A stretch of DNA of 64,000 bases from Gammaproteobacteria bacterium (GCA_965221955.1 CBDCTA010000018.1:128001-192000); one strand, 5' to 3'. Positions 1-64,000 are shown, counted from the first letter of the stretch. Notes: generated from the letters alone by a model not told the origin. Numbers and translations are program-made.

Positions 1-1181
1 TCTAATGTATCGCGCGCTACATCACGTGCTTCTTCACAGCCTTCTTTAATGATACTTTGTACAGTGGATTCATCTTCAAGATACTCATTGGCACGTTCAC
101 GAATGGGTTTGAGCTCTTGCTCAACAGCATCAATTACGGGTTGTTTACATTCAATACAACCAATCCCTGCAGTGGTACATCCTTCCTGCACCCAACTTCG
201 AGTATCTTCTGAAGAATATATCTCATGAAATTGCCATACTGGACATTTTTTAGGATCACCCGGATCAGTTCTTTTCACACGTGCCGGATCCGTTGGCATG
301 GTACGGATTTTTTTCTCGAGCGATTCTGACTCTTCACGCAATGAAATCGTATTGTTATAGGACTTGGACATTTTTTGCCCATCTAAACCCGGCATCTTAG
401 AAGCTTTGGTTAACAGTGCTTGGGGTTCTGGCAAAATTATTTTTCCTTCACCCTCTAAATAACCAAACAAGCGCTCTTTATCTCCAATTGAGATGTTTTG
501 CTGAGATTCCAATAAAGCTCGGGCCACTTCCAACGCTTCGGGGTCACCTTGTTCTTGAAAGCGCTTACGATGCTCGCGATATAACTTGGCATTTTTCTTA
601 CCCATTTTACTGATCGCAAGCTTGGCCTTTTCTTCAAAGTCAGATTCTTTTCCATAGATAAAATTAAATCGACGCGCCACTTCACGTGTCAGTTCTACAT
701 GCGCAACTTGATCTTCACCTACAGGAACATTTCCAGCTTTATAAGCCAATATATCTGCACTTTGTAATAGCGGATAACCCAAAAACCCATAAGTCGCTAA
801 ATCTTTTTCTTTGAGTTTTTCCTGCTGATCTTTATATGTAGGTACGCGCTCCAACCACCCTAACGGTGTAATCATAGAAAGCAGTAAATGCAACTCTGCA
901 TGTTCCGGAACATGGGATTGAATAAACAACGTTGCAGCACTCGGGCTCACCCCGGCAGACAACCAATCAATCACCATTTCGGTTACGCTTTGAGAAATAA
1001 TCTTCGTGTTGTCATATTCCGTTGTTAATGCATGCCAATCCGCAACAAAGAAAAAACATTCATGTGTGTGTTGCAACTCTAACCAGTTATGCAACACCCC
1101 ATGCAAGTGACCAAGATGTAATTTACCTGTAGGACGCATGCCTGATAGCACGCGATTATTCTGTGAAGGATTGGTATTCAT
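1..1181 (-). CDS. trpS: Tryptophanyl-tRNA synthetase (3' end runs off the window)
   Basis: Manual translation from ATG at 1181: MNTNPSQNNRVLSGMRPTGKLHLGH (HIGH-like), GYPLLQSADIL, VPVGEDQVAHVE, GLDGQKMSKS (KMSKS). Absent from the ORF track, probably because it is open at the window edge. Confidence 0.95.
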   Translation of the reverse strand, partial: MNTNPSQNNRVLSGMRPTGKLHLGHLHGVLHNWLELQHTHECFFFVADWHALTTEYDNTKIISQSVTEMVIDWLSAGVSPSAATLFIQSHVPEHAELHLLLSMITPLGWLERVPTYKDQQEKLKEKDLATYGFLGYPLLQSADILAYKAGNVPVGEDQVAHVELTREVARRFNFIYGKESDFEEKAKLAISKMGKKNAKLYREHRKRFQEQGDPEALEVARALLESQQNISIGDKERLFGYLEGEGKIILPEPQALLTKASKMPGLDGQKMSKSYNNTISLREESESLEKKIRTMPTDPARVKRTDPGDPKKCPVWQFHEIYSSEDTRSWVQEGCTTAGIGCIECKQPVIDAVEQELKPIRERANEYLEDESTVQSIIKEGCEEARDVARDTL

Positions 1182-1185
1182 TTGT

Positions 1186-1881
1186 TTATTTATTAGAACC
1201 TAGAATCATTTCAAGATGCGGCAAAAACTCAGCTGGCTGTATCCCTAATACAGACATTATCGTTAATAAGATCATTATTGAAGGTGTAAATACAAGCGCA
1301 TTGAGCAGCCCCGCGAAAAGCAAACCAAACATAATAAATAAACCATAGGGCTCAATCTTTGAAAGCATAATCGATACATTATCTGGTACGAGACCTGCGA
1401 GCACCCTACCTCCATCTAAAGGAGGAACCGGTAATAAATTTAAAACCATTAAAATTAAATTAATAAATATACCTGCCATACTCATGTAAACAAAAAATAT
1501 AGCGTATTGACTATTATTGTTTGCAGCATTTAAAAATGTTACTAAAACAATAGTCCAAAATATTGTCATAACTAAATTTGCTGCAGGCCCTGCTATAGCT
1601 ACCCACACCATATCTTTTTTAGGATTTTTCAGAAGATTAAAATTTACAGGCACAGGTTTAGCCCAACCAAACGCAAATCCTGTTGTAGCGATTAAAATTG
1701 CGGGCACAACAATAGTGCCAATCGGGTCAATATGCTTAATTGGATTTAAACTCAATCTACCAAGAGACTGCGCTGTCAAATCTCCAAACTGTTTTGCCAC
1801 CCAACCATGAGCAACTTCATGTAAGGTGATTGCAAAAAGTACAGGAATTGCCCAAATTGTAATTGCTTGAACGGTGCTCAT
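1186..1881 (-). CDS. Site-2 protease family (M50) membrane metalloprotease
   Basis: HEVAH (HExxH), AGPAAN and NLLPVPPLDGG motifs; multiple TM segments; usual position next to trpS. Confidence 0.9.
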   Translation of the reverse strand: MSTVQAITIWAIPVLFAITLHEVAHGWVAKQFGDLTAQSLGRLSLNPIKHIDPIGTIVVPAILIATTGFAFGWAKPVPVNFNLLKNPKKDMVWVAIAGPAANLVMTIFWTIVLVTFLNAANNNSQYAIFFVYMSMAGIFINLILMVLNLLPVPPLDGGRVLAGLVPDNVSIMLSKIEPYGLFIMFGLLFAGLLNALVFTPSIMILLTIMSVLGIQPAEFLPHLEMILGSNK

Positions 1882-1936
1882 TAATTGCGTCTATTATACG
1901 CAGCGTGTTATCGAAGTAATATGCTCGAAAGAGAAA

Positions 1937-2560
1937 TTATTCCTTTAACCAGCTAGCATCTCCTTTACCTTGACGCAAAATGGTTGGGCTTTTTTCAACA
2001 AAATCTATGACAGTAGTGGCCTCTATACCGCAATAACCTCCATCGATGACAAGATCAACTTGATTACCAAGCAACTCTCGCATTTCTTGCGGGTCAGACA
2101 AAGGCTCATTACGATTCGGCAAAATAAGTGTACTACTCATTAAAGGCTGACCTAATTCTTCGCATAAAGCCAATGGGATAGGATGATCTGGCACTCTTAA
2201 ACCAATTGTTTTTCGCTTCGGTGTTTGTAAACGTCTAGGTACTTCATGTGTAGCTTTTAACAAGAATGTATAAGGACCAGGCGTGCAGGTTTTCATTAAC
2301 CGATATGCACTATTATCCACGAGCGCATAATTCGATAGTTCTGATAAATCACGACACACTAGAGTAAAATGATGCTTATCGTCTACATTTCGAATTTTAC
2401 GAATCCGTTGCATGGCTTGCTTATCACCAATATGACAACCTAAGGCATAGCAGGAATCAGTGGGATAGACGATCAAACCACCCTGGTCAATGATATCGAC
2501 GGCACCACGGATCAAACGCTTCTGTGGAGTGACCGGATGAATAACAAAATACTGGCTCAT
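1937..2560 (-). CDS. yciO: Sua5/YciO/YrdC family protein
   Basis: YPTDSCYALGC, PGPYTFLL, TIGLRVP and LMSSTL motifs. Confidence 0.88.
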   Translation of the reverse strand: MSQYFVIHPVTPQKRLIRGAVDIIDQGGLIVYPTDSCYALGCHIGDKQAMQRIRKIRNVDDKHHFTLVCRDLSELSNYALVDNSAYRLMKTCTPGPYTFLLKATHEVPRRLQTPKRKTIGLRVPDHPIPLALCEELGQPLMSSTLILPNRNEPLSDPQEMRELLGNQVDLVIDGGYCGIEATTVIDFVEKSPTILRQGKGDASWLKE

Positions 2561-2676
2561 GTGAGTCTACTTGCTATTATAATGCGCGGAGCAGGTGAGG
2601 CACCCATCCTTACGCTGCTCCTTAATAATTATTGATATACTCAACATAACTCTACATTCACACTAATCTCGTTACC

Positions 2677-2976
2677 ATGTTATATGCTTTCATTAGTCAA
2701 GACGTAGCAAACAGTCTTGAAAAACGCCTTTCCGTTCGCGAACAACATATTGCACGCTTAAATGACTTAAAAAACCAGGGCCGTTTGATCATTGCAGGCC
2801 CGCACCCCGCCATTGATAGCCCTGATCCTGGTGATGCCGGCTTTACTGGCAGTTTAATCATTGCTGAATTTGATTCACTTGAAGACGCACAAGCATGGGC
2901 AGATGAGGACCCTTATATCGCAGCAGGTGTGTACGAAAATGTTATTGTGAAACCTTTTAAGCTCGTCCTACCCTAA
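2677..2976 (+). CDS. yciI: YciI family protein
   Basis: REQHIARL...[26 protein letters not shown]...DPY signature. Confidence 0.9.
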
Positions 2977-3024
2977 TACTCATCATTTTACTTTTTACCT
3001 TTTCAACTTTTTAAGGAAATATTC

Positions 3025-3885
3025 ATGTTTAAACAATCTTTAGCAGCCTTGCTGCTGGTTTTATTTAGCTTTGGTTTTGTCTATGGCTGCAAAGGAGAAC
3101 AGAAACCAGAAGCTTCTAATACCATAGCAACAGATGATAGTGGTGAATACGCAAAAGTAAATGATGTAGTCATTACCAATAACGACTTCCAAGCGTATGC
3201 TAAAGCAAAACGTGCATCTCAGCCTGAAGCCAATTTCACTGACAAAGCTATCACCGATGAATTAATCGCAACAGAAATTTTACGCCAAGAAGCGATTAAT
3301 GCAGACATAGACAAGCGCCCTGAAATCATCGAACAGATTAAGCGCCAAGAAAGCAATATTTTAATCAATGCCTTAATGACTGAAAAATTTGCTGACCTTA
3401 ACTTTACCGACGAAGATCTTAAAGCAGAATATGATCGCTTGTTAAGCTTATCAGATTTTAATGAATACAAAGCCAGACATATTCTTTTACAAACGGAAGA
3501 TGAAGCAAATGCTGTCATTGAAGAATTAAAAGCCGGCGCTAATTTTGAAGAACTCGCCAAAACTAAATCACAAGGCCCTTCCGCATCCAACGGCGGTGAT
3601 CTTGGGTGGTTCAAAGCAGAAACGATGGTTCCCACATTTGCAGAGGCTGTACGTGGTATGGAAAAAAGTGCTTACTCTGAGGCAGTGAACACACGCTTTG
3701 GCTGGCATGTAATTTTATTGGAAGACAAACGCACTACTGAACAACCTAAATTTGAAGATGTAAAACAAAATATGCAACAAAACTTAACCCGCCAAACAAT
3801 TGAAAAATATGTAGATGAGTTAGAAGCAAAGGCAACTATCACCCGTTCAGACGAACCAACAGAAACTGCAGCCGCAGATGGTTAA
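3025..3885 (+). CDS. PpiC/parvulin-type peptidyl-prolyl isomerase, probable lipoprotein (PrsA-like)
   Basis: ARHIL, FEELAK, GGDLGWF and FGWHVI parvulin motifs; signal peptide ending VYGC. Confidence 0.9.
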   Translation: MFKQSLAALLLVLFSFGFVYGCKGEQKPEASNTIATDDSGEYAKVNDVVITNNDFQAYAKAKRASQPEANFTDKAITDELIATEILRQEAINADIDKRPEIIEQIKRQESNILINALMTEKFADLNFTDEDLKAEYDRLLSLSDFNEYKARHILLQTEDEANAVIEELKAGANFEELAKTKSQGPSASNGGDLGWFKAETMVPTFAEAVRGMEKSAYSEAVNTRFGWHVILLEDKRTTEQPKFEDVKQNMQQNLTRQTIEKYVDELEAKATITRSDEPTETAAADG

Positions 3886-3904
3886 TTTGTAATTTATAAA
3901 TTAT

Positions 3905-3932
3905 AAAAAAGGCAGCTGAGGCTGCTTTTTTT
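3905..3932 (+). terminator. Rho-independent terminator
   Basis: AAAAAAGGCAGC-TGAG-GCTGCTTTTTTT hairpin plus T tract just after the PPIase stop. Confidence 0.85.
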
Positions 3933-4128
3933 ATGCCCGCTCTCGGCTAATGGCAGTCATTCTCATGTAGTAAAATAAACAATTAATTCTAAGTCGAATA
4001 AACTTAACTCTCCGCTTAACGGCTTATATGGCCGATAAACTCTACTCAATCACACTTAACCAATAGTGAATAGAAATTGTAATATATCGTCAATACTAGT
4101 TTACATGTTAATTACAGTGAAACAATCT

Positions 4129-4807
4129 ATGAAACTAAATTTCAAATCATTTTTTATATTAATATTCCTACTATTAGCTTCAACTAACCTGTATGCAAAA
4201 GACAAATATAAGGAAACAATAACGGTATTCAAAAATGCAGGCGAGAGTGGTGAATTTTTCAATAAAAGTTATGGCTATGCAGTATTCCCAACTATTGGTA
4301 AAGGAGGTATCGGTATTGGTGGGGCATATGGGAAAGGACAAGTTTATGAAAATAATAATCATGTAGGAAATTCACAAATGGCTCAACTGACAATAGGTTT
4401 ACAGCTTGGAGGGCAAGCCTACAGCCAAATTATATTTCTTGAAGACAAACGCGCATTTGATGAATTTACAAACGGTAATTTTGAGTTTAGTGCCGAAGCA
4501 AGTGCAGTGGCAATCACAGCAGGCGCCTCAGCATCTGCTACAACTACTGGATTGCTTGATTGCTGATTGCAGAATGGATGCAACTTTACTTGGAGAAACG
4601 CATTTTAAGCGGTCATAAAATACTTGCTCATACAATCCAGGTATTTGATAGATTTCATCATAGTCATGAAATCGTATCTTGCGTTGGCCAGAGCCGTTTT
4701 GGTAGTAAAAGTAGGCTTCGTCTTGATTGAGTTGGTGTGCTTCAGGTTGAGGATTGATGTACGAGGCAAGTATTGGAGGCCAAAAATTTAACTACGTTCC
4801 TAAATAA
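4129..4807 (+). pseudogene. YSC84/SYLF-like lipid-binding protein gene interrupted by a foreign ~200 bp segment
   Basis: N-terminal part MKLNF...AVFPTIGKGGIGIGGAYGKG...GLQLGGQAYSQIIF...ASATTTG stops at 4566. The family C-terminus GLMYEASIGGQKFNYVPK* reappears at 4751-4807. Confidence 0.8.
4549..4755 (-). pseudogene. Inverted fragment of a probable class I SAM-dependent methyltransferase N-terminus
   Basis: Minus strand reads open: PQPEAHQLNQDEAYFYYQNGSGQRKIRFHDYDEIYQIPGLYEQVFYDRLKCVSPSKVASILQSAIKQS, with no proper start or stop. Family assignment is from memory of the RFHDYDEIYxxPGLYEQ motif. Confidence 0.6.
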
Positions 4808-4997
4808 AATATACCCTCTTATGTCCGCTTTGGGTCGTAAGCAATCATTTTGCTTTTTTAAGAATTCTTAACCTGTTCATCTTTACAGCCAACTTAACTT
4901 TAATCTGACATTGCATCTCGCCAGAAATTGCATCCTGTATTTCTAGCACTTCCTACGTCCATGTAGGTCGTCCTACTCTATACCTTAATTCATTTAA

Positions 4998-5624
4998 TTA
5001 ATCTCTAATGTGTTCCATAAATTCTGAGCGTGAACGCGAATCATCACGGAACGCACCAAGCATAGAACTAGTAACCGTTTTACTATTTTGTTTTTGTACG
5101 CCACGCATCACCATACAAAAGTGGCTTGCTTCAAGCACTACCGCAACACCATGTGCGTTTAAAACATCCAAAAGACCTTTTGCAATTTGTGTAGTGAGGC
5201 GTTCTTGAACTTGCAAACGTCGCGCAAATACATCTACTACGCGTGCAATTTTACTTAAACCAATCACTTTGTTTTTTGGCAAATAGCCTACATGTGCGCG
5301 ACCAAAAAATGGCAGCATGTGATGTTCGCATAATGAATAGAACTCAACATCTTTAACAATCACCATTTCTTCACATTGCTCTTCAAACAAGGCTTCACGC
5401 ACTACATCTTCGACACCCAGTTGATAACCACCGGTTAAAAAATGCATCGCTTTAGAAACACGTTTTGGGGTATCTAATAAGCCTTCACGATCCGGATCTT
5501 CTCCTATCAATTCCAACATTTTTCGAACGTGGCCTTCCAGCTCGGCATCTCGATCTTTATCGTGAATGACCGTATCCTCTAAATATCGACCACCTGCGAG
5601 TACCTCAAGTGCTTTTCTATCCAT
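4998..5624 (-). CDS. folE: GTP cyclohydrolase I
   Basis: [33 protein letters not shown] and HFCMVMRG motifs. Confidence 0.95.
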
Positions 5625-5875
5625 TGTTTATTCCTTACAACCGAAGATTTGATTGAATAATTTATACCAACTCATAATACCAGTTTATTAGCTACTAGTT
5701 AAAACAGAGTCTGATTGAAAACAAGCGAAAATTTAATAGTTTTACGCGCAATCTTTATTGACCTTAATTTAAGCTAGGCTGAAAATACTGCTTTGGCGCA
5801 ATTAGCCCAAAGACCCTCATAACTATAATGATAACAATCCATTCCTGCGTAAGATAATTAATGAGAGGAAACACG

Positions 5876-6013
5876 ATGGATAATGCAATACCTACTGACT
5901 CTGTTCTACGACGTCACTACGAAGCCACACATCCAAGCTCAACTCAAGGTAAATCGTCATCACAACAAAGTGGTGGATTTATGTATTGGCTTAAAAAAAT
6001 ATTTGGCGGTTAA
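5876..6013 (+). CDS. Small hypothetical protein (45 aa, not in ORF track)
   Basis: RBS GAGAGGA, ATG at 5876: MDNAIPTDSVLRRHYEATHPSSTQGKSSSQQSGGFMYWLKKIFGG*; TATAAT at ~5824 upstream. Confidence 0.7.
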   Translation: MDNAIPTDSVLRRHYEATHPSSTQGKSSSQQSGGFMYWLKKIFGG

Positions 6014-6019
6014 TAAAGC

Positions 6020-6823
6020 CTAATCATTGTAGCCTTGCGCATATTGCAGCAAGGCATAAGTAAAACGACCATCGCCGGTGATATAAGTATCCGGTGTTGC
6101 GTGTCTTAATGTTGCTTGAATTCTCACTCCCTTTTTCATAGGTGTAATGGAATGCAATTCAGAAAATTTAGTTTCTGTTATCGCGTTATCGTTTAGGTAG
6201 TAAAGGCCATAATTAGTCACGATTAACTGCCCAGATGTTTCGACTTTGACGTCTAACGCTTTGTAGCGCGATTTCATAAACAAATTATCGAGTAAAGAAT
6301 TTAATATTGTCCACTCCTTTTGCTGAGAATATTGTTGTTGTTCTGATTTATCTGTTTCTTCAAATTGCCAAATAATACATTCACCGTCGTCCAGCTCGAT
6401 GAGATCAGATTCAAATTTTGTCTGTATTTCAATTTGCTGATTTTTTTGCAACGCATCTAAATATTCAAGGTTTTCTAAACGCGACCATAAATAGGATTCT
6501 GTTTCAGCTTTAGTAATATTAAGTTCGTTCGCAAGATGAATGAGTTTTTTTGCAGAGGCAACATCCGGTGACGCTTTTTTCACAACAAGCTTGGCATATT
6601 CACACCATGCTTTTATACATATTTGTTTAAAATGGAATTCAGAAAATGCTTCTGATGATTTGCACGAAAGTATTTCTTCAGTTGAAACGTGAGCTTCACT
6701 TGATAGATATTCGGAGATTTTAGTTTTTAGACGCTGTTGCGTGTCTCGATAGACAGGCAAACAAACTTTATGTAAGGAATAAAAAGGCCCAGCAGATTTG
6801 TTACAGACTATGCACTTACCCAC
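6020..6823 (-). CDS. Hypothetical protein with N-terminal CxxC...HxxC motif
   Basis: 267 aa ORF directly downstream of mlaA; MGKCIVC...LHKVC. Confidence 0.7.
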   Translation of the reverse strand: MGKCIVCNKSAGPFYSLHKVCLPVYRDTQQRLKTKISEYLSSEAHVSTEEILSCKSSEAFSEFHFKQICIKAWCEYAKLVVKKASPDVASAKKLIHLANELNITKAETESYLWSRLENLEYLDALQKNQQIEIQTKFESDLIELDDGECIIWQFEETDKSEQQQYSQQKEWTILNSLLDNLFMKSRYKALDVKVETSGQLIVTNYGLYYLNDNAITETKFSELHSITPMKKGVRIQATLRHATPDTYITGDGRFTYALLQYAQGYND

Positions 6824-6838
6824 AATGCATCATTAATT

Positions 6839-7567
6839 TTATTCGTCTTCAAGCTCGTCATAGAGTTCATCATCAGTCGCAATCTCACCATCATTAACCA
6901 AAAATTCACGACGATCTAAGTATGCATCACGTATAAATACATAACGATCACGACTTAATTCTTCAGCTTTTTCTTCCAACTTCATCAATTCAGCTCGAGT
7001 ACTCACAAGATTCATGGCAAATAAGCCATTGCGCTCAGAAGTTTTGATATCAGCCCAACTAGGTGGATAAATAACGGTATCCACTACTTTGCCTGGGCCA
7101 TCACGAAGATTACTTGGACCAAAGAGTGGCAACACTATGTAAGGTCCTGTTCCCATACCCCAATAACCCAAGGTCTGGCCAAAATCTTCTTCATGTTTTT
7201 CTAAACCCATTCGGCTCGCAACATCCATAAACCCTAATAAACCGATTGTGGAGTTCACAATGATACGACCGATATCCGATGCAGCATCCAAAAACTTAAA
7301 TTGCAGCGTGTTATTAAATGCAACACCAACATCGCCTAAATTAGAAAAGAAATTACTCACACCTTGTTCAGCAATATCTGGCGTAACTGCGCGATAACTT
7401 GATGCAGCAGGAACTAGAAACGCACGATCTAAAGCATCATTAAAACTATATACTTTGCGATTGAAGCCTTGCCAAGGATCTCTTTCGTCAGCAGTGTATT
7501 CGGGTGAAGTGGCACACGCACTTCCAAGCAAAGCAATAATTAGTATATAAGCAAGATTTTTAGCCAT
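6839..7567 (-). CDS. mlaA: MlaA/VacJ phospholipid-asymmetry lipoprotein
   Basis: Lipobox GSAC; DPWQGFNR, EDFGQTLGYWG and GPYIVLPLFGPS motifs. Confidence 0.93.
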   Translation of the reverse strand: MAKNLAYILIIALLGSACATSPEYTADERDPWQGFNRKVYSFNDALDRAFLVPAASSYRAVTPDIAEQGVSNFFSNLGDVGVAFNNTLQFKFLDAASDIGRIIVNSTIGLLGFMDVASRMGLEKHEEDFGQTLGYWGMGTGPYIVLPLFGPSNLRDGPGKVVDTVIYPPSWADIKTSERNGLFAMNLVSTRAELMKLEEKAEELSRDRYVFIRDAYLDRREFLVNDGEIATDDELYDELEDE

Positions 7568-7609
7568 GATGATTTCGTAAGATATTAGTAGTTGTTGTTT
7601 TAAATTGAT

Positions 7610-8830
7610 TTAGCCGCGATGTCTAGAAGATTTTGCCGCGATGCGCATTCGCAATGCATTGAGCTTGATAAAACCCTCCGCATCTTGTTGATTATAAGCA
7701 CCCTCATCATCTTCAAAGGTGGCAATATTAGCATCAAATAAGCTATGTTCAGTTGATTTGCGTCCCACGACCATAACATTCCCTTTATACAATTTGATTC
7801 TCACCGTACCTGTCACATTAATCTGCGTAGCGTCAATGCATTGTTGCATCATTAAACGCTCAGGGCTCCACCAGTAGCCATTGTAAATCAAATTAGCATA
7901 ACGCGGCATGAGTTCATCTTTTAAGTGCGCAACTTCCCTATCCATAGTCAGTGATTCCATGGCACGATGCGCTTTCAATAAGATTGTGCCACCTGGTGTT
8001 TCATAACATCCGCGTGATTTCATGCCTACATAACGATTTTCGACAATATCTTGTCGTCCCACACCATGTTCGCATGCAATATTATTCAGATAGGTTAATA
8101 ATTGCGCAGGTGTTTGCGATTCACCATTAATGCTGACTGCATCACCACATTCAAAACCTATTTCAAGATACGCAGGATCATTTGGCGCTTCTTCTGGTGA
8201 ACAGCTTAACTTCCACATCTCTTCTTCAGGTTCATTCCATGGATCTTCTAGTGGCCCGCCTTCATAAGAAATATGTAGCAAATTGGCATCCATTGAATAC
8301 GGGGATTTCTTACCTCGTTTTTGTTCCACTGCAATACCGTGTTTCTCAGCATAGCTTAATAGCTTTTCTCGAGAGTTAAGGTCCCATTCTCTCCATGGAG
8401 CTATAATTTTAATATCAGGATTTAACGCATAAGCACCCAGTTCAAAACGCACTTGATCATTCCCCTTACCCGTTGCACCATGCGACACGGCATCAGCACC
8501 AGTCTCTGCTGCAATCTCTACTAAACGTTTAGCTATGAGTGGGCGCGCAATTGAGGTACCTAATAAGTATTCACCTTCATACACTGTGTTGGCACGAAAC
8601 ATTGGAAATACATACTCTCTCACAAATTCTTCGGTAAGATCTTCGATGTAAATTTCTTTAATTCCCAACGCTTGGGCTTTAGCACGTGCGGGCTCCACTT
8701 CCTCTCCTTGCCCAATATTTGCTGTGAAAGTCACAACTTCACAGTTATAAACTTCTTGCAGCCATTTGAGAATCACAGAAGTATCTAAACCACCCGAATA
8801 GGCGAGTACAACTTTTCGAACTGATGACAT
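7610..8830 (-). CDS. argG: Argininosuccinate synthase
   Basis: [22 protein letters not shown] and [10 protein letters not shown] motifs. Confidence 0.97.
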
Positions 8831-8913
8831 AGTATGTATTGAACTGAATATTAGTTATTTAATCGAGAATTATAACTTGAATGCACACATTAGCTAGCAA
8901 AAGAAAATTCTAA

Positions 8914-9543
8914 GTGAGCGAAGAAGCACAAGAATTCATCCCTTTCGCTAATCATTTACGCGGCTTTTGCCCAGTGGTGATCGATGTCGAGACAGGAGGC
9001 TTCAATTCTGAAACTGATGCGCTTTTAGAAATTGCTGCTGTATTAATCAGCATAAACCAAGATGGCGAGCTATACAGAAAAGAAACCATCTCTACCCACG
9101 TTAAACCATTTGAAGGCGCGAACCTTGAACAAGCCTCTTTAGAAGTAAATGGGATTGATCCATTTCATCCGCTACGCATTGCCTTAGATGAAAAACAAGC
9201 TCTACCTGAAATTTTTAAGCCTGTTCGTAAACATGTAAAAGAGAATAAATGCACACGCGCAATTCTCGTTGGCCACAATGCATTTTTTGATCTCGGATTT
9301 CTTAATGCCGCCGCCGCACGCAATAATATTAAAAACAGTCCTTTTCATCCATTTAGCTGTTTAGATACCGTCACACTTGGCGCCTTAGCCTATGGCCAAA
9401 CAGTGCTATCCAGAATTGCACAAGCTGCAGAAATTGAGTGGGACAATAACAACGCTCACTCTGCTATTTATGATGCAGAGAAAACCGCAGATGTATTTTG
9501 TAAGGTAATGAACTTATGGAAAAAACTAAAAGCTTCTGAGTAA
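8914..9543 (+). CDS. rnt: Ribonuclease T
   Basis: DEDDh motifs: VIDVETGG, LVGHNAFFD, HPFSCLDT, AHSAIYD. Confidence 0.93.
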   Translation: MSEEAQEFIPFANHLRGFCPVVIDVETGGFNSETDALLEIAAVLISINQDGELYRKETISTHVKPFEGANLEQASLEVNGIDPFHPLRIALDEKQALPEIFKPVRKHVKENKCTRAILVGHNAFFDLGFLNAAAARNNIKNSPFHPFSCLDTVTLGALAYGQTVLSRIAQAAEIEWDNNNAHSAIYDAEKTADVFCKVMNLWKKLKASE

Positions 9544-9550
9544 CCCATTA

Positions 9551-9865
9551 CTAACCAATCGCTTCATCTACCATTTTTTGTAATTCACCTTTCTCATGCA
9601 GGTCGAGCGTGATATCACAGCCACCTATAAGCTCACCTTTAATATAAAGCTGAGGAAAGGTAGGCCAGTCAGCATATCGAGGTAGATTTTCAAAAATTTC
9701 TGGGTCCATCAATACATTTACATAGGCAAATTCTTTTCCACACGACTTCAATGCTTCAGCCGTACGACTTGAAAATCCACACTGCGGCATTTGTGGTGTG
9801 CCCTTCATGTATAGAATGACGGAATTTGATTCAACTTGCTCTTTAATTCGATCCAATACATCCAT
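9551..9865 (-). CDS. grxD: Monothiol glutaredoxin Grx4
   Basis: MKGTPQMPQCGFS, WPTFPQLY and GGCDI; likely start MDVLDRI at 9865. Confidence 0.93.
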   Translation of the reverse strand: MDVLDRIKEQVESNSVILYMKGTPQMPQCGFSSRTAEALKSCGKEFAYVNVLMDPEIFENLPRYADWPTFPQLYIKGELIGGCDITLDLHEKGELQKMVDEAIG

Positions 9866-9919
9866 TTTCAAAGCTCCAAAATAACTCAATAATTTATGCA
9901 ATATTTTACTGCGCTACCA

Positions 9920-11707
9920 TTAAGTGGCAATAGCAGTATCCACATTGCGCTGCAACCATAGCTCTAATAAGGCTAAATGCCAAAGCTTACTACCTTGTAA
10001 AGGCGTCATGAACTCCTCAGGTTTATTTAATAGCTTATTCACATAATCTCTCTGAAATAACCCTCGCTGTCTACAAGCGTGAGAATTTAAAATATCCTGC
10101 ATGAAACATAAGAATTCTCCACGCACATATTTAAGCGCAGGAACTGGAAAGTAACCTTTTTTACGATCAATCACTTTATCGGGTAACAATCCTCGAGCAA
10201 TTTTTTTGAGCAAATACTTTCCAGAATTTTTAATTTTATATTCTGTTGGTATCTGCATCGCCAACTCTACTAATTCATGATCCAAAAAAGGCACTCGCGC
10301 CTCTAAACCAAATGCCATCGTCATGTTGTCCACGCGTTTTACAGGATCATCGACAATCAAAGTAGTCACATCCATATGTAATACCGCGGCTAAGAAATCT
10401 TGAGTGTCCGCCGCATCTAATAGTTGCGTCATTTTTTCTGTTGTAAAATCTTCTGCAATAAAATCAGTACTTAAAGTTTCTACAATTTCTGCATGACTAC
10501 GATCAAAATAATGTTTAGCAAAACTCTCAACTGAAAATTTATTTTCTGCCTGCATCTTCGGATACCAAAAGTAACCCCCGAATACTTCATCCGCACCTTG
10601 ACCAGACTGTACTACGGAAATATGTTGGCTGACTTGTTCGGCTAATAAATAAAATGCTACTGCATCTTGACCCACCATAGGTTCAGCCATTTGCTCAACA
10701 GCTTCAGGCAACCTTTTCATGACCTCTTCATTCTGAATATAGAACTTATGATGTTGTGTAGAAAACCTTTCTACTACGGCATCCGAATACTCAAACTCGT
10801 TACCTTGCTCTTCAGGTTGATCTTCAAAACCAACCGAATAAGTTCGTATATCGTTTACACCCGATTCTGCTAGCAAACCCACTAACAAACTTGAATCCAA
10901 ACCACCCGACAACAATACACCAACGGGCACATCTGCTATATGTAATCTTCGTTCAACTGCTAATCTTAATGCAGCATGTATTGCTTCAATCCATTCTTCC
11001 TCTGAATATTGTTGATCAATTCTATTTGCATGTAGCTCCCAATAACGTTGGGTAACTACCTTGCCATGTTTATTTACTACTATGTAATGAGCAGGCGGAA
11101 CCTTACGAATACCTTTGAGGATTGTGGTTGGTGCAGGCACTACAGCATGCAAGGTTAAATGATGATGCAATCCGACAGAATCAAACTCTGTATTCACTCC
11201 TCCTGCTGCCAGCAATGCCTGCGAATTAGATGCAAATCGAAAATAATTTTTATGTTGTGAATAATAAAGTGGCTTAATGCCTAAACGGTCACGCGCTAAA
11301 AAAAGTTCTTGTTTGCTTTCATCCCATATTGCAAACGCAAACATACCAATCAACTTCGCAACACAGTCGTTCCCCCACTCTGCATAGGCCTTGAGAATAA
11401 CTTCAGTATCACCGGTTGAACGAAAATGGTGGCCTTTGTGTAAAAGTTTTTCGCGCAACTCGGGATAATTATAAATCGTGCCGTTAAATACAATGGTTAA
11501 TTTATTTGCCTCATCATGCATAGGTTGATTCGCATTTTCAGACAAATCTATTATCGACAAACGTCTATGCCCAAATCCGATTGATTTAGAAAGATAGATT
11601 CCTTCATTATCAGGCCCACGCCTTTGCAACGGCACAAGCATTCGTTGCAATACTTGTTTACTAGCAGTGGTTTGATCCAAGCGCAATTCACCGCATATTC
11701 CACACAT
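9920..11707 (-). CDS. AsnB-family glutamine amidotransferase, N-acetylglutaminylglutamine amidotransferase-like
   Basis: N-terminal MCGICG (Ntn Cys), LLSGGLDSS, SGQGADEVFGGY, LIVDDPVKRVDNMTMA, GSKLWHLALLELWL. Confidence 0.8.
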   Translation of the reverse strand: MCGICGELRLDQTTASKQVLQRMLVPLQRRGPDNEGIYLSKSIGFGHRRLSIIDLSENANQPMHDEANKLTIVFNGTIYNYPELREKLLHKGHHFRSTGDTEVILKAYAEWGNDCVAKLIGMFAFAIWDESKQELFLARDRLGIKPLYYSQHKNYFRFASNSQALLAAGGVNTEFDSVGLHHHLTLHAVVPAPTTILKGIRKVPPAHYIVVNKHGKVVTQRYWELHANRIDQQYSEEEWIEAIHAALRLAVERRLHIADVPVGVLLSGGLDSSLLVGLLAESGVNDIRTYSVGFEDQPEEQGNEFEYSDAVVERFSTQHHKFYIQNEEVMKRLPEAVEQMAEPMVGQDAVAFYLLAEQVSQHISVVQSGQGADEVFGGYFWYPKMQAENKFSVESFAKHYFDRSHAEIVETLSTDFIAEDFTTEKMTQLLDAADTQDFLAAVLHMDVTTLIVDDPVKRVDNMTMAFGLEARVPFLDHELVELAMQIPTEYKIKNSGKYLLKKIARGLLPDKVIDRKKGYFPVPALKYVRGEFLCFMQDILNSHACRQRGLFQRDYVNKLLNKPEEFMTPLQGSKLWHLALLELWLQRNVDTAIAT

Positions 11708-11862
11708 TATTACTTCCCTGAACTAAGTTATTTTTTTAACTTGTGAATGCCCGCATATTTTTTCATCAATAAAGTATTACTATTAATGTACTAACAACAG
11801 ATAAACCAAATGAAAATTAGATTGTATTACACTTTAGTTCTTAAAAATATTGCATAGAAGTT

Positions 11863-13026
11863 GTGAAAATTATTGCTAGCTGGTCAAATTCAATATCCAA
11901 CATCCCAAAAAAAGACTGGAACGCGCTTAAAAGCAAAAACGCGCTTTCAAGCTGGGGCTGGTTGCGTACGATTGAGGAGACAGCCTCTCAAAATTGGAGG
12001 CTTTTATACTTACTTCTACATGACGACAATAACCAGCTAATCGGTGCAGCTATATGCCAAACGATTAACCAATCTACTGATGACCGCATGGATGCTCTCA
12101 TTTTTGGGCGACTACAAAGATTAGCGAGGCATTCTCATCTTTCAATGGCTCCTGCCTTGGCTTGCGGATCTTGTGGCACATATGGAGTACATTTACTTAC
12201 TTACTCTGCTATCTCATCAAATAAACAGTACATTATAGAAAATTATTTACTTGACTCGATTGAATCCAAAGCACGCGAATTGAAATTACCACTCGCTTTT
12301 GTGCATGTACTGGAATCTCAGCAAAACCTGATTGAAAAACTTAAAAAACGTAAATTTATCGGCACATCTATCCCACCAATGACTCAACTTGATGTTACTT
12401 GGAAAGAGTTTTCAGGTTACGAATTACATACTAAAAATATTTCTCTTAATTCTTTCAAAATGATTAGAAAAGAACGTAACCGAAATAAACACGAAGGAGT
12501 AGTCATTGAAGTTTTAAATGACGTTGAACAGCATCAAGAACGTTTAATTGAACTACTTAATATGACCACCCTTAAATATAGTGGCGTACCTTTTTGGTAT
12601 AAAGATAATTTCTTTTCTAAATTAAAAGAAAATCTTGCCAATGAAGCTGTTATCTTTGCTGCGTGGAAACAAAATAAATTGGTTGGTGTCTGCGTATTAT
12701 TATGTAGTACTGACGAGGGGTTTTTAACAGAAATAGGGGTTGATCATGAATTCTGTGGAAATGATTTTACCTATTTCAACATCGCTTACTATACTCCAAT
12801 TGAATGGGCTATAAATAACAATTTAAGAAAACTTCATCTTGATAACGCACTACAAGAATTAAAACTTCGCCGCGGTTTTTATCTCGTAAATGATTATTTT
12901 TACTATAAACCGAATAGTCTTATCTGTCGTTATACAGTACGTTGGTTATTTAATTTACACACTAGATGGTTTCAGTATAAGCATGCTCATTTGAAACGTT
13001 GGCATAGTCTTGGACAAAAGACTTGA
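11863..13026 (+). CDS. GNAT/FemAB-like (BioF2-type) acyltransferase-fold protein
   Basis: SISNIPKKDWNAL N-terminus, IRKERNR, FTYFNIAYY and LKLRRG; paralog of 20040 and 21263. Confidence 0.7.
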   Translation: MKIIASWSNSISNIPKKDWNALKSKNALSSWGWLRTIEETASQNWRLLYLLLHDDNNQLIGAAICQTINQSTDDRMDALIFGRLQRLARHSHLSMAPALACGSCGTYGVHLLTYSAISSNKQYIIENYLLDSIESKARELKLPLAFVHVLESQQNLIEKLKKRKFIGTSIPPMTQLDVTWKEFSGYELHTKNISLNSFKMIRKERNRNKHEGVVIEVLNDVEQHQERLIELLNMTTLKYSGVPFWYKDNFFSKLKENLANEAVIFAAWKQNKLVGVCVLLCSTDEGFLTEIGVDHEFCGNDFTYFNIAYYTPIEWAINNNLRKLHLDNALQELKLRRGFYLVNDYFYYKPNSLICRYTVRWLFNLHTRWFQYKHAHLKRWHSLGQKT

Positions 13027-14278
13027 ATTTTCCTGCAGCTCCACGTTCAATACGGTTTACGTGCTTTACAAGAATAGTTGCTTTAGGAAACTCTACATGC
13101 AATGCTGATTTAATAGAGTTTTGCAACTCTAAACTAAACTTATTTTTTGGCACTACACAAACTTCAAATTCATTAATATTTATTTGTCTAACTTGAAACT
13201 CACGTATTTGATCAGCCAAAGCATCAAATACGCCAATAAAAGCGGTGGGTGATTTCAGACTACCATCATCACATATAGCAAAGTCCACCAATCTACCCGA
13301 CAAATTATTCATAAGTAAAAATGTTCTACCACAAGAACATTGCTTTAAATTACAACTGCCTATGTCACCGATTCGATATCGAATAAATGGCATGGTTAAA
13401 TTATTTAGTATGGTAAAAGTGAGCTCGCCTTTTTCTCCTGGTGGCAGCGGATTCTGATCTTGATCAAGAAATTCAATTAACACACAATCTTCTGCAACGT
13501 GATAGCCACTATGTTCTTTACATTCGTATGCTATATTACCCGCCTCATAGGTACCATAAACATCAATTACATCAGCAGAAAATGCTTTTCTTATTAGGTT
13601 ACGTGTCCCTAACGAGAGCATTTCAGAATCAGTGAAAACAAGCTTAGGCTTAGATATTTCTATTTTCTGGTCAATAATTTCCTGTGCAATTAGCCCTAAT
13701 TCTGAACCATATCCTTGAATAATTTTTGGACGTATTTTATTTATTAGTTCTATTTGCCTAAGCGTGTTTGAATTTGCATAGCAAAATGTTTCTTTTAATA
13801 TTCCAATTTTTTGTATCAAAGATTGTTGTACTCCCGACTCACTACAAAAACGCAAAACATGATCAGTAATTTTCCTGCCATTAGTCAAATATGGTCTTAA
13901 ATATTGAGCCTTGCGAAATTGGTTATATTCGTGATCCACAAAAAATTCCAATGACAAGCCACTTGACCCAGAAGTTTTGATAGATTTCAGCAGCTCGATT
14001 TGGCTATTTTTATCTAAGTAACTTGAAATATTTTCTGTGTGATAATCTTTTTTTGAGATTGTCGGAAAATACTTTAAATCATTTATCGTTTGTATATCTG
14101 TAGGTTTAACCCCTGCCTGATCAAAAAGATGCTTATAAAACGGGACGTTTTGATACGCATGACTTACAAGGTAACGCAATCTATTCAACTGGTACGCAAG
14201 GATAAACTTTCTTGATTTTCTTTCATTTCGCATCAGTCTATAAAGATGCGAGTATTTATTTTTTATCGGCGAGATCAC
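12962..14278 (-). CDS. CapK/phenylacetate-CoA ligase-like adenylate-forming enzyme
   Basis: AYQNVPFY, KTSGSSG P-loop, DVYGTYEAG, MPFIRYRIGD and GKFKSFV. Confidence 0.85.
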   Translation of the reverse strand: MISPIKNKYSHLYRLMRNERKSRKFILAYQLNRLRYLVSHAYQNVPFYKHLFDQAGVKPTDIQTINDLKYFPTISKKDYHTENISSYLDKNSQIELLKSIKTSGSSGLSLEFFVDHEYNQFRKAQYLRPYLTNGRKITDHVLRFCSESGVQQSLIQKIGILKETFCYANSNTLRQIELINKIRPKIIQGYGSELGLIAQEIIDQKIEISKPKLVFTDSEMLSLGTRNLIRKAFSADVIDVYGTYEAGNIAYECKEHSGYHVAEDCVLIEFLDQDQNPLPPGEKGELTFTILNNLTMPFIRYRIGDIGSCNLKQCSCGRTFLLMNNLSGRLVDFAICDDGSLKSPTAFIGVFDALADQIREFQVRQININEFEVCVVPKNKFSLELQNSIKSALHVEFPKATILVKHVNRIERGAAGKFKSFVQDYANVSNEHAYTETI

Positions 14279-14339
14279 GAATATAGATTACAAAAATAAA
14301 TTTAAGATCATCAAAACAAATATTAATTTTCACTTATCT

Positions 14340-16229
14340 TTAGTTCACGTCTATGAAATTTCGAAACCAAATTTCCATAGATAACATCCTCCATCCTACC
14401 TCCACATATCTACGCACGTATTTCTGACCAATATATTTTGAAGCAAACAAGGTATGTAATTTATTTTTGTCGAGTATGCCGCGCTGTAAACATTTAGTAG
14501 ATAATAATATTTCACTTAGCATTTTATAATTAGACTCTGAAGACAACCATTGCCCATAAGGCGCAGGAAAACCTAATTTTACTTTTCTGCGTATAATTTT
14601 TTTTGGCAAATCGTCAATCAATGCTTCTCTAAGTATTCTCTTTGTCCATCCATTACTGATTTTTTGTTCACTTGGTAACGCAAAACAGAATTCCACCAAT
14701 CTATGATCAAGAAATGGAGCACGAGACTCTACTGAAAATGCCATGCTTGCGGCATCACATCCATGCAAACTTTCGGGTAAGCCTGCATAAGAAAAGTCAT
14801 GCCACAATGCATTATCTAGTCTGTTCAAAAAAGGCTTATGAATATCATTAGATAGCTTAGCACCTCTTTTTTTCAACAAACTAACTTCACCAAATTGATT
14901 TCTAAATTCTCTAGTAGCGCACTGCTTCCACGGATATGTTGGTAATAGTTTTTTTGTAGAATTTAATAGCGTTGTAATGAAATAATTATTTTTATAACCA
15001 CCTATTGCATTTAGTTGGTTTATTTCTTGCACCAATTTCTTGAGTCGATTCCATTGTTTTTTTTGCTTAATTTCATGCAAACTATCTAACAAATATGGTG
15101 TAACAAAAAAACTGTAGCCCGCTAAAAGCTCGTCACTTCCTGTTCCTTCCAACATTACTCTTACATCTTGGCTCGCTTGCCTCATGACCGCCCAATGAGG
15201 AAGCCTCCCACGTATTGCTGTAGGCGCATCATGATGCCAGACAATCTCTTGAATTAAATCAATCGTATTTTTTGCATCTGGCTCAACCCAATGAATTTCG
15301 CATTTTGCTTTATCTGCAACGATACTTGCGTAACCACTTTCGTCATATGGCTGACCTAAATAACGCAGAGAATAACAATCAGGATGCACATCTTCATTCG
15401 CCGCCAATCTAACAATTGCTGACGAATCAAGACCGCCACTTAAAGCAGCACCTAAAGGAACATCACTACGCAATCGCAAACGAGTTGCATCTCTCAATAG
15501 TTCCTTAAATAAATCAACATTCTCTTCAATAGCTAAGGTATTAACATCAGAACCAATTTCCCAATATTTTTGCTTATCCACCCCACCATTCTCAGCAAAA
15601 GTCATATAGGTAGCTGGAGATACGGTTTTAATGTTTGCAAAAAAAGTTTGCTCCCCGACGTCTGGAGACCCTCCCATTAAGTAAGAATGAATTTCTTCAA
15701 AATTAGCTTGTTTTTCTTCTGGAAAAGCTGCAAGTATTGCTTTTGCTTCTGATGAAAAAACTATTCTATTCCCTAAAATAGAATAATACAGCGGCTTAAT
15801 ACCAAAGCGGTCTCTACACAGAGTCAGTTTTTTATTCGCTAAATCCCATATTGCTAAGGCCCACATTCCATTAAACTTACTAAATGCTAACGTGCCCCAA
15901 CATTTGAATGCATTTAATACAACTTCAGTATCACCACTTGTTCGAAATAAATAGCCTAATGTTATTAGCTCAGCACGAAGCTCTTTATAATTATGCACTT
16001 CACCGTTGTAACTTATAATGAATTTACTATCATCATCAACCATTGGCTGTAATGACAATTCAGATACATCAATAATACTGAGACGTGTATGCCCTATTCC
16101 AATAGCACCATCTCGCCAAATATCTTGACCATCTGGCCCCCGATGCTTAATAGAATCAAGCATGTTAGTCAATGCATTTTCATCAACTTGCTGGCCATCA
16201 CGCAACCATATTCCCGCGATTCCACACAT
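14340..16229 (-). CDS. asnB: Asparagine synthase (glutamine-hydrolysing) family amidotransferase, polysaccharide-cluster type
   Basis: MCGIAG, HRGPD, RDRFGIKPLY, LSGGLDSS, GSDELLAGY and ESRAPFLD. Confidence 0.88.
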   Translation of the reverse strand: MCGIAGIWLRDGQQVDENALTNMLDSIKHRGPDGQDIWRDGAIGIGHTRLSIIDVSELSLQPMVDDDSKFIISYNGEVHNYKELRAELITLGYLFRTSGDTEVVLNAFKCWGTLAFSKFNGMWALAIWDLANKKLTLCRDRFGIKPLYYSILGNRIVFSSEAKAILAAFPEEKQANFEEIHSYLMGGSPDVGEQTFFANIKTVSPATYMTFAENGGVDKQKYWEIGSDVNTLAIEENVDLFKELLRDATRLRLRSDVPLGAALSGGLDSSAIVRLAANEDVHPDCYSLRYLGQPYDESGYASIVADKAKCEIHWVEPDAKNTIDLIQEIVWHHDAPTAIRGRLPHWAVMRQASQDVRVMLEGTGSDELLAGYSFFVTPYLLDSLHEIKQKKQWNRLKKLVQEINQLNAIGGYKNNYFITTLLNSTKKLLPTYPWKQCATREFRNQFGEVSLLKKRGAKLSNDIHKPFLNRLDNALWHDFSYAGLPESLHGCDAASMAFSVESRAPFLDHRLVEFCFALPSEQKISNGWTKRILREALIDDLPKKIIRRKVKLGFPAPYGQWLSSESNYKMLSEILLSTKCLQRGILDKNKLHTLFASKYIGQKYVRRYVEVGWRMLSMEIWFRNFIDVN

Positions 16230-16409
16230 CTGTAATATTGTTTTTTGGTAAATTCTAATTGGCTTTATTCTTTATTAAAGTTTAGTCAATATATTAAATA
16301 AATACTTGATACAGTAGACATTATTAATTTATACACTAGTTAAAATATGAATTTCTCTTATTCATTTACCACCCATAAATCTTCTGTCAATTCTTAATAA
16401 CTTATTGCA

Positions 16410-17396
16410 ATGAATATATGCATCATAGGCAGCGGATCGATAGGCGGTTTGATTGCTGCAAACCTAGCGCCCAGTGAAAATAAAATTACTGTGTTTGATA
16501 AAGGCGAACATTACGAGGCAATCAAAAATTATGGCCTGAAACTACAACAATTAAATGGAAAGACTGTTTGTATTGATAATTTAGATGTCATTGACAGTCT
16601 AAATACATGCGAACAACAAGATATAATTTTCCTAGCTGTAAAAGCACATCAAATTCGCTCTATTTGCAAAGAAATTCCAAATCTCTTACACGAAAATTCA
16701 ACGTTAGTAACACTACAAAATGGAATTCCATGGTGGTTTTTTCAAAACTATAATGGGAAATTTGATAACCATATACTTAAAACCGTAGACCCTGAAAGCT
16801 CAATTAACGAAAATATTCCAAGCAAGTATGTAATTGGTTGCGTATCTTATCCTGCAGCCGAAATAATCTCTCCAGGATTGATAAAACATATTGAGGGAGT
16901 TCGATTTCCAGTTGGCGAACTAGACGGAACTATTTCCGAAAGGTCAAAATCAGTTTCTACGCTACTTATTAATGCAGGTTTTAAATCACCCATTTTAGAA
17001 GATATCCGCAGCGAAATATGGTTAAAAGCTTGGGGCACACTCGCATTTAACCCTATAAGTGTCTTAACAAAGGCTACAATGTCTCAAATATGTAAATTTC
17101 AAGAGACAAGAGAAATTGTTATACAGTTAATGAAAGAATCTCGAAATATTGCTGAACAACTTGGCATTAAACTCCGAGTACCACTTGAACAACGCCTTAG
17201 AGGCGCAGAAAAAGTAGGTGAGCATAAAACGTCAATGCTACAAGATTTTGAGGCCAAGCGAACATTAGAGTTAGAGGCAACACTTGGCGCCATTATTGAA
17301 TTAGCAGAATTAACCCAAATTGATGTGCCCCACTTAAGAAGCTTATATGCAGTAACAAAACTAGCTGACGTTGTTAACCGTTCAGCATATTGTTGA
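16410..17396 (+). CDS. Ketopantoate reductase (PanE/ApbA)-family 2-oxoacid reductase
   Basis: GSGSIG Rossmann motif, LAVKAH, LQNGIPWW, WLKAWG, FNPIS and HKTSMLQD. Confidence 0.85.
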   Translation: MNICIIGSGSIGGLIAANLAPSENKITVFDKGEHYEAIKNYGLKLQQLNGKTVCIDNLDVIDSLNTCEQQDIIFLAVKAHQIRSICKEIPNLLHENSTLVTLQNGIPWWFFQNYNGKFDNHILKTVDPESSINENIPSKYVIGCVSYPAAEIISPGLIKHIEGVRFPVGELDGTISERSKSVSTLLINAGFKSPILEDIRSEIWLKAWGTLAFNPISVLTKATMSQICKFQETREIVIQLMKESRNIAEQLGIKLRVPLEQRLRGAEKVGEHKTSMLQDFEAKRTLELEATLGAIIELAELTQIDVPHLRSLYAVTKLADVVNRSAYC

Positions 17397-17407
17397 CCTA
17401 TTTTTAT

Positions 17408-18850
17408 TTACTTCGAAGCTGCATTTGAACCAAATAAAATATTTTTTAAAAAAACTAAATCGTGATATTTAATCACACCAAAAGAAACCATACTCACGAT
17501 CAATGTTATAAAGATTATTACTAAACGCTCAAAAATTAATTGTTGAGAAAAAAACAGCCCTGCAAGAACGAGCATCACCGAAACACTTACCGGCTTCCAA
17601 ATAGAAGAAAATAAGTTTGTGAAATAGGACGTGTTTTTGAGCAATAAGCATAGTGCAATACTTAAAAATGCTTCAGAGAAAACCAATGAATACGCCAAAC
17701 CTATATGGCTCTTTATATATACTAAAGGTACAGCGACAACCACAAAAAACAACAGTGCCACTAATTTAACCTTTGATAAATCGGATTGATAATCTTCTGC
17801 AATCGCTAACATTATCAAATAAGAATTTAAGCCTCGAAATACAAGCACCCAAGAAACCACTTGGAAAACAGCAATAGACTTAACAAATTCTCCACCGAAT
17901 AGAAGAGTTATTATTTCTTTACTAAAAATAAATAATAATGCTGCTAAAGGAAGTGTAAAAATTAAAAGTAGGCGCAAACAACGCACTGCTAGCACAATCA
18001 TTGTCGATCGATCTTGTACTGCTAAGCGCGTCATTGCAGGGAATATTGCACCAACAAACATTACATGAAGCATTCCAGCTGCAACAACCAACCTTTCCGC
18101 CGAAGTAAAATAACCAACAGCTTCTTCTGAGTGCATAAATGTTAATAAAATAATACCTAGTCTTTCGTATAGAATGCTAATGATAATTAACGAGAAAAAA
18201 GGCCACGCATTAATAACAAGCTCTTTAATTTCACCAATGCTAAAATTAGTGATCAATGCTCCATATCTTTGCACTGAAACATAAACCAACCACACTAATA
18301 CAAATAATGCACAAACTGGAAAAACAGCAATAACAGCAACAGGTTCATGCAATTGCCATATCAAAATTAAACCGAAAATAACTCGTAATACTTGCCTAAC
18401 AATATCTGAATAAGCAACAAAACTCATTTCCTCACGCGCTTGAAAACGTGTGCAAAATAAACCCGTCCACTTAACAACAATATTATAAGCAACGATCAGC
18501 AATATCATGCTATAAAGTCTGTCGCTCATCGGAATGAGCTCACACACAATAAAAGCAATACAGAAAATACAAATTCCCGTTAAAACTTCGAATGGCGCTA
18601 AAGAACCGATTATTTTTTTTTCAACATTTAAATCTTGGCTCATACTTTTTAATGCCAAGGAATGTGTTCCCACACTTATAAAAATACTACTAAGTGCACC
18701 TATTGCCATAGCAAAGGAATAATCACCCAATGTTCCTGCTCCAAAAATACGTGCAAAGTAAACCACGAAAATAAAATTGACAATTTGCGCTACTCCTTGC
18801 CCGATTGTCATCACAAATGTATTGCGAAAAATTTTACGCTCAGTTTCCAT
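17408..18850 (-). CDS. wzx: Wzx-type polysaccharide flippase
   Basis: KIFRNT...ARIFGAGTLGDYS, AVGYFTSAERL and AIFPAM; about 12-14 TM segments. Confidence 0.85.
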   Translation of the reverse strand: METERKIFRNTFVMTIGQGVAQIVNFIFVVYFARIFGAGTLGDYSFAMAIGALSSIFISVGTHSLALKSMSQDLNVEKKIIGSLAPFEVLTGICIFCIAFIVCELIPMSDRLYSMILLIVAYNIVVKWTGLFCTRFQAREEMSFVAYSDIVRQVLRVIFGLILIWQLHEPVAVIAVFPVCALFVLVWLVYVSVQRYGALITNFSIGEIKELVINAWPFFSLIIISILYERLGIILLTFMHSEEAVGYFTSAERLVVAAGMLHVMFVGAIFPAMTRLAVQDRSTMIVLAVRCLRLLLIFTLPLAALLFIFSKEIITLLFGGEFVKSIAVFQVVSWVLVFRGLNSYLIMLAIAEDYQSDLSKVKLVALLFFVVVAVPLVYIKSHIGLAYSLVFSEAFLSIALCLLLKNTSYFTNLFSSIWKPVSVSVMLVLAGLFFSQQLIFERLVIIFITLIVSMVSFGVIKYHDLVFLKNILFGSNAASK

Positions 18851-18867
18851 TGATCAATTTTCAATAA

Positions 18868-20004
18868 TTATCTTTGCAGTAGTTGAAGCAATATTTTTCC
18901 TATTAGTGGTCCAGGATCAGTTAATGCATAGGGGTTTCCGACACGCTTGCCTTTTAATTCTTTAATTGCGTTACGAATTATGGAAATTCGATTAGTTCGT
19001 TCTTTGCTTTCTCGAAAAACACTTCGTACGTATTGAGAAGGATTCCAATACTTAATGCCTTCGGCATAATCATTTTCGTCTTTTGGAACAATCTCTCTAC
19101 CAAGAGTTGCTTGACAAGTAAGCTCTGGTAAATCAATCCCACAACCGATTGGAAAGTTTACTGCACCTGAAAAACGTGCATTTATCTCAATAAGCTTCAT
19201 TTGCCCATCATTTGCATCCAGCTTAAACTCAATATCTGCAGGCCCTTTCCACTCTAACTTCTGAAACATTGGCAGAACCGACTCTAATAACTCAGGCATT
19301 CGTCTACTTACCGCCACAGCTGTAACTCCAGTTACAGGAGGACTTAAACGAAATTTTTGAAACACAAACTGACAAACAGGATTACTATTCGCATCAAACA
19401 CAACGTGCAATGCAAAATTATTTAAATCAGGACCTGGAACATATTCACATATAAAACATTCTCCATATTTTTCTACAGTATTCTGATAAACCTGTCTCAC
19501 ACAATTAATATCAGACACCATTTTAACACCTCCCCCACCTCCATAGTTTTTTCTCGACTTGATTACTACAGCCTCTAAAGTTTTATCCGCTAATTTATCT
19601 TCAGCAATTTCAATATGATCTATCAACCGTGAGTGCGGTACATTTAACTCATTACACAATTCTAAAAATTTAAACTTGTCTTCTACTTTATTATAAGAAG
19701 CATGAGATGGAAGCAGCACATTTGAAACCGACATGCACTTATCATTTGCCCTACATATTGCTTCAGCCCCTGCAATTGGTAAAATTACATCAGGCTGGTG
19801 ATTTTCAACTAATTTGCCAATCTCATTAATAAATTCGGGCGCATCTTCATGTGGTAATAACTCATAGCGCTCAACAAACCGGCTATGTAAGTTTAAAGGT
19901 AATTTGCGATCATCTGCTGCAATAACCTCATGACCATTTTTCACAAGCGCGCGTATAACTGCTAATGCGCAATTCCGAGTACAACTAGTAACTAGAATCT
20001 TCAA
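18868..20004 (-). CDS. ATP-grasp carboxylate-amine ligase
   Basis: DKFKF, VIKSR..YGGGGG, CEYVPG, DIEFKLD and LIEINARF. Confidence 0.85.
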   Translation of the reverse strand: MKILVTSCTRNCALAVIRALVKNGHEVIAADDRKLPLNLHSRFVERYELLPHEDAPEFINEIGKLVENHQPDVILPIAGAEAICRANDKCMSVSNVLLPSHASYNKVEDKFKFLELCNELNVPHSRLIDHIEIAEDKLADKTLEAVVIKSRKNYGGGGGVKMVSDINCVRQVYQNTVEKYGECFICEYVPGPDLNNFALHVVFDANSNPVCQFVFQKFRLSPPVTGVTAVAVSRRMPELLESVLPMFQKLEWKGPADIEFKLDANDGQMKLIEINARFSGAVNFPIGCGIDLPELTCQATLGREIVPKDENDYAEGIKYWNPSQYVRSVFRESKERTNRISIIRNAIKELKGKRVGNPYALTDPGPLIGKILLQLLQR

Positions 20005-20039
20005 GATTAAATAATTTAAATTTTTTATAATTTTTCTGA

Positions 20040-21194
20040 TTAGATATTACTATTTTCAACAAGTTTGGAAAATTTATACCCATACCATGCGCGTTGTATA
20101 GCAAATAAAATGGAATATACTGGCACCAAAAGTACTCTTCTAGGTTTATAATAGAAATCTGTCAATTCAACCATACAGCCTCTTCTTAATTTCGCATCTA
20201 AAACTCCCGCACCATACCAGACTAAGTTTAAATTTGAGTTCACAGCATCAGCTAGTAAGTTGTAATATGCCAAATTAAAATAGGTAAAATTATTATTGTC
20301 CGCTTTATGGTCAACACCAACTTTCCACGCTCTTGCAGAATCACCTTTTTTTAGCAGTATAGCTACACCGATTATTTTTTCTTCTTTTATAGCGAGGTAC
20401 ACTATGCAACTGTCTTTAAGTTTGAATTTAAGTTCAGACAAGCTTTCAGGTGTAATTGTAGTTTTAATACTATTTCTTTCATTAAAATGCTCTTCTATTA
20501 ATTCAGCAACGTCTTGAGCATTTTCACCATCCCATCCTTGTATTGTTATGCCCGATTTACGAAATCTATTTATTTCCTTTTTTGCGCTTTTATAATAGCT
20601 TTTATTAATGCTTTGAAGATTTTTTAGATAAGAAGCTTCATCATGCCAATTGATATTTATTTTTGCCTCAGGCAAACCATAAGCATGACAATATTTACGT
20701 CGTTTTAATTCGTTGCTTAAGGTCTGTTGAACTGACAATAGCCTTGAAAACCCTATTGAACTTTTATGATCCAACGCATAATTCTCCATAACATCTAACA
20801 TACGACGTACCCATAATTTTTGATCCTCACCAGGGCGCACAAAAACAGGTGCACCATGCCCAACTAATCCGCATATCAAAGCCGGCCGAAGAGAATTTTT
20901 AAAAACAAACAATCTTTCAAGTAAACGCCCAAATATTGAGCCTTCAACTCCAAATTTTGAATCTTTGTGGATAAATAACGCTATAGATATAGCTTGCAAA
21001 CATTCATTATCATCACGTAGCAAAAAATATCTCGCCTTGTCTGAATGCAGTGAATTTGTTTCTGAAAATTTCAAAACTTCATGGCTAACTGAAATAGTGT
21101 CAGAAATAATTTGATTCCATTCCTCAAAGCTTACGTCATCAATTGAGCTAACAACTATAGAACGATACGCATTCTTACTCATTACTCTCACCAA
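20040..21194 (-). CDS. GNAT/FemAB-like acyltransferase-fold protein
   Basis: SIDDVSFEEWN, AKKEINRFRKSGI, FTYFNLAYY and AKLRRGC. Confidence 0.7.
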   Translation of the reverse strand: MVRVMSKNAYRSIVVSSIDDVSFEEWNQIISDTISVSHEVLKFSETNSLHSDKARYFLLRDDNECLQAISIALFIHKDSKFGVEGSIFGRLLERLFVFKNSLRPALICGLVGHGAPVFVRPGEDQKLWVRRMLDVMENYALDHKSSIGFSRLLSVQQTLSNELKRRKYCHAYGLPEAKININWHDEASYLKNLQSINKSYYKSAKKEINRFRKSGITIQGWDGENAQDVAELIEEHFNERNSIKTTITPESLSELKFKLKDSCIVYLAIKEEKIIGVAILLKKGDSARAWKVGVDHKADNNNFTYFNLAYYNLLADAVNSNLNLVWYGAGVLDAKLRRGCMVELTDFYYKPRRVLLVPVYSILFAIQRAWYGYKFSKLVENSNI

Positions 21195-21262
21195 AAGTAA
21201 TGAAATTTAATTGCACTGAACATAAAGAAAATAACATTTGCTTTTTTATTGTTTTTAAAAAT

Positions 21263-22387
21263 TTAAATATAAGATGAAAATTTTCGCTGATACCATAATT
21301 TCTGAATTAAAAATAAAATTTTTAAAAAAGGTCTCCAAAATAAATTTCTTGGTTTATAAAAATAATGTGTGAAATTAATTTCACACCCTCTACGTCTTTT
21401 CGCATTCAGAACACCATTTCCATAGTAAAATTTTTCTAAATTAAATGCAGGGGCTATAGACAACATATAATAGAAATTCAAATTGAAGTAGGTGCAACTA
21501 TCTTTATCTAAATCATGATTAATTCCGATCTTCCAACAAAATGCGGTTTTATCCCCCTTCAATAAAATAAATACTCCAATAACTTTATTCTCCTTATGCG
21601 CTACATAAATATGACACGACTCTTGAATATCATTTTTTATTACGGAAAGAAAATTTGAAGGTAATTCAAACTGGTGTTTATTTTTTCTAAAATGATGGTC
21701 TTTTAAAAGATTGTATATCGTTTGCTCACCGTTACCATCCCATTCATTTATTGCAATTCCTGATTTACGAAATCTATTAATCTCTTTTTTGGCACATTTA
21801 TAATAATTTTTACTAATACCACGAAGCACCTTAAGGTATGAGTCCTGGTCTTCCCAAGTGATTCTAATTATTGCTTCTGGTATACATAGTGCGTGTGAAT
21901 AGTTACGTCTTTCAAGTTCCTGCAAAAGTTGTTCTTGTTCTTCTAGAAGGTGAGAAAATCCTACGGATAAACGATGTTGGTTTGCATATTTCTCCATAGC
22001 ATCTAATAAACTTGATGCCCATTTAGAATACTCTCCGTCAACACAAACAGCAAAAGGTGCGCCTGGAGCTCGAATCGAACCGCATAACAACACGGGCCGA
22101 AATATTTTTTTGAGCATTGGAAAGTAATTTGCAAATCTTCCAAAAATTAGGCTTTCATAGCCAGATTCTGATTTACCTTCAACAAGCAACCCCACAGCAA
22201 CGGCTTGCAGGTTTCTATCTTCATCAAATAATAAAAAATATCGAAGTTTTTTCTTATAAGTATTACTAGCCTCATAACACCTCAGTACTGCATGTCGAAT
22301 AGCTACAGAGTTTCCAACAACTTCATCCCAATCTTTGGGCGCAATATCTTGAATAGTTTCGAGTACTTCAAAATTAGAAGACATCAA
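21263..22387 (-). CDS. GNAT/FemAB-like acyltransferase-fold protein (tandem paralog)
   Basis: TIQDIAPKDWD, AKKEINRFRKSGI, TYFNLNFYY and AKRRRGC. Confidence 0.7.
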   Translation of the reverse strand: MMSSNFEVLETIQDIAPKDWDEVVGNSVAIRHAVLRCYEASNTYKKKLRYFLLFDEDRNLQAVAVGLLVEGKSESGYESLIFGRFANYFPMLKKIFRPVLLCGSIRAPGAPFAVCVDGEYSKWASSLLDAMEKYANQHRLSVGFSHLLEEQEQLLQELERRNYSHALCIPEAIIRITWEDQDSYLKVLRGISKNYYKCAKKEINRFRKSGIAINEWDGNGEQTIYNLLKDHHFRKNKHQFELPSNFLSVIKNDIQESCHIYVAHKENKVIGVFILLKGDKTAFCWKIGINHDLDKDSCTYFNLNFYYMLSIAPAFNLEKFYYGNGVLNAKRRRGCEINFTHYFYKPRNLFWRPFLKILFLIQKLWYQRKFSSYI

Positions 22388-22389
22388 AA

Positions 22390-23670
22390 TTAGACTTCCT
22401 CACATACTTTAACAAAGATTTGATACTTACCTGATGAAGTGCGTGAAATACTTTCAACTTCACGGAAACTTATTGACATAGTTGTACCAGTTATATATTT
22501 CAATTTCTGAATAGTAGGCTCAAAACTATATGTCTTTTGTATTTTATTTTTTTGAGGCACAAATATAATTTCCAGACAATCATTTGCTACTTGCACAATT
22601 TGATACATGCTGATTACAACATTAGATTCTATTTCAGTTGTGAGAAGATAGGGCGAAACTCGCCTACCATTTGGGAGTTGAATCATGTCTATTTCGCGAC
22701 CAGAAATAGATTTAAGCACTGGAGATCGCCTTCCACATTTACAAACTATATCTTCAAGCTTGCCAAAATCACCAATTTGATATCGTATTAGCGGCATTGC
22801 CTTATTTGCCAAGCTTGTTAACAAAGCACATTGTTCATATTGGGTGCTGTGAACATCATGACTTTCGACCCAAATGGATTCAAAATTTAAATGATAATTC
22901 TCTTCTGCACATTGCCAAGCTATTTCTTTAAATTCCGTGCTGCCATAAATATCACACACATGTGCGCCAAAATGTTTTTTAATCTTATTCTTAAGAGCTG
23001 GTCGTAATACTTCAGAACTGGTAAAGATTATTGAAAATTTTGGAAACTCAATGTCATGAGCTTCATAGTAATTTATCAATTCATCAAAATAAGAAGGAAA
23101 ACCATATACAGCGTCAACACTAGCATCATTTAAATAATGCAAATTATCCTTAATAGGATTGTGAATTGACAACATAGTTTTCTTATAAAAAAGATCACTG
23201 AACGGCAAAGATTTAGAAGATCGTATCTCTCCATCACTGAGCTCACTAATAATCACAACATGTTTAAATAAACCTACCTTGCTAGCTGTCATTCTTCTTA
23301 TCTTTAAAGCAAACTTCGTCATCATCCAACAATCCTCATCAAAGTAAGTTGTTGTTGGTTGACCCGTACTTCCTGAAGTTCTAGAACAATATAAATTGCT
23401 CTTTTTGAATTCAGTTGAAATCAAATCATCGCCAAGTTCTTGCACCATTGATTTTGTTAAAATAGGGAAACGTTTTAGATCATCAATCGAAACAATAGTT
23501 TTTGGATCTATATTCAATGACCTATAGTAAGGAACATGAATTGCTGCATATCGAAGTATGTAGACGAGTTTTTTTGCTTGGTAATTTTTTATTTTAGATC
23601 GATTCCACCATTGACTTCGCTGCAACCTTGCCAGCTTCCAACCAACTTTTAACGTGTCACCAAACTTCAT
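22390..23670 (-). CDS. CapK/phenylacetate-CoA ligase-like adenylate-forming enzyme
   Basis: HVPYY, RTSGSTG, DIYGSTE, MPLIRYQIGD and SGKYQ. Confidence 0.85.
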   Translation of the reverse strand: MKFGDTLKVGWKLARLQRSQWWNRSKIKNYQAKKLVYILRYAAIHVPYYRSLNIDPKTIVSIDDLKRFPILTKSMVQELGDDLISTEFKKSNLYCSRTSGSTGQPTTTYFDEDCWMMTKFALKIRRMTASKVGLFKHVVIISELSDGEIRSSKSLPFSDLFYKKTMLSIHNPIKDNLHYLNDASVDAVYGFPSYFDELINYYEAHDIEFPKFSIIFTSSEVLRPALKNKIKKHFGAHVCDIYGSTEFKEIAWQCAEENYHLNFESIWVESHDVHSTQYEQCALLTSLANKAMPLIRYQIGDFGKLEDIVCKCGRRSPVLKSISGREIDMIQLPNGRRVSPYLLTTEIESNVVISMYQIVQVANDCLEIIFVPQKNKIQKTYSFEPTIQKLKYITGTTMSISFREVESISRTSSGKYQIFVKVCEEV

Positions 23671-23672
23671 TC

Positions 23673-24845
23673 TTAAGAGCCAAGACCAAAATCATCGCTG
23701 CTATCAAAACTAACAGTGCACTTGCTTAAATATTCGGAAGCTATGTGCTCCCAAGTAAACTTATCTATAATTTTAGATCTATTATTTTCAGAAAATTTTG
23801 AACGTAAATTTACATCTACACACATGGTATTTATTGCCGAAGATAGTGCATCAATATCTCCAGGTGGAAACAAAATTCCGTTAATATTATCTTCCACAAG
23901 CTCAGGGATCCCGCCCACATCACTTGCGATTATAGGCAAGCCACTAGCCATTGCTTCTAGCAAAGTCATGCTGAAAGATTCTGTTAATGCGGTATGGATA
24001 AGGAAATCTGCTTTGGAATAATAATCAGCCAGCTGCTCAGATATGCCTTGCCCAATAAATTTTACTTGCTTATGGACCCCCAACTGCTCAGCTAGTTTTA
24101 ATAAGTACTTTTCATCAGGCCCCGAACCGACAACCCAAAGAGTTAAGTTCGATATTTGAGACTGTTTAAGAGCATGTAAAATGTAATTTATACCTTTCCG
24201 TTTAACGAGTCGTGCTACACAAAGCGCATTTATTACATTATTTTGGTTATTTTGGTTATCACCTGGCCTAAATTTCGTATGGCACACTCCATTAGTAATT
24301 ACCGAAATAGGGATATTTGGAAATGACTCTAATGCAAGCGAGCGCAAGCTTGCACTATTAGCAATAACCTTATATGCATTTTTTAGAATACGATTCGTTA
24401 TAGGCATTATGCAACGATGAATAAAGTTTACTAACCTTGCCTCTTGATCATAATTAGGGACATCTGAGCCACGCAGACAAACAATATATGGAGAATTCGT
24501 TTTTATTTGCCAATAAAATGATAATAATCCTGTAGGTACTGCAAAAAAGAAAATTGCATAATGATATTTTTTTAACTTGATTAACTCACGAAGCTTAAAT
24601 GAAGCTGAAACCAAATATGAGAATGCCCCAAACAAACCTGCTTCATGTGGCCCTTTTCGAATACTCATTACCCGATAAACAGTCACACCATGAATATTCT
24701 CAACTTTGGGTTGCCCAGAAATACGGCAAGTAAGCACATCAACACTATGATTATTATTTACAAACCGCTTTGCTAAATTGTAGCTAGCAGAACTCGCCCC
24801 TCCTCCAACAGGAGGAAATTCGTAATTTAATATAAGGATATTCAT
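23673..24845 (-). CDS. Glycosyltransferase family 4
   Basis: NYEFPPVGGG, LRGSDV, VARLVKRKG and ESFSMTLLEAMASGLPIIASDVGGIPE. Confidence 0.9.
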   Translation of the reverse strand: MNILILNYEFPPVGGGASSASYNLAKRFVNNNHSVDVLTCRISGQPKVENIHGVTVYRVMSIRKGPHEAGLFGAFSYLVSASFKLRELIKLKKYHYAIFFFAVPTGLLSFYWQIKTNSPYIVCLRGSDVPNYDQEARLVNFIHRCIMPITNRILKNAYKVIANSASLRSLALESFPNIPISVITNGVCHTKFRPGDNQNNQNNVINALCVARLVKRKGINYILHALKQSQISNLTLWVVGSGPDEKYLLKLAEQLGVHKQVKFIGQGISEQLADYYSKADFLIHTALTESFSMTLLEAMASGLPIIASDVGGIPELVEDNINGILFPPGDIDALSSAINTMCVDVNLRSKFSENNRSKIIDKFTWEHIASEYLSKCTVSFDSSDDFGLGS

Positions 24846-24871
24846 TTAAATTATAGATAATTAGGTTTGCA

Positions 24872-25570
24872 CTAAGCATTTTTCTCCAACACCAAAGATC
24901 TAAACCTTGGTGTATTTTGGCAGTCAATATATTTTTTTAAGCGAAAATCTATCGACCTCCAACCTGCAAACCCTAAAAGCAACCTCAATTCTATTTCTTT
25001 TGCGCCAAGCCTTGCCTTAAATCGACGCGTCGACCGGTTGAATGCAAGACTAATACTGTAGCAACGATGCTTTCCGTTTTTTGCAAGTTCAGAATATTGT
25101 TGATACCTAAGCAAAGGAGCCAAACGATAACCACGAAATTCACGAGAAATAAATGCATCAAAAAGATAAGCTTCATCTGCTTCCAGCTCTACCAAATACT
25201 CTTTTGAATTTGGAATAGGTAGAAAATCATCCCTACTCCAAGTAGTACCCGCTAAACGATCCTCCACAAACAAACCCAAACAATTATGCTTTCTAATTTG
25301 ACTTGTAATTTTTTCAGCAGAACGTTTAATAATATTGATCTCAATAATTGAATTTACGTCCTCTTCTCTAAGCTGTCGTATTTTAAAATCAGGAGCATCA
25401 CTATAATTTGGAACAGTTTGCTCCCCCAGACCTTCCGCAACAATAAAATATGGATAAACCATTATCCTAAAACGTCGAAGTAATAAATCGATCACTTCCT
25501 GCATAGCTAATCCATAGCGAAAACGCTCACGAACTCGCGAAAAAATTGTGCGTTTAGATTGAATATTCAT
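24872..25570 (-). CDS. GNAT-family N-acetyltransferase-like protein
   Basis: EAYLFDAFISREFRGYRLA (acyl-CoA-binding motif A) and FNRSTRRFKARLG. Confidence 0.7.
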   Translation of the reverse strand: MNIQSKRTIFSRVRERFRYGLAMQEVIDLLLRRFRIMVYPYFIVAEGLGEQTVPNYSDAPDFKIRQLREEDVNSIIEINIIKRSAEKITSQIRKHNCLGLFVEDRLAGTTWSRDDFLPIPNSKEYLVELEADEAYLFDAFISREFRGYRLAPLLRYQQYSELAKNGKHRCYSISLAFNRSTRRFKARLGAKEIELRLLLGFAGWRSIDFRLKKYIDCQNTPRFRSLVLEKNA

Positions 25571-25580
25571 TATTATTTAC

Positions 25581-26837
25581 TCAAGAGATCGAAAGTAATT
25601 TACAGTTATCACACAAAAGATTCCGACCACAGTTTATGCGCCAACATCTGACATCATGGTCATACATCAACGCAATACGTGCTAAATAATCTCCACAAGA
25701 TGCTTTTAATAGGACTAAATCTTCTGGCAATAATATATCTTTTAAGTAATTAGCGAGCTCTTCAACAGTTGAAAAAGCGCGTAGCGTTTTGTCATCAGGT
25801 ATTTTTTTTACTTGAATAGCTGAACTAGCATGCATCCCTACAAAATACACGTGGTCCGCAGCCTCTAGTGCTGCATTACAAACTTTACGGTACTTACTGC
25901 TACTTGTTCCCGAATAGTCTGATATCGTCCCTATTACAATAACCTTGCGCTTTGCTCTTGAATTTTTAATAAACTTAATTGACTCGAAGATTGACCAATA
26001 CGGCGCTTTCCAATCGTCTCTAATAAAAGTAATTCCTGATGAAGTTTCATAGGGCATCATGCGCGCTAAAAAAGGTGTAAATTTTTTAGCTGAATTCACC
26101 AATTCTGACAACGAAATACCATTTATTAAACCAACTGCTAATGCTGCTAATACGGAATGAACCAAATGTTCGCCACATAGTTGTGTAACACATACTATTG
26201 TTTCATTTTGATATCTTAGAGTTAAAGATAAATGCTCAGGCCAACTGTTTCGAACACTCACAACCTGAAGATCACAGTCTGAATGATATCCAAAAGTAAA
26301 TATTTTACAGTTTATTGAAGACATCATCTCTATCACATAATCATCATCAGCGTTCAATACTGCCACACCATTTTCTGGCAGACCCTGAATAAGCTTAATC
26401 TTTTCTTTAGCCACATACTCCCTACCTCGGAAAGCTTTGTAATGCTCTGTGCCTATGTTTAATACAACACCAATGTTAGGTCGAAATAATTTAACTGAAT
26501 CAGTTAAATCTTCTTCGTGAGAAATACCAAGTTCTTGTACACATAATTTAGCTTTTCTTGGTGTACTTAAGATTGTCCTAGCTACAGAATATATTTGATT
26601 ATTTGAATCTTCACTTTTGTGCGTTTGAAATGAGTTAGATAATAACAAGTGCACAAGCTCTTTAGTTGTCGTCTTACCAGAACTACCCGTGATTCCTATG
26701 AACCGCACATGATCTAATCTCGTACGGTATAGTCGTGACAGCTTTATTATTGGTTTTTTATAGAATTTTTTTGCAAAGTGTTTTGCATCAGTGACAAAAA
26801 AATCCGCAACACGCTGATTTATAGTTATGGGTTTCAT
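25581..26837 (-). CDS. Divergent MurF-like Mur ligase with C-terminal Cys cluster
   Basis: IGITGSSGKTTTKE P-loop, VQELG, NIGTEH, VLNADD and VLLKAS; C-terminus CWRINCGRNLLCDNC. Confidence 0.8.
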   Translation of the reverse strand: MKPITINQRVADFFVTDAKHFAKKFYKKPIIKLSRLYRTRLDHVRFIGITGSSGKTTTKELVHLLLSNSFQTHKSEDSNNQIYSVARTILSTPRKAKLCVQELGISHEEDLTDSVKLFRPNIGVVLNIGTEHYKAFRGREYVAKEKIKLIQGLPENGVAVLNADDDYVIEMMSSINCKIFTFGYHSDCDLQVVSVRNSWPEHLSLTLRYQNETIVCVTQLCGEHLVHSVLAALAVGLINGISLSELVNSAKKFTPFLARMMPYETSSGITFIRDDWKAPYWSIFESIKFIKNSRAKRKVIVIGTISDYSGTSSSKYRKVCNAALEAADHVYFVGMHASSAIQVKKIPDDKTLRAFSTVEELANYLKDILLPEDLVLLKASCGDYLARIALMYDHDVRCWRINCGRNLLCDNCKLLSIS

Positions 26838-27387
26838 AAATTCTTAATGACTGTTTCAAGATATAAGTGTGAAACCCAAACTCCGACAATTAGGCTTGTA
26901 ATCAATAACTAGATACAGTTTTTTTGCGAAGCTTTATAGTTTTCATTACTTCATACGCCCTTGCTTTTATATCCTATTTATCCAAACCATGACATGAAGA
27001 GGTTCACAACCACACATATCTTAACTACTAACATCAGTCAGTTATTGACTTAAGAAATTGAGACTAAAGATTGATCTGAAATGTTAAGCAACTATTTAAA
27101 AGAAAATTAAACATGACTTTTATTAAGGTTAATATTCAATTTTTTATTCTTGAAAAAACTTGTATTTAGTACAAACTGAGTCATAACTGAATAGTCACCT
27201 AAAGCCACATCTCATACAAATAAATGATTTGATTACCAATTTTGTAAAAATAAGCAATCAAAATTAGTAGTTAAGTTTACTCATATGGTTGTTTATAATC
27301 CGCAAGAAGAAAATGCCTTAAAAGGCACATTCATAATAAAAATATTCAAAATAATAACTAGATTCATTTTTTAGAGAGGCGCAATTC

Positions 27388-27981
27388 ATGAATCCTTTAA
27401 ATTCTATTCTCGGTACAATTATTACTGGCTTTATTCTTGCCATTCTAATTGCTTTGGCATACGACCCAAATGCACTGCATTCATGGTCACTCGTAGTATG
27501 GTTCCATGTATTAGCAGGCGTTGTGTGGATCGGCTTACTTTACTACTTTAATTTCGTGCAAGTGCCTGCAATGAACGAAGCTACTGCAGATAGTAGTGGC
27601 CCTGGCCCTGCCGCAATTGGAAAATATGTTGCGCCACGAGCATTGGCATGGTTCCGTTGGGGTGCTTTAGTGACCTGGTTAACAGGAGCAGCAGCACTAG
27701 AGTATGTCGGCGGATTTACGACACACTTTTTTGCTACTGAAGGGGTGACAGTAATTGGTATCGGTGCATGGTTAGGTACCATCATGTTGCTAAATGTTTG
27801 GGGATTAATTTGGCCCAACCAGAAAAAAGTACTTGGTATTAAACAAGCAAGCGATGATGAAAAGGCAAAAGCTAAAAAAATTGCCTTCATCGCATCTCGT
27901 ACAAATACTCTGCTTTCAATTCCAATGTTAGCTTGCATGGTTGCTTGGGGACATGGTGGAAACGCTGGGCTATTTTTCTAG
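27388..27981 (+). CDS. PuuD/Urate_ox_N-like membrane protein (no cytochrome c domain)
   Basis: WFHVLAGVVWIGLLYYFNFVQ, WFRWGALVTWLTG, NVWGLIWPNQKK and SRTNT; no CxxCH. Confidence 0.75.
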   Translation: MNPLNSILGTIITGFILAILIALAYDPNALHSWSLVVWFHVLAGVVWIGLLYYFNFVQVPAMNEATADSSGPGPAAIGKYVAPRALAWFRWGALVTWLTGAAALEYVGGFTTHFFATEGVTVIGIGAWLGTIMLLNVWGLIWPNQKKVLGIKQASDDEKAKAKKIAFIASRTNTLLSIPMLACMVAWGHGGNAGLFF

Positions 27982-28142
27982 AGCGAGCTCTTAGCAACAA
28001 AAATCTATTAATTACCCAGCCCTAACTATACTAGGTGCTGGGCCTGCTTTGCTTATTTTTTAAGCAGCAGTATAATCCCGCTCTCGGCAGCTTTTATGGC
28101 TGCCGTTTTTATTTATATGATCCTAGAAAGTAAGCAGATAAA

Positions 28143-29327
28143 ATGGCTGCAAATGAAAACTACTTAATGAGCACATATGCACGCAAACCTGTAACCTTTT
28201 CTAAAGGCGAAGGCGTGTGGCTGATCTCAGATAAACAAGAAAAGTATTTAGATGCTTTAGCAGGCATTGCTGTATGTGGTTTGGGGCATGCCCACCCAGA
28301 AGTTACTCAAGCGATTGCTGAACAAGCCGCAACCCTTACACATACTTCAAATATTTATCACATCGAGCTACAAGAACAATTAGGCCGCAAACTATGTAAA
28401 TTGTCTGGCTTGGATGCTGCATTTTTTGGAAACTCAGGAGCAGAAGCCAATGAAGCCGCAATTAAACTTGCGCGAGTCTATGGACATCATAAAGGGATCG
28501 ATGAACCTGCCATAATAGTTATGGAAAATAGTTTTCATGGCCGCACTATGGCGACCCTTACGGCAACAGGAAATAGAAAAGCACATGCAGGTTTTGAACC
28601 ATTAGTGCCTGGCTTTGTTAGAGCATCTTATAATGATATAGAAGCTGTAAAAACTATCTTAAAAAACAATGCTAATGTTTCTGCGATTTTGCTCGAACCT
28701 ATTCAAGGGGAAGGCGGCATCAATATACTTGCACCAACCTATCTTCCCGATTTAAAAACCTTATGTGAACAACATGAAGTTTTGCTAATGCTAGACGAAG
28801 TACAAACGGGCAATGGTCGAACGGGAAAATGGTTTTGTTTTCAACACAGTACGATTCAACCAGATGTGCTAGTAACAGCCAAAGGTCTTGGTAATGGTGT
28901 ACCCATCGGTGTATGTCTAGCTACAAAACAGGTAGCAGATTTATTTGCGCCTGGCTCGCATGGCTCTACTTTTGGTGGTAACCCTTTAGCCTGTCGTGCT
29001 GCGCTTGCAACACTTGATGTGATCGAAAAAAATAATTTACTTACCAATGCAAATGAAATTGGAAATTACATTGTCGATGAACTAAAAAATAAACTTTCAG
29101 CTAATAACCAGGTTAAAGAAGTACGTGGTAAAGGCTTGATGATTGGTATTGAGATGAATACACCTTGCACTGAATTAGTAGATAGCTGTTTAAATAGAAA
29201 ATTACTTATCAATGTAACCGCAGAACGAGTAATTAGATTATTACCTCCATTAATTTTTGACAAATCTAATGCTGATATATTGATAGAAACTCTAGTTAGC
29301 TGTATCACAGAGTTCACGACACACTAA
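28143..29327 (+). CDS. argD: Acetylornithine aminotransferase
   Basis: [32 protein letters not shown] and [10 protein letters not shown]; adjacent to argF. Confidence 0.93.
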
Positions 29328-29346
29328 CTTAATATTAAAATTTAAC

Positions 29347-30249
29347 ATGAGCACTCGTCATTTTTTAACCTTACTAGATTTCAGTCCGGATGAATTACGA
29401 GCGATCCTTGCGCGCGCTTCAGAACTGAAAGAAATACTGAAAAATGGTAAGTCTCACACACCTTTACAAAACAAAACCTTGGCAATGATTTTTGATAAGT
29501 CTTCAACTCGCACACGTGTCTCCTTTGAAACTGGTATGACACAGCTTGGTGGACATGCATTATTTCTTTCGCCTAGAGATACACAATTAGGCCGCGGCGA
29601 ACCCATCGAGGATAGTGCAAGAGTATTGTCACGTATGGTCGATGGCGTAATGATTAGAACCTTTGAACACCAAAGTATAGAAAAATTTGCCGCACATTCT
29701 TCAGTACCTGTTATCAATGGGCTCACCGATTTATATCACCCCTGTCAATTGCTCGCTGATATGCAAACTTGGTTTGAGTATCGCGGAGATATAAAAGGTG
29801 CAACTGTAGCTTGGATTGGTGATGGCAATAATATGTGCCATTCATATATTAATGCTGCAAAGCAATTAGATTTTCAACTCAATATTGCTTGCCCACAGGC
29901 CTACAGCCCTAAACCAGACATTGTTGCGCAAGCTAAAGAGAAAGTGTTAATCACTCATGATGCTAATCAAGCAGCTGAAAATGCTGATCTCATTGTCACC
30001 GACGTATGGGCCAGCATGGGACAAGAAGAAGAACAAAATGAACGCCAAAAAGTGTTCCAAGCCTTTCAAGTAAACAGCGAACTACTTGCTCATGCTAATA
30101 AAGATGCATTATTTATGCACTGTCTACCCGCCCACCGCGAGGAAGAAGTGACTGCAGAGGTATTAGAAAGCAAACAGAGCGTAGTTTGGGATGAAGCAGA
30201 AAATCGATTACATGCACAAAAAGCATTGATCGAAAATTTACTAAGTTAA
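29347..30249 (+). CDS. argF: Ornithine carbamoyltransferase
   Basis: [25 protein letters not shown] and FMHCLPAHR. Confidence 0.96.
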
Positions 30250-30261
30250 AACATATATTTT

Positions 30262-31260
30262 CTAGTATTTGCGCTTTGCTAACACTAAAGAAAAATATTC
30301 ATTTTTAGGCTCAAAGTGCATTACCTCGGCCAAACCACTCTTATCTAATAAATTCTGTATTGTTGACTTGGTGTATTTGCGACTGATCTCGGTAAGCACC
30401 TTCTCACCTTTAATAAACTTTATGCATTTATCTAAATCAGAGAAATGCACTAATTGATCAAGCTTTGAAACCAAATACATTTCAATCTGCTGTTTACTTT
30501 CATTATAAACCGCTTGGTGCGAAAAATTGTTTAAGTCAAAATCTGCACCTAAATTCTCATTAAGCACATTTAATACATTTAAATTAAACTTTGAAGTTAC
30601 ACCTTCACTGTCATCATAAGCATGCTCAAGTACTTTTTTGTCTTTAACTCGATCCATACCAATTAAGAAGTAATCTTCTGCATGCATTTTTTCTGCAACT
30701 TGAGATAAAAGCTGAATAGACTCATGTTCAGTAAAATTTCCTATTGAGCTGCCAATAAATGCATAAAGAACAGGACCTTGGTAATTTGGCACTGTTTGAA
30801 TAGCAGGTTTGTATTCTCCCACAATAGAATGAATAGATAAGTTTGCAAACATGTTTAATAACCTAGCTGCTGATTGAATCAACACTTCTTCACAAACATC
30901 TATACTGATGTAACTAAATTCACCAGTATTCAAATCAGCATTTATTTCAGACAACAACACCTCTGTTTTTTTTGAGGTCCCAGCACCCAGCTCAACACAA
31001 ATTTGAGGTTGCACGGTTTTTATAATTTTTCCTGCATGCTCTTGTAGTAATGCTAATTCTGTACGAGTGGGGTAATAATCTTGGGTATCACAAATTTGAT
31101 CAAAAAGCTTTGAGCCCAGATCATCATAAAAATATTTTGGCGGCAGGCTGCGCGGCGCCACAAATAAACCTTGCTGCACATCACCTTGCAGTGTTTTTAA
31201 GAAGTCTTGAGAAGAAAGTGTCTGTAAATGAAATCGCGTACTGTCTATAGGTGAATCCAT
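30262..31260 (-). CDS. egtD: L-histidine N-alpha-methyltransferase (ergothioneine pathway)
   Basis: LPPKYFYDDLGSKLF, YYPTRTE, ELGAG, GSSIGNF, AYDDSEGVT and TEISRKY; likely start MDSP at 31260 after AAAGGG. Confidence 0.88.
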   Translation of the reverse strand: MDSPIDSTRFHLQTLSSQDFLKTLQGDVQQGLFVAPRSLPPKYFYDDLGSKLFDQICDTQDYYPTRTELALLQEHAGKIIKTVQPQICVELGAGTSKKTEVLLSEINADLNTGEFSYISIDVCEEVLIQSAARLLNMFANLSIHSIVGEYKPAIQTVPNYQGPVLYAFIGSSIGNFTEHESIQLLSQVAEKMHAEDYFLIGMDRVKDKKVLEHAYDDSEGVTSKFNLNVLNVLNENLGADFDLNNFSHQAVYNESKQQIEMYLVSKLDQLVHFSDLDKCIKFIKGEKVLTEISRKYTKSTIQNLLDKSGLAEVMHFEPKNEYFSLVLAKRKY

Positions 31261-31451
31261 AGATATCCCTTTAAATTCAGGGTAGCATTGCAATTCGGAT
31301 GTGTCTAATGTCGAGCCCTAAGATCTTACAAGCTCGTATTACATTAGCGATTAAATCCGAAGTAAGCAAAAAAATAAAGAGAATAATGTTCATTGCTTTG
31401 CTAAAAATTCTAAAAAATATTTACAAAGTTTAGTTACTAAGGGAGGAGCTA

Positions 31452-32786
31452 ATGGAAGCAATCACATCGCTTTTAAATCAACTTAGTAGTTTTATCTGGG
31501 GCCCTATCATGCTCGCCTTGCTACTTGGCGTTGGTATTTATTTAACCCTAGGCTTGAAGTTTATGCCGTGGCGAAAATTAGGTCATGGTTTTAAATTACT
31601 TTTCTCCGGACAGGCTGACAAAGATCAAGGTGACATTAGCCCATTTCAAGCTTTAATGACGGCACTCTCCGCAACCATCGGCACAGGCAATATCGCTGGT
31701 GTCGCGACGGCAATTTTTTTAGGTGGACCGGGCGCTATTTTTTGGATGTGGGTGACCGCCCTATTTGGCATGGCGACCAAATATGGTGAAGCCGTACTCG
31801 CAGTGAAATATAGAGAAGTGGATTCACGCGGGAAACGCCAAGGTGGCCCGATGTATTACATTAAAAATGGTCTAGGAAAAAATTGGCAATGGCTAGGCTT
31901 TTTATTTGCTCTGTTTGGAACGATTGCAGCGTTTGGTATAGGCAATATGGTGCAATCTAATTCGGTGGCAGATGCACTACAAAGCAATTTTAGCATTGAC
32001 CCAATAATTACTGGGATTGTATTAGCAATTCTGGTAGGCCTTGTGATTATTGGTGGTGTCAAACGTATTGGTGAAGTCGCTGGAAAGCTTGTCCCGATCA
32101 TGGCCATCGCATATATAGCGGGTTCGTTAATCGTAATCTTTGCTAATTTTGACCAAATTGGAAATGCTTTCAGTCTTATTTTTTCCAGCGCATTTAGTGG
32201 CACCGCTGCAACCGGTGGATTTGCTGGTGCGGCAGTGTGGGCTGCAATTCGTTTTGGTGTAGCACGAGGTGTATTTTCTAACGAAGCAGGTTTGGGTAGT
32301 GCGCCCATTGCGCATGCAGCAGCACAAACAGATGACCCTGTACGCCAAGGCATGATTGGTATGCTTGGAACGTTCATCGACACTATTATTGTTTGCACAA
32401 TGACGGCACTCGTTATTTTATTAACTGGCGCTTGGACCAGTGGTGAAACCGGCGCGTCTCTTTCAACTTTAGCTTACGGACAAGGAATTAGCGGTGGAAA
32501 TTATATTGTAACCATCGGTTTAGTCATCTTTGCATTTACAACACTAATTGGTTGGAGCTATTACGGCGAACGTTGTGCAGAATTTATTTTTGGCACCGCC
32601 ATCATCATTCCTTATAGAATCGTATGGGTAGTAGCCGTAATGACCGGCGCATTAATCAAACTTAATTTTGTATGGTTACTAGCAGATGTGATGAATGGCT
32701 TCATGGCAATACCTAACTTAATTGCACTTGCCCTATTAAGCCCAGTGATCTTTAAAGTTACTAAAGATTACTTAAATAAAAATTGA
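31452..32786 (+). CDS. Alanine/glycine:cation symporter (AGCS, AlsT-like)
   Basis: TIGTGNIAGVATAI, GGPMYYI, RGVFSNEAGLGSA and FIDTIIVCTMT; RBS GGAGG. Confidence 0.92.
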   Translation: MEAITSLLNQLSSFIWGPIMLALLLGVGIYLTLGLKFMPWRKLGHGFKLLFSGQADKDQGDISPFQALMTALSATIGTGNIAGVATAIFLGGPGAIFWMWVTALFGMATKYGEAVLAVKYREVDSRGKRQGGPMYYIKNGLGKNWQWLGFLFALFGTIAAFGIGNMVQSNSVADALQSNFSIDPIITGIVLAILVGLVIIGGVKRIGEVAGKLVPIMAIAYIAGSLIVIFANFDQIGNAFSLIFSSAFSGTAATGGFAGAAVWAAIRFGVARGVFSNEAGLGSAPIAHAAAQTDDPVRQGMIGMLGTFIDTIIVCTMTALVILLTGAWTSGETGASLSTLAYGQGISGGNYIVTIGLVIFAFTTLIGWSYYGERCAEFIFGTAIIIPYRIVWVVAVMTGALIKLNFVWLLADVMNGFMAIPNLIALALLSPVIFKVTKDYLNKN

Positions 32787-32812
32787 AGGCGATTAACTAT
32801 TAAGCTAATGGA

Positions 32813-33667
32813 ATGAACTTAACCAGTCATAGCAAGGAAGCGCTAAAAGAAATCAAGCAATCAGTCAGTATCGCCCTGAAAGAAGATGTCGGCGATGGTG
32901 ATGTAACTGCTGCTTCATTTACCAATAATGAAACTGCTTGCGCCAAGGTAATCTGTCGCGAGCAAGCTGTTCTGTGTGGTCAACAATGGTTCGAACTGTC
33001 GTTTCACCAACTAGACCCTGATATCACAATTGAATGGATGCTTCGTGACGGCGATGTAATGGAACAAGACACTACAATTTGCTCATTAAATGGTAATGCT
33101 CAAGCTATTCTAACCGGCGAACGCACGGCATTGAATTTTTTGCAAGCATTATCTGGCACTGCTACCAAAACAAAAACCTATGTAGATCGTATTTCAGGCA
33201 CTGGTGCACAAATCCTTGATACACGCAAAACACTTCCTGGAATGCGCTATGCACAGAAATATGCGGTACGTTGTGGAGGTGGAAAAAATCACCGCATGGG
33301 CCTATACGACGCAATTTTAATTAAAGAAAATCACATTGCTACTTCCGGCTCCGTTTCAAAAGCAGTGGAGAACGCGAAACAACAATACCCTTCACTTAAA
33401 TTAGAAGTTGAAGTAGAGAACACCGAACAACTCAAAGAAGCATTGGCCACACAAGCCGATGTGATCTTGCTAGATAATTTTTCTTTAGCAGAATTAGAAA
33501 ATGCAGTCGCGCTCAATGATGAGAAAAAGAAACTCGAAGCTTCAGGCAACATGACACTAGAGAATATTCGCGAAGTTGCGAAAACAGGCGTCGACTATAT
33601 TTCTATTGGCGCAATCACAAAGCATTTAACTGCAGTAGATTTTTCTATGCGTTTTGAAACCAATTAA
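32813..33667 (+). CDS. nadC: Nicotinate-nucleotide diphosphorylase (carboxylating)
   Basis: ERTALNFLQ, DTRKTLPG, HRMGLYD, LIKENH, EVEV, LLDN and EASG. Confidence 0.95.
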   Translation: MNLTSHSKEALKEIKQSVSIALKEDVGDGDVTAASFTNNETACAKVICREQAVLCGQQWFELSFHQLDPDITIEWMLRDGDVMEQDTTICSLNGNAQAILTGERTALNFLQALSGTATKTKTYVDRISGTGAQILDTRKTLPGMRYAQKYAVRCGGGKNHRMGLYDAILIKENHIATSGSVSKAVENAKQQYPSLKLEVEVENTEQLKEALATQADVILLDNFSLAELENAVALNDEKKKLEASGNMTLENIREVAKTGVDYISIGAITKHLTAVDFSMRFETN

Positions 33668-33668
33668 A

Positions 33669-34442
33669 TTAAGCAAGCTCTTTTTTCGCTAGTTGCCAAT
33701 ATTCTTCTAACTCTTCTAGCGAACACTCATCTATTTTTTTGTCGTCAAGATTTAAACGTTCTTCAATATTTTGAAATCTCTTAATAAATTTTTTATTACT
33801 TTTACGCAATGCCTCTTCCGCATTGATTTTTATATGCCTACTAAGATTAACCACTGAAAACAGCAAATCACCTAACTCTTCCTCCAAATCAGCCAATTGA
33901 TTACCAGTATTGATCACCTCTTTAAGTTCATTTAGTTCTTCCTCAACTTTTTCAATCACCTGATTCAGTTCCGACCAATCAAAGCCAACTGTTGCTACTC
34001 GCTTTTGAATTTTTTTAGCGCGTAATAATTGGGGCATGGCGGCAGGTATCTCATTCAGCAAACTATTCGTAGCCGATTTCTCTTCACGCTCTTGTTGCTT
34101 AATCTGCTCCCAACTTTTTAGCTGTTCAGTATTGTCTTTATCAAATACATGTGGATGACGACGTACTAACTTATTACAAATATTTTCTGCTACATCTTCA
34201 AAATTAAATAGCTCTTTTTCTTTGGCCATTTGAGTGTAGTAAACAATTTGCAATAACAAATCACCAAGCTCATCTTTAAGCTGCACAAAATCTTGCCTAT
34301 CGATCGCATCTGCCACCTCATAAACTTCTTCGATGGTATACGGCAAAATGGTTTGAAAAGTTTGTTCAACATCCCAAGGGCAACCATTTTCAGGGTCTCG
34401 TAGTGTTTGCATGATGTTGAGTAGACGAAACAGATTATCCAT
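33669..34442 (-). CDS. mazG: Nucleoside triphosphate pyrophosphohydrolase
   Basis: LRDPENGCPWD, EEVYEV, ELGDLLLQ, RRHPHVF and EELGDLLF. Confidence 0.95.
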   Translation of the reverse strand: MDNLFRLLNIMQTLRDPENGCPWDVEQTFQTILPYTIEEVYEVADAIDRQDFVQLKDELGDLLLQIVYYTQMAKEKELFNFEDVAENICNKLVRRHPHVFDKDNTEQLKSWEQIKQQEREEKSATNSLLNEIPAAMPQLLRAKKIQKRVATVGFDWSELNQVIEKVEEELNELKEVINTGNQLADLEEELGDLLFSVVNLSRHIKINAEEALRKSNKKFIKRFQNIEERLNLDDKKIDECSLEELEEYWQLAKKELA

Positions 34443-34606
34443 AGCACCTCATTTTCGACACTTGTGTGAAAAAACCACCATTATATTAGCTTTCTCTAAT
34501 ATTCTAATTTATCTCAGATTCGCTCTTTCGGCCTGAAAGGCTTCTTTATTTATCAATACGTTCCGAGAACTTTTCAAACCACTTTTTTTGTATAGTAATG
34601 TGAAAT

Positions 34607-34624
34607 TTGTCATACTATTGTCAT
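34607..34624 (+). promoter_or_regulatory. Direct-repeat operator, PHO-box-like
   Basis: TTGTCAT-ACTA-TTGTCAT (7-4-7) about 11 nt upstream of GATAAT. Confidence 0.45.
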
Positions 34625-34644
34625 GATATTCGAATGATAATGAT

Positions 34645-34839
34645 ATGACACCGCCAAACGATAAAAAGCCCCCCGATTCAGCACTACTGCAAGTACGGAT
34701 ATCTCGTGATTTACGCGATGAATTTATGCGCCAAGTCAAGGAAGAGGATGATAGCGCCTCACGCTTGGTGCGGCAGTGGATACGTCAATACATAAAGGCG
34801 AATGCCCAAAGCAGCCTTTTTAAAGGGGAATCTATCTAG
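34645..34839 (+). CDS. Small ribbon-helix-helix (CopG/Arc-like) DNA-binding protein
   Basis: LLQVRISRDLRDEF...SASRLVRQWIRQYI beta-alpha-alpha pattern. Confidence 0.65.
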   Translation: MTPPNDKKPPDSALLQVRISRDLRDEFMRQVKEEDDSASRLVRQWIRQYIKANAQSSLFKGESI

Positions 34840-34842
34840 CTC

Positions 34843-37434
34843 GTGATTCGAACTATCGACAAACGCTACAAAAACAAGATGAGCGCCAACCACGCACATG
34901 ATGGCAGCGATTCAAACCAGTTTTCAAATATGGCGATAAAAGTATCTTTAGTGAATGTTGGCAAAGATCTCTGGACCTATCTTTGTCGCCACACTCCGCC
35001 TCCACTAGCAATCTCTAATCTTGCTAGTGAACAACAGCTTACTGAAATTTTGCATGATGGTCATATCGATAGCCGAGTAATTGTACTGGGCCATCATATG
35101 AAAGAACCTTTGCATGTAATTAATTGGATTCTTGAACACGACAAAACAATTAAAATATTTTTACTGCGCAAGCCTACTGACTTTGATTTATTAGACCAAG
35201 CCATTAAAGAAGACCCTGAATTAGCAAATGATGTTGAAGTGTGGTCAACCGCCAACATCAAAGCTTTGCCCACTGCATTAAAAAATTCACTAGAAAAAAT
35301 TAATGTAGAAAAAGATGAGTTGATTGAGTTTGAATCTTCTCTAGTAACTGAGCCAGAAATTACCCCAATAACTCAAGATATTGCTCCAGAAAACAAGCTC
35401 GATACGATTTTAGAAGTTGCTTCGATTGGGCTATTAAGTGTTGACGAAGAAGACACGATTGTAGAACTCAATACTACAGCGGCTATGATGCTCAACCTTG
35501 ATGAACAAGATTCACTAGGTACACCGCTTTCTTTGATTTTTGAACAGTCCGAAATCATAAAATTGCATCATATTATTAACACCTGTGAAGATGATTCCGA
35601 TGATCTTTCTCCAGATATCAAATTTATCGCATCTGATGGATACCTAAAATTTTTCCGTGTCTCTGCCTTTTATGAAAATGATAGTACACAAAATATTTTT
35701 AACTTAATTTTGCAAGATATCACCAAGACCGCGATTACAGAAAACAAACTCGAACAAGAAAAACAACGCAATCGCATTACATTAAAGTTACTTAAAGATG
35801 GTGTGATCGCCACCGATATGAAATGTAATATTGAATCAATGAACCCTGTGGCAGAAGGTTTAACTGGTTGGCCTAGTTACGAAGCTAAAAGCAATCACAT
35901 AGACAACATCCTCAAACTAATCGATGCTAATACTCGTGAGCGTATTACTAACTTAGGCAAAAACTGTATAGATACGGGTAAAGCAATTGAGTCTAAAAGC
36001 AATCTAATATTATTAGACCGCTTTAATAACGAGCATCCAATCGAATTATCCATCACTCCAAGTAGTTCGCTAAATCTAGAAAGTGGCGGTTTAGTACTCA
36101 TCTTTAAAGACGCCTCAGAAACCAAACGACTCACGCAAGAAATCAGCCACCAAGCATCACACGATTCATTAACTGGTTTATTAAACAGACAAGAGTTTGA
36201 ATATAGATTAGAAGGCGCGATATCTAGTGCCGCAACTCATGATGTGCAGCATGTGCTGTGCTATTTAGATTTAAATCAATTTAAAATTATTAATGCACAA
36301 GCGGGACATACAGCTGGCGACATTGTTCTCAAACAAGCTGCTGATCATATGAAACAACATATGCGCAGCATTGATGTGTTTGCGCGTTTGGGTGGCGATG
36401 AATTCGCTCTGTTGCTCGTGAACACTACTGTTGACCAAGCTAAACTTATTGCTCAAGAACTTATCAATACAATTCGCAATTCAACGTTTAAATGGCGAGA
36501 TCAGCATTTTGAAATTGGTATTAGCATAGGTTTAATCACCATCGATAAAAATTCTCAAGATCCGGCACATATGTTAACGCGAGCAGAATTAGCATGCTTT
36601 ACTGCAAAAGATCACGGGCGCAACAAATTACACATTTATAGACAAGAAGACGATGAGTTAACTCGTCGTCATACCGAAATGATGCGTGCTGCAGGAGTTA
36701 CCGGCGCGCTTCAAGAAGATCGTTTTAAAATTTATTGCCAACCTATTGTTGCATTATCGCCGCAAAATAAAGAGTCGCTGCATTACGAATTATTAATACG
36801 CTTAACCGATCCTAAAGGCGATCTCATCATGCCTGCAAGCTTTATTCCTGCAGCAGAACGCTATGGCTTAATGACAAGTCTTGATCGCTGGATGATTAGC
36901 ACGGCCTTCCATAGCTATAACGACATATTCGGCAAAGAATCGGGTGTGCAAATTGCGATTAACTTATCTGGAAACTCATTAAACGATGATTCTTTATTAG
37001 ACTTTATTAAAGACGAAATTGCTAAAACTGAGATTGAGCCATCAAACGTTTGCTTTGAAATAACTGAAACAGCGGCAATTAGCAATCTTGATCAGGTAAG
37101 CCAATTAATTCTCGAACTCAAACGCATCGGCTGTCGCTTCGCACTCGATGACTTTGGTAGTGGCTTATCTTCATTTACTTATCTAAAGAATCTTCCTGTT
37201 GATTATTTAAAGATTGACGGTAGCTTTGTGCACGACATGATTGACGACACCATTGACCATGCAATGGTAGAAGCGATCAATCAAGTGGGACACATCATGG
37301 GTATCGGCACTATCGCAGAATGTGCTGAAAGCGAAGAAGTTGTCGAGATGTTGCGCGAACTTGGCGTTGATTACGCACAAGGTTTTGCTATGGGGTCACC
37401 AGTACCCATTGAAGGCTTGAAGCAGGTTAATTAA
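34843..37434 (+). CDS. PAS-GGDEF-EAL c-di-GMP enzyme
   Basis: Two PAS-like regions, HDSLTGLLNR, RSID...RLGGDEF, YELLIR, ALDDFGSG and LKIDGSF. Confidence 0.92.
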   Translation: MIRTIDKRYKNKMSANHAHDGSDSNQFSNMAIKVSLVNVGKDLWTYLCRHTPPPLAISNLASEQQLTEILHDGHIDSRVIVLGHHMKEPLHVINWILEHDKTIKIFLLRKPTDFDLLDQAIKEDPELANDVEVWSTANIKALPTALKNSLEKINVEKDELIEFESSLVTEPEITPITQDIAPENKLDTILEVASIGLLSVDEEDTIVELNTTAAMMLNLDEQDSLGTPLSLIFEQSEIIKLHHIINTCEDDSDDLSPDIKFIASDGYLKFFRVSAFYENDSTQNIFNLILQDITKTAITENKLEQEKQRNRITLKLLKDGVIATDMKCNIESMNPVAEGLTGWPSYEAKSNHIDNILKLIDANTRERITNLGKNCIDTGKAIESKSNLILLDRFNNEHPIELSITPSSSLNLESGGLVLIFKDASETKRLTQEISHQASHDSLTGLLNRQEFEYRLEGAISSAATHDVQHVLCYLDLNQFKIINAQAGHTAGDIVLKQAADHMKQHMRSIDVFARLGGDEFALLLVNTTVDQAKLIAQELINTIRNSTFKWRDQHFEIGISIGLITIDKNSQDPAHMLTRAELACFTAKDHGRNKLHIYRQEDDELTRRHTEMMRAAGVTGALQEDRFKIYCQPIVALSPQNKESLHYELLIRLTDPKGDLIMPASFIPAAERYGLMTSLDRWMISTAFHSYNDIFGKESGVQIAINLSGNSLNDDSLLDFIKDEIAKTEIEPSNVCFEITETAAISNLDQVSQLILELKRIGCRFALDDFGSGLSSFTYLKNLPVDYLKIDGSFVHDMIDDTIDHAMVEAINQVGHIMGIGTIAECAESEEVVEMLRELGVDYAQGFAMGSPVPIEGLKQVN

Positions 37435-38544
37435 ATGGCAACTTTACCTCATATTGAAGAAGAAATTACTGAGATTGACGCATTGCGCAATCGGCTTGAA
37501 TCTTTAGTGCATGATGCACGAAGAAATGAAGTTACTCTGCGCAAATTTCAAAACCTAGAGTTAAGGTTATTAAGTTGTAGCTCACTTGCTGAGCTTATGC
37601 AGCTAGTTGCACACAAAAGTAAATCCACCTTCGGTTGGGATGTATTAACGATTGTTTTACACGATGAACATCAGGATATAAAAAGATTATTGCGGGATGT
37701 AGGCGAAGACACTAGCCGTTACCCTGAACTAATTTTTACCAGCGACATCTTAAGTCTCAAAAAATTTTATGGGCGTTACAAAAAGCCATTACTTGGCGCA
37801 TTTGATATTAACCTCCACGAAGATTTATTTTTAAATGATCGAAAATATCCTCGTAGTGTAGCTCTACTCCCGCTGTTCAGAAAAAACAAGCTCCTAGGTA
37901 GTCTTAATTTAGGCAGCTTTCAACTGAACCGATTTAATAAACAAGATGCTACAGACTTTTTAGAGCATCTTGCTGCAGTCTTAGCAACTTGTCTTGATAC
38001 GACCATTGCGCAAGAAAAACTTAAACAAGCTGGTTTAACGGATTCTTTAACAGGTGTAAACAATCGTAGGTTTTTCGATCAACGTTTAAATGAAGAAATT
38101 TCACGTGCGCAACGTTTACAATCCTCTGTAAGCTGCTTATTTATTGACATTGACCATTTCAAAGTGGTGAATGATAGCTTCGGACACGAAACTGGCGATA
38201 TCGTATTAACTAAAGTTGCTGAATTGATACGCGCGCAACTACGCAATATAGATGTAGTAGCTCGTTATGGCGGTGAAGAATTCGCAGTGTTGCTCGAACA
38301 ATCAGGTCAAGATTACGCAGAAGAAGTTGCAGAACGTATTCAACAAAGTATTTCTGAAACTACCTTTGTCGATGGAGAAAACTGCTCTTTAACGGTTTCA
38401 ATTGGCGTATCAACAATCGAACGACCCAATACCAAACAAAATACATTCGACCTGGGACGCGAGTTATTACGCAAAGCTGATAAAGCGCTGTATCAAGCTA
38501 AGCAAGATGGGCGCAATAAAGTTGTACTCCACAGCACGTTATAA
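37435..38544 (+). CDS. DUF484/GAF-like diguanylate cyclase
   Basis: TDSLTGVNNRR, IDIDHFK, RNID...RYGGEEF and ADKALYQAK; N-terminal ATDFLEHLA segment. Confidence 0.9.
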   Translation: MATLPHIEEEITEIDALRNRLESLVHDARRNEVTLRKFQNLELRLLSCSSLAELMQLVAHKSKSTFGWDVLTIVLHDEHQDIKRLLRDVGEDTSRYPELIFTSDILSLKKFYGRYKKPLLGAFDINLHEDLFLNDRKYPRSVALLPLFRKNKLLGSLNLGSFQLNRFNKQDATDFLEHLAAVLATCLDTTIAQEKLKQAGLTDSLTGVNNRRFFDQRLNEEISRAQRLQSSVSCLFIDIDHFKVVNDSFGHETGDIVLTKVAELIRAQLRNIDVVARYGGEEFAVLLEQSGQDYAEEVAERIQQSISETTFVDGENCSLTVSIGVSTIERPNTKQNTFDLGRELLRKADKALYQAKQDGRNKVVLHSTL

Positions 38545-38583
38545 ATTGCTAGATAGATTACTAAACAAATAATTAGAAATTAC

Positions 38584-38919
38584 TCATCTCAAACTTGGAA
38601 ATTCTCCAAGCGGTCTTTTAAATGTAAACTCAGCTGGTTCTTTTACCAACTTCTCTCTTGCCTGCTTCTCATTTCCACCCAACAAACTAAACGGTAACGA
38701 AACCACATATACCGCTGAACCTACTACAGTGGAAACCAAACCTACCGGCCTAGCAATCACTACGTCCGCTACCATCGCTTCCGCAGAACCCGATGCTCCG
38801 AACCCATTGCCATAGTAAGCATGGTGATCGTATGAAGAATCGCTTGCTAATACTTTCATGGGCAACATGAACAAAACACTTAATAAAGCGAACAAATAAA
38901 CCAAATATCTTCTATGCAT
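38584..38919 (-). CDS. Small exported hypothetical protein
   Basis: Signal peptide, then AMVADVVIARPVGL...PAEFTFKRPLG; RBS GGGAGAG before ATG 38919. Confidence 0.7.
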   Translation of the reverse strand: MHRRYLVYLFALLSVLFMLPMKVLASDSSYDHHAYYGNGFGASGSAEAMVADVVIARPVGLVSTVVGSAVYVVSLPFSLLGGNEKQAREKLVKEPAEFTFKRPLGEFPSLR

Positions 38920-39244
38920 AGTCACTCTCCCAGTTATTTTTCCCATTTTTTCATTACCCAAGCACTTGGCATGCAATTTTTTTCAATACCTTACTTAACT
39001 ATAACGGAATTTGTTCACATTTCTTGTTAAAAATACAAACAGGAAAACATAAATAAAATTAATTCGTTATGTTGCACTACTAACCAAAGTGTACTCACTA
39101 TTTCACTACTAATTTCCATGTAACTCTAGTTAAATTATAAGGTTATTTGTGTGCCACTTATTAAATAAGTAAAGTTCGCATACAAATAAAAACACTAAAA
39201 ATAAATTCAACTTTATTCAATTAGCGCCGTTACATAGACAACGT

Positions 39245-39364
39245 AAAAGGCAAACTCGTCGAAAGATGAGGACGCAAAGTCACCGGTCTAAGGGTTTTTA
39301 GCCAAACATCACATGGCAATGCCATGTGAAACTGCTAGAAATCTATGGCAGCGGGTCCGCCGAA
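39245..39364 (+). ncRNA. Cyclic di-GMP-I (GEMM) riboswitch
   Basis: GGCAAACTCGTC-GAAA-GATGAGGACGCAAAG..CCGGTCTAAG...CTATGGCAGCGGGTCCGCC matches the GEMM consensus (GNRA loop, GACGCAAAG, CTAA/TATGG receptor). Confidence 0.9.
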
Positions 39365-39444
39365 TGAAGCAACGAGGTATAAATTCTAACTACCTCTTCG
39401 AGTGGTCTCATATTTCTGTGTACTTTGCGCAATAGGAATATGAG

Positions 39445-39987
39445 ATGAAAGCAACAACAAACTATTTTTTACATCTAGCAATAGTATTTTTAATTGCAAG
39501 CTTTAGTGGAACATGTTTGGCTGCCTCACAAGGCAGTTTAGGTAAAACTTCATCAGGCTCAGTTGAAATTTCAGTGCATGTAAGTCAAACACTAAATACT
39601 GTAAGCCCAAATGAATTATTATTAAATCAGTCTAGTAACTCATTAAACAAAAACTCCAAGCCTTTTTGTATTGCGCATTATGGCTTTAACCAAAACGCTG
39701 GGGTTCCATATAAACTTAAAGTTGATAATTTATTCTCAGCAAAATCAAACGATGCTTTTCCATACAAAGTATATTTAGAAGATAATCATTCGTTTAAAAA
39801 TAAGTTACCTCTTGCAGTTGGGATGTCTGTGCCTAAACAAAGCAACATAACAATTAGTAAGGATTTACAACAAGAATGTGTAGCATCAGGTTTATCACTC
39901 TCTATCGAAATGAGCGAAAAGCATAAAAATAACAGTCCAGAACAACTTCATCCTGGTTTAATGCTTCTGATGGTCGAGCCCATCTAA
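39445..39987 (+). CDS. Secreted hypothetical protein, possibly fimbrial/pilin-like
   Basis: Signal peptide, then AASQGSLGKTSSGSVEISVHV; two Cys in the mature region; terminal LMLLMVEP strand; downstream of the riboswitch. Confidence 0.6.
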   Translation: MKATTNYFLHLAIVFLIASFSGTCLAASQGSLGKTSSGSVEISVHVSQTLNTVSPNELLLNQSSNSLNKNSKPFCIAHYGFNQNAGVPYKLKVDNLFSAKSNDAFPYKVYLEDNHSFKNKLPLAVGMSVPKQSNITISKDLQQECVASGLSLSIEMSEKHKNNSPEQLHPGLMLLMVEPI

Positions 39988-40212
39988 AACATGCTGTAAT
40001 TAAACTTCTTAATTTAAGCGTCTAAAAAATACACATTAAATTATATCTCCTAAGAGATAGGGTGTTTAGAAACCTCGTAATAAACCCCTTCTTGAGTCTT
40101 ATATCTTTACCTTCCCTATGTATAATCGGTAGCTCCTATTTTTAATGCTTGCTCACTATAAAAATTACTAGAGCAAGCAATATAACTTTCATTTAAAAAC
40201 AAGGAATTACAG

Positions 40213-41970
40213 ATGAGTACGACGAATGATGCCCTGGCGAAATGGGTAGAAGAGGTAGCGGCACTTACACAACCAGATAATATCGTGTGGTGTGATGGCA
40301 GTGATGCGGAATATGACCGCATGATTGATCAAATGCTAGAAACCGGAACCTTACTTAAACTTAACGAAGAAACACACCCTAACTGCTACTTACATCGTTC
40401 TGATCCTTCAGATGTAGCACGTGTTGAGCACTTAACTTTTGTTTGTTCAAAAGAAGAAGAAGATGCTGGTCCAAATAACCATTGGATGGATCCACAAGAA
40501 GCACATAAAAAACTTGATGATTTATTTGAAGGCTGTATGAAAGGCCGTACCATGTATGTGATTCCTTATTGCATGGGTCCAATTGATTCTCCTCTTTCTC
40601 GCAACGGTGTAGAAATTACAGACAGCCCTTATGTTGTAGCCAATATGAAAATCATGGCACGCATTGGAACACCTGCATTAAAGCGCATTGAGAAAGATGG
40701 CACATTTGTAAGAGGCATGCACTCAACAGGTGATTTAGATCCTGAAAAACGTTTTATTATGCACTTCCCTGAAGAGCTTCTTATTAGAAGTATTGGTTCA
40801 GGCTACGGTGGCAATGCACTGCTTGGCAAGAAGTGTCACGCATTACGTATTGCGAGCTGGCAAGCACGTACTGAGGGTTGGCTAGCAGAACACATGCTAA
40901 TCATGGGATTGGAAAGTCCAGAAGGCGAAACGCACTACGTTGCCTGCGCATTCCCTTCAGCATGCGGTAAAACAAATCTCGCAATGTTAATTCCACCCGA
41001 GCAATACAAAGGTTGGAAAGTAACAACCGTAGGTGATGACATTTGCTGGTTACATCTTCGCGATGATGGCCGTTTATGGGCCATCAACCCAGAATCGGGT
41101 TACTTCGGAGTGATTCCAGGCACAAACGAACATTCAAATAAAAATGCATATGAATGCTTAAAGCATGATGCAATTTTTACTAATGCTGGTACTACTGCAG
41201 ATAACCAACCTTGGTGGGAAGAAAAAGACGATGGTATGGAACCAACAACAGATTGGAAAGGCAATGCTTATGATCCTGATGTTGGCCCGGCTGCACATCC
41301 AAATTCTCGTTTCACAGTATCGGCTAAAAACAATCCAGTTTATTCACCGATGGCAGATGACCCGAATGGTGTACCTATTAGTGCAATTATTTTTGGTGGT
41401 CGACGTAAAGAATTGGCTCCTCTCGTATATGAAGCCAAAGACTGGGAGCACGGTGTATTAGTCGGTGCTTCATGCGCGTCTGAAATGACTGCAGCTGCAA
41501 TTGGTGGAGCCGGCCAAGTTCGTCGCGACCCAATGGCGATGAAACCATTCTGTGGTTATAACTTTGCTGACTACTTCGCACATTGGCTAACCTTTGGTCC
41601 TAAATCTGATAAGTTGCCAAAAATTTTCCACTGTAATTGGTTCCGCCGCGACAGCGATGGTAAATTTATGTGGCCAGGCTTTGGTGAGAACATGAGAGTT
41701 TTATCTTGGGTGCTTGACCGAGTAGAAGGCAAAGCAGATGCAAGAGAGACCCCCATAGGATTCTTGCCTAATGTGGATGATATTGACATTGAAGGTTTAG
41801 ATGTTTCTAAAGAAACCATGGAAGCTTTGCTCAGTGTAAACGCAGATCAATGGCAGGAGGAAGTGGCCGCGATAGGTGAGTACTTAGATGAATTTGGTGC
41901 TCGCACACCACAAGCCCTAAAAGACGAGTTAGCTAAAATTTCTACAGCATTGCAAGCCAAGGCTGCTTAG
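40213..41970 (+). CDS. pckG: Phosphoenolpyruvate carboxykinase (GTP)
   Basis: GSGYGGNALLGKKC, AFPSACGKTN, VGDDI, AHPNSRF and RRDPMAM. Confidence 0.96.
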   Translation: MSTTNDALAKWVEEVAALTQPDNIVWCDGSDAEYDRMIDQMLETGTLLKLNEETHPNCYLHRSDPSDVARVEHLTFVCSKEEEDAGPNNHWMDPQEAHKKLDDLFEGCMKGRTMYVIPYCMGPIDSPLSRNGVEITDSPYVVANMKIMARIGTPALKRIEKDGTFVRGMHSTGDLDPEKRFIMHFPEELLIRSIGSGYGGNALLGKKCHALRIASWQARTEGWLAEHMLIMGLESPEGETHYVACAFPSACGKTNLAMLIPPEQYKGWKVTTVGDDICWLHLRDDGRLWAINPESGYFGVIPGTNEHSNKNAYECLKHDAIFTNAGTTADNQPWWEEKDDGMEPTTDWKGNAYDPDVGPAAHPNSRFTVSAKNNPVYSPMADDPNGVPISAIIFGGRRKELAPLVYEAKDWEHGVLVGASCASEMTAAAIGGAGQVRRDPMAMKPFCGYNFADYFAHWLTFGPKSDKLPKIFHCNWFRRDSDGKFMWPGFGENMRVLSWVLDRVEGKADARETPIGFLPNVDDIDIEGLDVSKETMEALLSVNADQWQEEVAAIGEYLDEFGARTPQALKDELAKISTALQAKAA

Positions 41971-41990
41971 TTTTTAACTAACTAAAAAAT

Positions 41991-42026
41991 AAAAAGCCCG
42001 CGAGCTTCTACTCGCGGGCTTTTTTT
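41991..42026 (+). terminator. Bidirectional Rho-independent terminator
   Basis: AAAAAGCCCGCGAG-CTTCTA-CTCGCGGGCTTTTTTT between convergent genes. Confidence 0.9.
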
Positions 42027-42078
42027 ATGCTTCTCTGTAAAAAAGATTCACTTACTTATCAGCAAGAACTCTCATTCA

Positions 42079-42885
42079 CTAGTTAAAAATATTATCGAAA
42101 AAAGCTTGCATTCGATCCCACGAGTCTTGATCTGCATGCTGGTCATATTGCAAAGCAGGCAAACCAAACTTCTCACTAAATTCATCTGCCCGGGGATTAG
42201 TAAAACTATGCTTAACATCTGGGTATGCAACAAACTCATATTGCACACCTGCATTTTGCATTTCTTGCTTAAAAGTTTCGACCTGTTCATGCGGAATAAA
42301 CGGATCTTCCTCTCCATGCAGCACTAATACTCTTGCTTTTACATGGTCTTTTTGCGCCGGACTTTCAGTATTTAAGCTACCATGAAAACTAACAACACCG
42401 TCAATATCCGTACCAATACGTGCTAAATGCAACACCATTCCGCCTCCAAAACAATAGCCAATAGCAGCTGTTTTTGTCGCATCGGTAACGGCTTGTTGAT
42501 TCAATACTTCTAAGGCAGCACTCATGCGCTTTTCTGCTAAAGGTATATTGCTTGTAACTTCTCGCATAAATTTTCCTGCATCATCAGGATGTTGTGCGAG
42601 CTTGCCATCACCATACATATCTACAGCAAACGCAACATACCCAAGCTCGGCCAACATCTCTGCACGATTTCTCGCATATTGATTATGCCCCCACCACTCA
42701 TGCACAACTAATACTCCTGGACGCTTACCCTTCATTGCAGCGTCATAAGCCATATAACCTGTCAACTTTACATCTTCAACATGGTATTCAATTTCTTGTG
42801 TAACGATATCAGCTTTAACAGCATCTTCTGCATGCACATATATAGAATAAACCATAAGCGTTACAAATAAGATAACAAGCTTCAT
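42079..42885 (-). CDS. Dienelactone hydrolase family protein (exported)
   Basis: VVHEWWG, GYCFGG, VSFHG, LHGEEDP and KHSFTNP; signal peptide. Confidence 0.88.
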   Translation of the reverse strand: MKLVILFVTLMVYSIYVHAEDAVKADIVTQEIEYHVEDVKLTGYMAYDAAMKGKRPGVLVVHEWWGHNQYARNRAEMLAELGYVAFAVDMYGDGKLAQHPDDAGKFMREVTSNIPLAEKRMSAALEVLNQQAVTDATKTAAIGYCFGGGMVLHLARIGTDIDGVVSFHGSLNTESPAQKDHVKARVLVLHGEEDPFIPHEQVETFKQEMQNAGVQYEFVAYPDVKHSFTNPRADEFSEKFGLPALQYDQHADQDSWDRMQAFFDNIFN

Positions 42886-42962
42886 TTTCAAACCTTTGTA
42901 GTCATTTATCATATTGATGAAATACGATGTTCAGTCATTTAAAAATATTCGATAAATATAGT

Positions 42963-43319
42963 TTACTTTGTACAGCTATATTCCTTATATAAAATATCTT
43001 CTACTAAAACAGAACCTGAATTTTTTAATCCTTTGCGTCTCTCTTTCAAAGATTGAGTCACTACAGATAAGACTTCGTTTTTAGTAATTTCATCAGGCAC
43101 ACAGATATGTTGCTTTTCAGACAGGTGGTCAAATATCCCACCCACATATCCAGAAAACTCCGAAACCAAATGCAGATCCGCTTGTTTAGGATTAGATTGT
43201 GATTTTTCCCATTCAAGTGCAGCTTCCACCAAACCTTCACCATTAAAAAAATGATATACCGTTGCATTGGCAGGAACTAACACAAATGCAAGCAATAGCA
43301 CAAAAACTAATTTATTCAT
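42963..43319 (-). CDS. Rap1a/Tai-like (T6SS immunity family) exported protein
   Basis: RBS GGAGA, MNKLVFVLL signal, NGEGL...GYVGGIFD...ICVP...LV...L.KEYSC pattern. The ORF track over-extends the 5' end. Confidence 0.65.
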   Translation of the reverse strand: MNKLVFVLLLAFVLVPANATVYHFFNGEGLVEAALEWEKSQSNPKQADLHLVSEFSGYVGGIFDHLSEKQHICVPDEITKNEVLSVVTQSLKERRKGLKNSGSVLVEDILYKEYSCTK

Positions 43320-43467
43320 TGATTTCTCCAGTAACAACGCCAAACTTGATAGAAAGCAGACGCAATAAGTCTGATTCATTGAATGGAGTAAAACTATAGA
43401 AGAAAGTTCCAAACATGGCAAAATATACAGCTCAACAAATTCAACTTTATACTTACACGCTGAAATA

Positions 43468-44646
43468 ATGCATTTAAAATTACTTATAGCATTTACACTT
43501 TTCTCACTAGTGGGTTGCGCAACATCCATTTCACACACTCCTGCCCCGGAACACTTAATTTCAAAAGCTACTATCATTAATTCCGCATCCATCCGTTTCT
43601 GGGGAGATGAACACGCACATAAATTTCAAAAAATAGAGCTAACTGCATGGTTAGAACAACGCAGTCAAGAATGGGAAAAACATCAATCTAACCCGATACT
43701 TAATTTTCTTGCCCTATCCGGCGGAGGTGAAGATGGTTCGTTTGCTGCAGGTATTATTACAGGATGGACTCGCAATGGTGACCGACCTACATTTGATGTG
43801 GTAACTGGTGTCAGTGCAGGTGCTTTAGCTTCACCTTTCATTTTTCTTGGGTCAGACTATGACGATATATTGTTTGAAGTTTATGAAAATTTAGGTGAGA
43901 AAGATATTTATCGAACTCAGTTTTTGGATGGTCTATTAGGTGGGACAGCAATATTTGATACGCGGCCTTTAAAAGAATTGATTAGCCGTTATGTCACACA
44001 GGAAATATTAAATCAGATTGCTCTAGAACAGCGTAAAGGTCGGCGTTTATGGGTCGGCACCACCAATTTGGATGCAGGCCGACCGGTAATCTGGGATATT
44101 GGCAGAATAGCTGCAAGCAAGGATCCTAATGCACTCAACTTATTCCATGATATTTTACTCGCATCCTCCGCCGTACCTGGAATCTTCCCCCCCATATTAA
44201 TTGATGTAAATATAAATAACCAAAAATTTACTGAAATGCATGTAGATGGAGGTGTAACTCGGCAAGTATTTTTATACCCACCACAGTTCGTTGAAGCCAA
44301 CCTTATCGACACATTAGGTAAAGATATTGAACGAAGACTTTTCATAATTCGCAATGGTCGCAGTCAAGCTATTTATGAACCGGTTGAAACCAATATGTAC
44401 TCTATTGCGCTTAGAGCACTCAACATGACTATAGAAAACAAAGCCATTGGTGATTTATATAGAATATATGATATTGCAGAACGCGATGGCATCGATTACA
44501 ACCTAGCCATCATTCCAAATTCATTTAAGCTAAAACCAAATAGTTCATTTGATCCAGAGTACACAAAAGCACTTTTTGATCTTGGTTATAAACTAGCAAA
44601 AGATGGATATAACTGGCATAAAGCCCCACCTGAAAGCAAACGTTAA
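43468..44646 (+). CDS. Patatin-like phospholipase lipoprotein
   Basis: Lipobox LVGC; LSGGGEDGSF, TGVSAG (GxSxG), ASSAVPGIF and HVDGG. Confidence 0.9.
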   Translation: MHLKLLIAFTLFSLVGCATSISHTPAPEHLISKATIINSASIRFWGDEHAHKFQKIELTAWLEQRSQEWEKHQSNPILNFLALSGGGEDGSFAAGIITGWTRNGDRPTFDVVTGVSAGALASPFIFLGSDYDDILFEVYENLGEKDIYRTQFLDGLLGGTAIFDTRPLKELISRYVTQEILNQIALEQRKGRRLWVGTTNLDAGRPVIWDIGRIAASKDPNALNLFHDILLASSAVPGIFPPILIDVNINNQKFTEMHVDGGVTRQVFLYPPQFVEANLIDTLGKDIERRLFIIRNGRSQAIYEPVETNMYSIALRALNMTIENKAIGDLYRIYDIAERDGIDYNLAIIPNSFKLKPNSSFDPEYTKALFDLGYKLAKDGYNWHKAPPESKR

Positions 44647-44657
44647 TAATAAGTCGT

Positions 44658-45410
44658 ATGGATGTTACTTTTTTAAATGACCAAGGCGAACAGCTTGCTG
44701 GAATCATCGACCAAGTTAATAGACCAATCGCACAAGCCATTTTTACACATTGTTTTACTTGCTCAAAAGACCATACTGCCAGCTATCGCATCTGCAAAGC
44801 CCTTGCAAAACATGATATACAAGTTTTACGCTTTGACTTTACAGGCCTTGGAAAAAGCCAAGGAGATTTTTCTACCACGGATTTCTCAAGCAATATTAAT
44901 GACATTAAAGCTGCAGTTGAATTTTTAGCGAACCATCACCAAAGCCCACAACTACTTATTGGTCATAGTCTTGGGGGTATTGCGGCAACCGCAGCAGCCT
45001 GTGAGCTTACAGAAATTCAGGCTGTAGCAACCATTGCTTCACCCAACCGCCCTGCTCATATCCTTGATCACTTTGAACAGCATATACCAAAAATTTTGAA
45101 ACAAGGATTTGATGATGTAAGCGTATTTGGCCGTTCGCTCAGACTAAGCAAAGACTATATTCAAGATCTTAAAAGTTACGACGAAAGACATTTCATTAGA
45201 AAATTAAACAAACCTATCCTTATTTTTCATTCGCCATTTGATGAGGTTGTTTCAATTGACGAAGCTGCAAAAATTTTTAAAGAAGCCAAACACCCTAAAA
45301 GCTTTATATCACTGGATGAAACTGATCATTTAATATCCAGAAAATCTGATGCCGAATACATTGCCGAAAATATTGCATGTTGGGCTAAACGTTACATCAA
45401 GCCATTTTAA
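44658..45410 (+). CDS. Alpha/beta hydrolase (N-terminal-domain type of hydrolase-OsmC proteins)
   Basis: HCFTCSKD, LRFDFTGLG, GHSLGG and HPKSFISLDETDHL. Confidence 0.85.
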   Translation: MDVTFLNDQGEQLAGIIDQVNRPIAQAIFTHCFTCSKDHTASYRICKALAKHDIQVLRFDFTGLGKSQGDFSTTDFSSNINDIKAAVEFLANHHQSPQLLIGHSLGGIAATAAACELTEIQAVATIASPNRPAHILDHFEQHIPKILKQGFDDVSVFGRSLRLSKDYIQDLKSYDERHFIRKLNKPILIFHSPFDEVVSIDEAAKIFKEAKHPKSFISLDETDHLISRKSDAEYIAENIACWAKRYIKPF

Positions 45411-45504
45411 CCCACGCTGATAAATTGAACTTTATCGCCCAAATGGGGTTTAAAGTTATAATGCTAAAGTTATTACAATATTCTTATCTCTTGAGGATAT
45501 CTTC

Positions 45505-46206
45505 ATGAACGCAATCACACGTAAATGCGCACTCACATTTTTTGTCTTTACATGTTTTTTATTTGTTTCCACATCGCAACTATATGCCACTACTGCAACC
45601 GCTGAAGCACTCGTAGATGCGGCTACAGAATCAGTAAATACTTTTACTGTTGACCCAGATATGAAATGGTTTCGTGACAATATGAATAAAGCCAAGGGTG
45701 TATTAATCGTACCCTCCCTTGTTAAAGGTGGCTTTATCTTTGGTGGCTCGGGAGGCAGCGGTGTATTGTTAGTCAAAGGAGATGGCAATATTTGGAGCGA
45801 TCCTGCTTTCTATACTATGGGTTCAGGCACTGTAGGCTTTCAACTTGGAGTCGAAGTATCGGAAATCATTCTTATGGTGATGACTGAAATAGGCATTGAT
45901 GCTTTACTCACCTCATCATTTAAATTAGGTGGCGATGTAAGCATTGCAGCAGGTCCTATTGGTGCAGGCGCCAAGGCACAAACAGCAGATATACTCGCAT
46001 TTTCCAGAACCAAGGGTATTTATGGTGGAATTAACATAGAAGGTGCAGTATTAAAAATTCGCAATGATTGGAATCATGATTATTATGGCAAAGAAACTTC
46101 TCCACGCACCATTCTAATCGAACGTAGCGAATCCAATCCTCATGCCGATAGTTTACGCAACGCAGTTGCTAATCTTGCTATTCGAAGCAGTACTTCAACA
46201 AAATAA
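45505..46206 (+). CDS. YSC84/SYLF lipid-binding domain protein
   Basis: KGGFIFGGSGGSG, GFQLG, FKLGGDVSIAAGP and KGIYGGINIEG; signal peptide. Confidence 0.85.
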   Translation: MNAITRKCALTFFVFTCFLFVSTSQLYATTATAEALVDAATESVNTFTVDPDMKWFRDNMNKAKGVLIVPSLVKGGFIFGGSGGSGVLLVKGDGNIWSDPAFYTMGSGTVGFQLGVEVSEIILMVMTEIGIDALLTSSFKLGGDVSIAAGPIGAGAKAQTADILAFSRTKGIYGGINIEGAVLKIRNDWNHDYYGKETSPRTILIERSESNPHADSLRNAVANLAIRSSTSTK

Positions 46207-46310
46207 TCACGATTCAAATTAAGAACCCCAAAACTTATATGGAATAAGGCACACAGTTACATGCAATAATATTAACTTTCGCAGGTAAAGAGGTTACATG
46301 CAAAAGCTCT

Positions 46311-49037
46311 ATGACTACGCTGCCTGAATATAAAGACAACCCTTCACGACTAGCAGCCCTTTCTCGCTATCGTGACTTAGACTATTCGTCTGATTCTGAA
46401 TTTCAAACAATTACTGAATTAGCTACTGAATTTTGTGATGCATCAATGAGTGTTATCACTTTAGTAGATGAAAACGAAGTCAAATTTATATTTTCTCATG
46501 GAATCGAAAGTGTTTCTTGTGTACCAAGAGACAACGCCTTTTGTGAAAAAACAGTATTTCAAGGTAGCCCATTAAATATTCCTGACACGCTTTTAGATCC
46601 TGAATTCAAAAACAACCCACTCGTTAAAAATGAACCGCATATTCGGTTTTATGCTGGGCAACCCTTGATTACATATGATGGGCATGCGATTGGTACATTA
46701 TGCGTCTTGGACACTCAGCCTAAATTTCTTTCGAAGTTTCAAAGTAATTCGTTATCTCAACTGAGCAAAATTGCAACTAAATTATTTGAATCAAAACTTC
46801 TTGAATCCATTTCAAGAACAAATGAGTCATTTGTGCAAGCCATTGATGAAATTGTTTATGACCATGACATACAAAATAAGAAAATAAAATGGTCGGGTGC
46901 TTATACAAGGATATTAGGATTCAACGAAGAAGAAATGGGTTCAGATGAGAATAGCTGGATAAACAAAGTTCACCCTGATGATTTATCTGCAGTTTTACTT
47001 GAATATGAAAAAGTAAAGAAGGACCATCGACTGTATGATTTTGAATATCGATTTGCTCAGCAAGATGGTAACTATATTTGGGTACATGACCGTGGTGTGC
47101 TGCATTTTGATAATAATAACAAACCCATGCAAACCATAGGCGTTATCAGAGATGTTCACAAAAGAAAACTTACCGAACTAGCTTTACAAGAACGTGAAAC
47201 TCGTTATTCCACACTAGTGAATAATGCAATTGTGTGTATACACGAAATCGACCTTGATGGCTGCTTCATTAGCATGAACCCAAGTGGACTTAACATGCTT
47301 GAAGCAAAAAACGAAGAAGAAATTAAAGGACTATCTTATTTAGAAGGTGTAGATCCAAAAGATAACAAACGCATCAAACAATTACTTGATAAAGCCTTAC
47401 TTGGCGAGAAATCTACGTTTGAATTTACAGGCACTTCTGGAAAAATATATGCTTCATGTTTTATTCCAATAAAAAACACTCATGGCCAAGTTGAAAAACT
47501 TATGGGTGTCTCTGAAGACATAACCGATCGAAAACTAGCCGAATTAACTGTAAAAGAAGAAAAAGAGCGCCTTGAGCTCGTTATGCGTGCCACAAACGAC
47601 TGCGTTTGGGATTTAGACAAAACTACTAACACAGTATGGTGGAATGAAACGTACACTAAAAACTTTGGCCGGCCTTCTGAAGAAAACACATGGGATTGGT
47701 GGTTAGAGAGAATCCATCCTGGCGATCGTGAGCGCGTCAAAACTTCTCTTGAAACTATTCCAAATACCGATGCTGAGCGTTGGGATGAGGATTATCGGTT
47801 TAAAAAACCAAATGGTGAATACTGTTATGTCTTAGATCGTGCCTATATTGCTCGCGACCAATCAGGCAACGCAACTAGAGTTCTTGGTGCGATGTCTGAC
47901 ATCACAAAACAGAAACGAGCTGAACAGGATTTACGTGAAGTGAACATGGCTCTTTCCCACTCCATGCCAGGCATTGCACGGTTAGATCTCGATGGTCATT
48001 ACACATATGTAAATGAAATTTATGCTGCATTACTCGGCTATACAACTGATGAACTAATTGGCCAGTCATGGGAAATAACCGTTGACCCGAGTGATATTGA
48101 TTTAGGAAAACGTGGTTATCAAAAAATGCTGGTCGAAGATAATGTTGAATTTGATATCAAAGGAATTAAAAAAGATGGTTCGCCACTCTTCAAACATGTA
48201 TTAATTTCCAAACGGCTAGATGACAATGGAGTATTCATTGGTCATCGATGTTTTATGAAAGATATAACCACGAAGGTTGAGGTCGAACAGAAACATAAAC
48301 AATTACAGAACGAACTAAATCATGTGGCGCGACTTAGCAATATGGATGAAATGGCAACGGGACTTGCACATGAAATTAATCAGCCCCTAACAGCAATATC
48401 AAACTATTGTGATGCAGCACATTCATTTGTATCGTCTGAACCATCACCTAATAGCAAACTAATTGAGCTTTTGCAGGGTGCTAGTGAGCAAGCTCATAGA
48501 GCGGGCGAAATCGTGCGACATTGCAGACAATTTGCCAGCAAACAACCTATGGAGAAAAATATAGTTGATCTCAATGAGTTGACCAATGAGACGGTGCGCT
48601 TTTTAGATTCTGATGCACGCGATAAAAAAGTAGAAATTCAAATTACTTTAGATAAAAAAATACCACCAGTAAAAATTGATAAAGTCCAAATCCAACAAGT
48701 ACTAGTCAACCTTCTTCGCAATGGCATAGAAGCCATGCAGAACAACAACGGGAAAGTGCGTAAACTTAGTATTTATACTCATTTGAATGGTAAAAGCAGC
48801 TCACAACCAGAAGCTCAAGTAACCGTCAAAGATACAGGTCAAGGCTTAGAGCTATCTCAAATCGAAAACTTGTTTCAACCTTTTTATACAACAAAAAAAA
48901 ATGGCATGGGTATGGGCCTTTCCATTAGCCGCACTATAATTTCTGCACATGGAGGCAAGCTTTGGTTTGACAATCAAGAATATCGCAATACGAAATTTCA
49001 TTTCACTTTACCCATTGAAAAGAACGAAGCTTTATGA
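46311..49037 (+). CDS. GAF-multi-PAS sensor histidine kinase (FixL/NtrB-like core)
   Basis: GAF (RFYAGQPL...GTLCVLD), several PAS/PAC repeats (HPDD, HPGD), LAHEINQPL, QVLVNLLRNG, DTGQG and GMGMGL. Confidence 0.92.
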   Translation: MTTLPEYKDNPSRLAALSRYRDLDYSSDSEFQTITELATEFCDASMSVITLVDENEVKFIFSHGIESVSCVPRDNAFCEKTVFQGSPLNIPDTLLDPEFKNNPLVKNEPHIRFYAGQPLITYDGHAIGTLCVLDTQPKFLSKFQSNSLSQLSKIATKLFESKLLESISRTNESFVQAIDEIVYDHDIQNKKIKWSGAYTRILGFNEEEMGSDENSWINKVHPDDLSAVLLEYEKVKKDHRLYDFEYRFAQQDGNYIWVHDRGVLHFDNNNKPMQTIGVIRDVHKRKLTELALQERETRYSTLVNNAIVCIHEIDLDGCFISMNPSGLNMLEAKNEEEIKGLSYLEGVDPKDNKRIKQLLDKALLGEKSTFEFTGTSGKIYASCFIPIKNTHGQVEKLMGVSEDITDRKLAELTVKEEKERLELVMRATNDCVWDLDKTTNTVWWNETYTKNFGRPSEENTWDWWLERIHPGDRERVKTSLETIPNTDAERWDEDYRFKKPNGEYCYVLDRAYIARDQSGNATRVLGAMSDITKQKRAEQDLREVNMALSHSMPGIARLDLDGHYTYVNEIYAALLGYTTDELIGQSWEITVDPSDIDLGKRGYQKMLVEDNVEFDIKGIKKDGSPLFKHVLISKRLDDNGVFIGHRCFMKDITTKVEVEQKHKQLQNELNHVARLSNMDEMATGLAHEINQPLTAISNYCDAAHSFVSSEPSPNSKLIELLQGASEQAHRAGEIVRHCRQFASKQPMEKNIVDLNELTNETVRFLDSDARDKKVEIQITLDKKIPPVKIDKVQIQQVLVNLLRNGIEAMQNNNGKVRKLSIYTHLNGKSSSQPEAQVTVKDTGQGLELSQIENLFQPFYTTKKNGMGMGLSISRTIISAHGGKLWFDNQEYRNTKFHFTLPIEKNEAL

Positions 49038-49654
49038 CTACCCAAGGAATTGTTCATGTAGTAGACGATGATCCAGCGATTAGAAATGCACTAACGGCTT
49101 CATTAGAAATTCGCGGATTAACAGTCAAGGAATTATGAATCAGCCGAAACCTTTCTTAATTCGTATGAAGATAATCAAATTGGCTGCTTAGTACTGGATA
49201 TTAGAATGCCAGGAATTAATGGATTAGAACTACAACAAATTTTAGTTAAAAAAAATTACGGCAATTCCAATCATCTTTGTTACAGGACATGGAGATGTAC
49301 CAATGTCTGTAAAGGCACTCAAAAACGGTGCAATCGATTTTCTAGAAAAGCCATATCGACAAGAAATCTTACAAAAACGGATTGAACAAGCATTAGAACA
49401 GTGCAAATCTAATCAAGAAAGAAATTGAAGAGAAAAATAACTGCCTTGAATGCTTTGAGCGTTTGACGCCACGAGAAAAACAAGTCATGGCGATATTGGT
49501 TAATGATTATGCAAATGCTTCAAATAAGAAAATTGCCGAGAAGTTAGAAATCAGTCCGCGAACGGTTGAAAACCACCGGGAAAAAATAATGCAAAAGATG
49601 CAAGTGAACTCACTCCTCGATCTGGTTAAAAAAGCAGAAGCTTGTGCTTGCTAA
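49034..49654 (+). pseudogene. FixJ/LuxR-family response regulator with three +1 frameshifts (pseudogene or sequencing error)
   Basis: MTTQGIVHVVDDD..., CLVLDIRMPG, IIFVTGHGDVPM, DFLEKP and LTPREKQV...SPRTVENHR lie in shifting frames; apparent extra bases near 49129, 49260 and 49419. Confidence 0.85.
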
Positions 49655-49747
49655 TTGTCTGTAAAACGTTGGAAAGACCAACATTCTTGAATTACAGCTC
49701 AACAATTACCTCTATCTTGTATCAAATCTAAAGATTTCCGTGTGTTG

Positions 49748-49763
49748 TCCGTATTTATACGGA
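49748..49763. promoter_or_regulatory. Palindromic operator candidate
   Basis: TCCGTA-TTTA-TACGGA inverted repeat just downstream of the FixJ-like gene. Confidence 0.4.
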
Positions 49764-49905
49764 TTTACCTATTGGATTATCGCCCTCATACTTACAGTTA
49801 TAGGAAGAAATAATAGGGGCTATTGCTAAAAACTAAGCTTCGAGACACTACTAAAAAATAGACTGGGTTTAGGGACAAATAGGAGTTATAGCTAGCTGGT
49901 CTTCC

Positions 49906-50331
49906 TTAACGCGTTGTTTTTAAAAGTCGTGCTAGCGCTTTAGATGCATTTGCATCACCGTCTTTATGCCAATACCTTGCAGAGTTATAGCCAATTTCTG
50001 TACCCCACTGCATATTTGGATCTTTAGCCTGTTCGACAATAATCTTCGCTTCCATTACCGATTGCTTACTCGATAAGCCTTGACGCTGTAAATAAGCGTC
50101 TAGTACCAAAATTTGTTCTGCTTCAGGGACTTCGTGCAATTCTGATAAATAAATTAGTGCACCATACGTGTACATGGTCAGTACTGCTTGTTGAGGAGGC
50201 GTATATTCGCGAATAGGAATTGGGGATTGAGATTTACTCTCAATCATGAATTTCTGTACTAAACCTAAAATTGCATCATAAGCATCAAAATTTGGTTTTC
50301 TCCTACCAATAATAGTTTCAAGCACAGACAC
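49906..50331 (-). CDS. Hypothetical protein
   Basis: 141 aa ORF with GTG start and AGGA upstream; no recognised motif. Confidence 0.6.
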   Translation of the reverse strand: MSVLETIIGRRKPNFDAYDAILGLVQKFMIESKSQSPIPIREYTPPQQAVLTMYTYGALIYLSELHEVPEAEQILVLDAYLQRQGLSSKQSVMEAKIIVEQAKDPNMQWGTEIGYNSARYWHKDGDANASKALARLLKTTR

Positions 50332-50521
50332 TAATATGTTCCTAGAGGCAATTTATTTAAAATGATTGAATGATCATTATCCTTATGAATTTCAATTGTT
50401 TATATTGAGCCATCCAGGGTCAAGCCATGCGTACCAACGTGTATAAAAAAGCCGATAAAAACCGCTAAGTAGTTGTATTGTTAAAACAATTTGACCCAAA
50501 AATACGCTGATAAGCTCATCT

Positions 50522-51640
50522 TTAAAATGCTTTTTGATACCCAAACGTGAACACCCAATCCGTTTCTAATTGCGGCCCATTTAAGTGTTGATAGATCGGG
50601 GCTCCAATTTCAAAAGCCACACGGTGCCCCGCCAAGACTCCAGTTTGCCCAAGCAAATTAACACCAAACAAAAGTTCGACTCGCTCACCGCCTTGATTAT
50701 TCGGATCTGCAGTTTGCACTGGAGCGACAATATCAAGATTTTGGCCATCAATTTTATCTATTGTTTGACCTGCGATTCGTGCAGAAGTACTAATCCATGG
50801 TTTCCATAGATAACTCCCCCAGGCAGTGATGTGATGTTCATCGCCCAAGCTATAGTCTTTATAGTTCTCATCTTCCAGACGAATCACCCCAGAATATTGC
50901 GCCCCCCACCCCATGTTTCCAGACTTACCGGCATAAGTAATACCTGGTAAGAAATCAAAAGTGCCTGAACCTAATTGCATAGGATAAGGTAAAGTCAATT
51001 TAGGCATGGTCCCTAACGGAGTTAACACATCATCTTCTTCACTAATTGATCCTGTTGGTAAACTGATTCCAGCATTCAAATGAAAATGATGCGTATCATC
51101 TTCATACAAACGAAACAAACCACTTAACTTGGTATCTCCAAACCCACTTGAACGTGTAGTAAAACTACCGCGAACCGTCGTACCCACAGGTCCCATATAC
51201 GTAATGTGATCCATTTCTTTTTTTATATAAGAGGTCATCAACATTAAGGTTACCCAGTCAGTAGGTGCATACATTGCTCCCAACATATGCATATCCATCG
51301 TCATCTGTGTTGGCACAACCCTTAATGTCGGCGGTTGCATAGGTTGCCCAAAAAATGGATTCGCAACGGTAGTTACAATTTCATCAGGGTTAATACTGCT
51401 TGTACCATCACGACTATTTTTCATTTCCATTCGCATATAACGGTAGGAAACCATCCATTCTCCCTTCGCGTGCATATGATCGCCCATCACCTCGATAGGC
51501 GCATGACTATCTGCTGTATGTGCACCATGACTGCCAATACTCATATTCACTGGCGGATGCTGATGGTTATCTTCACCTGCATTCACTATGCCTAAAAGTA
51601 ATAGATATATAACTGCAATTTTATATTTAGATATGCACAC
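50522..51640 (-). CDS. His/Met-rich outer-membrane beta-barrel transporter-like protein
   Basis: Signal peptide, HQHPP..HGAH..HAPIEVMGDHMH, YMRMEM, MTMDMHM and LPYPMQLGSGT; C-terminal F; RBS AAGGAG. Confidence 0.75.
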   Translation of the reverse strand: MCISKYKIAVIYLLLLGIVNAGEDNHQHPPVNMSIGSHGAHTADSHAPIEVMGDHMHAKGEWMVSYRYMRMEMKNSRDGTSSINPDEIVTTVANPFFGQPMQPPTLRVVPTQMTMDMHMLGAMYAPTDWVTLMLMTSYIKKEMDHITYMGPVGTTVRGSFTTRSSGFGDTKLSGLFRLYEDDTHHFHLNAGISLPTGSISEEDDVLTPLGTMPKLTLPYPMQLGSGTFDFLPGITYAGKSGNMGWGAQYSGVIRLEDENYKDYSLGDEHHITAWGSYLWKPWISTSARIAGQTIDKIDGQNLDIVAPVQTADPNNQGGERVELLFGVNLLGQTGVLAGHRVAFEIGAPIYQHLNGPQLETDWVFTFGYQKAF

Positions 51641-51705
51641 TCACTTAACTCCTTAAAGAAATTATTGTTATGCAGATATTTTATGATGAATTTTTATAAG
51701 CAATG

Positions 51706-51722
51706 TGCGACATAGTGTCGCA
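51706..51722. promoter_or_regulatory. RegA/PrrA/RegR-type binding box
   Basis: TGCGAC-ATAGT-GTCGCA perfect inverted repeat matching GCGNC-N5-GNCGC, in the divergent promoter before regB-regA. Confidence 0.75.
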
Positions 51723-51824
51723 GCCAGTACAGACAATCGAACTAAAAAGAGATATTTCCGTAATCCCTTTATGGATGGGTATCCCATAAAGCGCTTAATA
51801 TTGATTTATAATCTGCGTTGAATA

Positions 51825-53117
51825 ATGAATACAAAAACCATGCAAACCCTTAACAATTCTTTACATCAAGAACATCGCATTAATTTACGTTTATTAGTTT
51901 GGTTACGAGTTTTTGCGATTGCAGGTCAATTTGCAGCCGTTTATTTTGCTAGCCATATACTTGGCATCGAATTACAAGTCAAAACGCTATATTCATGGAT
52001 TGGCATCTATACTCTAATTAACGTTCTCACTTTTTTACGTATATATAGCAATATTGAAATTCGCCGTAGTGAATTTTTTATTCATCTACTAATAGATATT
52101 TTTATACTAACGATCTTATTCAAATTTTCTGAAGGCGGGGCTAATCCTTTTGTCTCGCTTTATTTAATTCCTTTAACCATTTCCGCCATTACCCTTCCCA
52201 GCATTTTCACTTGGGCCTTGGCAGCAATTACCATTTCCTGCTATAGCCTTTTAATGTGGGTGTTTAGTCCCATGAACGAACATAGCTTCCATGCACATAA
52301 TTTTGATGTACACGTCACTGGCATGTGGTTAGGTTTTGTAATCAGTGCACTGATAGTCGCCTTTTTTGTTGTAAGGATGGGCCGTACTATTCAACAACAA
52401 CAAAAACGACTTTCCGACCAAGAAACCCAGGCCTTACAAAACGAACAGCTTGTAAAACTTGGCACTATAGCTGCAAGCACGGCTCACGAACTTGGCACCC
52501 CACTTGGCACGATGCAACTTGTGGTTGAAGAATTAGCAGAAGACGAAAATATTAATAAAAATAGTTACCAGCTCAATACACTTAAAACCCAAATTAAACG
52601 CTGCAAAGATGCACTATCCATTTTATCTGCATCAGTAGGTAGTGCACCTCTTGAAAAAGGTGAACCCATGTTGATTCATAGTTTTTTCAGTGAATTAGTA
52701 CAAGATTGGCAAGATTCTCGCCCCGAAGTAAATATTAAAACCTCATGGCAAGGTGAAACACCCGGACCAAAAATCATCGCAGAACGTTCACTTAAACAAG
52801 CAATTAAAAATATTCTCGATAATGCAGCAAATGTTTCCCCTGAATATGTAAATTGTGAGGCAGTACTAGAATCACATACATTAAAACTTCTGGTAACGGA
52901 TCGTGGCCCTGGACTTGATTTAGATGATTCAGAAAATATTGGTCAACAACCGTTTATCCAATCACATAACAACCAGTCCAAAGGCTTAGGTTTAGGTTTA
53001 TTTTTATCACATGGAATTGTCAAACGTTTTGGTGGCAAAGTTTCATTAAAAAATAGCAGTAAAGGAGGGCTACAAACTACTATATTGCTACCCTTACAAA
53101 ACCTAGTCGTAACATGA
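51825..53117 (+). CDS. regB: RegB/PrrB-type membrane sensor histidine kinase
   Basis: LVWLR, GGANPF (GGxxNPF), AHELGTPL, QIKRCKDAL conserved Cys, DRGPG and GLGLGL. Confidence 0.85.
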   Translation: MNTKTMQTLNNSLHQEHRINLRLLVWLRVFAIAGQFAAVYFASHILGIELQVKTLYSWIGIYTLINVLTFLRIYSNIEIRRSEFFIHLLIDIFILTILFKFSEGGANPFVSLYLIPLTISAITLPSIFTWALAAITISCYSLLMWVFSPMNEHSFHAHNFDVHVTGMWLGFVISALIVAFFVVRMGRTIQQQQKRLSDQETQALQNEQLVKLGTIAASTAHELGTPLGTMQLVVEELAEDENINKNSYQLNTLKTQIKRCKDALSILSASVGSAPLEKGEPMLIHSFFSELVQDWQDSRPEVNIKTSWQGETPGPKIIAERSLKQAIKNILDNAANVSPEYVNCEAVLESHTLKLLVTDRGPGLDLDDSENIGQQPFIQSHNNQSKGLGLGLFLSHGIVKRFGGKVSLKNSSKGGLQTTILLPLQNLVVT

Positions 53118-53648
53118 ACACAAAAAAATTATTAATCATTGAAGATGACGATGCATTCTCTTCAACATTAAGTAATGCACTGGAGAAAAAAGGTTTTACT
53201 ACATGTATTGCAGATACTATCGACAATGCGCTCGAATCTACAAACACATTCAACCCTGATTTTGCTTTACTAGACTTACGCTTGGGAAAAGATTCTGGTC
53301 TAAAAATCATTCCCAACCTTATAGAACAGAATTCAAATATAAAAATAGTAGTGTTAACAGCTTATGCCAGCATTGCTACTGCTGTTGAAGCAATCAAACT
53401 TGGTGCGATTCAATATCTAACCAAACCCACTAGTAGTGACGAAATCATTCAGGCTTTTTTTAAGAGTAATGGGGGATACCCAACAACAAATCGAATCTAA
53501 CCCCATGTCCGTTAAGCGTTTAGAATGGGAACACATACAGAAAGTTTTATGTGAAAATGAAGGCAACCTCTCTGCCACTGCACGTGCACTAGGCATGCAT
53601 AGAAGAACATTACAAAGAAAATTAGGCAAAAGACCTGCAAAGTCTTAG
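53114..53648 (+). pseudogene. regA: RegA/PrrA response regulator split by one +1 frameshift (possibly sequencing error)
   Basis: REC part (IEDD, LLDLRL, LTAYASIATAVEAIKLGA, YLTKP) and HTH part (PMSVKRLEWEHIQKVL...SATARALGMHRRTLQRKL) are in different frames; junction at GGGGG 53471-53475. Confidence 0.88.
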
Positions 53649-53953
53649 CTAGAAACTACGCGCCAACCAAGCCCGCTCCTCATAAGAAGGAGAATTAGCT
53701 TCACTCAAACCGTCACTCAATACTATAAGTGTGCCACTGCATATATGTGGTGTTTATGGCCAACTTTAACTGTAAAAAAATACATAAAAAACAGCCTATT
53801 AGCATCAAAAAATGACTACACCAACCCTCTATCGACTCAACCATTACTAGGAACTTACCTCCTATATTCTTTATAGATCTCAACCCTGCCAACAAGCTTC
53901 AGGAATATTGGCTGCCGCCGATATAACCCATTAACTCAACAAGAATTTACGAA

Positions 53954-55904
53954 ATGGCAACTTCCAATCTTCCTGACAATCCACGCTTTCGCCTGGGTTT
54001 CCGCGACACCTTTCGGATCTTATGGCCTTACGGTAAACGAAAACTTTATGAGCCAGATTGAAGGAATTTGGTTTATTGTTTTTTACCTTATTATTTTCCA
54101 GCTACTCGTCTTACAGCTACCCATTGTATATGCCGCAATGATTGCCGTTGGAATATTTATTGTGGCACTTGGCTTGATGTTCTTCATGGAAGGGCTACGG
54201 CTGGGATTAATGCCACTTGGCGAAATCATTGGTAGTGTTTTACCACGTAAAAGTGGTATGCCACTTATTTTGATATTCGCTTTTTTACTCGGTGCAGGCG
54301 CAACATTTGCAGAACCTGCAATTGCAGTTCTAAAAGCAGCAGGCAGCGGAGTACGTGCTAGCGAAGCACCATTGTTATATAGCTTGCTAAATGATTTTTC
54401 TAGCCAGCTTGTAAGCAGTGTTGGTGTCGGTGTAGGACTTGCAGTGATGCTTGGCATACTTCGTTTTTTCTATGCATGGCCACTCAAGTATCTTGCCATT
54501 CCCGCAGTGATGGGATTACTTGGATTATCGTTTTATTTTAGTCAGGTACCAGCACTACGTGATGTGTTAGGCCTAGCATGGGACTGCGGCGCGGTTACAA
54601 CCGGGCCGGTTACAGTGCCTTTAGTGTTAGCACTTGGAATTGGCGTTTGTCGTGTTGTTAGCAGTGGCTCAGGCGGTGGCGGCGGACACTCAGGATTTGG
54701 AATTGTCACCCTAGCCTCTTTATTCCCAATTCTTGCCGTTTTGTTACTCGCATTATTCCATTATGCCAGTAACGACTATTATGGCGCTTCAAATTACAAA
54801 GGAAACAAAATTGTTGAGACGAAAACCGTAACTACACTCGATGATACTACATCACTTGATTCAAAACTCGAAGCCATAACAGAAGAAGAGTTTTCTACTT
54901 ACTTAAAAACAGGTGCTTTGCCAAATAGGTATGAATTAGATTTTGATGGAGGCAAAGCAGAACTCGTAGACGGAAAAATTGTTATTACAGATCCAAATCT
55001 TGTCGTGAAAAAGATTTACTCACGTGATTTTAAATTGATTAGTGAAAGCACTTGGGATGAAAATTATTCAATTTCAGATCAGTTACGGGAAGCTTTCGTT
55101 GGTGCATTACGCGCAATAATTCCTTTATGTTTATTTTTATATTTTGTCTTACGTCTAATACTGAATCAACGTTTAGATAAAGGAAATGACGTAGGAATCG
55201 GGGTTACTTTTGCACTAGTAGGAATGGCTTTATTTGGATTAGGGATTGCCCTTGGCCTCACTCCACTTGGTGGACAATTAGGAAGCAATATACCGCTTGC
55301 ATTTGCTGAAATTGTTCCATGGGGATTTGAACATGTTGAAGGACCATTGTTTGGCGATGGCCATGCAGGAAAATTAGTTGCAATAGGGTTTGCATTTTTT
55401 TTAGGCTATGGAGCAACCCTAGCAGAACCTGCTTTAAATGCATTGGGTGATACGGTTGAGCGTATAACGGTTGGCGCATTTCGCAAAAAACTTCTCATGC
55501 AAGCAGTTGCTATAGGTGTAGGTTTAGGAATTGCTGCAGGTATTGTGAAAATGGCCTACAACTTACCTTTAATTTGGATGCTAATCCCGCCATATGCCTT
55601 AGTCCTTCTTTTAACTTGGCGCGCACCAGACAGCTTCGTTAATTTTGGTTGGGATAGTGCCGGCGTAACGACTGGCCCTATAACAGTGCCTTTAGTTTTA
55701 GCCATGGGTCTTGGTGTAGGCGCAAACATACCTGGTGTAAGTGATGGATTCGGAATTCTAGCACTCGCATCTGTTGGACCGATTTTAACGGTACTATCTG
55801 TTGGACTATACACACAAAGAAATGAGAAAAAAGCTGAGAAAGAAAACTTACCTGACCCAGGAATTGAATTAGATAGCGATTCTACAGAATTAGGAACAAC
55901 ATAA
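53954..55904 (+). CDS. Double DUF1538 membrane transporter-like protein (probable frameshift near 54032)
   Basis: Two repeats of ATxAEPA...WDxxxVTTGPxTVPLVLAxG. The upstream ATG 53954 frame MATSNLPDNPRFRLGFRDTFRILWPY is 1 nt out of frame with ORF 54048. Confidence 0.8.
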
Positions 55905-55906
55905 TT

Positions 55907-57109
55907 ATGTTTAATACTAAACACGAAATATCACATATTACTGCTGTATTACCTACGAATTCAGCAGACACTGTCGTGAGCACACTTACTTCAAGAGAAG
56001 TAACTGATGTTTTAGTCTCACAAGCTCGCGGCACGTTACTTCGTGATCATTGGTGGAAGTCTTGGGTACCGCCTATTAGCCCTTCTAAAACCATGTTACA
56101 GATGGTTGTACCTGTACACGATGTTGACCGTGTTGTCGGATTAGTTATTGAAGAAGGAAAGTTAGACATGCAAGCATCTGGGGCTGTTTTTAGCACACCC
56201 TGTGAAAGTGCATACGTAGGTTCTTTGTTTCACAATTTACGCACAACTGAAACATTAGAGATCAACAATAATTCACATAAGCTTTCTGAAAATCTCTGCG
56301 CAATCTTCTGTAGCATTAGCCATGTGCAAAGCGATCGTGTAGCAAAAGCCGCAATCAATGCTGGCGCACATGGTCCAGTTGTTTATTACGCTGAAGGAAA
56401 AGGTCTACGAGACCGTCTTGGCTGGTTACGCATCACAAAAGATAGCGAACAAGAAGTTATGATGGTGCTTGCCGATAATTCCGATGTAGAGGAAATATTC
56501 ACAGCAATGGCTAAAGCTGGAGAATTTCATTTACCTGCACGTGGGTTCATGTATAGCCTACCTATCGATAAAGGCATGTTTAATTTGCCAAGTAGAATCG
56601 CTAATCCACATTACCCTGCTAATACACAGCAAATAATTCATGCCATTGACCACTTAACAGGTCATACTCATTGGCGGGATCAAGCAGTTTTCGATGTTGG
56701 TGGAGAAGGCAAAGGCACTGGTCTTAAGTTTTTACAACAAAACAAAGAATCCTTAACGAATCAAGTATGTTTCTCAGCTGTAGTAAATCGTGACCAATCA
56801 CAAGATTTTATGGATTTGATGTTGGATTCTGGCGCACCTGGTCTTAATGTTAGTTATTCACGATTTGTAGCTATGGGTGACGATGACTATGAACTCGCAC
56901 ATGCAAATGTAAATCATGAATATGCAACGATTCGTTGCATTACTAATCAAAAAACTGCTGACACAATTACACAAAAAATAGAGTCAAGTGCAGAACAAAA
57001 AGGAATTCAAGATCTTTGTGTTCTAACACATGCCGTGCCACGTATCGCAAAATATGTACCTGGTGAAAAAGATCATCGCAAAAACCCAAAATTAGCGATG
57101 GCTTCATAA
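55907..57109 (+). CDS. Multi-domain P-II-like protein
   Basis: Three ~100 aa ferredoxin-like units (ITAVLP...ARGT; KAAINAGAHGPVVYYAEGKG...; DLMLDSGAPG); 2 nt downstream of the DUF1538 gene. Confidence 0.6.
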   Translation: MFNTKHEISHITAVLPTNSADTVVSTLTSREVTDVLVSQARGTLLRDHWWKSWVPPISPSKTMLQMVVPVHDVDRVVGLVIEEGKLDMQASGAVFSTPCESAYVGSLFHNLRTTETLEINNNSHKLSENLCAIFCSISHVQSDRVAKAAINAGAHGPVVYYAEGKGLRDRLGWLRITKDSEQEVMMVLADNSDVEEIFTAMAKAGEFHLPARGFMYSLPIDKGMFNLPSRIANPHYPANTQQIIHAIDHLTGHTHWRDQAVFDVGGEGKGTGLKFLQQNKESLTNQVCFSAVVNRDQSQDFMDLMLDSGAPGLNVSYSRFVAMGDDDYELAHANVNHEYATIRCITNQKTADTITQKIESSAEQKGIQDLCVLTHAVPRIAKYVPGEKDHRKNPKLAMAS

Positions 57110-57322
57110 ATGCTGCTTTAGCTAACGCACAATAGCTAAAGTACATTTCATATTTATCAGCTCATGAGATAACTAACTTATAACTTCTTATACTTCATTG
57201 ATTAACAAGCAGAATACGATACATTTTATTTTGACATATAGATTGTTATCCATGATTTAAGTAGTAGACAGAAATTTAAATATGTTAGTTTTGAATTCAA
57301 GCAAAACTTTCGATGCAATAAA

Positions 57323-57583
57323 TTAATTTAGAATCCAGTTAAAGATCGCTAAACACCAAGCAATAGATAACAATACTAGACTGACAAAAACTGCCGCTGA
57401 ACTAATATCCTTACTCGCTTAGATAACTCGTGAGATTCAGTGCTAATACGATCTACTACCACCTCAACGCATGTATTAAGCAATTCAACAATTATCACAA
57501 GAAACACTGTGAACATTACCAGACATAGAATTCAAAAAAGCACTATGAATTCTTTTAAATCCTATATTTGGAGTGGTTTCCAT
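57323..57583 (-). pseudogene. dgkA: Diacylglycerol kinase remnant (internal deletion plus frameshift)
   Basis: METTPNIGFKRIHSAFLNSMSG jumps to VIIVELLNTCVEVVVDRISTESHELSKRV, then a -1 shift to (K)DISSAAVFVSL. The EAAFRQE/TM1 segment is missing. Confidence 0.8.
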
Positions 57584-57610
57584 CTTTAGTGTTTTTTCGG
57601 TTTCTAATTT

Positions 57611-59557
57611 CTAATTATAAGTTTCATCTTTGTACATCATGCTTGCCCAGAGCGCATGAGCCAATGCTGTACGGCCCAGTTCATCTAAATCTTCACTAAC
57701 ATTAGGTGTAAAAAATGTATCTATATATTTACCCTTTAGAGGCATCTTTCCGGGTCTCAAAACTACTAACGAATCGCCTTCTAGATAAGCTTGATGGTCA
57801 TTGAACTGCATAATGGCTCTACCTACGTACAGTTCATCCACCATTGTCAAATCAGTACCAATCATTGGGTTATTTGAACTTACCCCAAGTAAACTAAGCA
57901 GAGTTGGTGGTAAATCAATTTGGCTTGCCACACTATTAATTATTTTTGGCTGAACATCACCGCCAAGAATTAAACCTGGTATCCGGAACCCTTCGACAGG
58001 AAAATACTTAACACTTTTTTCTAGATTATCTTGGTCAGTTTTAATAATAAAGTCTGATACCCTCTGATCGTGATCGGCCACTATTAAGAAATATGTATCT
58101 TTCCAATAGCTAGACTTTTTAGCTTTTTCTAAAAATCCCCCTAGTGCTTTATCCGCATAACGGATAGCATTTTCGCGAGACTTTATTGGATTAGTGAAAC
58201 TATCATCTAAACTGACAGGAAAATCAAAAGGCGTATGATTAGAGGTAGTTAATACAACAAGTAATTTTGGTTGATTCGTATTTTGTGTAAGATCTTGATG
58301 CATACGTTGGAAGACATCTTCATCAGACACACCCCACGAACCTATAAACTTTGGATTTTTATAATCTTTCTGCTCAATAACTTTATGGAATCCATTCCCA
58401 AGAAAAAACCCTTTCATATTATCAAAATGCGCATTACCACCATAATAAAATTGGTTTCGATAACCATATTTACGTAGCAATGAAGCCAAGGTGAAAAAGT
58501 TTGATTGAGAATTTGAAAGTTTTACTACACTGCGACCTGGTGTAGGAAGAAAACCTGTAATAACCGCTTCAATCCCGCGCACTGAACGAGTTCCGGTAGC
58601 ATATAAGTTATTAAACCACCAACCTTCATCAGCAAGCTTATTTAAATTAGGTGTTAACGCCACCCCACCCAGTCTTTCTACATACCTTGCGCCCAAACTT
58701 TCTTCGAGAATAATGACCAAGTTTTTGTATTCATTTTCAATCTCAGTATTTTCAATATTATTTATCGCATTAATATTATTTTTTATATATTCATCATTCA
58801 CATAAGTAAGTATTTCCTCTCTAGTAAGATCTCCATAAACGTCACTTGCATTAGCCTCATCTTTAAGGCGGTAAACTGCGTACAGAACAGAATAGAATGA
58901 ATTGAGCGGCAAACTGTTTACCAAAGCATCGTCAGTAAAGGCGACCATACTTGGATTGATAGGTCGGTGATCAACGCTAGAACGAATACATGCAAATATA
59001 ACAAACAATATGATGGGGAAAATCCAAATAAACCGCTTATTATGCCAAGTACTTAAATCAGTATATGTGTGCTTAACTAATCGATATAAAAATGGGATAA
59101 CTATCCCTAACACACCCAGAATTATAACCGTTGCAATTCCATACATACCCCACAACATTAATAAGACTTCTTTTGGATCTGTTAGGTATTCAAAAAACTT
59201 ACGCTCTGGTCGCACCCCATACTCAATCATGTAGAAAGGAGTAATAATCTCAATAAACACCAGCACCATTGCAATGGCAACCGTCCAATAAATGAATATG
59301 GTTTTAAAAGGCCTTTCGATTGGCTTAATAAAAGTGTGTAAAATCGAATATAAAATAATTGGTACACCAAACACATACGCCATAACCACCAGGTCTATTC
59401 GTATACCATTTAATAAAATAGACAGTAGTTGTTGGTAGCTATCCAGATGATCAGAAAAGATAGAGGTATGAACAAACCTGGCTACTGAAAGGAAGGCTAG
59501 TAATACTATGCATATATATATGTAAGGATAAATTGGCCCTAAAGCGCGTTTCCACAC
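57611..59557 (-). CDS. LTA synthase/OpgB-like membrane sulfatase-fold phosphoglycerol transferase
   Basis: N-terminal TM helices, IILEESLG, ATGTRSVRG, TTSNHTPF, YADKALG and VADHD. Confidence 0.88.
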   Translation of the reverse strand: MWKRALGPIYPYIYICIVLLAFLSVARFVHTSIFSDHLDSYQQLLSILLNGIRIDLVVMAYVFGVPIILYSILHTFIKPIERPFKTIFIYWTVAIAMVLVFIEIITPFYMIEYGVRPERKFFEYLTDPKEVLLMLWGMYGIATVIILGVLGIVIPFLYRLVKHTYTDLSTWHNKRFIWIFPIILFVIFACIRSSVDHRPINPSMVAFTDDALVNSLPLNSFYSVLYAVYRLKDEANASDVYGDLTREEILTYVNDEYIKNNINAINNIENTEIENEYKNLVIILEESLGARYVERLGGVALTPNLNKLADEGWWFNNLYATGTRSVRGIEAVITGFLPTPGRSVVKLSNSQSNFFTLASLLRKYGYRNQFYYGGNAHFDNMKGFFLGNGFHKVIEQKDYKNPKFIGSWGVSDEDVFQRMHQDLTQNTNQPKLLVVLTTSNHTPFDFPVSLDDSFTNPIKSRENAIRYADKALGGFLEKAKKSSYWKDTYFLIVADHDQRVSDFIIKTDQDNLEKSVKYFPVEGFRIPGLILGGDVQPKIINSVASQIDLPPTLLSLLGVSSNNPMIGTDLTMVDELYVGRAIMQFNDHQAYLEGDSLVVLRPGKMPLKGKYIDTFFTPNVSEDLDELGRTALAHALWASMMYKDETYN

Positions 59558-59710
59558 GAATACTTAACCTCATCACTAACGACAGAAAAATTGGTTTGTA
59601 GTCACTCATGAGCTCTAGCATTAGTGACTAGAGATAAGTGGTTGAAACTAATGAGGATAATTTATCTTTAGATGCTCTTAAGCTGCTATGTGCATGTGCC
59701 TAAATCATTA

Positions 59711-59772
59711 TAGACATATGTCTAATGTCCCTTGCACTCAAAGAGCTTTATCATTAGACATTAGCTCATGAT
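59711..59772. promoter_or_regulatory. Repeated palindromic operator candidates
   Basis: TAGAC-ATAT-GTCTA (59711-59724) and TAGAC-ATTA-GCTCA (~59755-59768) in a divergent promoter. Confidence 0.45.
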
Positions 59773-59832
59773 CGAAAATCATCTGTTAAAAATACTCAGC
59801 CTTTTAATATTGAGAATAGGTAGATATAGAAC

Positions 59833-60378
59833 ATGACAACAGTCTCAAACAGACATGATAAAAATATAGACCTTGCTTCCCATATTGTGAAATTTCGATC
59901 TGGCAAAAAATTCAGTCTAAGTTACTTATCACTCATAGTATTAATAATTGCAGGTATTTTTTTCATAGAAGACATATATATTGATATTTTCGTTGAAGGA
60001 AAGGGATTTCCACATGTCTTTATTGAATCCGGTGTATTCATTAGCATATGTCTAGTACTGGCACTGGAAGTCAGACATGCAATCAAGCTATCTTCAACAA
60101 TTTCTAATATTCAAGATGAAATTTTTCGGCTTAAAAAACACTTAAACGAATTAATTTATGAAGAGTTTGATCGCTGGAAATTAACTAAAACAGAACAAGA
60201 TATCGCCATAATGTTAATCAAGGGTTATTCAATGCAAGAAATTGCAGAGTTAAGGGGTGTGAAAGAAAAGTCTGTGCGACAACAAGCTACGGGGATTTAT
60301 TCAAAAGCAAACTTATCAAATAGATATGAGCTTACATCTCATTTTATTGAAGATTTACTCGCAGTTCCGACAAGTTAA
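59833..60378 (+). CDS. Membrane-anchored LuxR-type transcriptional regulator
   Basis: Two TM helices, then FDRWKLTKTEQDIAIMLIKGYSMQEIAELRGVKEKSVRQQ HTH. Confidence 0.85.
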   Translation: MTTVSNRHDKNIDLASHIVKFRSGKKFSLSYLSLIVLIIAGIFFIEDIYIDIFVEGKGFPHVFIESGVFISICLVLALEVRHAIKLSSTISNIQDEIFRLKKHLNELIYEEFDRWKLTKTEQDIAIMLIKGYSMQEIAELRGVKEKSVRQQATGIYSKANLSNRYELTSHFIEDLLAVPTS

Positions 60379-60580
60379 AAAATTCAGACTCAGCTTTTAC
60401 ACGCAAGCCTATTATAAATAAATATTGACAGACTTATGACGAACTTGTTGTGCTTTGTTATGCACACAAAAGAAATTAAACGTTGCGATCGCCCAATGTG
60501 TTTTAATAAAAACAATTACTTATTTTTGAAATCTGGATCTTTGAGTCGTACTACTGCTGGACAATAGTTGTGAATATTTA

Positions 60581-62272
60581 TCAGTTATTCATGGCATCAG
60601 TAGCAATACCAAGATAATTTTCACTTGCCATTAGTGTCGTTTCAGAAAATGTAGGATGTGGATGTATGACATGAGCTAAATCTTGCGGCGTTAAACCAAG
60701 ATCAATTGCTAAGGTAAGTTCTGTTATTAAGTCTCCCGCATTTGGACCAATGATTCCAGCTCCTAGAATTTTATCGGTTTCTGGATCAACTAATATTTTA
60801 GTCAAACCGATATTTTGACCATGGCATAATAATCGTCCGTTAATATTCCAATTTACTTTTCCAGTATTGTAATCAATATTATTTGATTTAGCTTTTTCCT
60901 CAGTTAACCCTACCCATGCGATTTCAGGGTCTGTATATACAACAGCAGGAATTGAGGGTAATCGAATGCTAGGAGAGCACCCCATGATTAGTTCTGCAAC
61001 AGCCTTCCCCTCATATACAGCCTTATGAGCTAACATAGGGCCACCTATTACATCGCCGATTGCATAAATACCTGAAACAGATGTTTGAAGATTTTCATCT
61101 ACTTCAATAAATCCGCGCTCAGTGCTTGTAATATTAATTCTTTCAATATTTAATTCGGTTGTTCGCGGTTTTCTCCCTATTGCCACTAGCACCTTATCAA
61201 CCTTCTCAAAATAATCTTTATTGGCCTTTGATATAGTTACGGCAATTCCATCCTTATCAAATTCTGCACAAGATACTTTTGATTGCAAGTAAAGATTTTC
61301 ATAGCCTTCTAGTTTCTCTTTCTCAAACGCAGATACAAGGTCAGGGTCTACTCCAAATAATATAGAACTTCCCAATTCAACTAATGTTACTCGAGACCCT
61401 AAAGCTTGATAGACACTAGCCATCTCCATACCAATAACCCCGCACCCGATTACCATTAATCGGTTCGGAATTTCTTCAATTTCAAGGGCATTATCCGATG
61501 ACATTACTTTATCATGCGTGATATCAAAGTGTTTATGCTGGATAGGATAGGAGCCTGTTGCAATTATCGCATGCTTAAATGCGACTACAGTTGTTTGCGC
61601 ATCACAGTTTATGCTTATTTTATTTTTTGACTCGAAGGAGGCACATCCTGTTAAGACAATTATATTTCGTTTACTAGCTAAATGCTTAATTCCACCTGTG
61701 AGCTTTGCAACAACTGAGTTTTTCCAGTTACGCAGCTTATGAATATCTATAGCAAAACTTTTGAAGCTAATTCCTAGCTGCGCACTATCTTCTACTTCTT
61801 GAATAACATTGGCAGCATGAAGCAAAGCTTTGGAGGGAATACACCCAACATTCAAACAAGTTCCCCCTAAGCTTGAATCTTTATTAACTAGTAAAACTTT
61901 TGCCCCAAGGTCCGCACAGCGAAATGCAGCTGTATATCCCCCGGGTCCAGCGCCTATAACAACAACATCAACATCATACGAATCTGTATTATCTGATGTA
62001 TTTACAGTTTCATTATCATTTTTTTCAGAAGAAGTAGTTTCTAGCTTTATTAACAAATGGGTTGATGTAATTACACTACCAACAATTACATTAACCAAGT
62101 TTACTACTCCTGGGTGTTCTGCTGAAATTTCCAGCGTTGTTTTTTCTCCCTCAACTACAACTAATAGATCACCTTGATTAACTACATCGCCTTTAGACAC
62201 ATGCACTTCGGTCACATCATATTCTGATGTGTCAAGTTCATCTGACACACAAACATCTATTATATTTGACAT
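60581..62272 (-). CDS. lpdA: Dihydrolipoamide dehydrogenase with N-terminal lipoyl domain
   Basis: Lipoyl domain (VEGEKTTLEI), GAGPGGY, GGTCLNVGCIPSK, AIGDV, LAHKA and HPHPTFSE. Confidence 0.9.
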   Translation of the reverse strand: MSNIIDVCVSDELDTSEYDVTEVHVSKGDVVNQGDLLVVVEGEKTTLEISAEHPGVVNLVNVIVGSVITSTHLLIKLETTSSEKNDNETVNTSDNTDSYDVDVVVIGAGPGGYTAAFRCADLGAKVLLVNKDSSLGGTCLNVGCIPSKALLHAANVIQEVEDSAQLGISFKSFAIDIHKLRNWKNSVVAKLTGGIKHLASKRNIIVLTGCASFESKNKISINCDAQTTVVAFKHAIIATGSYPIQHKHFDITHDKVMSSDNALEIEEIPNRLMVIGCGVIGMEMASVYQALGSRVTLVELGSSILFGVDPDLVSAFEKEKLEGYENLYLQSKVSCAEFDKDGIAVTISKANKDYFEKVDKVLVAIGRKPRTTELNIERINITSTERGFIEVDENLQTSVSGIYAIGDVIGGPMLAHKAVYEGKAVAELIMGCSPSIRLPSIPAVVYTDPEIAWVGLTEEKAKSNNIDYNTGKVNWNINGRLLCHGQNIGLTKILVDPETDKILGAGIIGPNAGDLITELTLAIDLGLTPQDLAHVIHPHPTFSETTLMASENYLGIATDAMNN

Positions 62273-62287
62273 TTATCTACACACAGA

Positions 62288-62324
62288 AAAGTCTCTCAAG
62301 ACCGCAGCAAACTTGAGAGACTTT
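62288..62324 (-). terminator. Hairpin/terminator between osmC-like gene and lpdA
   Basis: AAAGTCTCTCAAG-(11 nt loop)-CTTGAGAGACTTT, 13-bp stem. Confidence 0.65.
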
Positions 62325-62388
62325 ATTTAGGAGGAGTATCTACTATGAATCTGCGGATATGTTGCTTTAGTTAATTTAATATAACTCA

Positions 62389-62919
62389 CTATGCAGCATT
62401 TGATACAGAGCCGTTAATGCTGACTTCTTTATCTACCTCAACACTTCTAACCATCATATCCAGCACAGGACACTGTGCATCAACAGCATTTGCTAATTGC
62501 TCTAATGACTCTTGGTCGGCTGGACTTTCAATCGATGTTTTATAAGTAATTTTAGTAAAGCCTGGTGGAACTCCATCACCCATCCCTAATAATCCACGAA
62601 CATCAAGGTCACCCTGTAATTTCACGGAACATTTTGTTAACGGAATTCCCATAACCGAAGCCAGTGCTGCATACATTATTTCCTGACAAGTACCTAATGC
62701 TACTAATACCATCTCAACTGGGCTTGGCCCTAAATCACTGCCACCAAACGGTGGTGGCTCATCAATAGTTATCGTTGGAAATTTTCTGACATTTGCTGTG
62801 CAACGTACATCTTCTTCCCAATTTGTTGATACATCATATTTAAACTGACCAGATTTTGGGTTAGCAGTAACGCCTTCAATTATTTTTGTAACTGCATTTT
62901 TAATATCTTCTTGAGACAT
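62389..62919 (-). CDS. OsmC/Ohr family peroxiredoxin-like protein
   Basis: DEPPPFGGSDLGPSPVE, ALGTC and QCPVLD (two Cys), GDLDVRG; RBS AGGAG. Confidence 0.85.
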   Translation of the reverse strand: MSQEDIKNAVTKIIEGVTANPKSGQFKYDVSTNWEEDVRCTANVRKFPTITIDEPPPFGGSDLGPSPVEMVLVALGTCQEIMYAALASVMGIPLTKCSVKLQGDLDVRGLLGMGDGVPPGFTKITYKTSIESPADQESLEQLANAVDAQCPVLDMMVRSVEVDKEVSINGSVSNAA

Positions 62920-62948
62920 GTCTAACTCCTGAATTATTTATATTTTAT

Positions 62949-64000
62949 TTAAAATTTAATCGTCCATGCGATATCTGCATCAAAACCTGACTCGTATCCT
63001 ATTCGTGTCCCTTCTCCTACCTGACTAAATAAGTCACCACTTCCGTCATCTTTTTCAGTGTGACCTAATTTGTACACGATACTTGCAGCGATTGAGTTTC
63101 TTTTAGTTTTACCGAATGCATATTCACCACCAGCAGCAATACTAGTTTGATATACAGTTGGAGCTAATGAGTTTGCAAAGACAACATCAGATCGAACGGG
63201 TGATCTTCCATAATTGACACCCGCTCGCAAAGTAATGTTTGGTGTGTATTTATATTGTGTGCCTAAACCTACGGTGTGTTGATCAACGTAACCAAAGCCG
63301 CCTTCAGTGGGCTCTTTTTCAAAAAGTCTAATTTCTTCCCACCCAATCCATTTGTAATCAAGTGTAAGATCCCATTTTGGTGTGACATGCCATGCAAGCC
63401 CTACTCGAAATTCAGGCGGTAATTCAAAATCTGGAATAACATCTTTATATGGACCAAATTCTTCAAAGCGTGTTTTTGCTTGATAGGCGACACCAACAGA
63501 CCATTGATCATTAAAGTCATAGATCAAGCCTACATGTGGTGCATATCCATATGAAATTTCAAGATCACCACTGCCTTCTGTTTGAGGAAAAGCAGCAGGA
63601 GTTGCACTTGGTGTGGGAACCGCAAAATCTCCAGAAAAGAAGGCCGCACTTATTTGCAATGAAGCGCCTAGGGTAAGGTTTTCGTACAAATCATAAGATA
63701 CGGCCGGAACGGCTTTGAGTACAAACAAGAAGGATTCAGTATCATAATCTTGATCGCCTTCAAGTAACGCAGGATTCAATCTTGGTGTTTCGTACTGGGC
63801 ACCTTCACCTGCGACACCTGCAATGGTGGCTCCAAATGCCCACTTAGAATCCTCAGCTTTATATGACACTCCAGAGAAAGGAGTTATATAAACAGTTTGA
63901 CCACTTTTTTCTTTACCAGAGTTAGGATTAGCGACACCTGCTCCTACTGTATTTCGCAAGTCTCTAAAGCGTTCTGCTTTTAACCAATGTGCACCTATGT
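62949..64000 (-). CDS. FadL/OmpP1/TodX-family outer-membrane transporter (5' end outside window)
   Basis: Frame is open to the window edge; amphipathic beta strands, LPPEFRVG, DYKWIGW and LRAGVNYG; C-terminal F. Confidence 0.75.
   Translation of the reverse strand, partial: IGAHWLKAERFRDLRNTVGAGVANPNSGKEKSGQTVYITPFSGVSYKAEDSKWAFGATIAGVAGEGAQYETPRLNPALLEGDQDYDTESFLFVLKAVPAVSYDLYENLTLGASLQISAAFFSGDFAVPTPSATPAAFPQTEGSGDLEISYGYAPHVGLIYDFNDQWSVGVAYQAKTRFEEFGPYKDVIPDFELPPEFRVGLAWHVTPKWDLTLDYKWIGWEEIRLFEKEPTEGGFGYVDQHTVGLGTQYKYTPNITLRAGVNYGRSPVRSDVVFANSLAPTVYQTSIAAGGEYAFGKTKRNSIAASIVYKLGHTEKDDGSGDLFSQVGEGTRIGYESGFDADIAWTIKF

Follow-up and report, generated by a model that had tools for sequence, protein, structure and literature searches.

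Reduction of peroxide by an L-protein/H-protein/OsmC system has been reported for the hydrogenosome of Trichomonas vaginalis (Nyvltova et al. 2016). The bacterial Ohr/OsmC peroxidases are lipoyl-dependent as well (Cussiol et al. 2010, cited in the available part of PMC5384416), their reductant being dihydrolipoamide or lipoylated proteins plus dihydrolipoyl dehydrogenase (Lpd, or E3). Central metabolism lends them its lipoylated E2s and its Lpd, and their genes are usually found with OhrR. In Hyphomicrobium denitrificans an OsmC-Lpd-GcvH-like cluster (Hden_1301/Hden_1299) receives a passing mention as a lipoylation substrate in the accessible portion of a preprint (10.64898/2026.10.01.755906). 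FadL-family barrels can also lie inside the operon of the pathway they serve, as do TodX, TbuX and CymD, which are channels for monoaromatic hydrocarbons. Finally, NADH, Lpd and a lipoyl protein supply the thiol peroxidase system of Mycobacterium tuberculosis through the relay Lpd-DlaT(SucB)-AhpD-AhpC, in which AhpD and AhpC take the place of OsmC and the carrier is the pyruvate dehydrogenase E2.

The window, the whole 64,000-nucleotide stretch of gammaproteobacterial DNA that was analyzed, ends in a locus that has in common with the Trichomonas system NADH, E3, protein-bound lipoyl and an OsmC-fold protein as a relay outside any 2-oxoacid dehydrogenase, here as known from the genes. As far as the accessible description of that system goes, the window's locus differs from it in three respects: its carrier is a biotin/lipoyl-type domain fused to E3 rather than an H-protein, its OsmC belongs to a different subfamily, and its genes are bacterial and operonic and are accompanied by a kinase/regulator pair and an outer-membrane channel. 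No free H-protein carrier is encoded at the cluster, and the only GcvH of the genome is on C3. Compared with the Ohr/OsmC peroxidases, which draw on central metabolism, the window's locus encodes a private E3/carrier next door. The H. denitrificans cluster has the same OsmC subfamily context and the same proposed electron flow (again for the accessible part of the preprint), but unlike the window's locus it has a separate GcvH-like carrier, an Lpd of a dedicated clade and no FadL-like gene; a Hyphomicrobium locus in our survey (L098) has the order kinase-regulator-OsmC-E3-GcvH. The sequence-only reading had taken the three-gene unit to be undescribed, a claim overtaken by the Trichomonas relay and by the OsmC/GcvH-like pair noted in the part of the 2026 preprint that is accessible.

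Open reading frames and Pfam matches agree with the proposal of three co-oriented genes for a FadL-like, an OsmC-like and a lipoyl-E3 protein (Table 1), and the two genes directly upstream of E3 are indeed those for OsmC and FadL and not for E1/E2 subunits. Just past the window, genes for a response regulator and a PAS histidine kinase (C18:192390-194232) come next upstream of the three. The regulator scores 184.9 bits with the FixJ model (cut-off 255) and the kinase 190 bits with the FixL model (cut-off 850), the latter match covering the kinase core only, residues 143-393. Contigs assembled from public runs cover the gene junctions: one from X1, which may be the source sample, shows zero differences from L015 1-4647, and one from X2, of another study, spans the OsmC/FadL junction (L015 4803-5259). 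Our best explanation takes the three genes to form a single operon, downstream of the FixL/FixJ-like PAS kinase and LuxR-type regulator.

Table 1 Features of the FadL-OsmC-lipoyl-E3 locus, in window positions
Feature	Position	Strand	Basis
FadL/TodX-family outer-membrane channel gene	62949..64000, past window end	minus	PF03349
OsmC-fold cysteine protein gene, 176 aa	62389..62919	minus	PF02566, AlphaFold, Foldseek
Stem-loop, 13-bp stem, 11-nt loop, then U-rich tail	62288..62324	minus	folding z = -3.0
Dihydrolipoyl dehydrogenase (E3) gene with N-terminal lipoyl domain, 563 aa	60581..62272	minus	TIGR01350, Pfam
Lipoyl domain of E3, about residues 1-85	62018..62272	minus	PF00364

The OsmC-like protein matches PF02566 with an E-value of 1.9e-18 (67.1 bits, cut-off 27.5), and its AlphaFold model (pLDDT 88.6) has as top Foldseek match 2opl (TM 0.80), followed by 1lql, 1vla, E. 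coli OsmC and Ohr entries. It shares with the Ohr/OsmC peroxidases the fold and, putatively, the Cys pair, and an Ohr-dihydrolipoamide structure is available (6ebg). The protein had been described as two-Cys; a putative pair, Cys78/Cys150, is present, but there are four cysteines in all (40, 78, 97 and 150). Across the subfamily (alignment A1) Cys40, Cys78 and Cys150 are conserved, Cys40 and Cys150 invariantly and Cys78 nearly so, and Arg45 and Glu54 are invariant. Cys78/Cys150 is the putative peroxidatic/resolving pair. The score with the E. coli-type OsmC equivalog model PRK10738 is 17.6 bits against 138, the nearest named model, NF041052 (OsmC-related (seleno)protein), gives 79.6 bits against 95, and no Ohr model is among the three NCBIfam families matched. 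Judged by these model scores, the protein lies outside the E. coli OsmC and Ohr subfamilies. We know of no assayed member of its own subfamily.

The E3 contains Pyr_redox_2 (3.3e-62), Pyr_redox_dim (8.7e-36) and Biotin_lipoyl domains (2.7e-10; residues 18-77, 40.3 bits, cut-off 22.1). It clears NCBIfam TIGR01350 with 505.2 bits (cut-off 408.8), which classes it by sequence as a true dihydrolipoyl dehydrogenase. The lipoyl Lys (Lys44, codon at 62141-62143), CLNVGC (residues 139-144) and HPHPTFSE (residues 537-544) had been called intact and are all readable in the translation; Lys44, Cys139, Cys144, His537 and Glu544 do not vary among 12 aligned lipoyl-E3s. The usual lipoyl-site motif is (E/T)DKA and the local one is EGEKT. 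In the window's genome lipB is intact (209 bits) and lipA, on C8, is split by two in-frame TAG codons, so the capacity for lipoylation is in doubt. A genome search for a second lpd found a housekeeping sucA-sucB-lpd set on C13, and the window's E3 is therefore an extra copy, in keeping with the idea of a dedicated paralog. A further OsmC/lipoyl-E3 locus, OsmC-OsmC-Acs-lipoyl-E3, adjoins the dimethylsulfone monooxygenase SfnG on C2 and is kept in at least six relatives.

The hairpin announced between OsmC and E3 is located exactly as claimed. For the 116-nt spacer the folding energy is -28.1 kcal/mol (z = -3.0), and the hairpin ends 15 nt before the E3 start codon; a simple terminator scan did not call it. 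A hairpin with a U-run occurs at the same position in the metagenomic loci L187 (z = -4.8) and L189 (z = -3.4), in unrelated sequence. The stem-loop is probably an attenuator or an RNA 3'-end stabilizer, and it probably reduces the E3 transcript relative to FadL-OsmC without uncoupling the genes.

On the contig, the full channel gene encodes 423 residues (L015 4950-6221) and ends at C18:192220. The PF03349 match improves from 2.4e-19 for the window part to 8.7e-23 at full length (80.9 bits, cut-off 29.7), and the protein can be read to have an N-terminal signal-peptide-like segment and a C-terminal Phe. Its nearest solved relatives are TodX, TbuX and CymD (PDB 3brz, 3bry and 6z34), which it matches with E-values of 1e-16 to 1e-18 as against 5e-5 for E. 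coli FadL. Unlike those channels it has no linked aromatic-degradation genes, its partners being redox and sulfur genes. A separate housekeeping FadL of 452 residues, encoded on C22, is kept across relatives and forms its own clade.

We surveyed 80 genome loci with a member of this OsmC subfamily. Of these, 42 also encode an E3, a lipoyl carrier or both (E3 in 33, a GcvH-like carrier in 37, both in 31), the carriers being mostly GcvH-like, and the linkage of OsmC, E3 and lipoyl carrier is far above chance. The lipoyl Lys is kept in 39 of 40 GcvH-like proteins. Often added are the same kinase/regulator pair (33/80), a FadL/TodX-like channel (21/80, together with E3 in 6/80) and a rhodanese (17/80), while mtoX, for methanethiol oxidase, occurs in 15/80; 25 of the 80 loci have none of the partners, and neither an E3 nor a carrier or channel lies near the closest OsmC relatives (L022-L030, 63-74% identity). 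T. denitrificans has kinase-regulator-OsmC-Lpd-GcvH-like-rhodanese, with an Lpd at 449.7 bits, over the cut-off. The window's locus is the fused-carrier form of a widespread module composed of this OsmC subfamily, a dedicated Lpd and a GcvH-like carrier. Recurring neighbors of the subfamily are methanethiol oxidase, rhodanese and SQR-like genes. The rhodanese and SQR-like neighbors suit sulfane-sulfur chemistry and peroxide chemistry equally.

In the E3 tree the OsmC-linked E3s fall into at least four clades with starred branches between them. One is a dedicated clade of 24 rows without a lipoyl domain. The window's E3 is placed, on a long branch, within the clade of PDH-type lipoyl-E3s. According to the E3 tree, OsmC recruited E3 genes independently at least four times. 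On the OsmC tree we count 14 changes of the linkage. Among 40 relatives no ortholog of the window's channel or E3 was found, but two metagenomic lineages have the same order. A metagenome scan with the window's FadL gave nine loci, eight of them informative, and OsmC is adjacent in all eight; L187/L188 and L189/L192 share the order kinase-regulator-FadL-OsmC-hairpin-lipoyl-E3, with identities to the window of 78-79% for FadL and 66-69% for OsmC and lipoyl-E3s of 565 and 562 residues. The window's E3 shares only 38-42% identity with the E3s of these otherwise syntenic contigs and, from its sequence, may be a replacement.

Methanethiol oxidation yields H2O2 and H2S. In Pseudomonadota the genes clustered with the module are those of methanethiol oxidase (mtoX-SCO1/mauG) and of sulfide oxidation. 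Next to the window's cluster there is no mtoX, rhodanese or GcvH gene, and what ties it to organosulfur compounds comes from relatives and from other parts of the genome: mtoX-SCO1-mauG is on C28, and mtoX is present in 24/24 same-family genomes versus 1/16 genomes of other families. The Methylophaga thiooxydans cluster (L072) reads SCO1/MauG(-) MtoX(-) CysB(+) OsmC(+) lipoyl-E3(+) MBL(+) FadL-like(+), and that genome has two true E3s only, one E2-linked and one OsmC-linked. Published transcript values for dimethylsulfide versus methanol (Table S6, PMC6548844) are 1007 vs 15 for dihydrolipoamide dehydrogenase, 1469 vs 18 for a TodX-type membrane protein, 293 vs 16 for a metallo-beta-lactamase protein, 669 vs 11 for cysB, and 17350 vs 37 and 4064 vs 20 for mtoX. 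The pyruvate dehydrogenase is not induced (E1 90 vs 163, E2 67 vs 132), and in the proteome the E2 protein is up 7.5-fold (PMC6548844). The homologous cluster thus appears to be induced about 20- to 80-fold on dimethylsulfide, the L072 genes being matched to the published locus tags (MDMS009_809/906/862/120) by annotation and strand, not by accessions.

From the linkage in 42/80 loci, the repeated recruitments and the order kept in two metagenomic lineages, we infer an electron path that agrees with the relay first proposed for this locus (NADH > FAD > lipoyl arm > OsmC) and is well supported. NADH would reduce the FAD and the Cys139-Cys144 disulfide of E3, which would pass electrons to the lipoyl group on Lys44 of its own N-terminal domain. 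Once in the dihydrolipoyl form, this arm would reduce Cys78/Cys150 in the OsmC-fold protein of the cytoplasm, and that protein would in turn reduce a small oxidant. The most likely oxidant is a peroxide; a possible one is an organic disulfide, dimethyl disulfide for example. The TodX-like channel would admit a small hydrophobic sulfur compound across the outer membrane, and the module would be switched on during the oxidation of methanethiol and other volatile methylated sulfur compounds. With slightly better than even confidence, we read the whole operon as a heme-free NADH-driven reductase of H2O2 and organic peroxides, possibly also peroxynitrite, acting during methylated-sulfur oxidation.

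An unlikely alternative is that the lipoyl arm and OsmC dithiol reduce dimethyl disulfide, dimethyl trisulfide or organic persulfides that enter via the TodX-like channel. The product methanethiol would feed MtoX, and the gene set would be the orphan NADH-dependent dimethyl disulfide reductase, EC 1.8.1.21, whose gene still lacks an assignment according to the accessible part of a 2026 review (PMC13039779). Consistent with this, the module occurs in classic dimethyl-disulfide/dimethylsulfide degraders (T. thioparus DSM 505, twice, L056 and L095; Hyphomicrobium, L098; M. thiooxydans, L072), mtoX, rhodanese and SQR-like genes often adjoin it, the design of the system makes it NADH-dependent, channels of this type serve small volatile hydrophobic compounds, and the invariant Cys40 is not accounted for by the peroxidase model. 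However, the fold, the putative Cys pair and the conserved Arg45/Glu54 are thiol-peroxidase features, dihydrolipoyl carriers might not need OsmC to reduce dimethyl disulfide, and many module hosts (Nitrospirota, methanotrophs) are not known dimethyl disulfide users. To our knowledge, no OsmC/Ohr member is a disulfide reductase. In its fullest form, which we regard as speculative and somewhat less probable still, the OsmC-subfamily protein, private Lpd and lipoyl carrier would be EC 1.8.1.21, the TodX-like channel would be the entry for methanethiol, dimethylsulfide and dimethyl disulfide, and the kinase/regulator pair would run a 'methanethiol regulon' that also holds mtoX, a desaturase-globin-reductase triad and sulfide-oxidation genes.

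The sequence-only reading had favored import of long-chain lipid hydroperoxides by the channel and their reduction by the OsmC/lipoyl-E3 pair. Ohr enzymes prefer fatty-acid hydroperoxides (PMC5384416, accessible part), the channel is of the FadL family and fatty-acid desaturase genes are nearby in 11/80 loci. Against this, the channel is far nearer to TodX/TbuX/CymD than to FadL, the channel for long-chain fatty acids, which has a separate, conserved housekeeping gene; the 80 loci show no linked genes for fatty-acid activation or beta-oxidation; and it would be unparsimonious to import a toxic substrate only to detoxify it. With a TodX-like channel, recurring sulfur-gene neighbors and likely homologs induced by dimethylsulfide, lipid-hydroperoxide import is not borne out, and we consider it improbable.

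Defense against nitrosative stress and peroxynitrite, under an O2/NO-responsive FixLJ-like system, is very improbable: every regulator match is under the family cut-off, and the channel, rhodanese, mtoX and dimethylsulfide induction are left unexplained, even though Ohr reduces peroxynitrite (PMC5384416, accessible part), the same accessory segment has an NsrR-like Rrf2 regulator, an HPP protein and a divergent heme-copper oxidase, and globin genes are near the module in 14/80 loci as well as in L187 and L189. Least probable of all is that the lipoyl-E3 works for a 2-oxoacid dehydrogenase or glycine cleavage system whose genes lie at another site, and follows OsmC without functional meaning, as its PDH-type clade, the hairpin and an orphan E2 on C22 might suggest, since OsmC-E3 linkage recurs independently in many lineages and includes a dedicated Lpd clade, the order is kept in two metagenomic lineages despite the diverged E3, the gap from hairpin to start codon is too short for a promoter, and the genome has a housekeeping lpd.

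In the available parts of the sources cited above, free-standing lipoyl relays to OsmC-type proteins are shown biochemically in one protist only, with one passing bacterial mention. Our analysis adds a predicted dedicated relay of bacteria, found widely across Pseudomonadota and sporadically in records of Nitrospirota, Nitrospinota and Actinomycetota. It has been put together repeatedly from different E3 lineages, its carrier being separate or fused, and a specific kinase/regulator pair and a TodX-like channel accompany it. Its genes are linked to the oxidation of methanethiol and dimethylsulfide, a process that matters in the marine sulfur cycle, and one cultured species apparently shows the link in transcription too. 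The module is an assayable candidate for dealing with the H2O2, H2S and disulfides formed as by-products when methanethiol is oxidized, and one candidate for the dimethyl disulfide reductase gene that the accessible part of the 2026 review lists as unassigned.

The cluster that the sequence-only reading had recognized is confirmed, with open reading frames, domains and key residues intact. It comprises a FadL-family channel, an OsmC-fold protein and a dihydrolipoyl dehydrogenase (E3); a 29-nt gap separates the first two genes and a 116-nt spacer the last two, and the junctions are present in assembled contigs of public sequencing runs. In profile searches the 563-aa protein scores 505 bits against TIGR01350 (cut-off 408.8) and its N-terminus matches the biotin/lipoyl domain PF00364 (40.3 bits, cut-off 22.1); judged by its sequence, it is a true dihydrolipoyl dehydrogenase. 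Lys44 of the lipoyl domain, the C139/C144 redox disulfide and the H537/E544 His-Glu dyad are all present and are invariant across 12 aligned lipoyl-E3s. Of its four cysteines, the OsmC-like protein shares C40, C78 and C150 with its subfamily, in whose alignment R45 and E54 are conserved as well. Structure matches to its AlphaFold model (pLDDT 88.6) are OsmC and Ohr, the top match being 2opl, an uncharacterised Geobacter protein (TM 0.80). Curated models place the protein outside the E. coli OsmC and Ohr subfamilies, no Ohr model being among its three listed NCBIfam families. As read from the sequence, the channel begins with a signal peptide and has Phe as its last residue.

Features of the cluster, its surroundings and other loci of the source genome, G000 (C, contig; L015, the C18 locus that holds the cluster and extends beyond the window)
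Feature	Position	Strand	Remark
FadL-family gene	window 62949 to beyond 64000	-	423 aa in full on contig
OsmC-fold gene	window 62389-62919	-	176 aa
Lipoyl-E3 gene	window 60581-62272	-	563 aa
Spacer stem-loop	window 62288-62324		exactly as first read; end 15 nt ahead of E3 start codon
120-bp AT-rich non-coding element	window 60413-60532 (L015 2413-2532)		just 3' of E3 stop codon
Second copy of 120-bp element	C26:76302-76421
Double DUF1538 membrane protein (618 aa), then directly a 400-aa protein with N-terminal P-II-like domain	window 54048-57109
TACGTAC words	L015 6336-6390		outside window; repeated in regulator-FadL spacer
HPP membrane protein, 210-aa ORF without family, SCO1/SenC, divergent heme-copper oxidase subunit I and subunit II, cytochrome c, NsrR-like Rrf2 regulator	L015 8711-13430 (C18:194710-199429)		outside window; upstream of kinase/regulator
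48-nt repeat	L015 13611-13658 (C18:199611-199658)		outside window
L016, second OsmC/lipoyl-E3 locus	C2:58000-74000		SfnG dimethylsulfone monooxygenase, FMN reductase, 106-aa ORF, NUDIX, OsmC (Cys78 to Ser), OsmC, acetate-CoA ligase, lipoyl-E3, 96-aa ORF
VTT/DedA membrane domain-E3-like flavoprotein fusions (L018, L019)	C10:9221-11350 and C29		two identical, 709 aa
lipA	C8:15998-16856		split, two in-frame TAG codons
Second tandem mtoX copy	C28:134161-135372		one in-frame TAG

The best reading of these genes is the electron relay proposed at the outset, in which NADH would reduce E3 and the lipoyl arm of E3 would reduce OsmC. Such a relay belongs to a known kind: according to PMC5384416, Ohr/OsmC proteins are reduced by protein-bound lipoyl groups, the preferred substrates of Ohr being peroxynitrite and hydroperoxides of fatty acids, and a Trichomonas OsmC is described as detoxifying peroxides using L and H proteins. 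A complex prediction for the OsmC dimer with the lipoyl domain scored 0.00 and counts neither for nor against the pairing. We favor a peroxide as the probable oxidant, on the grounds of fold and precedent. Alternatively, the oxidant may be an organic disulfide or a persulfide; a 2026 review describes the dimethyl disulfide reductase gene as unidentified (PMC13039779). The further proposal that lipid hydroperoxides are imported through the channel is unlikely, since in sequence the channel resembles TodX/TbuX/CymD far more than it does the FadL of E. coli.

The window's E3 is a spare one, as had been anticipated. Besides sucA-sucB-lpd on C13 (lpd, 548 bits), the genome encodes a further lipoyl-E3 (on C2), a pair of identical fusions of a VTT domain to an E3, and some weaker members of the family; the C13 genes and these further E3 genes rule out the window's E3 as sole lpd. 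With the C2 locus, where SfnG scores 551 bits (cut-off 383), OsmC and lipoyl-E3 are thus paired twice in one genome, and the OsmC-OsmC-Acs-lipoyl-E3 core of that locus is kept in at least six relatives (G010, G002, G004, G022, G019 and G017). The VTT/E3 fusions adjoin a radical-SAM/DUF3641 gene, and similar genes of ~710 aa occur in relatives. The in-frame TAG codons in lipA and the second mtoX could mean that these are pseudogenes or misassembled, or could point to something particular about TAG.

Comparison with 40 relatives, 14 of them of the same genus, ruled out vertical conservation of the cluster in the genus. The window's E3 reaches at most 46% identity, every best match being the C2-type, Acs-linked gene, and is 45% identical to the genome's own C2 paralogue. 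No channel ortholog was found in the 40 genomes, where only housekeeping FadL matched (at most 32% identity). OsmC matches of 74% and 67% identity lie in non-syntenic places, and the window region has no gene order in common with the surroundings of the nearest OsmC genes from the same family (G011 and G016). Within the genus, similarity at the DNA level is limited to the sulfatase gene downstream and a LuxR-type gene of 181 aa. Because close E3 and channel matches are lacking, OsmC is non-syntenic and little DNA is shared, we consider the segment from E3 to the NsrR-like gene to be accessory in this genome.

This segment spans ~11 kb without a DNA-level counterpart in the genus and is flanked by two repeats. 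At one edge sits the 120-bp element, which has copies in six same-genus genomes (77–89% identity, five of the six at 88–89%), gave no tRNA or Rfam match and is a candidate sRNA or small mobile repeat. The 48-nt repeat beyond the NsrR-like gene has several copies in relatives (92–94% in G010) and a high contig depth. Just past the window end, the strand of the cluster also encodes a response regulator of LuxR type and a histidine kinase with a PAS domain; among named proteins they come closest to FixJ/TtrR and AtoS/FixL, in each case under cut-off. Upstream of this pair, heme-copper oxidase subunit I scores 61.6 bits against a CtaD cut-off of 670, and the NsrR-like regulator is likewise divergent. 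The TACGTAC words overlap two promoter-like sites. A search for an operator common to 25 regulator-OsmC spacers and the window's regulator-FadL spacer gave no k-mer shared with the window, and neither tRNA nor Rfam matches were found in the 14-kb region.

The three-gene adjacency, for which the 40 relatives gave no ortholog of the channel or the E3, recurs in the same order in two metagenomic lineages. The window's channel, used as query against metagenome contigs, yielded nine loci, one of which was a spurious 29-residue match; OsmC adjoins the channel in 8/8 informative loci. Two pairs of contigs (L187/L188, identical in the cluster region, and L189/L192; GC content 0.35–0.37) repeat the window's order and orientation of kinase (48–53% identity), regulator (50–51%), channel (78–79%), OsmC (66–69%) and lipoyl-E3. 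The last position is filled by a lipoyl-E3 in the window and in both pairs (565 or 562 aa in the pairs, with the Pfam lipoyl domain). These E3s share only 38–42% identity with that of the window and 56% with each other; with the order kept, the E3 therefore either evolves fast or was exchanged. A rhodanese gene precedes the kinase in L187, and a further contig, L194, has the order channel-OsmC-MtoX.

In all three lineages the spacer between OsmC and E3 contains a stable hairpin plus a U-run, the sequences being unrelated (z = -3.0 in the window, -4.8 in L187 and -3.4 in L189). The window's hairpin is not called by a simple terminator scan. The gap between it and the E3 start codon is too short for a promoter, and we therefore read it as an attenuator or 3'-end stabiliser, which would set the ratio of FadL-OsmC to E3.

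OsmC loci in other species were surveyed by a pattern scan in which each species was represented by one genome. It gave 347 stretches, of which the best 80 were analysed by tblastn with the cluster proteins and unbiased clustering of all ORFs, partners being counted within 7 kb of OsmC (in 8/80 loci the sequence stops less than 3 kb downstream of this gene). Many of these best 80 of 347 come from related Thiobacillus genomes, so that raw counts overstate independence: E3 lies near OsmC in 33, a GcvH-like protein in 37, either E3 or a carrier in 42 and both in 31, while 25 have none of the listed partners. A homologous kinase and regulator pair occurs in 33 of the same 80, a FadL-like channel in 21, rhodanese in 17 and SBP56/MtoX, with SCO1/MauG, in 15; a FadL-like channel accompanies E3 in 6 and E3 or a carrier in 12. 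ORF clustering added globin (14 loci), a ferredoxin-reductase-like protein (13), an SQR-like flavoprotein (12) and a fatty-acid desaturase (11). The order in Thiobacillus denitrificans is kinase, regulator, OsmC, Lpd, GcvH-like, rhodanese; this Lpd (449.7 bits) is without a lipoyl domain. The lipoyl lysine is kept in 39/40 GcvH-like proteins. A triad of desaturase, truncated globin and ferredoxin-reductase-like genes flanks kinase-regulator-OsmC clusters and is frequently accompanied by another kinase/regulator pair (loci include L038, L039, L046, L050, L051, L053, L060, L062, L067, L076 and L093).

An E3 tree of 59 rows, built by a quick method and omitting the truncated E3s L083, L113 and L116 and five redundant suc-linked relatives (L126–L130), shows seven changes of OsmC linkage, at least four forced by starred branches. 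Carrier-less Lpds form a dedicated clade of 24 rows (99*), and several separate recruitments to OsmC fall within the PDH-type lipoyl-E3 clade (99*), where the window's E3 sits on a long branch (1.01 vs a median of 0.19). Linkage to E3 or a carrier changes 14 times on the OsmC tree (87 rows), in which the window's protein belongs to a nine-row group whose remaining members are unlinked. In the FadL tree (30 rows) the window's channel pairs with a Pelomicrobium channel (53% identity, 98*), whose gene likewise follows kinase-regulator-OsmC; a further 17 channels from OsmC loci group in a single clade (99*), and the housekeeping FadLs in another (99*).

MtoX converts methanethiol to formaldehyde, H2S and H2O2 in the periplasm, and its genes sit with SCO1 and MauG (PMC5739008). 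Contig C28 of the source genome carries mtoX-SCO1-mauG and two peroxiredoxin-like genes. SBP56/MtoX is present in 24/24 same-family relatives vs 1/16 other-family genomes, and the OsmC subfamily in 14/24 vs 0/16, a contrast that is not an independent test because the genomes are related. In Methylophaga thiooxydans DMS010 (L072) the order is SCO1/MauG(-), MtoX(-), CysB(+), OsmC(+), lipoyl-E3(+), metallo-beta-lactamase(+), FadL-like(+), MFS(+). Table S6 of PMC6548844 lists genes of this species on dimethylsulfide vs methanol, among them, all on the plus strand, dihydrolipoamide dehydrogenase (1007 vs 15), 'membrane protein, aromatic hydrocarbon degradation' (1469 vs 18), a metallo-beta-lactamase protein (293 vs 16) and cysB (669 vs 11). 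These induced genes are probably those of L072, matched by annotation and strand rather than accession; the supplementary tables examined give no coordinates by which MDMS009 locus tags could be linked to L072 genes, and the OsmC ORF is apparently not among the genes listed. The two mtoX copies are at 17350 vs 37 and 4064 vs 20, and all three triad gene types are induced, 29- to 136-fold (desaturase, 1359 vs 10; NAD-binding oxidoreductase, 618 vs 12; globin, 601 vs 21). PDH E1 and E2 are at 90 vs 163 and 67 vs 132; in the proteome of the same study E2 is up 7.5-fold. True E3 genes number only two in this species' genome, following E2 in one case and OsmC in the other; its TodX-like genes, also two, both lie no more than ~12 kb from an mtoX.

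When sulfur is limiting, the transcript that 'Ca. Pelagibacter ubique' induces most strongly (50-fold) comes from a gene named osmC and preceded by a SAM riboswitch (PMC5069961). Our search found no literature joining 'methanethiol oxidase' with OsmC, and none of the papers joining 'methanethiol' and OsmC describes this cluster. For OsmC with GcvH, only the preprint 10.64898/2026.10.01.755906 appears to concern the cluster, bioRxiv supplements lying outside the search. What is new here is the fused-carrier form of the operon, with its conserved kinase/regulator pair, TodX-like channel and conserved spacer hairpin, and the tie of this cluster type to methanethiol and dimethylsulfide oxidation.
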